A stretch of 64,000 nt of DNA from Somniosus microcephalus (GCA_052327205.1 CM126206.1:165044001-165108000), one strand, 5' to 3'; shown: positions 1 through 64,000, numbered from the stretch's first letter. Notes: generated from the sequence alone by a model not told the origin. A program made the numbers and translations.

Positions 1-2184
1 ACCCAGTGTTATTTGGACGACATCCTGGTTACGGGCGAAAATGACATTGAACACCTTGCCAACCTGGAGCAGGTGCTCACTAGATTACAAGAATATGGGT
101 TACGAGCCAACCGCCCCAAATGCGAGTTCTTCAGGAGACTAATCTCGTATTGTGGCCACATGATTGATGAGGAAGGGTTGCATAAGTCCCCAGACAAGAC
201 TGAGGCAGTAGTCAAGGCTCCAGCACCGGAAAACCTGTCGCAACTGAGGTCGTTCCTCGGGTTGGTGAACTACTACCATAAGTTCTTGCCGAATTTATCT
301 TCAATTCTGCACCCACTGAATGCCCTGCTGCAAACTGGAGTAACATGGAAATGGAGTGATGAGTGTAAGCGTGCCTTTCAGAAATGTAAATGCCTAATCA
401 CTTCAAAAGAAGTATTGGCCCACTACAATCCAACACTACCAATTCGGTTGGCATGTGATGCGCCTCCCTACGGCATTGGAGTGGTGCTGTCACACAAATT
501 CCTTGACGGTTCAGAGAGGCCAATAGCCTTTGTGTCGCGCTCGTTAACCTCAGCCGAGCGTAACTACGCCCAGATTGACAGGGAGGCCCTCAGCCTGGTG
601 TGGGGGGTGAAGAAGTTCAATCACTATCTGCACGGGCAGAAATTCACCCTACTGACTGATCATCAGCCTCTGGTCTCCATTTTTAACCCAAAGAAGGGCG
701 TTCCGGTGATGACGGCGCAACGGCTGCAAAGATGGTCACTTTTTCTAGGGGCACATCAGTACGACATAGAGTACAAGGGTACGAAACAGCATGGAAACGC
801 TGATGGGCTGTCGCGCCTACCGTTGCCTACGGTGGAGGAAGCACCTGCAGTGGACCCTGTTGAGATATTCCATGCGAACATAGTCGAATGTCTACCTGTT
901 ACAAACTCAAGTATAGAGAAGGAAGCCCGAAATGACCCGACACTCTCTCGGGTCTATGATTTGACAGTGAAGGGATGGCCAGCACATGGCGACTCACTGT
1001 TGCCAGCATTCTCGCCAAGGAGAGAACAGCTGTCAGTGTGCTGGGGGACCTTGATGTGTGGATCCCGAGTGGTAATTCCACCCAAGTTGAGAGATAGAGT
1101 GCGCAATGAGCTTCATGAGGGTCATCTGGGAGGGGTAAAAATGAAGAGCCTAGCCAGGGCGTTTGTGTGGTGGCCGGGAATCGATAAAGAAATCGAGGAT
1201 ATGACCAAGAGATGCACAGGATGCCAGAAGGTCCAAAACGCTCCACCACAGGCCCCGCTACACCCATGGGAGTGGCCCTCATCTCCATGGCAATGGGTAC
1301 ACATTGATTTTGCTGGTCCATTTATGGACTCAATGTTTTTAATCGCCGTGGATGCCCATTCGAAATGGCCAGAGGTCATCAAAATGTCCTCCACCACCAC
1401 GGAGAAAACTATTGCAGTCCTATGGACCATCTTCGCCAGGAATGGCTTGCCAGAACAGATTTGCTCCGACAATGGACCACAGTTTGTGTCCGAGGATTTC
1501 CGGACGTTTCTGAGGAATAATGGGGTGAAACATTACACATCTGCCCCATATCATCCAGCCACAAATGGATTGGCTGAGAGGTTTGTTCAGACCTTTAAAA
1601 AGGCAATAAAGGCGATGTATAACGACGACATACCACTACAACACAAGTTGGATAAAATCTTGTTTGCTTACCGGAATGCGACACATGCAGTCACCAACCA
1701 AGCTCCAGCCATAATGTTCTTCAACCGAAGGCTAAGATGTCGCCTGGATTTGCTCAAACCAAACATAAGACGAGATGTTGAGGATAAGCAATTCCAGCAC
1801 ATCAATGAGAAGCCAACCAGGAGCTTCAAGATAGGGCAACCAGTCTTGGCCCGCGACTACCGAACAGAAAAATGGCAGCCAGGAATGATATGCACACAGC
1901 AGGGACCACTAATGTACACAGTGGACGTTGGAGAGAGCATCGTGAGACGCCATGCTGACCAGACTCTAGAGTCACAGGAACAAGCCAAACCCATACCACG
2001 AGCATGTGCACCTGGTAATGAACCCGAAGTACAGATTGCGTGTACCTCAGAATCAGTGGTATTGGAAGCTGATGAACCAACCAATGACAATGAGCCAGAA
2101 TCGACTCCGCCGCAAGAACAGGATATTCGAGAAAGGTGCTATCCAGTCAGGATCAGGAAGCCTCCTCAAAGACTGAACTTATAA
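1..2184 (+). CDS. Gypsy Pol (RT C-terminus, RNase H, integrase), uninterrupted within the window
   Basis: YLDD at 10-21; RNase H LACDA...YAQIDREAL...TDHQPL...NADGLSR; integrase zinc finger LHEGH...CTGCQ and core HIDFAGP...SDNGPQF...NGLAERFVQTFK. Confidence 0.93.
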   Translation, partial: TQCYLDDILVTGENDIEHLANLEQVLTRLQEYGLRANRPKCEFFRRLISYCGHMIDEEGLHKSPDKTEAVVKAPAPENLSQLRSFLGLVNYYHKFLPNLSSILHPLNALLQTGVTWKWSDECKRAFQKCKCLITSKEVLAHYNPTLPIRLACDAPPYGIGVVLSHKFLDGSERPIAFVSRSLTSAERNYAQIDREALSLVWGVKKFNHYLHGQKFTLLTDHQPLVSIFNPKKGVPVMTAQRLQRWSLFLGAHQYDIEYKGTKQHGNADGLSRLPLPTVEEAPAVDPVEIFHANIVECLPVTNSSIEKEARNDPTLSRVYDLTVKGWPAHGDSLLPAFSPRREQLSVCWGTLMCGSRVVIPPKLRDRVRNELHEGHLGGVKMKSLARAFVWWPGIDKEIEDMTKRCTGCQKVQNAPPQAPLHPWEWPSSPWQWVHIDFAGPFMDSMFLIAVDAHSKWPEVIKMSSTTTEKTIAVLWTIFARNGLPEQICSDNGPQFVSEDFRTFLRNNGVKHYTSAPYHPATNGLAERFVQTFKKAIKAMYNDDIPLQHKLDKILFAYRNATHAVTNQAPAIMFFNRRLRCRLDLLKPNIRRDVEDKQFQHINEKPTRSFKIGQPVLARDYRTEKWQPGMICTQQGPLMYTVDVGESIVRRHADQTLESQEQAKPIPRACAPGNEPEVQIACTSESVVLEADEPTNDNEPESTPPQEQDIRERCYPVRIRKPPQRLNL

Positions 2185-2474
2185 ATGATTATTTCAGTTG
2201 ATGTATATAGTACAGAGAAAATTGTAATTGTAATTAGTTATTATTTAGTTGTTAACTGAATGTTATGTACTGTTTATCTAAAAGGGGAGGAATTGTTGTG
2301 TATGTACCTTTAAGAGAGAACTGATTTTATACTGTAGTACCGGCAGTGACCACACCTGTATATAAAGCCATAGCAGTCTTCTGTACTTTCAGTTTAAGCT
2401 TACCCTCTGTTCAGTAAATACCTGTTATTATTGTTCTCCTGCAGTCCGTGTATTATTGATACATGGACACTACA
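1..2474 (+). mobile_element. Ty3/Gypsy LTR retrotransposon (Mag/K02A2.6-like), 3' part: pol, PPT and 3' LTR; 5' end outside the window
   Basis: Open pol frame to 2184; PPT AAAGGGGAGG at 2281-2290; short LTR TGTTGTG(2294)...CACTACA(2474) with TATAAA and AGTAAA; followed directly by CR1 RT sequence, so inserted into a CR1. Confidence 0.92.
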
Positions 2475-2965
2475 GGCATGTTAAGTGAGCGGGCAATAAG
2501 GTGGCAGTTGGAGTATAATGTAGGGAAATGTGAGGTTATTCACTTCGGTAGGAAGAATAGTAAAACAGAATATTTTTTAAATGGTGAGAAGCTATTAAAT
2601 GTTGGTATTCAGAGAGATTTAGGTGTCCCCGTACAGGAAACACAGAAATTTAGCATGCAGGTACAGCAAGCAACTAGGAAGGCAAATAGCATGTTGGCCT
2701 TTATTGCAAGGGGGTTGTAATACAAGAGTAAGCAAGTCTTATTACAATTGCACAAAGCTTTAGTGAGACCACACCTGGAGTACAGTGCACAGTTTTGGTC
2801 TCCTTATCTGAGAAAAGATTTTTGGACTCTAGGGGAATCAAGGGATATGGGGATCGGGCGGGCAAGTGGAGTTGAGGTCGAAGATCAGCCATGATCTTAT
2901 TGAATGGAGGAGCGGGCTTGAGGGGCCGTATGGCCTACTCCTGCTTCCAATTCTTATGTTCTTTT
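2475..2965 (+). mobile_element. CR1 LINE 3' fragment with internal deletion
   Basis: WQLEYNVGKCEVIHFGRKN...RDLGV, RPHLEY.QFWSP; CR1 3' UTR ending TTCTTATGTTCT. Confidence 0.88.
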
Positions 2966-2974
2966 CTTATCTTC

Positions 2975-3533
2975 TAGATCTGACTATTCCAATGCACTCC
3001 TGACTGGCCTCCCACCTTCTATCCTATGTAAAGCTGAGGTCATCCAAAACTCTGCAGCTGCTGTTTTAACTCGCACCAAGTCTCGTTCACCCATCACCCC
3101 TGTGCTCGCTGACCTACATTGGCTCCCGTTTAAGCAACGCCTCAATTTAAAAATTCTTATCCTTGTTTTCAAATCCCTTCATGGCCTCGCCCCTCCCTAT
3201 CACTGTAATCTCCTCCAGCCCCACAGCCCCCAGAGATATCTGCGCTCTCTAATTTTAGCCTCTTGAGCATCCCCAATTTCATTCGCTTTACCATTGATGG
3301 CCGTCCTTCAGCTGCTAAGGCCCTAAGCTCAGGAATTACCTACTAAACCTCTCTGCCTTGCTACCTCTCTTTCCTCCTTTAAGATGCTCCTTAAAACCTA
3401 CCTCTTTGACCAAGCTGCCCTAATTTCTTCTTATGTGGCTCAGTGTCAAATTTTGTTTTATAACACTCCTGTGAAGTGCCTTGGGATGTTTTACTACATT
3501 AAAGGCGCTCTATGAATACAAGTTGTTGTTGTT
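2975..3533 (+). mobile_element. L2-type LINE 3' fragment
   Basis: YSNALLTGLP...IQNSAAAVL...ITPVLADLHWLPVKQRLNLKILILVFKSLHGLAPPY; tail AAAGGCGCTCTATGAATACAA(GTT)n. Confidence 0.85.
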
Positions 3534-5639
3534 TATTCATTTTGAAACGTGAAAATTAATTTTCTTTTATAAATGTTATGTTAGTTAACCTTCTAAAGTT
3601 ACATGCCTGAAAATGTTAAAGGTGACTGAAGCTGGGAACATATAAAACACTGGTTTTAATATCTAATAACACAATTGCTGTGTGTTAATCCTCCAGGCAA
3701 TTTAGCTATAGATTTACATGAAGTTGTGTTGTATAAAGTAGTGTCCCTCAGCAGTAATGGTCAGTCTGCTGTAGCTTGACATATCATACTTGAATTGAAG
3801 AGGATTGTGAATCAGGCTATCAATGGTGTACTCTTCTGAGACCAAACACGGGTTTAGAAAAAGGTGAAAGCAACTGCATTTATTTTATGCCTTCCTGTGA
3901 ATTTTGCAAAAGAGGAAGGTACTTTTGTTTGGCAAGACGGAAAGGGACAGATAAGATTTTCAGATTAGTTTAAATAATATGCCTTTTATTGTAAAGGTGG
4001 CGACTCTATTATTTCAAGTAACTGAAGCCTTCACAGAGCATAAAATGTAACTGTCATTCTCTTGAATGATGGCTGTGATGTGTAGCAGCGACTTAAAGAA
4101 AAGTCGGTGGGTGTGGAAAGAAAACAAAAAAAACTGCTGGAAACAGAGCTGCCTTTTGATGAGCGAGAGTGTGTAATTTATAGATCTAATTTCAGATAGG
4201 AACCACTCTTGCTAACACGATTAATCATTAATCCTATATCCATTTTCTTTTTTTATAAGCTAAAGAACAAGGTTGGCTTTGAATAATTTAATCTAAGACT
4301 AAGAAACATTTACATACCTTGTAGAACAAAGTGTTGTTTTTTAACCCCCTAAAACACAATCTATAGCACAAGAGCGATGGGCTCCTGTGTCTGAATTCCA
4401 GTCTTGACTGACATTTACACTCTGATTCCTCTCGGGTGGAGAGGGAGGGAAAACTGATTGACTCCTTATCCTTTCCTTCCCTATCCAACGTGGTCAAGCA
4501 TACCGCCTGGTGTGGTAACCAAAGAATCACAATAATGGATCCGCGAAAATATCCATCAGCTGGGCTGGACTATCCTGTCTTCTTGATCAATAAGGATAGT
4601 ATGTTGGGAAGGCAAAAATGAGAGGAAAATAACTGTCAAAATCCTAGCTGGGCCCAGTGACCGGAGTTAAAGTATATATTTGGTGTTTGGAAACAAGAAC
4701 AGTTCCATGGCATGATGTGAAAGAATTTAAATTATTGATGAGCTAATTACTGGCCTGAATTTTAGGCCAGAGATGCATTCCGTGCTTGGGGGCTGTTTTG
4801 TGGTCAGAAAACCTGGAAGAACGGGTTTTGAACTGCAGGACTCATATATTTTAATTTTTTTTCTGGTGGCTTCCCAACCACAGGCAGCCTGAGGCACAGG
4901 GCCGCAGCCACGGAGAACAGGTAGGTCTAGTGGGACAGATCATCTGCGGGGTGGGGGGGGTCCCGACTGCGAGTGGGTTCCCGACTGCAGGTGGGTTCCC
5001 AATCGAGGGGCGGTTTCTGAGCTGTGATGGTGTGAGCTGAATTTATATTGTGCTGTCTCATCCTGTGCAGCATATTTAATTTCCCAGGGTGCATCAGTAC
5101 CATTCAGTAGCAAAATTGGTGGAATATTTTTCTTTAGCTTCAGCAGGTTGTTCTGAGTTATTTTTCAAAATGATTTCAAGAAAAGCTAGAGGACGAATTT
5201 GAAAAGCTTTATTGAGGTAACTTTTTTTGACAGAGAGTGGGTGTGTTTGAGAGAAAAAATGAGACTACATCTCATGTAACTTTTGCTTTAAGTTCCATGA
5301 ACTTTGCAAAATGCCTTAACCTGAGAGAGATAGATAAATAGAGAGAGAGAGAGATAGAGAGCTCGATTTTGCCATTGTGGGTGGGCTGGGGGCATGTCAG
5401 GTGGTTTTCGTGTCAGGACCCCGATTCCGATGTGAAGTAGGAAAAAAGTGTGATTTTGCCCTAATTGGGCACTTGATTTCCAGCGTGTGGAAACCCCTGG
5501 CCCAATGAGTCTTTTCATACAGAAAGTCGCCTCCGATGACATCATCAATGCTGCCGGATTTAAGGCCTGCAAGCAGCCTTGCTTCTTCTGGAGATTTTAA
5601 ACTTTATGCCCATTGTTGTGATCGCTTCATTCAGCAACT

Positions 5640-7698
5640 ATGTCCAGCAGTAGGCCAAAGTGTGCTCCAAGGTTCGATGAGGCCTCCCTCCAAGCTCTGG
5701 TGGAGGGAGCAAGATCAAATAAGGAGGTGCTCTTCCCTTCCTCGGGAAGGAAAAAGCCTCCCCAGTAGACTAAAGCTGTGTGGATGCAAGTGGCCCAGGA
5801 GGTCAACTCTATCTCTATGTGCCGCAGAACCTGGCTGCAGTGCAAGAAGAGGTTTCATGACCTTCTCCGCACAGGAAAAGTGAGTATGACTTTCCCATCA
5901 CCCTCAATCTGATCCCCATCGCCTCTCCTCACCAGCGCTCTGCTTTGCCAACCTCTTCCTCCACATTCCACTTGACACTTACATCCCTATACCTTGACCC
6001 ATTCCCCCTATCTCTGTATGGTCACATTCACTTAACTATTCGACCATGCAGCCCTCACACTCCCTATCACTGTGATGCAATGACAACAACTTACAACACA
6101 CAGGGAGGGTCCTTTGTCTCCTTCTAAGCATCTATGCTATGGATTCTCTACACTCACTCCTTCATTCTCACTCAAACTCCACTTGTGTCCCTCATTGCAG
6201 GAAAAGAGAGCCCACAATAAGCGGGAAAGAGCGAGGACAGGAGGAGGGCCACCCTCAGTAGCCCAGCTCCCCACCTCGGAGGAGGCGGCCCTGGAAATCG
6301 CCGGTGTCGAGGACGATTCGCTAGCGGGGGACGGACAGACGGGCGCATCACAGCAAGCTGGTGACAGAATAGTTTGGCATCTCTCTCATTGACATTGCGT
6401 GAGTGAATGATAATGATTCTGCTGCTCTAACACATTGAACTATGTCCAGCAGTAGGCCAAAGTGTGCTCCAAGGTTCGATGAGGCCTCCCTCCAAGCTCT
6501 GGTGGAGGGAGCAAGATCAAATAAGGAGGTGCTCTTCCCTTCCTCGGGAAGGAAAAAGCCTCCCCAGTAGACTAAAGCTGTGTGGATGCAAGTGCAACCT
6601 TTACCTCACATCTCTAACTTTCCTTTACTCCTCCACAGGACCATCGACAGCCCCCGTCCCCACTGTCCAGGAGGAACAGCATGAGCCTCAAGACTCCTCA
6701 GAGGAAACGGCAACCTCTGAGGTTGCAGCGTCAGCAGAATTCAGTGCACCCAGCACCAGCGCAGACACTCACACCTTGGTGGGACCTTCGCGAGATAGAG
6801 TAGTGTTGCTACCTGGTGTATCACAGCTCACAAGTGAGCATCAGCAGATGGTGGAGACAGGGACAGCAGTGGAGAGTCCTTGTCGGAGGGCACAGAACTC
6901 TGCCAGCTCGGCTCAGCTGCATGTCGACCCTGTGCCTCCGGGTCCATCCAGAAGGAGAACGGTGCTGGAACTCCAGGAACAGGTGCAGGAGTCTCTGGCA
7001 GGTTTTGTCTCCAGGTTCGCTTCGAGTGTGGAGTGAATGGAGGAGTCCATCGCGAACATGAGCAGAGCCTTTGTGGAGGCATTGGCGCATGAACGCATCA
7101 CCATGGAAAGGATGGCAACCTCCGTGGAAAGGATGGCTACGGTAGAGGAGAGGATGGCTACGGCCATGGAGGAGCTAAGTCGCCAGAGTGTTGAAAACTT
7201 GGTCATTGTTCAGAATAGACTAACATCTCTTGAGGAGCAATGGTCAGCTATTGAGCATAGAAACCAGACCTTCATAGAAGTCCTCTGGAGTAGGACTTCC
7301 AGTGCAGAAACAGGTCCTCATGGCCCCCCTGAAGTGCAGCAAGGTGCTGTCAAGCCACTTGCTATAACTCTGAAGTGGGGCTGACCCATGAGAGGGATGT
7401 TGGTGGTAGACAAGGAAGTAGGGGCTCCTCTCCAAGCGCTCACATGACCATGCTACTTCAAAGCCCTCGGTGAGAGCCCCAGCTGAGTCCTCACCCAACT
7501 TAGATGGGCATCTCAGCCCCTGCACAGGAGCAGCAGACTGTTGCCGAGCCCTCACAGGCTTGCAACCCCAGAGGATGCCCGCCAAAGGTGCCGAGACAGG
7601 AACAGCAAGAGAATGAGCAAGGGCCCTCCACATCTACTGAAGCCACAGGGGAAGCACCATGTAGGAGCACGCGTAAGAAGAAGATAAAGCACAAGTGA
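5640..7698 (+). pseudogene. Harbinger Myb/SANT-like DNA-binding protein gene, 3 exons (5640-5879, 6201-6360, 6639-7698), disabled
   Basis: Exon 1 MSSSRPKCAPRFDEASLQALVEG...*...VWMQVAQEVNS...RTWLQCKKRFHDLLRTGK|GTGAGT; exon 2 EKRAHNKRERARTGGGPP; exon 3 with a coiled-coil repeat (ERMAT)n and basic tail RSTRKKKIKHK; in-frame stops and one frameshift. Confidence 0.85.
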
Positions 7699-7956
7699 TC
7701 ACAAGGGTAGTCACTTGGGTGTTCTGTTGTATTGTTTTTTGACAAGCCATCCTTGTAATGTTATGATAAACAGATTTGATGACAAACTGTTGAAGTTGTG
7801 GCCTGTGTCATCTCACAAATGGGACTTCCACATTGAGGGCTTAGGGTGCTTTGCAATTGTCGGTATGGTGGTCGGAGTGATAGGAATTCGCAGGTTCTTG
7901 TCCATTGTCGATGCTCTGGTAAGAAGGTGCGAGGCAAAACTGTTTGATTGTGCAGG

Positions 7957-8183
7957 CTAAGCAAATCTGGCCAACATGAATGTGTCCCTTGCATCCCGGG
8001 CAGCAATGTGGTTGCACGCTGGCGCCTTCTGGCCTGTGCAGCTTCAGGTGGGTGAGCAGCAGCTTGGCGCTCCTGTTGTTGCTGCTGCTGTTGGTGCTGC
8101 TGTTGTTCATAGTTCTGCTGCTGCAGTGGCTGGTCTTCATCCGAATCTGATGTCCAGGAGGAAAGGAAATAAATGGTTCCCAT
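7957..8183 (-). pseudogene. Harbinger transposase remnant: Q-rich N-terminus joined to the C-terminal tail, catalytic DDE domain deleted
   Basis: MGTIYFLSSWTSDSDEDQPLQQQ... followed (other frame) by AARDARDTFMLARFA*, comparable to the tail SARAVRERLIRLQYQ* of the transposase near 37000. Confidence 0.6.
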
Positions 8184-8812
8184 GCTTCTGGTATATGCCT
8201 CAGTTGAGGAAGCGCTCAGTCAAGGTGACGAGAGGGGTATCCCAGGACGTCACACTGGAGATGGGTGTCAGGCTCCAAACTTCCACAACAATGAATATGC
8301 CTGCTAAATGTTCCCCCAGACCTGAGACAACAAAGTTCTGCCACCTGCAAATGATCATTGGTGAAAACTCCTTTTTAATGGTGGAGCTGCAGCTGTTAGT
8401 AAGCAATCCACTTGTGAGGCCGCCAGGATTTACTGGCGTGTTCCAGAGGAGACATGCAGGAAGGGGGAAATGTGTTAAAATCAGAAAGGCCTCTCAAAAT
8501 GGGATTATAGAGGCAATTAAGTGGTTGTTAAGGGCTTTAAGGGTCTATCACGCCTCTTGGAGGTGGGGTGGAAAACGGGTGTGAAACCCCGATTCTGAGA
8601 AAATTGTTCGGAGGTAGGCTGGAGGTGGGATTGGAGCCGCCTGCCATTTTTTGCGATTTTAACACCTCACACGCCTCCTTGAGCCTGGCAAAATCGAGTC
8701 CAGAGTGTCTTCATTGTAATTTCACTTCATTTTATAAAGTAAAAGTTGAATTTTGAAGCAAACCTATATCTTTCACCGAATTGGATTTTGTTGATAGCAA
8801 ATTTTAAAATGC

Positions 8813-9720
8813 TTTTATTTATTCATTCATGGGATGTGGGTGTCACTGGCAAGGCCAGCATTTATTGCCCATTCTTGAACTGCTGCAGTCTGTGTGGTGA
8901 AGGTACTCCCACAGTGATGTTAAGTAGGGAGTTCCAGGATTTTGACCCAGCGACGATGAAGGAACACCGATATACTTCTAAGTCAGGATGGTGTGTGACT
9001 TGGAGGGAAACTTGGAGGTGGTGGCCTTGTCCTTCTAGGTGGAAGAGGTTGCAGGTTTGGGATGGGCTGTTGATGAAGTCTTGGTGAGTTGCTGCAGTGC
9101 ATCTTGTAGATAGTACACTGGTGGTGGAGGGAGTGAATATTTAAGGCGGTGGATGGGGTGCCGATCACGTGGGCTGCTTTATCCTGGATGGTGTTGAGCT
9201 TCTTGAGTGTTGTTGGAGCTGCACTCATCCAGGCAAGTGGAAAATATTCCATCACACTCCTTACTTGTGCCTTGTAGGTGGTGGAAAGGCTTTGGGAAGT
9301 CAGGAGGTGAGTCAATCACCGCAGAATACCCAGCCTCTGACCTGCTCTTGTAGCTACAGTGTTTATGTGGCTGGTCCAGTTAAGTTTCTAGTCAATGGTA
9401 ACTCCCGGGATATTGATGGTGGGGGATTCAAAGATGGTAATGCCATTGAATGTCAAGGGGCCGTGGGTAGACCTTCTCTTGTTGGAGGTGGCAAGTCACA
9501 TTCACACCACACATCAGCTCAAGCCTGAATATTGTCCCGGTCTTGCTCCATGAAGGCATGGACTGCTTCATTATCTGGGGAGTTGCGAATGGAACTGAAC
9601 ACTGTGCAATCGTCGGCGAACATCCCCACTTCTGACGTTATGATGGAGGGAAGGTCGTTGATGAAGCACCTGAAGATAGTTGGGCCTAGGACACTGTCTT
9701 GAGGAACTCCTGCAGCGATG
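8813..9720 (-). mobile_element. CR1/L2-group LINE (Crack/L2-like) 3' fragment
   Basis: YKAQVRSVMEYFPLAWMSAAPTTLKKLNTIQDKAA; tail CCCACATCCCATGAATGAATAAA; same family as 34641-36174 and 16653-17054. Confidence 0.8.
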
Positions 9721-9789
9721 TAAACATTCTAAGCTGTTGGACATGGGTGGGGTGGAGGCGGGAGAGAGAGAGAGAATGACAGACACAGT

Positions 9790-12700
9790 GGGATAGAAAT
9801 TTGTCTTGTGAGGTAATGCAAAACGGGTGGTATGGCATCGGTCACCCATTATATACCCGTCCCGATATTCGGTTCCTTTGACTTCATCTACCTTCAATTA
9901 ACTGCCTCATGCAGTCGGTACGCAGCGCTGACTTAACATCACCACATTGAACTTTGAACCTAGCGCTGAGTTCAGTGCTGGGTCCTAAGCTCACCATGAA
10001 AACCCAGCATTCAGCAAACTGACAGAGGTGTTGTCTTAAAGGGACACACATATCTTTCATTAAGTTTGCACTTAAGCTTTTGAACTGGGTGTTTTTGATT
10101 TTACTGATGTAGTGGCTTGCTGCAATAGATGTTAAGAGTTTTTTAAGTGTGTAGGGAGTGCTTCTGGATGCTTGCAAGGCCTCAGATAAGAACATAAGAA
10201 ATAGGAGCAGGAGTAGGTCATTCGGCCCTTCGAGCCTGCTCCGCCATTCAATGAGATCATGGCTGATCTTCTGCCTCAACTCCATTCACCGGCCCTATCG
10301 CCACATCCCTTGATGCCCTTACTAGTCAGAAATCTATCAACCTCTGTTTTGAATATACCCAATGACTGAGCCTCCACAGCCTTTGGGGTAGAGAATTCCA
10401 AAGATTCACCACCCTCTATGTGAAGACATTTCTTCTCATCTCAGTCCTGAATGACCTACCCTTTATCTTGAGGCTGTGGCCCCTGGTTCTAGACTCCCCA
10501 GCCAAGGGAAACATTCTCCCAGCATCCATCCTATCAAGCCCTGTAATAATTTTGTATGCTTCAATGAGATCCCCTCTCATTCTTCTGAATTCAAGAGAAT
10601 ACAGGCTTACTTTACTCAATCTTTTCTCATACGACAGTCCTGCCATCCCAGGAATCAATCTCGTGAACCTTCGTTGCACTCCCTCTATGGCAACTATATC
10701 CTTCCTTAGTTAAGGAGACCAAAATTGTACACAGTACTCCAGGTGTGGTCTCACCAAGGCCCATTATAATTGGAGTAAGACTTCTTTATGCCTGTACTCA
10801 AATCCTCTTGTTATGAAGGCCAGCATACCATTTGCCTTCCTAATGGCTTACTGCACCTGCACATTCACTTTCAGTGACTCATGTACAAGGACACCCAGGT
10901 TCCTTTGAGCATCTGCATTCCCCAATCTTTCACCATTTAGGAAATACTCTGCCTTTCTGTTTTTTCTTCCAAAGTGGATAACTTCACATTTATCCACATT
11001 ATATGCCATCTGCCATATTCTCGCCCACTCACTGAGCCTGTCGAGATCCCCATGAAGCCTCTTCACACCCTCTTCGCAACTGACACTGCCACCTAGCTTT
11101 GTATCATCAGCAAATTTGGAAATGTTACATTTAGTCCCCTCATCCAAATCATTGATATAGATTGTGAATAGCTGGGGCCCAAGCACCGATCCTTGCGGTA
11201 CCCCACTAGTCACAGCCTGCCATCCTGAAGAAGACCCATTTATCCCTACTCTTTGTTTTCTGCCTGTTAACCAATTCTCAATCCATGCTAGTATATTACC
11301 CCCAATTTCAAGTGCCCTAATTTTGTTCACCAACCTCTTGTGTGGGACCTTATCGAAGGCCTTCTGAAAATCCAGATACACCACATCTACCGGTTTCCCT
11401 TTGTCTACTCCACTAGTTACATCCTCAAAGAACTCCAATAGGTTTGTCAAACAGGATTTCCCTTTCATAAATCCATGTTGACTCTGCTCAATCTTACTAT
11501 AAGTTTCTAAGTGCCCAGTTATTGCATCCTTTATAATAGATTCCAGCATTTTCCCAACTACTGATGTGAGGCTAAAGGAAGGCCTCTGAGAAGACAGCAA
11601 ATGCAGTAAATACTTTGCAGGTCAGGCAAGATCCGTGGAGAGAGAAACAGAGTTCATGTCTCAGGTCAAGATGCTGAGTATTTCTAGCATTTTATGCTGT
11701 CATTTCAGATTTACAGCATCTGCTTGCAGAGTGAACGGGAAGAAGCAGAAGGAAGGTTGCATCCTGGACAGCCCTTTCTGGCCGGGATATTCAGGATGAA
11801 ATCACCTGCCTGCGCTCCCAGTGATCACAACCCCAAATCCCCTTTCAGCATTAGTCCCACACCTTAACTTCCCTCTGTTACTGACCATCACAGCGTCTTC
11901 TTGGCCCCAATGCTGAAATAAAAGCCACCACAAAGCAAACTTTCCAATCCAACTTTATACATCTATCCATCCAATATGACATCATGAAATTAACTCATCA
12001 CCCTTATGCATTCCCTTAGTGACTGTCTTGTGTGTGCTTTTGCCTATCCTACTGATGTCACGCAGTGCTACCCCAGTGGCTGCAGCATGGCTGCTGACTT
12101 TCAGTGAGGGACACTGCAAGTGGCCTTGTTGGTCAACCTTGAAGAGCTGGTGGCCGCGAGTGTCAAATCAAGTGACGGTGTTTCTTCTTCTTCACTCTCC
12201 TCGCCCTATTCTTGGCCAACCAGTGTCTGGGCAGGCTGTATTTCTTGTGTGTGTGAAATGAGGAAGGCCCAAGGGTGCAGTTGTGGTGATGGGAGGACGG
12301 GAAAGCAAGAGGTATATGTCAGAAGGAGGCTAACGTATGAGGATACCAACCTCTTATATCCTTTCTGCTCCGCTCTGGCCAAGGGCTCAGCCATGCCCAT
12401 GCCAAGAATGACGTCTCCTCCAAGGGGGTGAGGTGAGGCTCGGAATGGGAGTCGTGCCTCGTGATTGGTACAGATTGTTGGCAGGTGAGTGATTGTGGGG
12501 GGGAGTTGTGCAATGAGCAGTGTGTGAGGCTAGTGATTCAGTTAGTAAGAGACGGCTTTTGAAGATGCATTCACTGACCTTGACCACTGGTCTGAGGTCA
12601 TGAAAATTCTTTGGGCACTGGAGCCAGGTGGTGGGGATGACACTGCTGGCAGTGACAGCCTCAGTGATCTGGTCCCACATCGTTCTTTCTAGAGGGTCTC

Positions 12701-13235
12701 CTGGCTACTGTGGGTAGAGGACCTGTCTTGCAGTGTTGACCCCTTGCACAAAGCTGGAGTGCTGTGTGCGAGACCCTGGGTGTCCCTTCCCTGGCTTGTT
12801 GAGCCATTTGTATTTTTTTGATGTTCGGAAGGGAATTCAGCTTTAAGTGCTGAAGACTCCCATTTGGACCTTTTTTAACGTTAATTTTTTTTAAAGCAAT
12901 AAGGGCTGAAAACTGCATTTTTTCCACTTCATTTTAATTTTTATTAGTTCTGAACGCATTGCCCCTTTAATTCATACCCCTTTTAATTGCCCACAATTCC
13001 TTGTGAACTCCACAGCTCAGAGGCTGTTAGAAGCTGGAATGCCCCTTCAGGATGGGATGTTTGACTTCCATGCCTGCACTAATGCCACCAGGAGGGTGTT
13101 ACACAGTAAGTTAGTGCTGGGCTAAAAACCTTTCGCCCCCAGCGCAAATTTTTCTCGGGTAGTGCTGCGTCCATTTTCAGCGGCCGTTAACCCGAGTTAC
13201 TGGTGACCCTGGTGGCGGCCATGAATTTTTACCTC
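9790..13235. mobile_element. Degenerate Harbinger element B, interrupted by a CR1; Myb/SANT remnant on - strand (exon 1 12579-12807), transposase tail near 11730-11825
   Basis: MAQQAREGTPRVSHTAL.../MWDQITEAVTASS...WLQCPKNFHDLRPVVK|GTCAGT; TIR-like ends GGGATAGAAATT and AATTTTTACCTC; outer boundaries uncertain. Confidence 0.65.
10186..11575 (-). mobile_element. CR1 LINE, 5'-truncated (RT and 3' UTR)
   Basis: [50 protein letters not shown]; (TTCTTATG)-type tail. Confidence 0.93.
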
Positions 13236-13367
13236 TTATAGTCTCTATAAATTAATGACCCTGGTGTTACCTCCTCCATGACATAAGCACCTCTGTTATT
13301 ATAAAACGGCGAATCTTCTAACTTATCATGCACAATGGGAGATATAGAGATCTACTAGTAATTTAAT

Positions 13368-14120
13368 GGCTTGGAATTTGTGGGTGAGCAGCGAAGCGAA
13401 GGAGTTTGCTACTGGACCCGAAGTACGCTCTGCATAAGGATCTCGCAATCCCTGTGTCGCGAAGTTTGGATTTTCCTACTTTCAATTCAATTCAATGGAT
13501 TGTAATGGGGATTCCCTCTTTCGAAATGCTCTGATGTCAACAGGCTGTCTAAGCAGCCACTCAAAGGGCAGAATTCTCACAGACAGCGAACAAGGAAGTG
13601 AATAAGCTCTTAAAATTCTAACTTTTTAAAATGGTTAGAGTGAGCAACAGAAAGATTGGGGCTCTCACATGGGGAAAAGGCAAACCTGAAATAAAAATCG
13701 ACAAACTTATAAAATTAAAAAAAACATTTTTTGAAAAGTTTCTTAAAGATTTTACTTTTCATTAAAATGGACAAATTTCACACAGCACAAAATTTAATTT
13801 AGTTTTCCAGGCCCTTAACATTTGTTTAGCAGTAATAACGCTGTTAATACCCCAGTTACACCCAATCCTCTTGGGTCTAACTTTTAATGGGGAATGTAAC
13901 AGCGTACTTACTGCGGAAGAGCTGAAGTTTTCGTCAGTTTCAATGATTTACGAGATTTCACTGATTGCCGGCACAGTGCAGTCTGTTTGGAGCTGTTATT
14001 GACAGACCGCACCTTCAGGATATCTGCATGCACCAAATCCCCAAATTGCGGTCAATTTCAAAGGCGGAATGACTGCAAACGCTGCCAGTTCGCTGTCATC
14101 CCAACTACAAATTCTGGGCC
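13368..14120. mobile_element. Harbinger-type MITE
   Basis: Termini GGCTTGGAATTTGTGG / CTACAAATTCTGGGCC; flanks AAT and ATT (imperfect 3-bp TSD). Confidence 0.6.
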
Positions 14121-14341
14121 ATTATAATTTCTGTCTCTGTTTCTGACACAGCAGATTATAAATACCATTAATTATTATAGTCATGTGGAAGGTAAAAAAA
14201 TTGTAAATTAAAACTTCAAAAATTGTAGAATCACAGTGCCTCATGGCTGCTTACAAAATTATTTTCATCTACAATTAATGATTTTTTGATTTCCCTTAAA
14301 GATTCATAAGGTGTAATTCATATTTATATTTTCTATTACAG

Positions 14342-14446
14342 TGCACAGATTATGATTTTGAGTATGGGACAGAGTGTCTTCATTTAGTTCTGCAGTATTG
14401 TGGCACCTCAGCCAAGCTCATTGATGGGCCGTCTGATCTGTGGAAG
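14342..14446 (+). CDS. CRPPA: CRPPA/ISPD (D-ribitol-5-phosphate cytidylyltransferase) internal exon, equivalent to human exon 4
   Basis: ttctattacAG|TGCACAGAT...TGGAAG|GTAAGA; 105 bp, phase 0/0; translates [35 protein letters not shown], matching recalled human [35 protein letters not shown]. Confidence 0.96.
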
Positions 14447-15105
14447 GTAAGAGCGAACTGTTTATTTTAAATATCATGCTTTACCGAAAACATTATAGTT
14501 GTAAACATAAGATTGTAACCATGGTGTAGATTTTGGACAGGGCTCAGAACTTAAAATTCCAATAACATGCTCAGGAGAGGTTGGGAGGGGAAAAAGTGTT
14601 GCAAATTGGCAATATTAATCAAAGATTCTATCACTGCATTGGTGTCCTAGAGGGTTGTGTTAGAACAAAATCCTTATGGATAGTTAAGGGATAAAAAGGG
14701 AAATTAAACTATTCTTGTTGTGCATTATAGGCCACCAAGACTGTTCAGAAAGATATGTTTTATAAATAGGGGCATCGAGTACAAGAGTAAAGGAGTAATG
14801 TAAAATTTGTACAAAACATTGGTTAAGCCACATTTACTATGTAAAATGTTGGGCACCCCATTATAGAAAGGCTATCAAAGCCCTGGAACATACAACATAG
14901 ATTCACCAGGATGATGCCAGGGATGGGAAACTGTAGTTATGAGGAGAAACCTGAGGTACTGGGACTATTTTTGCTGGAGCAAAGAAGGCTAAGAGCAGAT
15001 TTAATCGAGGTTTTCAAAATTATGAACAGGATTGATAGAATGAATGAGGAAAGACCATTTCTTGTGGTTGGGGAATTAGTGTTGAAAACTCACCAATTTA
15101 AAACT

Positions 15106-15932
15106 GGGCGTCACCCTGGACAGGACTCTCACCTATCCGCCTCATTTCACCAACACCAGCCAAAAAGTAAAAACCAGGGTGAACCTGGTCCTGAAACTCG
15201 CTGGAACGTCATGGAGGAGCACAGCCAAACACTTTGCCCCGCAACAGTGGCCCTAGTCTGCTCTGCTGCAGAATACTGCTCTGCCTCATGGTCCTGCAGC
15301 CGCCACACAAAGATCGTGGACATGCAGCTGAATGTCACCATGAGGACGGTGTCAGGAACACTCAAAGCCACTCCAACTGAGTGGCTCCCAGTGCTGTCCC
15401 ACATTGCCCCGACTTCCATTCGCCACCGTGCTCTGAGAGATGGAAAAAATCATGAGCAACATCGACCTTCCCATTCATGAAGACTTGAAAAACCCACCAC
15501 GATAGCGCTTAAAATCGTGGCGGCCATGCTGGGAAACTGCAGCCAATATTCACGCAGCTGGTATCGACTAATTATCCAGATGTACAGAATCGTGGGACAC
15601 ATGCAACATAAGGAACAAACACCTCATCACTGACCCAACAACAGAGGTCCCTGGCTTCGACCTCCCTCAAAGACAGTGGACGGCGCTCAACCGAATCCGC
15701 ACAGGACATGGACGATGTGGCCACCTGCTCCACAAGTGGAAGATGAGGGATGATCCGAAGTGCGACTGTGGCCATGAGTCTCAGAACATGGAACACACCA
15801 CATCAACCTGTCCACTAAGATCAGGAGGCACCTAATTTCTCCACTTGGCATCTCAGGAGGCCATCGAATGGATAGCCAAACTAGGCATCCCATTATAAGC
15901 TTTTCCCGTCATACTAAACAACAACAACTACT
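15106..15932 (+). mobile_element. Ingi/Vingi-like (I-group) LINE, 5'-truncated
   Basis: LGVTLDRTLTY, SAAEYCSASW...WLPVLSHIAP, PGFDLPQRQWTALNRIRTGHGRC...CDCG...MEH...CP zinc knuckle; (CAA)n tail; 10-bp TSD ATTTAAAACT (15096-15105 / 15933-15942); clade label tentative. Confidence 0.75.
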
Positions 15933-16162
15933 ATTTAAAACTATTAAGAGGATAAGAAGTTAGGAGAAATTCCTTTACACAGATGTTATTGGAACACGGA
16001 ATACTATGCTACAGGGAGTGATTGAGACACAGACCATTGCATTTTGTAAGGGAAGAATCAATACACATTTGAAGCAGAGGGAAATACATGGCTGTAAGGA
16101 AGAAAGCAGGGCAGTGGGATTAGTTTTGGAATGCTCTAGCAAAGAACCAGCTCAGACACATT

Positions 16163-17277
16163 GGGTTAGATATTTACTGGGACGCATTGCGTAGGCTGGG
16201 GGGGTGGGGTGGGGTAGGGTGTGGAGTTTCGGATGGGAAACCCGGACGTCTGGGTTTTCCCACATGCTGTGGAGATTTAACTCCACAGCATACCACTCTT
16301 GGCCCTGACCGGTTCCCCTCCTGGAAGTGAGCCTGATTGACGGGCTTGGCTTCCAGTTGGGCGGGAAACACTCCGGTGGAGGCTGCAGGACCAGGTAGGT
16401 CCGATCTCCAACCCTGGGAGGGGGGGTCAGGTCCTTGAGAGGGTCCGATCACCGGTGGGGCATGGGTCCAACCCCGGGAAGGGTCCAATCTCCAATCCCG
16501 GGGTGAGTGTCTGATCCCGGGGGTGGGGGGGTTGGGGAGTGGGATCTGATCTCGTGGAGGGGTGGTCTGAAGGTGGGGAAGCCTGGGGGGCCAGGAGGAA
16601 GCTCTTCTGCTCGTCCTGGCCCACGAGGAGTTCTCCCTGAGGCTGGCCACAGTAAACATTCACTCCCTCCACCACCGGCGCAACGTGGCTGCAGTGTGTA
16701 CCATCTACAAGACTACAGCAACTTGCCAAGGCTTCTTCAACAGCACCTCCCAAACCCTGACCTCTAACACCTAGAAGGATAGGGGCAGCAGGCGCATGGG
16801 AATACCATCACCTGCAAGTTCCCCTCCAAGTCACACACCATCCTGATTTGGAACTATACCACCGTCCCTTCATCATTGTTGGGTCAAAATCCTGGCACCC
16901 TCTCCCTAATATCACACCTGTGGGCATATCTTCACCTCACGGACTGCAGTGGTTCAAGAAAGCAGCTCACCACCACCTTCTCAAGAGCAATTAGAGATGG
17001 GCAATAAATGCTGGCCTTGCCAGCGATGCCCACATCGCCTGAATGAATATAAGAAACCCTGCAAAACAGGTTAAATCCAAGGTTTCCAGCCTCAATAACA
17101 TTTAAAATGTCAGCCTGCCTCCTGGGAGCGGGTTGGCTGCCTGCCCCTTGTCCCGTCTCAGTAAAACCCAGAGGTCAGCAGGTTTGAGCCAGCTTCCCGA
17201 CATGCTTGTTGTTTTTGCCCATTTAACCCCCCACCAGGACCCAGTCCCACCCGCTCACCCATGTTAAAATTCCACCC
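16163..17277. mobile_element. Harbinger-type MITE inserted in a CR1 3' UTR, itself containing a LINE 3' fragment (~16653-17054, +)
   Basis: Termini GGGTTAGATATTTAC / GTTAAAATTCCACCC; CR1 tail continues on both sides; internal LINE tail CCCACATCGCCTGAATGAATA. Confidence 0.6.
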
Positions 17278-17905
17278 AATAAGACAAATGACCTCCTTCT
17301 GTGCTGTAAATGTCTATTGTCACATAGTTGTATTTGAGAATTAAAACATAATTTTAAATGAAGTGATGTAATGTGTGTCAATGCATAAAATCTATATATA
17401 GGATACTGAGATCAAGTGCTGCAATTGAACCTTTTTTATCGATTATAAATGGGAAGAGTCAGAGTATTGCATGTGAATGTCAGGCAGACTTCAATAAAAT
17501 TCATTCGTGGGCAGTCATCCTAATTGTGACATGGATTTTGTTTGTGTTAGGGTGATATAAGTATATGAACGTATAGTATGGCCTGTTTGCACTTAAGACA
17601 TACTATTATGGTATGATGAAGCTTGTTATGTTTTTATTCTAAAGATCAGCTTGAGTTTAAATGGAATATAGTTCCAGCTGGACCTGTCAATTTATGCCCT
17701 ATTATCCTTGAACATGAGGCTGTGGTTGTAAATGTTGCATGAAGATTGCAGTATGGAGCCAACATTACTTCACCTCTGTGGAGAGAACCAATGTGGACCA
17801 ATTTTCAGATTGGGAAGATATTACAGATAAATGCATTTGAAAAGTAATAGAGCAAAGGGAAGGGGGAGGGAAAATACACATATACGCACACCACAAAAAG
17901 AAATT

Positions 17906-18065
17906 GGTGGTGAAATTCATCTTGGGCAGTCGCACAGACAGCATGTTGGCAGCCCATTTCATACTCCGTCCGATTCTCTTCTTCATTGGCTTTAATGAAA
18001 AAGAAAACCGGGCGAGGTGTAAAAAGGGCTGCCAACGCGCTATGCCCCAGCTGAATTTCTCCCCC
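17906..18065. mobile_element. 160-bp Harbinger-type MITE
   Basis: TIRs GGTGGTGAAATTCATCTTGGGC / GCCCCAGCTGAATTTCTCCCCC. Confidence 0.65.
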
Positions 18066-18351
18066 ATAGAATGGTATGTAAAGCACTTAAGTGGAACACA
18101 GGACGTGGCTGAAGTGATACTAACATGAGACAATAGGAGTCAGGCTGAAATAAATTAAAGACATTTATGAGACACAGAGAATGTGTGAATAGTTGAGGTG
18201 GTGGGGGTAAGGCAGGTAGAAATAGAAGCAGGAAAATTGGCAAATTCATAGAATGATCGAATAGTACAGCACAGAAGGAGGCATTTCGGCCCATCAAGTC
18301 TGCACAGGCTCTTTTGAAAAGCAGTCCAGTTAGTCCCGCTCCCCTGCTCTT

Positions 18352-20802
18352 TAGGTAAGGTTGGTAAAGGGGATAAGGGAATGGAGTTCCTACAATGTGT
18401 ACAGGACTCCTTTTTAACCAAATATGTAAAAAGCCCAACAAGGGAGGATTCACTATTGGATCTAGTAATGGGGAATGAACCAGAGCAGAGAAGAGAAGTA
18501 AAAGTAGGGGAACATCTAAACAATAGTGACCATAATATAATACGCTTTAAAATGATAATTGAGAAGGACATAAGTATGACGAAGACCAGGATAATAGATT
18601 GGAGAAAAGCTGATTTTGAGGGGCTGAGAATAGAACTTGGGAAAATAAAATGGACAACAATATTGGCAAACAACGATGTAAAACAGCAATGGGAAACATT
18701 TAAAACAGTGTTCACCAGAGTCCAGGAAAAATATATTCTGCTAAAAAACAAGAACAAGCTAAACACTAATGAGACACCATGGATGAATAAAGCCATAAGG
18801 GGATAAATTGGGGGTAAGGAAAGAGGCACACATTAAGTATATGGACAGCAGGGGAGAGAGCATGATAAGGGAGAATTCAAAGAGATTAGGAGAGAAGTCA
18901 AAAAAAATTGGGAAGGCAAAGAGGAACTATGAAATTAAATTATCAAGGAACATAAAACAAAATAGTAAAATATTTTACAGGCACATAAATTTAAAAAAAG
19001 GAAGGTTGGGATGGGAATAGGGCCACTAAGGGATAGACAGGATAATACCACAGGCAGCAATAGAGAGATGGCAGAAATATTAAATAATTACTTTGCTTCA
19101 GTATTTACCAGAGAGATAGAACAGGTAGACATGACATTGGATGCTGAGATTAGTAATGAGATAAGTGCATTTAAAATAAATAGAGGAGATATATTAAATA
19201 AACTAATCAAACTCAAATAAACCCCCTGGTCTGGACAGATTACATCCATGCATTTTAAAAGAATCTAGGGAAGGGATAGCAGAGGCAATACTACACATAT
19301 TTAAAAATTCGTTAGAAAAAGGTGTAGTGCCAGAGGACTGGCGGGTAGCTAACGTAATACCTATATTTAGGAAGGGAGATAGAACATGTCCAGGGAACGG
19401 TAGACCAGTCAGCTTAACATCGGTGGCAGCAAAAATAATGGAATCCCTACTAAAGCAGAAAATAGAAGAACATCTAGAAGCCAAAATTATAATAATGAAT
19501 AGCCAGCATAGATATCAAAAGAGAAAGTCTTGCTTGACCAACCTCATTGAGTTTTTTGAAGAGGTAACAGAGAGAGTAGACAAGGGTAATATAGTAGATG
19601 TAACTTACCTAGATTTGCACAAGGCCTTCAATAAGGTACCACATCATAGACTCATGAATAAGATCAGAGCATGCGGAGTCAGGGGACAAGTAGCAGAATG
19701 GATAGCTAGCTGGCTTCAAGACAGAAAGCAGAGAGTAGTTGTAAAAGGTAGCTATTCAGAGTGGCAGAAGGTATGAAGTGGTGTTCCACAAGGATTAGTG
19801 CTGGGACCACTGTTGTTCACAATTTATATTAATGATTTAGACTTTGGAATCAAAAACACTATTTCTAAATTTGCAGATGACACCAAATTCGGGGGGGGGT
19901 GGGGGGATAGTCAATACTGAGGAGGACTGCAACAAATTACAAGTAGAAATTAATAAACATGCAGAATGGGCATATAATTGGCAAATGAATTTCAACACAG
20001 ATAAATGTGAGGTATTACATTTTGGTCGGAAGAATAGGGAGGTCACATATTATTTGGAGGGTGCAAGTCTGGCTGGGGTAGAGGAGCAAAGGGATCTCGG
20101 AGTACAAATACACAAATCACTAAAAGTAGCGACACAGGTTAGCAAGGCTATAAAAATAGCAAACCAAGCACGGGTTTATTTCTAGAGGGATAGAATTGAA
20201 AAGTAGTGAAGTTATGCTAAACTTGTATCAAACCTTGGTTAGACCACACTTGGAGCACTGCGTGCAATTCTGGTCACCATATTATCAAAAGGATATAGAG
20301 GCACTGGAGAGGGTGCAGAGAAGATTTACAAGGATGATACCAGGAATGCAAGGGTATACATATCAGGAAAGGATGAACAAGCTGGGTCTCTTTTCTCTTG
20401 AAAAGAGAAGGCTGAGGGGTAACCTAATAGAGGTCTTTAAAATTATGAAAGGTTTTGATAGAGTAGACAGAGAAAGAGTGTTTCCATTTGTGGGGAAGAG
20501 CATAACTCGAGGCCATCAATATAAGATAGTCACCAAGAAATCCAATAGGAAATTCAGAAGAAACGTCTTTACCCAGAGACTGCTGAGAATGTGGAACTCG
20601 CTACCACAGGGAGTGGTTGAAGCGAATAGTATAGATGCATTTAAGGGGTGGATAGATAAGCCTATGAGGGAGAAGGGAATAGAGGGTTACGCTGATAGAT
20701 TTAGATGAGGAAAGACAGGCGGAGGCTCGAGTGGAGCATAAACGCCGGCATGGACTGCTTGGACCGAATGGCCTGTTTCTGTGCTGTATATCCTATGTAA
20801 TC
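18352..20802 (+). mobile_element. CR1 LINE ORF2 (endonuclease C-terminus and RT, frameshifted), nested in an antisense CR1 (18246-18351 and 20803-21357)
   Basis: PTREDSLLDLVMGNE...HLNNSDHNII; PEDWRVANVIPIFRKG; KSCLTNLIEFFEE; RPHLEHCVQFWSP; flanks are contiguous - strand CR1 3' sequence. Confidence 0.9.
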
Positions 20803-21749
20803 CTTTCCCAATATCCCTGCAATATTTTTCTGCTTCAAATATTTAATCAATTCCCTTTTAAACTTTACTATTGAATCTGTATCCACCGCCCTATCAGGCA
20901 GTGCATTCCAAATCCTAACCACTTGTTGCGTAAAAGGATTTTCCTCTTGTCGCCTCTGGTTCTTTTGCCAATCATCTTACATCTGTGTCCTCTGGTTATC
21001 GACCCTTCAGCCATTGGAAACAGTTTCTCTTTATTTACTCTATCTAAACCCTTCATGATTTTAGACACCTCTATCAAATCTCCTCTTAGCCTTCTCTGCT
21101 CTAAGGAGAATAATCCTAGCTTCTCCAATCTATCCACATAACTGTAATCCTTCATCCCTGGAACCATTATAATAAATCTCTTCTGTACCCTCTCCAAAGC
21201 CTTGACATCCTTCCTAAAGTGTGGTGCCCAGAATTGGACACAATACTCCAGCTGGGCCGGAACTAGTGTTTTATATAGATTTAGCATAACTTCCTGGCTT
21301 TTGTACTCTATGGCTCTATTTATAAAGGCTGGAATCCCATAAACTTCATTAACTGCTTTTGGAGCAGGTCCAACAGCCCAAGAGCCTGGAAGAAGAAAAT
21401 AGCAGGTCGACATCAAAGCAGCAGACTGCTCTGCTCTGCCAGCAGGGTTCTGATGGAGGGCCCCCAACCCAAGCACCACCCTGTCTCTCACCCCCACCCC
21501 CCGAACCCTTGAAATGGCGACACATCCATCCCACACTGCCAGTACCTCTGACAAAGAGAAAGTGGGAACTGCATTTATGGTTTGAAGTAATTAAAGTCAG
21601 TATTAATGCCAGAGGGCTGAAAAGTACCTAATACTACTGCAAACAAGGCAGGCACATGGGATTAGGACTAATGCTTGTGTGGAAGATAAACACCAACATG
21701 GACTGGTTGGTAAAAATTCTATGCAATAGAGAGAGGAGATGCTGTTCCC

Positions 21750-22170
21750 TGATCTTGCATTATTCTTCATTGGAACAATGTAAAAGGTCAAAGACAGGAC
21801 AGAATGGGAGTGGGACATTGGCAAGAGGCAGAGATCTTTGAGTCACGCTTGCAGACAAAACAGTCGCGTTCGGCAAAGTGGTCCCCTAATCTGCATTTGA
21901 TCTCCCCAATGTAGAGGTGTCTACAGTATGAGCAGCAAATACAGTATATTAGATTTGAGAAAGTACATATAAATGGCTGACTCACCTAGCAGGGCTGTTT
22001 GGGGCCTTGGCCAGTGGTGTGGGCAGGTGTTGCATCTCCTGCGCTTGCTTGGGAAGATGCCAGGGGAAGGAGAGCAGCTCGCCGGGGTGATGGAAGAGTG
22101 AACCATTGTGTTGCAGAGGGAACAATATTTTTGAAAGGGGGGAGGGGAGGGAAAGATCTGTTTAGTGATG
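21750..22170 (-). mobile_element. Degenerate Penelope GIY-YIG fragment
   Basis: NLIYCICCSYCRHLYIGEIKCRLGDHFAE. Confidence 0.75.
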
Positions 22171-23228
22171 TGCAGCTATGGACTAGCTCTCCGAAAGGGC
22201 TCGGGAATTATCATGTGAAATGGGGCTGCTGATTCATTGCGGGGGTGGGGGGAGGGGGCGGGGGGCGGTGGACTGGTGCCAAAAACATAAAACTTGCTCT
22301 TCATTTCACTATAGAATTTCTTAAAAAGAGAAACATTCACAAGCAATTTTCAGGAAATTCATTCATCTGTCTATCTATCTTTGTTCTTGTGTTGGGGATG
22401 GGGGGGTGGTTTCGTACAATTCCTGCTAAGACTTACCCAGCTGTTGTCGTGAGGTCCAGTCTGAGAGAGGGCTTGGTGGCAAGTGCAAGTCCTCTGTGAC
22501 CCAGGAATTGCCACTCAGTGCCAGCCGCAACAGGACAAGCCCAATGGTGCTGATTGCAACTCCCTCTCCACTCCAGACAGTGAACCAGACAGTGAAATGC
22601 CATTGCTGCACAAGCCTAGTCCCCAATACTGCGCCTGTGCTTACAAAATTATTGAGACGTAGAAATAGAGCAGATGATGTGACAATTATCCATCGGTTAA
22701 ATGTGCAGCTGTACAATTTACTTTGAAAATCTGAAAGATGCATTGCTCGGGGAGCTGAAAGGGGAAATTGGTAGATTGCACCAACCACATCGGGATCGCA
22801 CAACAGTTCTGCCACCCCCACCGGAATTTCTACCTTATAGTGTTTTTTCTGCAGTCCGTCAGTTAATATGTTGAATATTTAATTTATTCTGGTTTCAAAT
22901 AGGTGCAAATTGATCCTTTTTAAACTTCTGAAGATCTTTGCAGCTATTAGTGTTCAGTACAGTAAAATCAGGAGCCATTCATGGGGCCACTTGGGAAATT
23001 TGCCGATTTCCTCTATACCCACTCTACCCTTACCTGAGATACTGTCTTTTTGATGCAACTTTTTAAGCAGGCTACCCATGAGTCGATCAAAATGGAGATT
23101 TATGTAAGAGGTAGGAGAACTAACAATTTTTCTTCAAACGGTATAGAAGGTACTTTTTTCTGGACAACTTCCCCTCCAACAGCAATTTTATTCATTACTG
23201 GTTGATTTCCTATGGCGTTGCACATGAG

Positions 23229-25528
23229 GAACATAAGAACATAACATAAGAACATAAGAAGTAGGAGCAGGAGTAGCCCATACGGCCACTCGGGCCTGCT
23301 CCGCCATTCAATAGGATCATGGCTGATCCGAACCTAGACTCACGTCCACATCCCTGCCCGCTCCCCATAACCCTTAATTCCCTTATCAGCTAGGAAACTG
23401 TCTATCTCCGTTTTAAATTTATTTAATGTTGCAGCTTCCACAGCTCTCTGAGGTAGCAAATTCCATAGATTTACTACCCTCTGAGTGAAGAAGTTTCTCC
23501 TCATCTCAGTTTTGAAATGGCAGCCCCTTATTCTAAGATTATGCCCCCTAGTTCTAGTCTCACCCATCAGTGGAAACATCCTCCCCGCATCCACCCGATC
23601 AAGCCCCCTCACAATCTTATATGTTTCAATAAGATCGCCTCTCATTCTTCTGAATTCCAATAAGTAGAGGCCCAACCTACTCAACCTTTCCTCATAAGTC
23701 AACCCCCTCATCTCCGGAATCAACCGAGTGAACCTTCTCTGAACTGCCTCGAGAGCAAGTATATCTTTTCTTAAATATGGAAACCAAAACTGTATGCAGT
23801 ATTCCAGGTGTGGCCTCACCAGTACCCTGTATAACTGAAGCAAGACTTCCCTGCTTTTATACTCCATCCCCCTTGCAATAAAAGCCAAGATTCCATTGGC
23901 CTTCCTGATCACCTGCTGTACCTGCATACTAACCTTCTGTGTTTCATGCACCAGGACCCCCAGATCCCTTTGTACTGTAACACTTTGCAGTTTCTTTCCA
24001 TTTAGATAATAACTTGCTCTTTGATTTTTTCTGCCAAAGTGCATAACCTCACACTTTCCAACATTATATTCCATATGCCAAATTTCTGCCCACTCACGTA
24101 GCCTGTCTATGTCCTTTTGCAGGTTATTTATGTCCTCCTCACTCACTGCTTTCCCTCCCATCTTTGTATCGTCGACAAACTTGGATACTTTGCACTTGGT
24201 CCCCTTCTCCAAATCATTAATATAGATTGTAAAGAGTTGGGGTCCCAGCACTGACCCCTGCGGAACACCACTAGTTACTGATTGCCAACCCGAGAATGAA
24301 CCATTTATCCCAACTCTCTGTTTTCTGTTAGATAGCCAATCTTCCACCCATGCCAGTATATTACCCCCAATCCCGTGATTTTTTATCTTGTGCAGTAATC
24401 TTTTGTGTGGCACCTTGTCAAATGCCTTTTGGAAGTCCAAATACACCACACCCACTGGTTCCCCTTTATCCACCCTGTTTGTTACGTCCTCAAAGAATTC
24501 GAGCAAATTTGTCAAACATGACTTCCCCTTCCTAAAACCATGCTGACTCTGTCCGATTAAATTATGCTTATCCAAATGTCCTGTTACTGCTTCCTTAATA
24601 ATGGACACCAACATTTTACCAACCACAGATGTTAGGCTAACTGGTCTATAGTTTCCAGCCTTTTGTCTACCTCCCTTTTTAAATAAGGGCGTTACATTAG
24701 CAGTTTTCCAACCTGCTGGGACCTTTCCTGAATCCAGGGAGTTTTGGAAAATGACCACCAATGCATCCGCAATCCCTACCACTACTTCTCTCAAGACCCT
24801 AGGATGTAAGCCATCAGGTCCAGCGGATTTATCCGCCTTAAGTCCCATTATCTTACCGAGCACCATCTCCTTAGTGATTTTAATCGTGTTTAGCTCCTCC
24901 CCCCCATAGCCCCCTGTTTGTCCAGTGTTGGGATATTTTTAGTGTCCTCTACTGTAAAGACTGATACAAAATATTTGTTCAACGTATTTGCCATCTCCAT
25001 GTTCCCCACTACTAATTTCCCGGTCTCGTCCTCTAAGGGACCAACATTCACTTTAGCCACCCTTTTTCTTTTTATATAACTGTAGAAACTCTTGCTATCT
25101 GTTTTTATATTTTTTGCTAGTTTACTTTCATAATCTATCTTCCCTTTCTTAATGAATCTTTTAGTTATTCTTTGCTGGCTTTTAAATGCTTCCCAATCTT
25201 CTATCCTCCCACTAGATTTGGCTACTTTATATGTCCTTGTTTTCAGTCGGATACTATCCTTTATTACTTTACTTAGCCACGGATGGCTGTCTTTTCTTTT
25301 ACGCCCCTTTTTCCTCAGTGGAATATATTTTTCTTGAAAGTTGTGAAATATCTCCTTGAATGTACACCACTGCTCCTGTACCGTCTTACACCTTAATCTA
25401 TTTTCCCAGTCCACTTTAGTCAACTCTGCTCTCATACCTTCATAGTCTCCTTTATTTAAGCTTAGTACGCTGGTTTGAGATCCAACTCTCTCACCCTCCA
25501 ACTGAATTTGGAATTCAACCATGTTATG
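23229..25528 (-). mobile_element. Young CR1 LINE, 5'-truncated, with an open 508-aa RT segment
   Basis: ORFs 24890-25522 and 23340-24866 with complete RT motifs ([41 protein letters not shown]); tail (TTCTTATG)n. Confidence 0.95.
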
Positions 25529-27689
25529 GAGTTGAGACTAAGTGTAGTCTTCAGGAGAACTGAGGTTAGAGGCCGTGAAAGAATTAGAACAGGACATGTA
25601 GTAATTAAGTTGCCATTTTAAAGTCATAATTTTGTCCTTATTTTTATATTTCCATGATCAATTCCTACGTCCGCATTTAAAATGGAAACAGCCTGTATAA
25701 ACTTGTCATGCTGTAGATACGCCCTTCCAACTGTGGGGAAATGTAATTACAACATGACTAGTTTACATAGGCTGTTTCATTTTAAATATGATATAGAAAT
25801 TTATAATGGACGCTAACAGAGGTGCATGCAGACATAAGATTTTTACTATATTCATAGTTAGTTTGCCTCTGTGAGCTATACGATTACAAAGAACATTTCT
25901 AAAGAACTGGTTGATGATTTTGATAAACACAGCAAGCGCTTCAAGGAAATCTTTCCTCCATCAGTGGTATCGGTTAAAACAACATTCTAGCTTCTATATA
26001 ATCCAAAATAATCAGTTCTACAAGAGTTCTGGGATCCTCACTGGCAGGCAATATTTTGAGAAATCAGTGATTGCCTGGTAGCTGGAATTGTTTCTAGCTA
26101 TTGACTTTTGTAGCTTACCTTCTTTAATATTGTATTCCATTATATGATTGCAAAGCAGTCACAGATGTTTGGGGAAAATAGCATCACGTTGGAAAGTGTT
26201 AATGTGAAGCTAAGTCTTGCAAGTCCCTTATAATGTCGAGCCAGGTTGATACCCAAACCATCTCTTTGGAGGAGGTTCTAAAGCCAATCAAATTTCTTCA
26301 ACTCTTAAACATCCATTTTCCCAGTGTATAGAGCATTGGCAACAAATCTAATGTGCTAATGTTCCCTATGTGCATGTAAACTTTACAAAATGTAATTAAA
26401 AAGCAACATCAGGTGACAAAAAGAGGGACTATGCCATCAAATATACTGTATATAATGTTACCTTTTTGCAGCACTTTCACTTTGTGTTCTTACAGCAAAA
26501 TTTCTTCTTTAAGCAATGAAGTTTCACACAAGTAAACATTTAGCAGTTCCTGCTTGCGAAAAGCTTTGTCTCAGAAAATGTCAAATCTTCTACACAGTTA
26601 TCCAACTGGACAATACCAAGTAAAAACATTGATGACTGGCATATTCATTAACTTATCACCAATTGCAGCATGCAAACTGAATGTGTTCATTGATGGAAAA
26701 CAACATTTAACAGTGGCATGCATCATGGTAACCAATCTGAAATTCATAAAGGAAAATAAGGGTAAATTCATTGATCCTGCAATTCCAGTGGAGAGCCATG
26801 GTCGCTGGGAGCAAAGGACAGAGAATCAAAGCCGCAGTGTTGTCCTGTATCTCCAACCTGCACTCCCTGTGAGTGCCTGATCAAAACATTTACTTCATAG
26901 TGCCTTGTTTAATTTCTTCCATATGGTATAAACAAAATACATTATTAAGATCTGTTGGATCTCTTTTGTACCCTACTTGTGGTTTGTGATGCAGACAATT
27001 CCATCACTTGTGAGTTATCAGGCCAGCCCACTCATGGGTATAATAATTTCCATAAATCTTCATAATGTACCCTGTACATAATAAGTAATACTCTTTTACT
27101 AGAATTAAACTTATTACTTTTATGTGTGACACAAAACACTGCCTTATCCACAATTATTTTATGATTGTGAATAAATACAGATAAAAGTAGTTTCACACCT
27201 GTAAGTGTATAATACCTGAAATTAAATTACGTGCAAAAATAGTGTTGGCTTGTCTTTGTTTTTTTCTGATTTATCCCTTACCTATAAATATAGTTTTTTT
27301 TTTCAATGCTGATTGGTATCGTAAAATATTGAGTGTTACAATTTGAACAGCAATGTAACTCCGTTGCTATGTCAGTTGCTGCTCAGCAATGTCAGGTCTA
27401 GAAAAACAAAAAGACAAATAATGACATTGTAGAAGGATCATTCCACCCAGTGTATATATTTCTATGGTAAACGTAACCTATGTATAACTATACTTTTCAA
27501 CCTGAAGAAAATTGTTCATTGACAGAGGTTCTTGTTTTAGATATATTTGATGGCGTACAGCTTACATTAATGTAACCTTGGAGATATTACCCCTAGAAGT
27601 AGTCAATTGCACCACAACAGTTCCAGGACATTGCTCCCACCTACACTTAAGGGGGCTAGCTGCAAATTTCTACAATGTGAACTGGATAC

Positions 27690-27830
27690 TAAGGGTTCTG
27701 AAGAAGTGTTTCGACCTGAAACGTTAACTCTGTTTCTCTCTCCACGGATGTTATCTGGCCTGCTGAGTTTTTCCAGCTTTTTCTGTTGTTATTTCAGATT
27801 TCCATCATCCACAGTATTTTGCTATTGTAC
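27690..27830 (+). repeat. Solo Penelope terminal repeat (pLTR) containing a hammerhead motif
   Basis: Matches the 3' end of the Penelope at 44960-45060: CTGAAGA...GAAACGTTAACTCTGTTTCTCTCTCCAC. Confidence 0.75.
27693..27730 (+). ncRNA. Minimal type I hammerhead ribozyme motif
   Basis: GGGTT-CTGAAGA-AGTGTTTCGACCT-GAAAC-GT-T-AACTC; stem I GGGTT/AACTC; stem II weakened. Confidence 0.6.
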
Positions 27831-28613
27831 TAAAGGGTAAAATTGGTTGTTGGCAAAAGTGTGAAATAGGCGATAGCGAATTGGCACCTTGTTTTACGTT
27901 GTACTCGTATCACCCCCTCATCCTGATTTAAAAAAAAAATAAAAGTAATTTTTCCCCCCATTTACTTCTATGCCTTTTGATGTTGGAGGCATTAGTTGTT
28001 GAAGCTTTCACTGAATTTTCATCTTTAGCAAAGCAAAATTGGGAACCCAAGCCATGATCATCTTTGTTTAGTTTTAGAATTGGAAAAAGTGCAACCCTAA
28101 CCCTACTCTCCCACTTCATTATGAAACATTGCCCTACAATCATTTATAACCATAATGACCAAGAAGGTCCCAGGTTGAATCTCTGGTCTGTGCTGAAGTA
28201 GGAGTGCCATTATTGGCCTCGGTGTCCCTGGGCACTGAGGGGAAGAATCTGCTTAGGCTCCTGACCCTGCTCTCATTCCATTGATATCTACTGCTTTTAG
28301 AAGAAAGCGTGTAAGAGGAGAAAATAAGAAGGAAAATTGGTGGCAGAAAAAAGAAAAGTCAACATGGAATGTTTACATATAGTAAAGATATGCTAACTGA
28401 GGAAACACTGATGTATTCAAAAAAGTAAACACAGTATAACATACTTCAGCTTTGATGTTTGTGCTTAACAACAAAATCAGATACCCAGAATACCATGTGT
28501 TTTTTTTTCCATTTGTTTATTTGATGATTTAAAGAAACCGCTTCAGGCTATGATTACATTAGATATAGATTTTCTTTCTGAGATAAACATAATGAAATTT
28601 GTCTGCCCTTTAG

Positions 28614-28659
28614 GTGACATACAAGCGGGACCTCTATGCAGCTGAATCGATCGTCAAGG
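28614..28659 (+). CDS. CRPPA: CRPPA/ISPD internal exon, equivalent to human exon 5
   Basis: ccctttAG|GTGACATAC...GTCAAGG|GTAAGT; 46 bp; VTYKRDLYAAESIVK+G (human VTYKRDLYAAESIIK); in frame with the previous exon. Confidence 0.96.
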
Positions 28660-29076
28660 GTAAGTGCTCAAGTATATGTCAAATTAAGTTGTTTGAACTG
28701 CTTTACTGAATTAAATATGCTTTAACTCTGTTCCTAGCGTCACTGAATGTTGGACGTGCTCAGTCTGTGGTGGCAAATTGCGCTGAGAGGTTTTGTAAAA
28801 CTAGGAACATTATTAAATATCAGTCTGGCAGCAGTCACTGTGATAAACTGTCCACAGATGCAATTGGGTAACTTGAGAGCAGTTATTTAAAACATTGGTC
28901 TGAGAACAGGAATTTTGAAGTCCTGGTAAACAGAAGTGTATGCATTTTTTAGCCTAGTTTTCCTAACTTTATTGAACTTGATGGAGACTATTTAAAAAGC
29001 AAACAATGTTAATTGAATTCTAACAGAACATCAATTACTACAGTGTTTCCTTGTCAAAGAAATGCATTGACATTTT

Positions 29077-30262
29077 GGTCAGCTGTGGCTCAGTGGGTAG
29101 CACTCTCGCCTCTGAGTCAGAAGGTTGTGGGTTCAAGTCCCACTCCAGAGACATTGAGCACAAAAATCTAGGCTGACACTTCGGGGGTGATTTTATCAAT
29201 GGGGACGTGATGGAGGCGGGACAGCTGCTTGTCGGGTTTTAGTCCCGCCTCCATCGACATCTGGCCAACCCACGCTAGTTTACCTTGATTGACCTTGTTA
29301 AGACCGCCCAGCGGGCTTAGCAGGCCAATTAAGGGAAAGCTGGTGACAGAGATCATCAGCGAATGATGTTTCATCTGTCAAAAATGTACTCAAGACTCAC
29401 CAAACCTCTTTCCTGAGCAGAAATCAGATGGCTGTTGCATTGGAGAATGCAGCAGCCATTCTGTCATCTCTGCCGTGGAGATGAGGCAGCTCCGCAGCCT
29501 AAAGGGATAAAGCCTGGAGGAAGAAGCAAAGGTAAGTAATCTTGTTAAAACACTTCAGACTCACCTCACACACTTACCTCTCCACACTTGCACTCATCAC
29601 TCACCTGCACACCGGACATTTCGGCCCCGCTGACCCACGGCTCGCCTCGCTGACCCTGGCGAGGTTCGGAACCGTCAGGAAGCCCACACTTTAGGGCTCA
29701 AAATAGGGATTAGCCAAAAAACTGCCTGTTAACTACCTGTTAACAGTCAGTTAATTGGCACTAATCCCCTTCCCGCCTCGAGGAGACGGGACCTGGCGTG
29801 GGTCGGGTACCCGCCTCCTGGGAAGTTGCGGGTTAGGTACCCGCTCCCAGATTCTGCCATTTTTCCGGCAGTCCCGCCTCCCCAGGGCTGGGAAAATCGC
29901 CCCCTTCAGTGCAGTACTGAGAGAGTGCTGCACTGTCGGAGGTGCTGTCTTTCGGATGAGATGTTAAACCAAGGGCCCTCTCAGGTGGACATAAAATATC
30001 CCATGGCACTATTTTGAAGAAGAGCAGGGGAGTTATCCCTGGTGTCCTAGCCAATATTTATCCCTCAATCAACATCTAAAGCAGATTATCTGGTCATTAT
30101 CACATTGCTGTTTGTGGGACCTTGCTGTGCGCAAATTGGCTGCTGCATTTCCCACATTACAACAGTGACGACACTTCAAAAAGTACTGCATTGGCTGTAA
30201 AGCACTTTGGGATGTCCGGTGGTTGTGAAACTCGCGATATAAATTGGTCTTTTTCATTCTTT
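29077..30262 (+). mobile_element. tRNA-derived DeuSINE (SacSINE1/AmnSINE1-like), split by a Harbinger MITE
   Basis: A box TGGCTCAGTGG, B box GGTTCAAGTCC; Deu-like domain CAGTGCAGTACTGAG...GATGAGATGTTAAACC...ATGGCACTATTTTGAAGAAGAGCAGGGG; L2-like tail. Confidence 0.85.
29183..29904. mobile_element. Harbinger-type non-autonomous element
   Basis: TIRs GGGGGTGATTTT / AAAATCGCCCCC; exact 3-bp TSD TTC; removing it restores the SINE (CTGACACTTCAGTGCAG). Confidence 0.85.
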
Positions 30263-30354
30263 CATTCAAACTAGAAGAATCATTTCTCTTTTCTTCTCTT
30301 AAAAATATATATTTAGCATTGAGACCTTCTAACCAAGACTCTAAGAAAATGTAC

Positions 30355-32052
30355 AATAGCAAAATACCGCGGATGCTGGAAATCTGAAATCACCAGCAGG
30401 CCAGGCAGCATCGAGGAGAGAGAAACAGAGTTAACGTTTCAGATCTGTGACCCTTCGTCAGAACTGGTAAAAGTTGGAGATGTAACAGGTTTTAAGCAGG
30501 TGCAGAGGCAGGGAAGGGGGTGTGGGGGGCGCCGTTGGGGAGGGGAGGAAGGAACTGAAGGCACAGACTGCGCTAGGATTGAACTCAGGAGAGATAAAAT
30601 GTTGCAAACGGGGATAGTAGAATCACCAACAGCTGCCGCCTGAAAAAATGGGGGGTTATAGTCTGAAATTATTGAACTTAATGTTGAGTCCAGAAGGCTG
30701 TAAAGTGCCTAATCGAAAGATGAGGTGCGTTCCTCGAGCTTACGTTGAGCTTCATTGGAACAGTGTAAGAGGCCGAGGTCAGAGTGGGAGTGGAGGGGAG
30801 AATTAAAGTGACAAGCGACCGGAAGCTCGGGGTCACCCTTACAGACTGAACAGAGGTGTTCCGCAAAGTGGTCACCCAATCTGCATTTCATCTTCCCCAA
30901 TGTAGAGGAGACCGCATCATAAGCAGCGAATACAGTATGCTAAATTGCAAGAAGTACAAGTAAATCGCTGTTTCACCTGGAAGGGGTATTTGGGGCCCTG
31001 GACAGTGGGAAGGGAGGAGGTAAAAGGGCAGGTGTTGCATCTCCTGCTCTTGCACGGGAGGGTGCCGTGGGGAGGGATGGGGCTGTTGGGGGTGATTGAG
31101 GAGTGGACCAGGGTGTTGTGGAGGGAGCGGTCCCTTCGGAATGCTGAAAGGGGAGGTGAGGAAAAGATGCGTTTGGTGGTGGGATCACGTTGGAAATGGC
31201 GGAGGATGATCCGTTGAATGTGGCGGCTGGACGGGTGAAAGGTGACGACAAGGGGAACCTTATCGTGGTTCGGGGAGAGAGAAGGGGTGAGAGCAGAAGT
31301 GCAGGAAATGGAACGGACACGGTCGAGGGCCGTGTCAACCATGGTATAGGGGAATCCTCGGTTGAGGAAAAAGGAAGACATATCGGAAGCACTGGTATGG
31401 AAGGTGGCATCGTCAGAACAGATGCGACGGAGACTGAGAAACTGGGAGAATGGAATAGAGTCATTACAGGAAGCATGGTGGGAGGAAGTGTAGTCCAGGT
31501 AGCTGTGGGAGTTAGTAGGCTTGTAGTGGATGTTTGTCGATAGCCTATCGTCAGAAATGGAGATGGAGAAGTCAAGGAAGGGAAGAGAAGAGTCGGAGAT
31601 GGACCATGTGAAGGTGAGGGAAAGGTGGAAATTGGAATCAAAGTGAATGAAATTTTCCAGTTCAGGGTGAGAGCAGGAAACGGCATCAATACAGTCATCA
31701 ATGTACCGGAAAAAGAGGTGAGGGAGGGGACCCGAGTAGGACTGGAACAAAGAATGTTCCACATATCCCACGAAAAGTCAGGCATAGATAGGACCCATGC
31801 GGATTCCCATAGCAACACCTTTAATTTGGAGGAAGTGAGTGGAGTCAAAGGAGAAGTTGTTCAATGTGAGAACAAGTTCAGCCAGGCGGAGGAGGGTGGT
31901 GGTGGATGGGGACTGGTTGGGCCTCTGTTCAAGTACAAGCGGAGCACCCTCAGGCCATCCTGGTGGGGGATGGAATTGTAGAGGGATTGGACGTCCATGG
32001 TGAAAAGGAGGCGGTTGGGGCCAGGAAACTGAAAACTGTTAAAGTGGCGGAG
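30355..32052 (-). mobile_element. Penelope-like (Poseidon-type) retroelement, 5'-truncated: RT, GIY-YIG and pLTR
   Basis: FTMDVQSLY, MGPIYA, FFRYIDD, CNLAYCIRC, RLGDHFAEHL; pLTR at 30355-30470. Confidence 0.92.
30429..30465 (-). ncRNA. Minimal type I hammerhead ribozyme motif
   Basis: Reverse complement AGTT-CTGACGA-AGGGTCACAGATCT-GAAAC-GT-T-AACT; stem I AGTT/AACT. Confidence 0.7.
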
Positions 32053-32317
32053 AGGTAGAGGTCGGTGCGCCAAACAACAACAGCGCCACCCTTGTCAGCA
32101 GGTTTAATGACAATTAAATAAATAAAATGTCCCTGTTTTCAATGAATTAAAATTAAGGCTGGGCTTGAATTTTCGTTTGGTGTGCAGACCTGTACAACAG
32201 GGAGAGCTGCAGTTTTAGATTGTCTGCACAACTTGTGTAAATCACAAATAAAAACAGAAAATGCTGGAATAACTCAGCAAGTCAGACAGTATCTGTGGAA
32301 AAAGAAACAAAGTTAAC

Positions 32318-33000
32318 GAAATTCCGATGCCTACGGGTGTGTACGCGCTGGAAACTGGCATTTCCGATCTGTCAAGAAAACTCTTGACAGATCCTCCGGC
32401 TGCCCTGGAACAGGGCCTCTGCGGGTGGAGGTTTCCGCTTTTTGGAGACCCTCCACCCGCAGAAAACACTTACAATTCTTGCACCTGGTAAGGCCTGCTT
32501 TTACCAGGATAAGAGTTGAAAAAAAGTAAAAAAAAATCTTTTCCACTGATTTATCATTTAAAAATATTTTAAAGAAAGGTAAGTTTATTTTTGGCTCCAT
32601 TAAAAACTTTAATTATTTTTTTCAAAAAATAAAATTTTTGTTTAAAATACTTAATTTATTGTAATTTAAAGTCATTTTAAAAATGTGATTTTTTAAATAA
32701 AAATTTATTTAAAGTTTTACTATGTTTTGGGGGTGATCTCTATTCATATATTTGACAGGTCTTCCAGTCAAATGTATGAAGGAAGATTCCCTTCTCTGAT
32801 TGGCTCCCCATGGCCCACGTGATCCCAGGGACGCTGCGAACTACCTGCGTCTCTGGGATACGTGGGCCCTGCGCACCGGCAGTTTGGAGAGGCCCAGCAA
32901 CGGAACTCTGCGCCTCCCGGGAGCCTTCCGGTCCAAGCGCAGATTTTTCCAATACGCAGCCCTCCGCCCGCGGGAGACCTGCGATCGGAATTTCTGGGCC
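32318..33000. mobile_element. Harbinger-type MITE, left end truncated
   Basis: Left GAAATTCCGATG versus right GATCGGAATTTCTGGGCC; AT-rich centre, GC-rich arms. Confidence 0.55.
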
Positions 33001-33458
33001 ATATATGTTTCATCAGAACCATATATGTAAATTACATATGGTTGTACAACTTTTGGCAGTCAGCAATTTCTGTAGACGTCTGGGCATGCTTTTAGGTGGC
33101 CTTAGGTCTTTGCAGTGCAAGCACAGCAGTTCTTTGTTTACTTTAATTATTTTCAATTCCATTATCAGATAATGACAGCCTTATTTGTTTTTAATCCCTC
33201 AACAGTGCAATATACATATAATATATACAATGTACTGCTACAGGTAGTACATACTTTAACAGTACAACTAAATTTTCTTCAGAAAAAATAGAAGTGTCTT
33301 TTATGAGTTTCAAAGCAACTTGCTAGCATTATACTCATTAGATACATTGTACAATACTATATACAAGCAATAATATTTTCTTAATTTTTAGTGAAATAAA
33401 TCCTAGTATCACTGCCGTTCATATCATGTGGTACAATACCACATGGTCTATTGATCCC

Positions 33459-33718
33459 TGCCAGCGATGCCCACATTCCATGAACGAATATAAAAAAAGC
33501 AAGTGGCAGATTTCAGTGAGGACATCCTTACTGAAGTGCAGACGTCTCACACACTGTTCTGCGCTGAGATTCAGGGCAGGTGAATTGCTCAGTGAACACC
33601 CTGGGCGGATAGGGCCTCCTGTGGAGAGCCCACCTCCCCCTCCTTCCTCTACCAGCAGCTTGTCCTGCTCTGCCTGCCCTCTGTTCATTCTCCAGATCAT
33701 GCTGTATTCCAAAGGGAA
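33459..33718 (-). repeat. Inverted copy of 34424-34679 (transposase 5' part plus LINE tail junction)
   Basis: The reverse complement aligns at roughly 90-95% identity, including the TGCCA(C/T)TTGC-T-run-ATATTCGTTCATGG junction. Confidence 0.9.
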
Positions 33719-34404
33719 ACGCTCATCAAAATGGAATACTTACTGCTGGTTATAGAATTACTAAAAAGAGGGGAACAAAAAGACAATGGGTGATAAAGAC
33801 AGCAACAGGTGTGATAGATTATAAGTAAACAAAAGTCCTATACTATTGAAACCCTAAACTATTATGGCCACATAATTGGCTCCATAGTGCCCGTTATTTG
33901 GGCTTTATAAGTGCTGTTTAGGTTCCAAAATGGCATCCGCGGCATGTGCACACTTCTGGTGTGAGCCGCGTCGGATGCCACCTCGGTGAGTGTGATAGTG
34001 AGCACACAGGGAGTGTCTGCTGGAAGTACGCAGAGAAGGCAGATCGTGATGTCAATCAGCGTGCAACGCTGATTTAACTCCGCGCTGCCATTTTGGAGCT
34101 CAACCCTCCAGCTAATGCTCTCTCTTAAACTCGCACAGCTGAACACACATTGAGTAGCAGGACCGTCCACCACCCCCGCTTTCCCCCTTCCCCCCCCCCA
34201 ACCCCACTAGCACTATTTAAAGGGATCATCAACTACTTTCTGATTGCTAATTGATTTCTACTGGCTGTTGCTATAAATGAACAAGTGTTTGCTGCTTTCT
34301 CAAGTTCTTTTAAAGTTGCTAAAGTCCACAGGGAGTGATGTGGGAGGTGCTGAAAGACTTTGTCCTGACGTCAAGACTTCTGCAGAAACCAGTTGCTCCC
34401 ACAC

Positions 34405-37030
34405 ATGGGTGTACTAGTAGGAATTCCCCTTGGAATACAGCATGATCTGGAGAATGAACAGAGGGCAGGCAGATTAGGACAAGCTGCTGGTAGAGGGGGG
34501 AGGGGGAGGTGGGCTCTCCGCAGGAGGCCATATCCGCCCAGGGTGTTCACAGCAATTCACCTGCCCTGAATCTCAGCGAGGAAGTGTGTGAGACGTCTGC
34601 ACTTCAGTAAGGACGTCCTCACTGAAATCTGCCATTTGCTTTTTTCATATTCGTTCATGGGATGTGGGCATCGCTGGCAAGGCCAGCATTTATTGCCCAT
34701 CTCTAGTTGCCATTAAGAAGATGGTGGTGCGTTGTCTTCTGGAACCACTGCAGTCTGTGTGGTGAAAGTACTCCCACAGTGCTGTTAGGTAGGGAGTTCC
34801 AGGATTTTGACCCAGCGACGATGAAGGATCGGCGATATACTTCTAAGTCAGGATGGTGCATGACTTGAAGGGGAACTTGGAGGTGGTGGTGTTCCCATGT
34901 GCCTGCTGCCCTTGTCCTTCTAGGTGGTAGAGGTTGCAGGCTTGGGAGGTGCTGCCGAAGATGCCTTGGCGAGTTGCTGCAGTGCATCTTGTAGATGGTA
35001 CACACTGCAGCCACGGTACGCCGGTGGTGGAGGGAGTGAATGTTTAAGGTGGTGGATGGGGTGCCAATCAAGCGGGCTGCTTTGCCCTGGATGGTGTCGA
35101 GCTTCTTGAGTGTTGTTGGAGCTGTGCTCAACCAGGCAAGTGGAGAGTATTCCATCACACTCCTGACTTGTTGCTTGTAGATGGTGGAAAGACTTTGGGG
35201 AGTCAGGAGGTGAGACACTCGCCGCAGAATACCCAGCCTCTGACCTGCTCTTGTTGCCACAGTATTTATGTGGCTGGTCCAGTTAGGTTTCTGGTCAATG
35301 GTGACTCCCAGGATATTGATGGTGGGGGATTTGATGATGGCAATGCCGTTGAATGTCAACGGGCAGTGGTTAGACGCTCGCTTGGTGGAGATAGTCATTG
35401 CCTGGCACTTGTGTGGCGCAAATGTTACCTGCCACTTATCAGCCCAAGCCTGAAAGTCGCACAGGTCTGCTGCATGCGGGCATGGACTGCTTCATTATCT
35501 GAGGAGTTGCGAGTGGCACTGAACACTGTGCAGTCATCAGTGAACATCCCCACTTCTGACCTTATAATGGAGGGAAGGTCATTGATGAAGCTGATGAAGA
35601 TAGTTGGTCCTAGGACACTGCCCTGAGGAACTCCTACAGCGATGCCCTGGGGCTGTAATTATTGACCTCCAACCACCACAACCATGTTCCTTTGTGCTAG
35701 GTATGACTCCAGCCAGTGGAGAATTTTCCCCCCGATTCCCATTGACTTCAGTTTTACTGAAGGGCTCCTTGATGCCACACTCGGTCAAATGCTACCTTAA
35801 TGTCAAGGGCAGTCACTCTCACCTCACCTTTGGAATTCAGCTCTTTTGTCCATATTTGGACCAAGGCTGTAATGAGATCGGGAGCCTAGTGGTCCTGGCG
35901 GAACCCAAACTGGGCAACAGTGAACAGGTTATTGGTGAGTAAGTGCTGCTTGATAGCACTGTCAATGACACCTTGATGTTTGATGATTGAGAGTAGACTG
36001 ATGGGATGGTAATTGGCCGGATTGGATTTGTCCTGCTTTTTGTGGACAGGACATACCTGGGCAGTTTTCCACATTGTCTGATAGATGCCAGTGTTGTAGC
36101 TGTACTGGAACAGCTTGGCTAGAGGCGCGGCTAGTTCTGGAGCACAAATCTTCAGCACGACAGCCGGGGCGTTGTTGCTGCAGCCACAACTGCAAACTCA
36201 TGCGAGGACCATATTGCCGGTGGCTGTGAAGGTGACCGTGGCCATGAACTTTTATGTGTTTGGCTCCTTCCAGGCTGGAGCTGGAGATATTGGTAATATC
36301 TCGGAGTTTGCCATCTACTGTTGGATAAGGGAGGTCACTGAGACTCTATTCCAAGAGTGCTGCCTACATTTCATTTATTCTGGCCAGAGAGCAACAGGCG
36401 GAGTGAGCACGCGGCTTCACAAGAATTGCAGGCTTCCATGCAACAGGGTGCCATTGATTGCACACACCTTGCTTTGCAGGCGCCACATGTCAACTCAGAG
36501 ATGTACCGCAACCGACAGAAATTCCACTCCCTCAACATCCAGCTGGTGTACGACCATACAAAGCATATCGTATAGGTCAATGCCCGATATCCTGGCAGCA
36601 GTCATGATGCCTTCATTCTGCGGCAGTCCGCTCTGCCATCTGCATTTGAGCCACCACGACAAACCAAAGGGTGGCTACTGGACGACAAGGGCTATCCGCT
36701 GACGACATGGCTCATGACTCCGGTGCATAATCCATGCACATGGGCAGCATGCATACAACGAAAGCCATGCTGCCACATGAAATGTCATAAGATAGCACGA
36801 TTGGCGTGCTGAAACAATACTTGCGCTGCATGGACTGCTGTGGAGGAGCCCTGCAGTTCTCAGCAGAGCGAGCATCAAGATTCGTGGTGGCCTGCTGCAA
36901 GCTGCACAACCTTGCCAGCATGAGGGCACAGCTCTTGTGAGCAGCTAAGGAGGAGGAAGAGGAAGCAACTAGACAGCCCCTTTCTGCCCGGGCTGTCCGT
37001 GAAAGACTCATCCGACTGCAATACCAGTAA
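34405..37030 (+). pseudogene. Harbinger (HARBI1-like, DDE_Tnp_4) transposase, disrupted by stops, frameshifts and a LINE
   Basis: CVRRLHFSKDVLTEICHLL|LINE|QPQLQ...KVTVAMNFYVFGSFQ; GAIDCTH; NRQKFHSLNIQLV; ARYPGSSHDAFIL; WLLDDKGYPL; YNESHAAT; ACCKLHNL. Confidence 0.92.
34641..36174 (-). mobile_element. CR1/L2-group LINE (Crack/L2-like), 5'-truncated, inside the transposase
   Basis: LKICAPELAAPLAKLFQYS...NYHPISLLS...QFGFR; [10 protein letters not shown]; LGVTIDQK...MEYSPLAW; TSD TTGCT (34636-34640 / 36175-36179). Confidence 0.9.
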
Positions 37031-38934
37031 ATGCAACCCCAATTCCACATTCACCAACAGTCGCACACCTTACCTTCACTCTGTTATGACCATCACAGTG
37101 TCCAATTGGCCACAATGCAAAAATAAAAGGCAACACAAAATAAATATTCCAAACTAAATTTATAAATCAACGCATGCCATATTGCATACAAAACGTCAAC
37201 TAATCACCCTAGTGCATTCCCTTATTGCCCGTCTTCTTGTGCCTTTGCATGTCCTGGTGATCCTATGCAATGCTAACCCAATGGCTATAGCATGGCTGAT
37301 GTAAGGCTGCTGACTTTCACTGGGGGAGACTGCAGATGGCCTTGGAGGACTCCCTCGAGCAGCTCTGGGCCTAGAAGGCCTGGCTTTGGACTGCACCATC
37401 TCGGTATGGGCGGCAGCAGTCTGGGCTGGCTGGCTGACGGGCAACAACAAGGGCACTGGCGAAGTGGCAGTGGTGGGAGGACGAATGCTGTCATCCTGAG
37501 AGAGGACAGCAGGTTCGTGCTCCACGGAGCCACTGCCACTGCCCGGGGTGGAGCCTCAGCAATCTGTTAGAGGACACCCTGGTATCTGCAGCCATGATGG
37601 CAGCAGTCTGAGCTTGCATGGCAGCAAGCTGACTTTGTATGACAGAAGTCTGAGCTTCTACTGCAGCACTCAGATGTTGGCTTGTGCTACAAAAGAAGCT
37701 GAAACATCGGCCATCAGATGCTGCATCATAGTTGGGGCCAGAAGTGTGCGAATGGAGTTGGCCACCACTTCCATGCGGAAAGGATAGGCTCAAAACTCTG
37801 CGCAAAGCCTGTACCAAGTTGGTGCTGGACTCCTCCGTGCTCCTTGACATTGCACTCAGACTTTCTGGCAGGCCTGCCAATGCACCAAGCATTTCATTGT
37901 ACATATCCATCAGTGTTCTTCTGTAGCCTGCCCGGTCAAAGTGCTCATCTGAGTCCTCTGCAGCAGAACTCGTGAGCTGACACCTGTGCTACCCTTGCCT
38001 GCTGCCCTGGCTGCATGCCATTTGTGCCCGGTGTCTCACCACATGCAGATCCCACCTCTAAGCTATCCTCTTAATTACACAGAGTGTCAGGATCTGAGCT
38101 GGTGGCTGCAAGTGTGAAATTGAGTGATGTTGTTTCTTCATCATCACTGTCATTTTTCTCTTCCACGTGTTGCTCTTCCACCACTGCCTGGCCAGGTTGC
38201 AGTTCTTTGGTATCTGAAAGGAGAAAGGCACAGGGTAGGGTTGTGGTGCAGGGAGTGGGTAAAGTAAGATGTGCATGCTTACACTATCTGCAGCTTTTAA
38301 ATCAAAGGCATTATGGGATGAGGGGGAAGTGGGATGTGAGAAGAAGAATTAGGTAAGAGGATATCATCATCTTCAATGGTTTGAGCCCCGCCACTGCCCA
38401 CAGCCTCAGCGATGGCCCTTGCGATAATGGCCTGCACCGTCTCCACCATCAGGGTAAGGACATGCAGCCGTGCCTGCCCCCTGCCGGTTAGCTCCTGCTG
38501 CCTCCAGTTATGTGCCAACATGTCCTGCGAGAGAGTGAAGTGTGTAAGTGTGTGTGCTGCAATCTGTTTGGGTGATGTGCCTGTCATGGTTGAATAGCTG
38601 GCTGTGTGTGCCTCCAGTGCAGCATCAGAAACCTTGGAGAATGCGCTGTCCCCTGTTGCGCCATAATTCACTCTTCTCCCTGCTCAGACAGTTCCAGCAC
38701 CTGCTCTACCCAGAATGCATTTCCCTTTAAGAGGTGCAGGCTGGCTTTAAGTGGTACTTGCCTCTCACAATCTTGGGCCCCCTGCTGAGGCGCACAGCCA
38801 CTCAACAGCACGGTTAGCCCTGGCTGCACGTAGCAATCATGAAAATTAGCAGGAAGCGCGAAGTTGACGGGCAGCCTGCATCGGAAGCAACAGCCATGGG
38901 TTAATCGCGCACTGCGATCCCTGTACTGCTCCAC

Positions 38935-40047
38935 CATTGACAGCCGTGCCTCCAGCTAGCCACACTCACTCCACCATCCAATACAAGAGGCAACCTTTGT
39001 TGCCCCAGGCGGTTTGAATTCTTCAGCAGACAGATGTGCTAATTGGCATTGGCCTGTAGAAAGAGAGGTGCCTCAACATTTCTAAAAATATAAAACTGAC
39101 GCCAGAATTCTGATTTTCAAAAGTAAGCTCCAATTTTCCCCACTTTTTATATTATTAAGGTTTTTATTAACTTTCATCAGCAACAAGACTAAAACCATAA
39201 ATCCACCCCTGGTGCAACATTGTATTTGCTAATAAAAGTAAGTTAAACTTGTGTTAAATACTCTTCTTCCCTCTGCTGAAATGCTTCCTTGCTTCACCTA
39301 ATGATTGAAAGCCTGATCTTACAGCCCATCTGCAGTCGGGTCATTTTATTTTAAAAAGCGGATTCACGTACAGCTCAAAATTCACACAACCTAATTTCTC
39401 ATTTCCTCTCCTGAAATATGTCACTGCCATCTGACAGCAACAAAGTACTTTCTTGCTCACCTGTTGCAGGTAAAACTCGGCGACTCATTCACTTGTAACA
39501 GGTTTAATAAGATGACGTACATGTGGTTGTCTACCGATCTCTCCCACCGATTTTTAAAGCTTTGTCCGGCCCCATAGCGGTGGCTGGTGTACTGAGACTT
39601 GCCCCACTCCGAAATAACCCCACTCCGAAATGGCCCCGCTCAGACTTGCCCCACCGGGACCGCAGAGTTTCTGTAACACAGGCCCCCGGAACCATTGCGC
39701 CAAAGGAGAAGGAGGGACATGCTGTCCTCATCACCATGACAACCGGCTGAGTGTGGCTCCTCTACAGCTTCTGCCTGCAGCACGTGGAACTTCTCACAGG
39801 GCGACACGACCAACACATCACCCGTCTCCCTTATCATGTGGCCGCTGCTCCAACTCTTTTGTTAATTTCCAATTGGCTCTGAGGTCGCATAACGCGCAAA
39901 CTACTCTGACTGCATTCCGGGCGATTGTGTATTGGGCCCTTCCCCCGCTCTCTAGCTGTCTGGTTTTCCAGCTCTGCGCTGCATTTCAGTTGAACTGCGT
40001 GGCAGCTGAGGGGCGTGTGCGCAGCCGCGCACCTTAGAGGAGCAGTG
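38935..40047. mobile_element. Probable hAT-family fragment (one end only)
   Basis: End GCGCAGCCGCGCACCTTAGAGGAGCAGTG resembles the end of the hAT MITE at 58714-58871; other terminus not found. Confidence 0.35.
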
Positions 40048-40139
40048 CTTACAATACAAAATGGGGAAAACAGTGTGTGGATGTCACAGATCTCCATTTT
40101 AGCATCGTTCTTTCAGGACAAAATAATTTTAATAATTTG

Positions 40140-40455
40140 TTCTTGGAACGTAAGCAACACGGGAAAGGAAGCATTTAGTGCCCATCCCTAGTAACCCTGA
40201 GGGCATTTGGAGTCAACCACATAGTGTGCAACTGGAGTCACATGCAGGTCAGATTGGGTCGAGGTGGCAGGTTCCCTTCCCTGAGGACATACCAGTTTGG
40301 TTTGACAATTGGACCACTTTCTTGGTTATCTTTTCCTTGTACTAGCCCACGGATCAACAGATGTAGTGAATTCAATTTCACAAGCTGTCATGTTAGGATT
40401 TTGAACTAATAGCCTCTGGGTTGCTAGACCAGTACCATAATCACTAGGCTACTAT
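40140..40455 (-). mobile_element. Old tRNA-derived SINE with a tail shared with the Crack/L2-like LINE
   Basis: - strand head TAGCCTAGTG...GTTCAAAATCC; + strand GCATTTAGTGCCCATCCCTAGT matches the LINE tail GCATTTATTGCCCATCTCTAGT. Confidence 0.6.
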
Positions 40456-42354
40456 ACACTGTCATTGACCTAAAGGTGCCTCATATCTTTCTTCTATCAT
40501 ATTTAATATTAGCAATAACTATAATCTATATACAAATACAGAGGAGTCATTAAGTTTTCTTTGCCCTTTATGCAATAAAAACCTCTGTTCCTTGTACAAG
40601 GACATTGACCACATATAGGTTTAAAGATGAGACTGTGGTCCAATCCTTTCATTGAAAACGTCCTACTAAATTTTTCCTTGACTTCAATGGAAAATGATTT
40701 TCACAGCCAGTCCTTAACAGATTTTTGAAGGACTTAATGGATGGCACCACATGAAAAGTATACTACGACATGTAACTAACCCAACCATCTCACTCTTGAG
40801 CATCTTTCCAAGCAACAAAGCAGCCACCTTTCACGTCTGAGGAGATCTGTCTTTGCTGTCTTTGATTCACTGTGAAGGCAGTCACAGAAGTATGCTGTCT
40901 CCTGGAACCAGGTCTTCAGACAAGTTCAAGGATAAGATAGAGTTCTGCCAGTAGCAGTCTATGTGAACACTGCCTTGACTATACAACTAGTTCCTTCCAA
41001 GCAGCAGTAGGAGATATCTGCCAAATTTCACAAGCAGCAGTGCAGCAATGAATGAAGTTGGTGGATCACTCTGGATATTCCAACCCACGCATCAGTCGTG
41101 TTCCTTGCATCTGGGCTGATGTGCACAGGGAGCAAATCTAGTTTCTTTTAATGAGTTGAACTTGCAATTTCAGGTGGGGTCAACTCTCCTCACTCATTGT
41201 ATAGTGTGGCAGGAGCACATATTTGATTCCGTGAGCGTTGACTACTCTAGTCCAAGTGCTCATTTTTCATGACTGAACCAATTCTTCTGGTACGTGTCAT
41301 CAGGTTATTCATCAGGAGTGGGGCATCCACCTTCACTCAGTGTCCACATGTGAAATCTGGAGCAATTGCATAGTGATCAGGACTAGGAGCCTTTGCTGTT
41401 TATTTTTCCCTTCCCAGACCAGGGGCCAGTTGTAGCAACTCCACTGCTCCTGCATCTGAAATCAGCTAGTTCCTAACAAATCTAGAATTGAACCAGGAAT
41501 CTTCATGCTGTTATAAAAACAGAAACATGCTGTTGTGTGGCTCAGTTGCACACTTGGTAGTGCATTTACCAATTGAGCCATTGGAACGGGTTGGTTCTTT
41601 TAAGAAAACCATGATTACCCATTACAAATCTATCATCATAAAGCAGGGTTATTTATTTTTTAAGTGAGACAGAGAAAGATGTTACACTTTTTCACAAGAA
41701 ACAGCACTGTAGTTGGATCCGAGAATAACAGCTATGTTCTATTACTGTCGAGGATAGGATGGCCTCTCGCCTCTCATGATGAAAGAGCACCAGCTCTTCA
41801 ATCTCAGTCTGCCACTGCAATCTCTATAGCTTCAGGCAATACACCAGCTAATATACAGTTTTAAATTACATACGTAGAGACAAACAAGACACAATCTGGT
41901 CCTTCAGTTGTGGTAAAAGGCCAGTAAATTGAACCCTCCTCACCTGTCTTACAATAAAGATTCAACAAAAGACATTGTCCACCAACAAATGAGTGGGTAA
42001 CAGCATACACAGGTTATGTACAACTTGGGGAAATGTTCCAAACCATCAGAAAATCATTCAACATCAACAAGATTATTGAGATTTCAGCCTCAGCAGAAAT
42101 AAGCAATACAAGGAGGGTAAAATTACAAAGATGCACTGCAGTTGTGTAATTGTAAGATAGCAGAAGGACAGGGGAGTTAATTTCCTCTTACTGCACTGAG
42201 AGTGCATGAAATGAAAATTTATTTTTTTCTCATTTATTTTTCCCCCAAGTGCAGGCTTGAATGGAGGACAGGTCAGCGGTAAGGTAGCCTTATGCATGCC
42301 TCCATGCTGAGCATGAGGGAGCACCTCAATAAAATGTGCATGTTAGGAGTGAAA

Positions 42355-42824
42355 GGGCGCAAAATTCGGCTGCTTTGCGACTGCCGTTAGTGCCTCCATG
42401 GGGTGCAAATGGGTTTTCGCCCAGGCGCGGTGATATTAGCGTCCCTTGCTAAATTGGGCTGGGTTTTTGCGACGGCGCTAAGAGTTAGCACCCCGCTCCT
42501 GTAGGTAATGCCTCGCTCAGCCGTGCCCGGCGATGATGATGTTGTCAACGTGTGCAGCACCCCGTTAGCTGCAGCTTGAAATTACCTCCCCATTAAGAGC
42601 TGGAATAAGCTCGAGTCAAGGCTTGAAGGCTGATTGCTGAACGCAAGTCATCTGAAATTGGGTAGTGCTCTGACAATAGCGCCCCTGCAGCGCTCCACTC
42701 AGACCATTACCGCCCCGCTCCATTCCTGGGGTGAAAACGCCCAATTTTGCAACATTTTTCAATGGATTTTGACAGGCGCTAACTTTTCAAAAAGTTAAAA
42801 GTTAGCGCCCCAAATATTTACCCC
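42355..42824. mobile_element. Harbinger-type MITE with TAGCGCC subterminal repeats
   Basis: Ends GGGCGCAAAATTCGG / CCAAATATTTACCCC; related to 49077-49733. Confidence 0.6.
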
Positions 42825-43249
42825 ATCTTACATAGGAAATGTAATGAAATGTTTAAAAGGAAAAATCTGCAAATGATAGCCATCTGAAATAAAAAATGGA
42901 AATACACAGCATCTGAAATAAAGAAAATGGGTTGTTGATGATGGGCCTCGCTGAAGTAGTAAAGAGTCTTTTCAGTTGCTGTTTGACCTGTTGTGTTTCC
43001 AACATTTTCTGCATTTATTTTCACTGGAATTAAATAGGGCTTATCATATGGAAGCTGTCTTACAAGTTTGGGTACATAGTTTCATGATATTTATAGACTT
43101 ATTACTATGTTGTACTGGAAATAAATAAAAAGTAACAAAGTATGGAAGTATTCCTGAACTAACAACATTAACCAATTCCAGTGCTCAGTTGGGAAAAGGC
43201 TCTTCGACACATAATAATTTATTAATACATCTCATGCTCAGGCTTCCTT

Positions 43250-45060
43250 TTTGACTCTTCCGATGCCCTCCGCCACTTTAACAGTTTCCAGTTTCCTGGC
43301 CCCAACCGCCTCCTTTTCACCATGGACGTACAATCCCTCTACACCTCCATCCCCCACCAGGATGGCCTGAGGGCGTTCCGCTTCTTTGTTGAACAGAGGC
43401 CCAACCAGTCCCCATCCACCACCACCCTCCTCCGCCTGGCTGAACTTGTTCTCACATTGAACAACTTCTCCTTTGACTCCACTCATTTCCTCCAAATCAA
43501 AGGTGTTGCTATTGGTACCCGCATGGGTCCTAGCTATGCCTGCCTTTTTGTGGGATATGTGGAACATTCTTTGTTCCAGTCCTACTCGGGCCCCCTCCCT
43601 CACCTCTTTTTCCAGTACATTGATGATTGTATTGGTGCCGTTTCCTGCTCTCGCCCTGAACTAGACAATTTCATTCACTTTGCCTCCAATTTCCACCCTT
43701 CCCTCACCTTCACATGGTCCATCTCCAACTCTTCCCTTCCCTTCCTTGACTTCTCCATCTCCATCTCTGGGGATAGGTTATTGACCAACATTCAGTACAA
43801 CCCCATTGACTCCCACAGCTACCTGGACTACACTTCCTCCCACCCCGCCTCCTGTAAGGACTCTATTCCATTCTTGCAGTTTCTCCGTCTCCGCTGCATC
43901 TGCTCTGACGATGCCACCTTACACACCAGTGCTAACGACATGTCTTCCTTTTTCCTCAACCGAGGATTCCCCTCTACCGTGGTTGACACGGCCCTCGACC
44001 GTGTCCGTTCTATCTCCCGCACTTCTGCCCTCACCCCTGCCCCTCACTCCCGGAACCACGATAGGGTTCCCCTTGTCACCACCTTTCACCCCACCAGCCT
44101 CCACATTCAACGGATCATTCTTCACCATTTCCGCCACCTCCAACATGATCCAACCACCAAACGCAACTTCCCCTCCCCTCCCCTTTCAGCATTCCGTAGG
44201 GACCGTTCCCTCCGACACCCTAGTCCACTCCTCTATCACCCCCAGCACCCCTTCCCCTTTGCCCGGCACCTTCCCATGCAAGTGCAGGAGATGCAACACC
44301 TGCCCTTATACCTCCCCCCTCCCCACTGTCCAGGGCCCCAAACACCCCTTCCAGGTGAAACAGCGATTTACTTGTACTTCTTGCAATCTAGTATACTGTA
44401 TTCGCTGCTCACGATGTGGTCGCCTCTACATTGGGGAGACCAAACGCAGATTGGGTGACCGCTTTGCGGAACACCTCCGTTCAGTCCGTAAGGGTGACCC
44501 TGAGCTTCCGGTCGCCTGTCATTTTAATTCACCGCCCCATTCCCATTCAGACCTCACCGTCCTCGGGCTCTTGCATTGTTCCATGGAAACCCAGCGTAAG
44601 CTCGAGGAACAGCATCTCATCTTCCGATTAGGCACTTTACAGCCTTCCGGACTCAATATCGAGTTCAACAATTTCAGATCATAACCTCAGCCCCTATTAC
44701 ATTTTTATGGAAATTTTTTATCCACACCTTTGTTTTGTGCCCTGCCCCCTTTTTTCCTCTCCCACATGGCAGCTGTCTCTCATTCTGCCAGGCAATTTCA
44801 CACCTCATCTAGAGCCGTCTTTTGTCTCTCCACTAGTCCTATCACCATCTCGTCTTGTTTTGAATACCTCTTAATGTCTCTTCACTTCTCTTTTGTTCTT
44901 TCATCCCCATTTCCCAGCCCCCAAACTGGCCTTTTAATCTGTTTCATTTCTTGTGTTTTTTCAGTCCTGACGAAGGGTTTCGACCTGAAACGTTGACTCT
45001 ATTTTTCTCTCCACGGATGTTGCCTGGCCTGCTGAGTTTCTCCAGCATTTTCTGTTGTTA
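43250..45060 (+). mobile_element. Penelope-like (Poseidon-type) retroelement, 5'-truncated: RT, GIY-YIG (one frameshift near 44215) and pLTR
   Basis: TMDVQSLYTSIP, QIKGVAIGTRMGPSYA, FQYIDD; NLVYCIRCSRCGRLYIGETKRRLGDRFAEH...EQHLIFRLGTLQPSGLN*. Confidence 0.94.
44963..44998 (+). ncRNA. Minimal type I hammerhead ribozyme motif
   Basis: AGTC-CTGACGA-AGGGT(TTCG)ACCT-GAAAC-GT-T-GACT; stem I AGTC/GACT, UUCG-capped stem II, palindromic AACGTT in place of stem III. Confidence 0.75.
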
Positions 45061-45516
45061 TTCCTTTTTGAGTTCCCAATTTGAATACATGCATTGTATG
45101 AAAAAGTCTAGTTCAATTATGTCATACAGGTTCAGTATCAGCAGGTGCAGTAAATTTTGACAGCTCTGTTAGATTCCCCAATTTACACTCCGTTCAAATA
45201 AGACTGTATGGGGAGTGGAGTCTCGTAATTCCATCGCATCAGTCACACATGGCCACTAGGGTGAGGTACCAGAGGGGTGCGGACAACTGTGGAACTGTAC
45301 TGCAGCAAGAATCACTGCCTTCAAGAGAAGAAGGGAGAAAAGATGACCAAAAACACATTCCTGGGAGCATGTTTCTGGCCTACATACTTTCTTGGGCATA
45401 GGGGGTATCTAGGAGAAAATGAAGGGGAAATGTTCATTAAAAGGAGGAGAATAAAACATTTTTCACTGAGAAAGTAGTAAAAAAAAACTTATATTAATTT
45501 GTCTTTTTCCCCATAG

Positions 45517-45614
45517 AAAGTCTTTCTAAGAATGTTTGTATCATCACTGGAATGCAGGAAGAACTAATTCAATTGGGCTACTTACTACAAGAGGCTTTGC
45601 AACTGGTGATGAAG
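45517..45614 (+). CDS. CRPPA: CRPPA/ISPD internal exon, equivalent to human exon 6
   Basis: ttttccccatAG|AAAGTC...ATGAAG|GTCAGT; 98 bp, phase 1/0 compatible with the previous exon; (E)SLSKNVCIITGMQEELIQLGYLLQEALQLVMK aligns to human [33 protein letters not shown]. Confidence 0.9.
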
Positions 45615-46782
45615 GTCAGTCAAATTTAGTGTTTGTGAAACATTGTGACATGTTATGTATTCATTCTTTACATACTGAATTGCTTGTCACACTGTAGTAC
45701 GGCTTATAGCATCAAAATGGTCCCATGATCCATTGAATGTCACAGCCACACCATGAGCCACTGAATCTCACCCTATTTCACATGAATGGGCCAGCTGTAT
45801 GTACATCATTAAGCATAGTCTTGTATTGCTCCACCATTGTAGAAATACATTGTAGCATGAAAGCAAGTTTCTTCTTTGTCAAAACACTGCTAAATAATAA
45901 TAAACGCATGCCTAGTGTATAAATGGAATATATGTGACGGCAGAGTATTTAATTAAGATGTATCTAGTTTGTGAGTTGACAGTTGTAACTCTTTGATGAC
46001 TATGCTCTTATTGTTGACTGGTCACTTGTTAAATGTTGTGCATCGAGTACCACATTGTTACACATACGAGGGTAGAAAGCCTGGTGACGCCATTGTGCTG
46101 CAGGAGGTCCTGCTGCTTTGATCCTACTATGATCCTGTCCTAAATCCTGGGGGCGGGGCTATTGCCATTCTGCGCGTTGGCACCTGCGCCTGTAGTGGCG
46201 CTACAGAGGCATCCACCCAGCATAAGTGCCAGAATCTCAGAACGGCACCTTGTCACTTTGAGAGACAGAGAGAGCCACAGGTTGGTCTGGCTGAAGAGGA
46301 AAAAGTAGGCAAATATTCTTCTTCGTCGCTTCCTCGTAGGCCCAGCAGTTAAAATGGCAGCAGGCGGGATCACACTGGTAACGGAGAGGGAAGCATGGCA
46401 CTGCCATTTTAACCACTCATTCCTGTCAGGCGGGCAGTGTTATAGTTGGCCATGACAAGTTTTGGACATTTTGAAAGTACATCTTCATGTAGTGGGATAT
46501 ATTCGCAGTGCTAATTGCCTAATTATTATGCCAAAATCATATTGGTAAAGAAACTGATTTATGAAAAGACACCAACTTTTTATAATATACATATAGTTTC
46601 AGAGCAAAAATAGCCAGCTTTATGCACATCCCTCCAATTTTTTGCTTGAATTTTCAAAGATTAGCTCACAGTTATCAATTTGCATTAGTGCTGTTAATAA
46701 AGCAGAACATATAATTTAATATTTAAACACACCATTAAAACTACACATAGAGACTGAAATTATATTCTGTGAATACTAGTGG

Positions 46783-47325
46783 GACATAGGAACAGGAGTA
46801 GGACATTCAGCCCCTCATGCCTATTCCGACATTCAATTAGATCATGGCGTACCTGTACCTCAGCTCCATTGACCCACCTTTGATCCACATCCCCCGATAC
46901 ACTTACCCAACAAAACTCTGTTGATCTCAGTTTTGAAATTTAAATTGACGCATAACCCTTAGCCTTTTGGGGCGAGAAATCCAGATTTCTACTACCCTTT
47001 GTGTGAAAAAGTGCTTCCTTACTTCATTCCAAAATGATCTAGCTCTAATTTTACGATTTTGCCCCCTTGTTCTGGATTTCCCCCACCGGAGAAAATAGTT
47101 TTTCTGTATACCCTATTGAATCTATTTATCATTTAAAATACTTTGATTAGATCGCCCCTCAACCGTCTAACCTCAAGGCAATATAAGCCAAATTTATGCA
47201 ACCGATTGTCATAATTTAATCCTTTAAGCCCTGTTATAATTTTGGTGAATCTGCGCTGCATCCCTTCCAAGGCCAGTATATCTTTCCTGAAGTTTGGTGC
47301 CCAGAACTGAATGCAGTACTCCATT
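46783..47325 (-). mobile_element. Old CR1 3' fragment
   Basis: MEYCIQFWAPNFRKDILALEGMQRRFTK...RRLRGDLIKVF; CR1 3' UTR. Confidence 0.85.
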
Positions 47326-48417
47326 GAGCAGACATTTAATGCGTTCTTATGGCATTCCTTGTTTCTTATTTTGATGGAGATGCTAATCCATTTTTACTAG
47401 GCAGGTTAACAGTCCTATGTTAATATTTGTAATTTCAAGACAATATTAACAGTCTCTTTTTGCTAATGACTAAGGTTCACTAGTTGACTATTTGAGCTGT
47501 ATTCTAGGAGCTCTTTGTCCCGTGGGCTAATACTTACTGAGGCTTGACTAAGAATGCTCACTTCAGTAGTGACCATTGATAGTCATGGTTGACAGCACGA
47601 CAGAAATTGTCACGCTTAGCCGTAGTTTACATTTCAGCTTCCGGAAAGCAATATAGCTTCAATATTTTTTTTTTTTTAAATAGATATATATATTATGTTT
47701 TCTGCATCAGCAACCTAGCCAGTGTGCGCTGAGTTTAGAACCACACATTCGCCAGGAATTTCTTCGGATCTTCTCCCGCTCTGCCACCATAACTTTGGCA
47801 GAAATTCAGCAGTAAACCCTGATGCGAAGCGGCAGACATCCTGAAGAACTTCCTGGTAATTGTTTCCATATGCTGTCAGTTTCGAAGGACTGTACATTAT
47901 ACTTATAAGTGCGTTCTGGAGAATAAGTTCCTAGTAGCCTGGAGTTTAGTTTGCATCCGGGAATTTAGATGGCTCATTTGCGATCAGTTTTTGTAGTTTC
48001 ATTTAAATTGTGCTTAAATCCAGAAGCTATTTAATAGCAAATAAATTCACTTGCTACCAAACCACACATTCCTTCATTTAGGATGAATTATGTTGATTTT
48101 GCAAACTGCATGCCATCCTTGTCTGAGAAATTACTTGCAAAAGCAGATGTAAGATTAATTCTCTCAGTTTGTCATAATTTTCTGTGAATCTGCATTTTGT
48201 AATACACTTATCGACAGAATTGAATCTGAGTATGTAGATTATATTGTTGGCGCCCACCATGTCCGATATATATTGCGTTAAACATCATGGGGGTAGATCT
48301 TGATATTGTGCGATAGTGTAAAACAGATAAAAGTGAGTTGGCAGCTCATTTTATATCTCTCACGATTTTTATTTCCATTGAAGTCAGATGCAAACAAAAA
48401 TTGAGAGATGTAAAATG

Positions 48418-50136
48418 GACATTCGATAAGGTGCCACACAAGAGGTTGTTAAACAAAATTAGGGCTTATGGGATTGGGGATAATATACTAACATGGATAG
48501 AGGATTGGTACCGCAAGGATCAGTGCTTGGGCCACAGTTATTCACAATCTATATCAATGACTTGGATGAGGGGACCAAATGTAATATATCCAAGTTTGCT
48601 GATGATACAAAGCTAGGTGGGAATGTAAGTTGTGAGGAGGATGCAAAGAGGCTACAAGGGGATCTAGACAGGTTAAGCAAGTGGGCAAGAAGATGGCAAA
48701 TGGAATATAATTTGGAGAAATGTGAAGTTTTGGTAGGAAAAATAGAAAAGCAGAGTTTTTTAAATGGTTAGAGATTTGGAAATGTTGGTGTTCAGAGGGA
48801 CCTGGAAGCTAATATGCAGGTACAGCAAGCAATTAGGAAAGCAAATGGCATGTTGGCCTTTATTACAAAAGGATTTGAGCATAAGAGTAAAGACGTCTTA
48901 CTGCAATTATACAGGGCCTTGGTGAGACCACACCTGGAGTATTGTGTTCAGTTTTGGTCTCCTTACCTAAGGAAGGATATACTTGCTATAGAGGGAGTGC
49001 AACAAAGGTTCACCAGACTGGTTCCTGGGATGGGGGGATTGTCTTATGAGGAGAGATTGAGTAGACTAGGCCTATAAGGGGAAGAATTCAGTTGTTTGCG
49101 CCTCCCGTTAGCGCCTTAAGAGGGCGCCAATTGGGGCGCAAAGCAACTAGCGCCCGGGCGGGAAATTAACTAGACACTTTGCGGCGGCGTTAAACACTAC
49201 CACCACGATCTCCTGCGCCGGCAGATCGTGACGTCAGTTGAGCGCGCAACGCCCCGTTAGCGCCCCGGACCGGACATTGAGTGGCGCCCCCTCCCTTACC
49301 GCCTGCCGCTAGCAACGACAGGTTCAGGGGAGCGTTATGCTGTCAGAAAGGGACTAGGGGAGCCCTATTTAAAGGCGACCGCTTCCTGCCTTTTTTTATC
49401 GGTGACATTTTTGCACCACACATTCTGAGAGAGAGAGAGAGAGACTTCTGGAGAGATTCAACGCTGTGTGGAGGAGTTTTGAATGCTGAGCAGCACTTTG
49501 CAGGTTTATTTTGATTTGCCCTTCCTTGCTTCGCCAGTGCTCTGAGGTAGCACCTCGCTCCTCGGCCTTTGCGCCTTAAGACAGGTGTGAAGTGCCTGAT
49601 TTAGCGCTCCAATCACCTCCAGTGGCGATAAAAGCCAAGTTTGCTGTCGGAGACGATAATTAGCGCCAGGCGCTAAACTTTGCACACGGCCAATAATGGC
49701 GCCCCAAACGGGGCGATACTGAATATTTCCCCCATAGTCTCTAGAGTTTAGAAAAATGAGAGGTGATCTCATTGAAAAATACAAAATTCTTACAGGGCTT
49801 GACAGGTAGATGCAGGGAGGATGTTACCCCTGGCTGAGGAGTCTAGAACCAGGGTTCGCAGTCTCAGAATAAGGGGTCGGCCATTTAGGACTGAGATGAG
49901 GAGAAATTTCTTCATTCAGAGGGTCGTGAATCTTGGGAATTCTCTACCCCAGAGGGCTATGGATGCTCAGTGGTTGAGTATATTCAAGACAGAGATCGAT
50001 AGATTTTTGAATATTAAGGGAATCCTGGGATATGGGGATAATGCAGGAAAGTGGAGTTGAAGTAGAAGATCAGCCATGATCTTATTGCTTGAAGGGCTGA
50101 ATGACCTACTCCTGCTCCTATTTCTTATGTTCTTAT
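48418..50136 (+). mobile_element. CR1 3' fragment with internal deletions, split by a Harbinger MITE
   Basis: [39 protein letters not shown]; resumes at 49737; tail TTCTTATGTTCTTATG. Confidence 0.9.
49077..49733. mobile_element. Harbinger non-autonomous element (657 bp)
   Basis: TIRs AGGGGAAGAATTCAG / CTGAATATTTCCCCC; exact TSD ATA; removal restores CR1 coding LGL-YSLEFR. Confidence 0.88.
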
Positions 50137-51404
50137 GGTGTGGTGGTTCTTAGTTTCCATAAGTGAATTTATGACAGAAGCAGTGGTTTTCTGAAAATAT
50201 CAATTAATTCTAATAGGTGGTTGTATCTAATTAATTATAATCCTGTTGCAGCTTTCAAACAGTAAAACGGCCTGCCCACATTAGCTATAAGTTGATTTCA
50301 GAGCTGGCATAAACAAACTGCGTAATTTGGTAAACCCTGCAAAAGGCATTTGGCTTAATCGTTGGTATCTTCCTTTTGAAGGAGAAATTAGTCGGATGGG
50401 AAGTGAGGGAAAGTGAGCAACATCATAAAGCATCTGCCAGTAAAAATATTTCTGATAGACAATAATGTCGTTTGCATATGCCTTTCAGCTCAAAATGCAA
50501 TCATTATATTTAAAATTATTCTGAGAGGTAGAAATAGAGAGAAGAATTGGCAGAAGACTTTGGCAGGGAGACAGGTTGAATGCCATTCAGTGTAGCCAGG
50601 GAAAGGGTGGGTATCCTTGAGATTAAAGCCAATTTGACAGCTTTATGTTGGAGGAATTGAAGGCTTTCCCCTGACTTTAACATTATTTTTAAATTCCAAA
50701 AAAAGCCACCGAATCCCCAAGTTACACATGCATTTTTCCAATAAATCATCTTGAAATGTAGAGTTAAAACTGTCAACATCTGGAAAAAGAAGAATGTAAG
50801 TGGAAGCAAAATGTAAAAACCACTCAGTCATTGCTGATGAAGCTTTGACAGTTTGACACAACTATTGACTGATCTGGACCACATTTCTGTACTTGTTTTG
50901 CATCTTGGCAAATCGCTTCGCAGCCCTGACTCAAATCATGCTCATTTGTGCATAGATCAATGTAGCAATGCACGAAACATTGGAAAAAATAATGGATGGT
51001 CAGGAAGTGAATTACAGGCATATATGGAGGCCCTCTAATTGGTTCTAGGGCTGGTGTGCTTGAGTGACTACATCACTCATGCACATACTTGTCTTCAAAT
51101 CCGACTGGGACTGCAGGCACGTCTGACAAATTCACCCCTGAGCATCCATTATTCAACATCTTTGAAGCCACATAGTTTGCATTTGCTTTGGTAACATTTT
51201 ATATTGAATAATAATGTATAATTTAGTTTTACTAGGACAAAACACTTGAAGGCAAAAATACTGAGCATTGTTTTGAGGGGGCCCCCATGAGATCCATTAA
51301 GGGTGATTTTCATATAATCAGTTGTTTGAGTTTCAACTTGAATTTTGGATATAGACTTTATGCTTCATTTTGCTATATTTATACTTTTTGTGTTACATAT
51401 GATT

Positions 51405-53741
51405 GTAAGAATTAGGAGCAGGAGTTGGCCATACGGCCCCTCGAGCCTGCTCCGCCATTCAATAAGATCATGGCTGACCTTTGACCTCAACTGCACTTTT
51501 CCCACCCTATCTCCATATCCCAGGATTCCCCTAGAGTCCAAAAATCTATCTATCTCAGCCTTGAATGTACTCAACGACTGAGCATCCACAGCCCTTTGGG
51601 GTAGAGAATTCCAAAGATTCACAACCTTCTGCATGAAGAAATTCCTCCTTATCTCAGTCTTAAATGGCCGCCCCCTTATCCTGATTCTATGCCCCCTAGT
51701 TCCAGAATCTCCAGCAGGGGAAACAACATCTCAGCATCTACCCTGTCAATCCCCTTAAGGATCTTATATGTTTCAATGAGATCACCTCTCATTCTTCTAA
51801 ACTCCAGAGAACATAGGCCCAATCTACTCAATCTCTCCTCATAGCACAACCCTCTCATCCCAGGAATCAATCTAGTGAACCTTCTTTGCACTATCTCTAA
51901 GGCAAGTATATCCTTCCTCAGATAAGGAGACCAAAATTGTGCACAGTACTACAGGTGTGGTCTCACCAAAGCCCTATACAATTGTAGAAATATCTCCTTA
52001 CTCTTGTAGTCCAACCTCCTTGCAATGGAGGCCAACATGCTGTTTGCCTTCCGAACTGCTTGCTGTACCTGCATGCTAACTCTCTGGGGGAGAAATTCGG
52101 TTGATAGCGCCACCGATTAACGCCTAAAGAGGCTGAGAAGTGGGGTGCTAGCCAATTTCCGGGCGGGCGCAAGACGCCTAGCGCCTCGCCCCATATTGAG
52201 CATGCATTTAGCGCCAGCGCTAAATCTTAGCGCCCGCTCATGGGCGCAGGCTGATTATGACGCCATTTGAGTGTGCAACGCCTTTTGGGCGCCCCGGACC
52301 GGAAATTCAGTGGCGCCCCCCTCCGTAGCGCCTGGCGCTAATAGTGACAGCTTACCTGGGCCTTACCAAGTCGCTCTCGGGCTGGAGGAGCGTTATTTAA
52401 AGGGGACTGGTGTGGTTTAAAAGCGGCAGCCATTTTTGGATCACAACTTCTTCGAGAGCTACAAAGAGTTGCTGAGCTGCACACTGAGAGCCATTTGACC
52501 ACTGAGCCAGCGCAGGCAGACGATCTTCAGCCTTCTGACCATCACCTTGCTGTTGGTGAGCCTTGACAACGGGGAACCTTCCTGTGGGCACTTATTATGG
52601 GGGCTGCATTGGAGGGGAACGTCCTGCTGCTGAATCATTTGGAAAGGGCACTGAGACACAGGGAGAGGGGGGACGGGCATGGCCAGACGGAGGAGGGCCA
52701 ACGGATGTCGCCACAGCAGACCTTACGCTGGCAGGGTTATCCGACAGCAGTTTTCCTACATGAACATGCCGGAGGAGCAGCGTGTCAGAAGGCTGCGATT
52801 TAGAAAGGAGGTGGTGACTGAGCTGTGCCAGCTGCTTCAGCCAGATCTGCAGCCTCAGATAAGGTGCAGGACATCTCTGTCGGCGGCTGAGAAGATGGCT
52901 GCTGGCCTGAACTTCTATGCGAGCGGCTCTTCTCAGGCTGCATGTCAGAGGCTGATCAGAAGTAGCTTCTAGGCCCCTCTCACGGAATGCTTGCTGCCAT
53001 TCCAAGAACAGGAATGGAACCGGTCTGATACCCCCAAGCCTGTGAAGGGCAAGATGCATGTAAATAGCAGGCATGGCCATTGTAAATGAAGAAAGTGTTT
53101 CATTACACAAAATGTGGTTCCTTCAAACATGAGAAAGCTATGGCAACAGAAAGCAAAACTAATACACTGACACATAACTGTTTCTCACACCCGGGAGACT
53201 GTCCAAAACATAAATCACATTCCGACCATCTTCCTTGGCCTTGATTCCACTGCGCCAACCAAAGCATCCAATGCCCCATCAGTGAGGCGTTCCGCCCTCT
53301 GCCTCACCCTTTCCATGTCTTGCTAGGCTGGTGTGCCACAGGTAGGCTCCCACCACTTTGAAGGCCTACAAGGCAGTGAGTGTGTCTGGTGATGCCAATT
53401 GACCTGCCCCTTTAAGAGCTGGCCGGCGCCACTGTGTCTGAGGGAAAGTGATTATTGACAGCACCCTCGCTGCGCCCCGCCGCCGCGAAATTGGGTTGCG
53501 CCGCCGGGTTAGCGCCTTGAGAGTAGCGTGCAGCGCCTGATTTAGCCTTTAGGGGCGCTGCAACCCAATATCGCGCTAGGTGGCGCTAAATTGCGCCTAG
53601 TGCTAAACTTTGCGCATCGCCAGCACTAGCGCCCCAAACGCGGCTATACCGAATTTCTAGGCCTCTGTGTTTCCTGCAAGAGTACACCTAAATTTCTCTG
53701 AACAACAACATTTAATAGTTTCTCACCATTTAAAAAATATT
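51405..53741 (-). mobile_element. CR1 3' fragment hosting two Harbinger insertions
   Basis: QRRFTRLIPGMRGLCYEERLSRLGL; resumes at 53664-53741 (EYFLNGEKLLNV). Confidence 0.88.
52086..53663. mobile_element. Harbinger element D (1.6-kb deletion derivative) with transposase and Myb 5' stubs
   Basis: TIRs GGGGGAGAAATTCGG / CCGAATTTCTAGGCC; exact TSD TCT; + stub RVIRQQFSYMNMPEEQRVRRLRFRKEVVTELCQLL...LNFYASGS; - stub from 53316 MERVRQRAERLTDGALDALVGAVESR. Confidence 0.9.
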
Positions 53742-54194
53742 GGCCTAGAAATTTGATATTGTGGCGGAGCCACCAGGGAGACTCTGATCTAATATACATA
53801 ATTATCTTTAACAAATTATTAGCTACAGAATGAATCTGTATCTTTGTTCATATCATTGCATGTACATAGCGCGGTCCCTTTAAGAATGAGACCAAACACG
53901 ATGACGTCATCACGTTGATCACGTGATCCTCCAGCGGCGGGAAAACGTGATGACGTCATGACGTCAGGCTGGGGAGCTGCCCTAGTCAGTCCTCGTGGAG
54001 CCAGCAAAGAGTACAGACCTGTAATGTAGTTCTCCTGTGTTTTCGTTTTAAACTCTGTTGATTAGTATTAAACATCGTTTGTTTGACACACTGACTCGAC
54101 CTCAGTCCTTTAGTTAGGAATCTAGCCATTCCTACAGTGGTGACCCCGAATTATCGTGAACAGTTTTTGCGGAAGAAGCGAAGCGCGATGAAAC

Positions 54195-54869
54195 ATGGAA
54201 GCGAACTCCGTGGCTTTGAAGCTCCCACAGTTTTGGGAACAACAGGCGGCCTCCTGGTTCGTCCAAGCAGAAGCACAATTCGATCTCCGAAACATCGTTG
54301 TGGACCAGACCCATTACCTTTATGTGGTCTCCGCACTCGACAGCTCCACGGCCTCACGGATCATCAGCCTGCTCGAAAACCCCCCGGTTGACAGCAAGTA
54401 CAATACTCTCAAAGCGCGGTTAATAGAGGTCTTCGGGCTCACGAAGGCGGAGCGTGCTCGCCGGCTACTCGCTTTGCCCGGGCTTGGCAATTCCAAGCCA
54501 TCTGAGTTAATGAGCCAGATGCTCACGCTCCTTGGCTCAGAACCACAATGTTTCCTCTTTCAGGAGTTATTCCTGAGTCAACTACCCGAGCAGGTTCAGG
54601 CTGCCCTCGCCAGATCGGAAGCCACAGATTGCGCGTCACTTGCTGCAGAAGCAGATACGATTTATGCGGTCACGCAGCAATCCTGCGCTGCCACGAGGCA
54701 CCCCTCCCCCGCGAACGCCGCCCCGACGCCTCCATCCCCCGGCTTGTGTTTTTACCACGCCCGTTTCGGCGCGAAAGCCAGAGGCTGCCGCCCTCACTGC
54801 AGTTTCGTGCCTAAAAAAAAACCGACATCAACACCAGCAGCAACTCCAGAAAAGGAGGACCGAGTCTGA
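54195..54869 (+). CDS. CsRN1-type Gag
   Basis: KLPQFWEQQAASWFVQAEAQF...; CFYHARFGAKARGCRPHCSF (CHCC knuckle). Confidence 0.88.
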   Translation: MEANSVALKLPQFWEQQAASWFVQAEAQFDLRNIVVDQTHYLYVVSALDSSTASRIISLLENPPVDSKYNTLKARLIEVFGLTKAERARRLLALPGLGNSKPSELMSQMLTLLGSEPQCFLFQELFLSQLPEQVQAALARSEATDCASLAAEADTIYAVTQQSCAATRHPSPANAAPTPPSPGLCFYHARFGAKARGCRPHCSFVPKKKPTSTPAATPEKEDRV

Positions 54870-57800
54870 GGGACGTTCCGTGGCCGCGATGGCAATTGGA
54901 AATACCGGGAAGCTCCTCTACATTACAGATTCCTTCTCAGGCCGGCGCTTTTTAAGCGACACCGGGGCGCAGTGTAGCATCCTTCCTGCCTCAGCACTCG
55001 ATATTCAGTCTGGGATGCACGGCCTCTCCCTCGTGGCAGCTAATGGCGGGGCCATTCGTTCCTTTGGCAAACGGCGGGTCCAGGTGTGCTTCGGCGGGCA
55101 ACGGTTTCAGTGGGAATTTATTACAGCCAAGGTTTCGCAAGCCATCCTCGGCGCGGATTTCTTATGCGCCAACAGCTTCTTGTTGGATATAAGAAATCGT
55201 CGATTGGTCAACACGGCCACCTTCCACTCCATCCCTTGCTTCCGCAGTTCCGCAACGTCGCACACTGTCTCCTGCGCGTTGTCCTCGCCGGACGAGTTCA
55301 CTCACCTATTAGGTGAATTCCCGGAGCTGACCAAGCCCACTTTCTCCTCCTCGGCCACTAAGCATGGTGTCGAACACCACATTACTACGACTGGCTCTCC
55401 GGTTTACGCGTGAGCTCGGCGCGTGGAACCCGGCAAGCTCGCGGCTGCGAAGGCAGAGTTTGCCACGATGTAACGGCTGGGGATTATTCGCCGGTCGAAT
55501 AGTCCCTAGTCCTCACCTCTCCACATCGTCCCGAAGCCCGGCGGTGGCTGGCGGCCATGCGGGGACTACCGACGCCTTAATGACGCCACTACTCCCGATC
55601 GGTACCCGATCCCGCATATACAGGATTTCTCCGCCCATTTGGCGGGAAACTCAATCTTCTCTAAGGTCGACCTCGTCCGTGGCTACCACCAAGTTCTTGT
55701 ACACCCGCAGGACATCCTGAAAATGGCTGTCATCGCTCCCTTTGGACTGTTCGAGTTTCTACGGATGCCATTTGGGCTCAAGAACGCCGCACAGGCTTTT
55801 CAACGACTAATGGACTCGGTCCTGCGGGATCTTCCCTTTTTATTTGTCTACCTTGACGACATCCTGATAGCCAGCTCTACCAAAGAGGAACACGTCTGCC
55901 ATCTCTGCACCCTCTTTCGGCGCCTCAGCCAACATGGCCTCATAATCAACCCGGCCAAGTGTCAGTTCGGCCTACAACAGAGTGACTTTTTGGGCGACCG
56001 CATTACTTCGGAGGGCGCAATTCCGCTGCAGTCAAAGGTCGAAGCAATTACGGCATTCCCAAGGCCGCAGTCCACCAAGGCTCTTCAAGAATTCCTGGGC
56101 ATGGTGAATTTCTACCACCACTTTGTGCCCAAGGCAGCACGACTCATGCAGCCCCTCTATGAGGCCCTCAAAGGCAAGGCCGGAAAGGATACAATAGCCT
56201 GGACGGTCGAAATGGACAACGCTTTCGACAACACAAAAACCGCTCTAGCTAATGCAGCTATGTTGGCGCACCCTCTGCCAGGTGCCACCATCGCCCTTAC
56301 CACCGACGCTTCCAACTATGCCATAGGCGCTGTGCAGGAACAGTGGGTCAATGGGACGTGGCAACCACTGGCATTTTTCAGCCACCAACTCCGGCGCAAC
56401 AAATGCAAATATAGCACTTTCGACCGGGAGTTGCTGGCGCTGTTCCTGGCTATCCACCATTTCCATTTTTTGTTAGAAGGACGTCCCTTCACTGCGTTTG
56501 TAGATCACAAACCACTGACCTTTGCCATGGCCAAGACCGCCGAACCGTGGTCGGCTCGACAGCAGCGACAGCTAACTTTCATTTCAGAATTCACGACAGA
56601 CGTCCAACATGTAGCTGGCAAGGACAACTTGGTAGCTGATTGCCTTTCTCGTGCGACCGTACGGGCGGTCCAGCTGAGCATCGATTATGCCCTCATGGTT
56701 ACCGATCAGGCATCTGACCCTGAAACGCAGGCGTATCGCACCGACACCTCTAGCCTCCAACCGACCGATGTACAATTCCACGCAGCAGGCACCTCGTTAC
56801 TCTGCGATGTCTCCATGGGAGATCCCCGCCCGATCGTTCCAGTCGCCTGGCGCCGCAAAGTTTTCGACGCCATACATGGGCTTTCGCATCCTGGCGTGAA
56901 GGCATCTCAAAAATTAATGTCGGCTAAGTTCGTCTGGAGAGGAATGTGTAAGGATATCCGCGACTGGGCTAACACCTGCGTCGTCTGTCAAACGTCTAAG
57001 GTGCAACGTCACGTTAAGGCCCCATTGGCCACGCTCGCAGTACCAGAACGTCGATTCGACCATGTCAGCGTGGACCTCGTCGGGCCGCTTCCACTGTCGC
57101 AGAGGTTCACACACATCCTCACCATGGTCGATCGTACTACTAGATGGCCAGAGGCAGTTCCTCTGGCGTCTACTACATCCGCTGATGTCGCCAGAGCATT
57201 CCTCTCCTCGTGGGTCGCATGTTTCGGCGTTCTGGTGGACATTTCTTCAGACCGCGGTCCACAGTTCTCTTCCGAGCTCTGGAACGCTGTGGCCCAGGGT
57301 CTCGGCACCAAGCTTCACTGCACCACGGCCTATCACCCGCAAGCAAACGGTTTGTGCGAACTTTTCCACAGATCGTTAAAGGCATCGCTGAGGGCCAGCC
57401 CAAGGCGCCAGATGGGTGGATAAGCTTCCGTGGGTCATGTTGGGTCTCCGCACGGCACCCAAAGAGGACCTGCAATCGTCCGCCGCGGAGCTCGTGTATG
57501 GCCAGCCACTCCGCGTACCGGGAGATTCCCTGCCGCTTCCAACTGAGCCATGGTCCGCAGCCGAACAACTCAGCAGTCACCAGGAAACAGCTAGGGCTTT
57601 TGCGCCTATCCCAACTTCGCATCACGGCCTTCCATCTTCACACGTACCAGCGGAGCTAAAGAATGCTGAATTTGTATTCATTCGTCATGATGCTCATAGG
57701 GATCCGCTCAAGGCCCCTTACACAGGCCCTTTTCACGTACTGGAGACAGGCGACAAGAGTTTCTCTGTAGACATCGGTGGTAAACCCGACCACATATCCA

Positions 57801-58048
57801 ATGAACATCTCAAACCGGCACACCTGGACATCGACCGGCCAGTAGAGACTGCACAGCCACCACGACGTGGTCGACCTCCCGCTGCATCCACACCAGACCG
57901 AAGGCTTCCATCCGCCAGCCCGCCCGCTGTTCAACAACGTCCACTCCAAGAATACAGGAGTCGCTCTGACAGGCTTGTCAGACCTCCTAGTCGATTGACT
58001 TTTACTGTTAAAGACAATTCTGGGGGGGCGCATGTGGCGGAGCCATGA
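54870..58048 (+). pseudogene. Gypsy Pol (protease, RT, RNase H, integrase) with in-frame stops near 55411-55510 and a frameshift near 57400
   Basis: [39 protein letters not shown]...CVVCQ, SDRGPQF, APYTGPF. Confidence 0.92.
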
Positions 58049-58713
58049 GGGGGACTCTGATCTATGTACATAATTATCTTTAACAAATTATTAGCTACAG
58101 AATGAATCTGTATCTTTGTTCATATCATTGCATGTACATAGCGCGGTCCCTTTAAGAATGAGACCAAACGCGATGACGTCATCACGTTGATCACGTGATC
58201 CTCCAGCGGCGGGAAAATGTGATGACGTCATGACGTCAGGCTGGGGAGCTGCCCTAGTCAGTCATCGTGGAGCCAGCAAAGAGTACAGACCTGTAATGTA
58301 GTTCTCCTGTGTTTTCGTTTTAAACTCTGTTGATTAGTATTAAACATTGTTTGTTTGATAGACTGACTCGACCTCAGTCCTTTAGTTAGGAATCTAGCCA
58401 TTCCTACAATATGGCTGAAAACGGGCGGTTTCACCGCTGGGCGAGATTTGCTTGCACCCATTTAGAAAGCGCAGCCAGCACGTTATTTTGGTGCTGCCTG
58501 CTGGTTTTAACGATTTTAACACACAGCCCAGTGAGGAACGCGCTGCTTCAGGCTGTGCGCTCAGCAGGAGGTCCAATGTTGTGTTGCTGTAGAGCCCCTG
58601 GAGTGAGGCTGCATTCTCTTAAAGCAAGGTTGTCATTGTTGAAAGCAGTCTTGAGTCCTTAAAGGTGCACTGCCTTCTGGAAAAAAACATCATTCAAAAT
58701 AGGCAGTCTATAG

Positions 58714-58871
58714 CAATGTTCCCTGTAATTTTTTTTGCATCCCCCTTTAAGGGGTTGTGCGGCCCATTCAAATTACTGTGCAGGCGCTGTTTTTGACATT
58801 AGAACGCCATGGAGTCGGCTGCACGGGATCTGCAGGTCGCTGTGCGGCCATGCAGCTAAATGGGAACATTG
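58714..58871. mobile_element. hAT-family MITE (158 bp)
   Basis: TIRs CAATGTTCCC / GGGAACATTG; 8-bp TSD GTCTATAG / GTCTCTAG. Confidence 0.85.
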
Positions 58872-59662
58872 GTCTCTAGCCCTTAAAGCTCAACTGCTTT
58901 CTGAAAAAAACACTTTAAAAGTCATTCCAAACCAGGCAGTCTGCAGCTCTTAAAGCTGAACTGCCTTCTGCACATAAAAAATGGTAAAAATGCTCCAGCA
59001 CTGACACAAATGACTCAACAGGCCAGGGATAGGGTACCCAGGGTCTCGCATGCAGCACTCCAGCTTTGTGCAGGGGGTCAACACTGGAAGAGAGGTCCTC
59101 TACCCACAGGGGCCCAAGAAGCCCTCCAGAAAGAACGATGTGGGACCAGATAGCCGAGGCTGTCAATGCCAGCAGTGTCGCCCTCAGGACCTGGCTCCAA
59201 TGCCCAAAGAAGTTTCACGACCTCAGACCAGTGGTCAAGGTCAGTGAATGCATCTTCAAAAGCCATCTCCTACCAACTGCACCACTAACCCCACACGCTG
59301 CTCAATGCAAGACCTCACCCCTGCTTTACTCACCTACCACCAATCTCTACCAAACATGAGGCACATCTCATATTCCTAACCTGCCCAGCCAGTGGTTAAC
59401 CAAGAAGGGAGACAGGAGAGTGAAGAAGAAGAACAAACACAGTTACTCGATTTGACATTCCCAGCCACCAGTTCCTCAAGGTCGCCCTGCAAGGTCATTT
59501 GCAGTGTCCCCAACTGAAAGTCAGCAGCCTTCCACCAGCTCTGCTGTAGCCACTGGGGCAGCACTCTGTGACATCACTAGAATAGGATAGGCACATGCAA
59601 GACAGTCACTAAGGGAATGCACAAGAATGATTAGTTGATTTCTTGACATAATATTGGATGCA

Positions 59663-62600
59663 TCTATCTATATCTATATATATAAAGGAATCGATCTGTC
59701 TGTCTATCTGTCTGTCCTTCTGTCTGTCCTTCTGTCTGTCTGTCCTCACGTGTGCGTCTGTCCGGCTATGCGCTCGAAAGTTATAGAGCGTACCTATGCG
59801 CGCGTTACCTCCGAAGAAAGCTTACCCCAAAGCCTGGCACTCGATTTAAACCGCCCGGCCCAAAACAGCCCTGGCAAAGCCGGGCTCCCCCCAGCTATAT
59901 CTCTATATATCTATAAATAAAGCGGTACTTCTGTCCGTCTGTCTGTCTGTCTGTCTGTCTGTCTGGCTATACACTCTCAAGTTATAGAGCGTACCTACAC
60001 GTGCGTCATATCAAAAGAAAGCTTACGATTCCAGAACGGTCATAAGCGTATTTACGTTTCGGTGAGACAAAAATTGCGCCCGTGGTATCCAAAAAACGTT
60101 CAAAATTCCGCTCATTACCCGCTCATTAGCATCGAGTGACGTTGAGGTCGACCAATCGTATGGTCGCGCGACCCGACGGTCGACCAATCGCTGCGTCGCG
60201 GGTGCGGGCGGGCCCTCCTACAGTCGATTGACAGGACGATTGACCAATCCTACGCTTCAGTGACATGACGGTTGACCAATCGGTGCGTGTGTGGGCGGGC
60301 CTTATCCTTCTGAACCGAGGTGCGTGGCCGCCATCTTGATTCCAAACTGTTCATTTCTTTTTCCCACTTTCTGCGTGTTTCTTTTCAAATCTACATTTCC
60401 AGCAAAAAAAAATTGCTTTTATTAAATTGTTTTAAAAAAAAGTTAATTCATTTGTAAATATTTTCTCTAACCTGATTCTTTTTCTTACCTTTCTCCGTTT
60501 TTGTAAGGCCTCAAAGCCTGGGCCTCTCCTGCCCAGCCACGCCCGAGCTAGGTAATTGTCCCACGGCTTGTGGTAAGCTCCTCTTCCCCCCCCACAGTCT
60601 CCCCCGTCACGTTACCCGGGGCAACGGCGTCGGCCGCGAGGGACACGGGACAGGCACAGGGTGCGCGCGCAGCAGGCGACACACACAAGTCCGAGGCACA
60701 GAGCGCGGGAAGCCAGCAGGTGAGATGCGGCGTCTCTCTCTCTTCCCCGCTCAGCGGTCTTGAAGCCGGTTCGGGCGGGGGGGCGGGGCTCTTGGGAGAG
60801 CGGGGGGCGGGGCTCGGGAGTGCGGGGCGGGGGGGCTCGGGAGTGCGGGGCGGGGCGGCCGGGGCTCGGGAGGGCGGGGGCTCGGAAGTGGGGGAAGGGT
60901 TACCCCGGCAACCGGGCCTGGCCATCTGTCACAGCCTCAAGCCGGCTCACGCCTGTTCCCGAGGCTTGGCTCCATTTCCGCCCGCGGGCCACTCGCCCTC
61001 TCTCTCTCCTTCCCTCTGTGTCTCTCTCTCCTCCTCCCTCCCCACCTTCTCTCCCCCCCTTCTCTCCCCCCTCCCCCCCCACGGTATCCAAAAAACGTTC
61101 AAAATTCCGCTCATTATCCGCTCATTATTCAAAATTCCGCTCATTAGCATCGAGTGACGTGAAGGTCGACCAATCGTACAGGCGAGCGACCCGACAGTCG
61201 ACCAATCGCTGCGTCGCGGGGGGCGGGTTCGTCGCACGTGCGTGCGGGCCGTCCTAGAGTCGAGCGACAGGACGATTGGCCAATCCTACACTTCAGTTAT
61301 CTGACGGTTGACCAATCGGTGCGTGTGTGGGCGGGCCTAATCATTCTGAACCGAGGCGAGTGGCCGCCATCTTGATTCCAAACTCTTCGTTTCTTTTTCA
61401 CGCTTTCTGCGTGTTTCTTTTCAAATCTAAATTTCCAGCAAAAAAAAAGTTGCTTTTAAAACACACATTGTTTTTAAAAAAAGTTAATTAATTTGTACAT
61501 CTTTTCTCTAACCTCTATAATTTTCCTACCTTTCACCGTTTTTGCAGGCCTGGAAGCCTGGGCCTCTGTTGCCCAGCCACGCCTGAGCTAGGCACCGCCC
61601 CTCCCGCTGGGCCCGCCCCGCGGTTGCCGCCATCTTGGTAAAGGCTGGCGGCGCGGGACTGGGCCGAGTGTAGCCATCGTCGCCATTTTGGTAAAGGCTG
61701 GCGGGGCGGGAGGGAGCCTAGCGGGAGGTGAGTTGCGGTCACCACGGGGCTCAGGCTCAGCTGATCGGGCGCTCATCAGGGATTGGCCCGCAACACATCG
61801 ACCGGAGCAGCAGCGGCTCTCTCTCTCCTTCGCCCCCGTGGCTCGGGCGGGGGGCCGTGCTCGGGAGGGCGGGGCTCGGGAGGCCGGTGCTCGGGAGAGC
61901 AGGAAGGGGGGGGAAGGGTAACCCCGGCAACGGGGCTCGGGAGGGCGTGGGGCGGGGTTTGGGAGGCGGGGCTCGGGCTGACCGGGGCGCTGCGCTCGGC
62001 TGGGCCATGTCAGTGCGTGGGGCAGCACGGAGCTCCGCGGAGCCATCGCCGGCAGAGGGGAGAGGGTCTGCTGGCTCCCCCACTCCCTTTCTCCCCCCCC
62101 CCTTTCTCCCTTCCCCCCCTCCCCCCACCCTTCCCCCCACACCCTTCCCACCCCCCCTTTCCCCCCCACACACCCCCTCCCTCCCATCGCGCCCCTCCCC
62201 TCCAACCCCCCCTCCCTCGCTCCAACCCCTCCCCCTCCACTCCCCCTTCCCCACCCCCCTCCACTCCCCCTTCCCCACCCCCCCACCCCCACCCAAACCC
62301 CTTCCCCACACCCCCTCCCCCCTTCCCCTCCCTCCCCCCTTCCCCTCCCTCCCCCTCCCCTCCCCCTCCCCCCAGTCGCTCTCTCTCTTCCCCCCAGTCA
62401 CTCTCTCTCTTCCCCCCAGTCGCTCTCTCTCTTCCCCCCAGTCGCTCTCTCTCTTCCCCCCAGTCGCGCTCTCTCTTCCCCCCAGTCGCTCCCTCTCTTC
62501 CCCAGTCGCTCTCTCTCTTCCCCCCGTCGCTCTCTCTCTTCCCCCCAGTCGCTCTCTCTCTTCCCCCCAGTCGCTCTCTCTCTTCCCCCCAGTCGCTCTC

Positions 62601-64000
62601 TCTCTTCCCCCAGTCGCTCTCTCTCTTCCCCCAGTCGCTCTCTCTCTTCCCCCAGTCGCTCTCTCTCTTCCCCCCAGTCGCTCTCTCTCTTCCCCCCAGT
62701 CGCTGTCTCTCTTCCCCCGTCGCTCTCTCTCTTCCCCCCAGTCGCGCTCTCTCTTCCCCCCAGTCGCTCTCTCTCTGTCCCCCCAGTCGCTCTCTCTCTT
62801 TCCCCCAGTCGCTCTCTCTCTTCCCCCCAGTCGCTCTCTCTCTTCCCCCCAGTCGCTCTCTCTCTTCCCCCCAGTCGCTCTCTCTCTTCCCCCCCAGTCG
62901 CTCTCTCTTCCCCCCCAGTTGCTCTCTCTCTTCCCCCCAGTCGCTCTCTCTCTTCCCCCAGTCGCTCTCTCTCTTCCCCCCAGTCGCTCTCTCTCTTCCC
63001 CCCAGTCGCTCTCTCTCTTCCCCCAGTCGCTCTCTCTCTTCCCCCCAGTTGCTCTCTCTCTCTCTCTTCCAACAACAACATGCCCTCAAAAAAGCCTCGG
63101 CACCACTGGGCACTCCAGCTAGTATCTATCTATCTATATATATAAAAGGATACTTCTGTCTGTCATTCCATCTGTCTGTCTGTCTTCAATAAACTCGAAG
63201 GTTATAGAGCGTACCTACACGTGTGTTACATCGAAAGAAAGCTTACGATTCCAGAACTGTCATAAGCGTATTTACTTATCGGTCGGACAAAAATTGTTTG
63301 CGCGTTATGCAAAAATACCTTCAAAATTGAACTCATTATCTGCTAGTAGCATTGATTGACTGACGTCAAGGTCGACCAATCCTGTGCCGGCACGATTGAC
63401 CAATCCTACAGTTCAGTCGCCTGATGGTTGGCCAATCGCTGCGTCTGTGGGCGGCACTAATGCTTCTCAACTCAGGCATCGGGCAGCCATTGCTTCACTA
63501 CTTCCAGCTCAAAATCTGCTAATCCAGCTTCGAGAAAGTTAGTATCTCTTTTAAAAATTACATAACATTTATCAAAAACGTTTTATAAGTACTTTCACTT
63601 CCATCTTTGAAGCTATTGAAAAGTAGAAATGTTGCCCGGCAGCCGATTCACAGAGGGACACAGACAGGCCCGAAAGCCTGGGATTCGATTTAAAATGTTG
63701 CCCGGCAGCAGATTCACACAGGGACAGACAGACAGGCCCCAAAGCCTGGGACTCGATTTAAAGCGCCCGGCCCAAAACAGCCCTGGCAAAGCCGGGCTCC
63801 CCCAGCTAGTATCTATATATATAAGTCGGTACTTCTGTCTGTCTGTCTGTCTGTCATCGCGTGTGCGTCTGTCGGGTATGCGCTCGAAAGTTACAGGGCG
63901 TACCTACGCGCGCGTTACCTCCAAAAAAAGCTTACGCTTCCGAGACGGTTTTAAGCGTATTTACGTTTCGGCCGGGCTAAAATCGCGCCCGCGGTATCCC
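59663..64000 (+). mobile_element. Tandem array of non-autonomous Helitrons: units 59663-59897, 59900-63122, 63125-63809, 63812 to >64000
   Basis: Each unit starts TC(TA)n-rich-AA, then (CTGT)n and a shared GTTA(T/C)AG(A/G)GCGTACCTA...AAAGCTTAC block; completed units end with a GC hairpin (GCCCTGGC-AAA-GCCGGGC or a variant) about 8 nt before CTAG (CTA in unit 1); first unit follows an A, as expected for A|T insertion; no TIRs. Confidence 0.85.
62371..63068 (+). repeat. Minisatellite, ~22-bp unit CAGTCGCTCTCTCTCTTCCCCC(C), about 30 copies, preceded by a C-run tract (62080-62370)
   Basis: Directly visible; units vary mainly in CT-repeat and C-run length. Confidence 0.95.

Follow-up and report, generated by a model that had tools for sequence, protein, structure and literature searches.

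On the basis of the sequence comparisons reported here, the far end of the analysed Somniosus microcephalus DNA (a stretch of 64,000 nucleotides, hereafter the window, from a 6.45 Gb genome) is a polarised head-to-tail run of at least five non-identical, non-autonomous Helitron1 copies, which extends past the end of the window. Its most probable origin, in our judgement, is a stack of independently derived copies built by the preference of the Rep-helicase for targets that resemble the element's own head. About a fifth of the family's copies in the genome (∼22%) adjoin unrelated copies in the same head-to-tail manner.

Structure of the array

The features of the array, all on the forward strand, are as follows (window coordinates).

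59561-59662, forward: left host flank, a dispersed repeat whose last base is A (homologues at 76-83% identity)
59663-59672, forward: 5' stubs TCTA and TCTATA ahead of the U1 head (from the sequence)
59673-59897, forward: U1, a short copy with head and core fused to tail A, terminal G absent (sequence comparison)
59898-59899, forward: spacer TA of junction J1, after CAGCTA (from the sequence)
59900-63122 (3,223 nt), forward: U2, a non-autonomous copy with tail B (sequence comparison)
62367-63061, forward: minisatellite within U2, 32 copies of a 22-nt unit (from the sequence)
63123-63124, forward: spacer TA of J2, followed by TCTA-TCTA stubs and the U3 head (from the sequence)
63125-63809, forward: U3, a 685-nt copy with tail A (sequence comparison)
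63810-63811, forward: spacer TA of J3 (from the sequence)
63812-64000 in the window, ending at 65174 beyond it, forward: U4, with tail B (reading past the window)

The head common to U1-U4 starts with TC(TA)n-AAA, continues with (CTGT)n and leads into a conserved core. A preliminary description of this DNA had counted at least four units with a common head (235 bp, 3.2 kb, 685 bp and one leaving the window), and the coordinates and lengths agree with it; the first figure corresponds to U1 with its stubs (59663-59897, 235 nt). Two tail types are present, both of the hairpin-CTAG form (A in U1 and U3, B in U2 and U4). The heads of U1-U4 are 72-87% alike and tail A of U1 and U3 is 96% identical over 73 nt. 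The same description held that the complete units end in a hairpin and CTA(G) and differ in their interiors; the CTA(G) ends and the divergence are confirmed. Folding energies for U1, U2 and U3 were -7.2, -2.9 and -7.2 kcal/mol (z -0.7, -0.1 and -1.8), and a stem lies 11-12 nt from the 3' end in U1, U3 and U4, inside the 10-15 nt typical of HLE1 (U4 -6.7 kcal/mol; z across the three -0.7 to -2.0); on these values the U2 hairpin is decayed and no U1-U3 hairpin is strongly beyond shuffled sequences. U2 probably represents two fused copies, since it carries an internal repeat of 82% identity (60084-60552 versus 61083-61592). Its 22-nt minisatellite also lies before tail B of U4 and of autonomous copies. 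No Rep-helicase remnant was found in the array, U2 included.

The three junctions in the window read CAGCTA(G)-TATC as first described: J1 is CAGCTA-TA-TC, with the terminal G missing, and J2 and J3 are CAGCTAG-TA-TC. Beyond the window, U4 has a length of 1,363 nt and ends at 65174 (window numbering continued). The next junction, J4, has the sequence CTAG|TATATATATAAAAGG: it lacks TA-TC, and the U5 head lacks TC. U5 enters an N gap (66791-67288), and a head-to-head pair follows on the far side of the gap; the right host flank of the array was not found in the 20 kb read, with the N gap in between. On the other side, homologues of the left host flank continue into a target-like T-N6-ATAAA stretch, and the first TCTA at the left end may be host DNA, since a related run shows TCTAT there.

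Family, termini and autonomous partners

The family is non-autonomous Helitron1 (HLE1). The 5' TC terminus is present in U1-U4, absent in U5 and present in 54/59 host-flanked heads, and the 3' CTRR terminus occurs as CTAG in U2, U3 and U4 and without its G in U1. The 25-nt form of tail A has 1,119 exact copies in the genome, the U3 head subtype 1,217 copies and the 15-nt head core 12,465 exact copies; as the core is exact in 29/52 heads, the total was estimated at ∼22,000 heads. Insertion occurs at A|T without target site duplication (TSD), and empty homologues of the host repeats rejoin exactly (for example, L118, L209 and L221). The base before host-flanked heads was A in 123/129 cases and G in 1/129. 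The base 3' of the tail was T in 100/100 tails (the first 100 in coordinate order), only this T was constant, and host DNA followed in 75; TATC is thus not part of the true terminus, a possibility that had been raised against the first reading.

Helentron or Helitron2 (DINE-1-like) elements, defined in the available text of PMC13085455 by T|T or T|C insertion and asymmetric terminal inverted repeats, disagree with the A|T target and the TC...CTAG ends found here; no terminal inverted arms were found beyond microsatellite matches. A Rep-helicase partner of the HUH and Pif1 type with the same termini, for which a search had been proposed, does exist. The genome holds at least 150 scored Helitron_like_N matches, and the HUH motif was present in 10/10 long Rep-helicase frames examined. 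Tail B lay 3' of the frame in 7/10 by pattern, plus L237-238, and the head lay ahead in most. Over 343 nt, the head of U4 shares 95.6% identity with that of one autonomous Rep-helicase copy. A Walker A-like motif was recognised by eye in one frame, and a Pfam PF14214 match was obtained in a scan covering part of one frame.

Head-to-tail stacking across the genome

The enrichment of head-to-tail neighbours that had been suggested as a check was strong. A tail (AGCTAG) directly preceded 266/1,217 heads of one subtype, against a chance adjacency of ∼5e-5 (about 0.005%), and 114/580 forward-strand tails genome-wide were followed by the head microsatellite (the rate uses the forward strand only; the reverse count was multi-counted). 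To the right of these first 100 tails along the coordinates we found a same-strand head in 22 cases (20 through a core match and 2 by eye, those 2 being paralogous), reversed Helitron sequence in 3 and host DNA in 75. Among tail-A copies with a located head, 37/86 had a tail in front. When a reversed head in front was sought under relaxed conditions, 17 loci came up, of which inspection by eye upheld 10-12, and the polarity of head-to-tail over head-to-head arrangements was roughly 25:1. The alternative that most copies are solitary with random flanks is therefore correct in its first part, with 75/100 solitary on the 3' side, but not in its second, since the flanks are head-like (see below). 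The analysis took in 35 of the 40 loci listed with a tail followed by the head microsatellite. Thirty loci from a query reaching three bases past CTAG were biased and were excluded from rate counts; they were kept in the pool for the comparisons of host-repeat sites, host-flanked heads and stubs, G-less tails and left flanks.

Adjacent copies were no more alike than random pairs (head identity 0.80 versus 0.81; n=88 junctions, p=0.21), as expected from independent copies rather than concatemers, a point on which the preliminary description was right. Neighbours at least 98% alike were seen at 1/88 junctions and at 0/41 perfect CTAG|TC joins. In the array itself, no second locus spanned both the internal join of U1 and J1: the window was the only one among the 40 scored of 2,455 candidates. 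Thus, neighbours as unlike as random pairs and a combination found once indicate that the units arrived separately. A fixed composite element, which had been put forward as a possible objection, was likewise not found among the 40 scored for the U1 join and J1. A dimer formed by double insertion with TSD was rejected as well: no TSD was seen, and 68/128 junctions lack any spacer. Rolling-circle concatemers, or composites moved by tail read-through, that diverged later are the usual interpretation of tandem Helitrons in the accessible parts of PMC5876387 and PMC12001565, and they could draw on the 6/88 neighbours at least 95% alike and on a minority of exact tandem duplicates (L237-238 and paired rows in the junction listing). 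As a general explanation we consider them very improbable: among the 128 junctions only three pairs were at least 95% alike over both sides, of which one is a paralogous locus and the other two differ in their spacers, and the units of the array are only 72-87% alike. Concatemers are contradicted as the main route and are left for a small minority.

Junctions, stubs and direction of insertion

The 128 distinct junctions (135 loci) comprised 68 CTAG|TC, 30 other TA starts, 7 TT, 6 TA-TC, 16 with an altered tail and 1 other. In other listings, CTAG-TA-TC was counted by eye in 7 of the first 100 listed and in 4/59 distinct junctions. The constant TA spacer, on which the first reading had relied, does not hold: with CTAG|TATC at just 6/128 family junctions it is a local feature, and J4 of the same array lacks it. 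Two clean TA-TC junctions in succession are expected a few times per genome at the observed rates, by a rough estimate. Insertion at TCTA|TA of a TCTATA stub, such as the one at the left end of this array, would itself create another CTAG-TA-TC junction.

New copies enter at the resident's 5' end, as seen from TC-less heads at junctions, left-hand stubs and reversed copies within cut heads. Heads without TC made up 30/112 at junctions versus 5/59 among host-flanked copies (p=0.005; 8 anchors in which no head could be detected were left out, and one of the 30 is a reversed piece of a tail rather than a cut head). Left-hand TC stubs were present in 9/9 host-flanked copies that stand before a TC-less head (mean 4.3) versus 15/35 solitary copies (mean 0.7; p=0.002); the narrower comparison of stubs ahead of TC-less and TC-bearing heads (9/9 versus 9/14) was not significant (p=0.12). 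About 6/10 head-to-head cases, judged by eye, were a reversed copy within a cut head. The perfect CTAG|TC joins, which are the majority of junctions (68/128), bear no directional sign. Since G|T was used at only 1/129 host sites, entry at the A|TC ahead of the resident copy is favoured for them, and we infer that the stacks grow in this direction there too.

The stub units across the family were TCTA (134), TCT (20), TCTATA (18) and TC (14). A clean A|T cut cannot yield TCT and TC stubs (34 units) or heads that lack exactly TC, and (TA)n slippage blurs junctions. That stubs are footprints of aborted insertion or excision at host hot spots was rejected: none was found at bare host sites in 100 of 103 and 23/23 listed short inserts, and those examined were ordinary host duplications. 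As regards inheritance of stubs from the donor copy, none was shared in 31 sister pairs (0/31), the sisters being only 97-98.7% alike. The proposal that the TCTA-TCTA at the left end is a leftover 5' stub finds support in that stubs are real and stand to the left of every host-flanked copy that is followed by a TC-less head; as 15/35 solitary copies also bear them, not all stubs are leftovers of a visible insertion. The stubs of solitary copies may stem from slippage, from recombinational collapse of stacks or from transport of the leftmost terminus, as suggested in Fusarium.

The idea that the arrays are an ordered record of insertion found no support. No age order was detected along them, either between 5' and 3' neighbours (p=0.24; a crude nearest-neighbour proxy) or in 15 pairs without a selected anchor (7 versus 7). 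In the four contig runs examined, no orthologous empty or shorter alleles were found, only paralogous repeats.

Target preference and the proposed mechanism

The right flanks of 75 solitary copies were A/T-rich at +2 to +12 (1.3 G/C versus 4.7), and ATAWW occurred at +5 to +14 in 62/75 of them versus 3.9% of background A|T sites. These flanks resemble the head, yet C at +2 is not preferred (7/75). The same host-repeat positions were struck repeatedly by different copies, with precise, TSD-free insertion. One head-like host-repeat site occurs in 18,814 copies; among the first 100, 4 were filled, all by Helitron tails (a loose estimate). A position-weight matrix built from the solitary flanks predicted a ratio of 5-12.5 between occupancy of heads and of this site, and the observed ratio was 5.5 (22/4). 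The matrix is a rough model, since it under-predicts absolute occupancy 30- to 70-fold, for heads and host site alike, and gives ∼2:1 polarity at head regions versus roughly 25:1 observed; alone it fails as an absolute predictor. As a host site with head-like sequence is filled at about the ratio predicted from the motif, plain target preference likely suffices for self-targeting. Repeated insertion into the A/T-rich 5' end of residents, the core of the original proposal, is supported by cut heads and left-hand stubs, and special homing need not be invoked, given the host-site rate.

In the mechanism that we favour, the Rep-helicase would prefer A|T followed by ∼11 A/T-rich bases with ATAWW, and its own TC(TA)nAAA head would fit this best. 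Landing at A|TC ahead of a resident would give a perfect CTAG|TC join; landing at A|T between the resident's stubs would give CTAG-TA-TC (J2 and J3); landing inside its (TA)n run would leave a TC-less head on the right and a stub on the left (J4). Every newcomer would supply a fresh head, so that the target would be renewed without TSD, and a one-sided motif would fix the polarity of the array. The enzyme probably reads target and own origin alike, cutting targets that resemble the strand held at its origin, of which the head would offer several registers. A broader proposal is more tentative, and we rate it somewhat below an even chance: that target specificity is own-origin specificity, that each 5' end offers a landing site which renews itself without TSD, that this rather than concatemers is the main source of Helitron arrays, reiterated stubs and mixed termini generally, and that genomic CTAG|TC is no evidence of circles.

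Two other routes deserve consideration. Under active homing, a transposase bound to the origin or subterminal core of a resident would capture the incoming strand, giving more hits and stricter orientation than the motif provides. The polarity of about 25:1, where the matrix gives about 2:1, and the tail in front of 37/86 tail-A copies are in its favour, as is the rolling-circle model, which requires a nick in the A|TC origin for each initiation (available text of PMC5876387). Homing may add to target preference; as a main cause we regard it as unlikely, since the occupancy of a Helitron-free host-repeat site relative to heads is close to the prediction, and Helraiser, according to the accessible part of PMC4778049, shows no local hopping around donor sites. 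Less likely still is growth on the 3' side, in which a resident's CTAG|T with a head-like right flank would mimic a circle junction, and nicking of this G|T or of an A|T a few bases downstream would produce CTAG|TC, or CTAG-TA-TC with a spacer of host bases. Transposase cuts the CTAG|TC junction precisely in vitro (available text of PMC5876387), right flanks are head-like, age order is not detected, and trimmed, G-less tails recur at junctions (10/107 versus 1/48, p=0.17). Against this, G stands ahead of just 1/129 host-flanked heads, and such growth can yield neither TC-less downstream heads nor their link to stubs. Moreover, the right flanks of array ends are no better targets than those of single copies (23/27 versus 31/39), and the right host flank is complete in five arrays within known host repeats (L048, L060, L072, L095 and L135). 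Preference of the Rep-helicase for head-like targets is the reading that we retain.

Implications

Tandem Helitrons and CTAG|TC junctions in genomes have been taken as evidence for rolling-circle concatemers, and this inference fails in this genome, where most perfect junctions join unrelated copies. The proposal ties a one-sided target motif, reported but unexplained, to the element's own 5' end and makes target recognition by the Rep-helicase directly testable. Stacked copies with read-through can explain new combinations of left and right termini. Annotators face distorted copy limits and copy numbers at about a fifth of sites, and Helitron vectors could re-insert at their own ends.

Comparison with known systems

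The following comparisons draw on the available parts of the cited papers. In these (PMC4778049, PMC5876387, PMC12001565, PMC13286980, PMC3789558, PMC12477314, PMC13085455, PMC5148889, 10.1101/158386 and PMC5738225), no account was found that ties a target equal to the own 5' end to heteromeric tandem arrays. Asymmetric target (barley) and self-insertion (Fusarium) are already published; within this limited literature, what would be new is the link from target and own 5' end to arrays.

Canonical HLE1 elements (Helraiser/Helibat and Heli1Xen1) share with the family a 5' TC with TA-rich TATATAAA, a 3' hairpin-CTAG, A|T insertion without TSD and a Rep-helicase, and de novo Helraiser sites are AT-rich chiefly on the 3' side (PMC4778049, PMC12001565); the hairpin of the present family differs from that quoted for Heli1Xen1. 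In these two papers, head-to-tail junctions are interpreted as circles or concatemers and the arrays reported are few (4 for Heli1Xen1), whereas here about 22% of copies join unrelated neighbours. Clustered or tandem Helitrons, as in this family, are also known in plants: in maize, Helitrons insert close to one another (Yang and Bennetzen 2009), and tandem Helitrons occur at plant centromeres (Xiong et al. 2016), both as cited in PMC12477314, PMC5148889 and PMC5876387.

The target of a barley Helitron is likewise asymmetric, AAA lying about 8 bases 3' of A|T, which was explained by binding one helical turn away, with no tie to its own 5' end or to arrays in the text available (PMC5738225). Fusarium FoHeli likewise acquires multiple 5' termini through self-insertion, with one copy 2 bp ahead of another's 5' end; unlike the present family, it has Helitron2-type termini, few cases and duplicated 5' ends of 31-85 nt, and its account, as far as the available text goes, gives no genome-wide rate, polarity or explanation of the target (PMC5148889). 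Finally, tandem dimers of Drosophila transposable elements also arise by repeated insertion through site preference and not from rolling-circle concatemers; there the site is kept through the TSD (10.1101/158386), whereas here no TSD is formed and renewal of the target would come from the head of the element itself.

Coding capacity and structure of the Helitron copies

Reading frames without stops, 1,700-2,200 codons in length and carrying both HUH and helicase motifs, were found at six places elsewhere in the genome (loci L184, L225-226, L227-228, L229-230, L231-232 and L233-234); the Helitron family may have been active recently. Within the window, two further features of the non-autonomous copies were recorded:

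60131-60330, 61149-61370 and 63355-63440: CCAAT-box-like motifs of sequence GACCAATC, recurring in the 5' part of the element
63627-63762: 68-nt tandem duplication in the 3' part of the third array unit, U3

The CCAAT-box-like motifs possibly represent the transposase promoter. A 35-nt tail-hairpin duplication was recurrent in other copies (L048, L072, L099, L112 and L118). In tail B copies, both at 63060-63122 of the window and in general, the 28 terminal nt of the autonomous tail were immediately preceded by AACAACATGCC; this architecture looks like a deletion that begins near the transposase start codon and extends as far as the terminus.

Arrangement and flanks of family copies

Immediately past the assembly gap, two family copies were arranged head-to-head and shared one (TCTA)n stretch (67290-67630 in window numbering extended beyond its end; L031:4290-4630); the plus-strand copy ended abruptly after about 230 nt. 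At eight loci on one small contig (L003-L010; G000:C43, 31.9-42.0 Mb), the Helitron and 1.5 kb of each flank were 97-99.5% alike; these loci are a larger repeated segment rather than separate insertions. The right flanks of L085, L086, L116 and L024 contained (TA)n-rich stretches between tail and host repeat, which resembled a bare head prefix and were missing in empty homologues.

Target preference at the host hot spot

At a head-like hot spot in a host repeat, one sequence variant was filled in 3 of 15 copies, compared with 1 of about 85 for other variants (counted by eye). Such uneven filling may reflect either a target preference extending past +14 (14 bases right of the insertion point) or tracking of subfamily age. 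A third, different Helitron tail was found at the same hot spot (L286; G000:C1:5.828 Mb), and therefore the target preference is common to other Helitron subfamilies.
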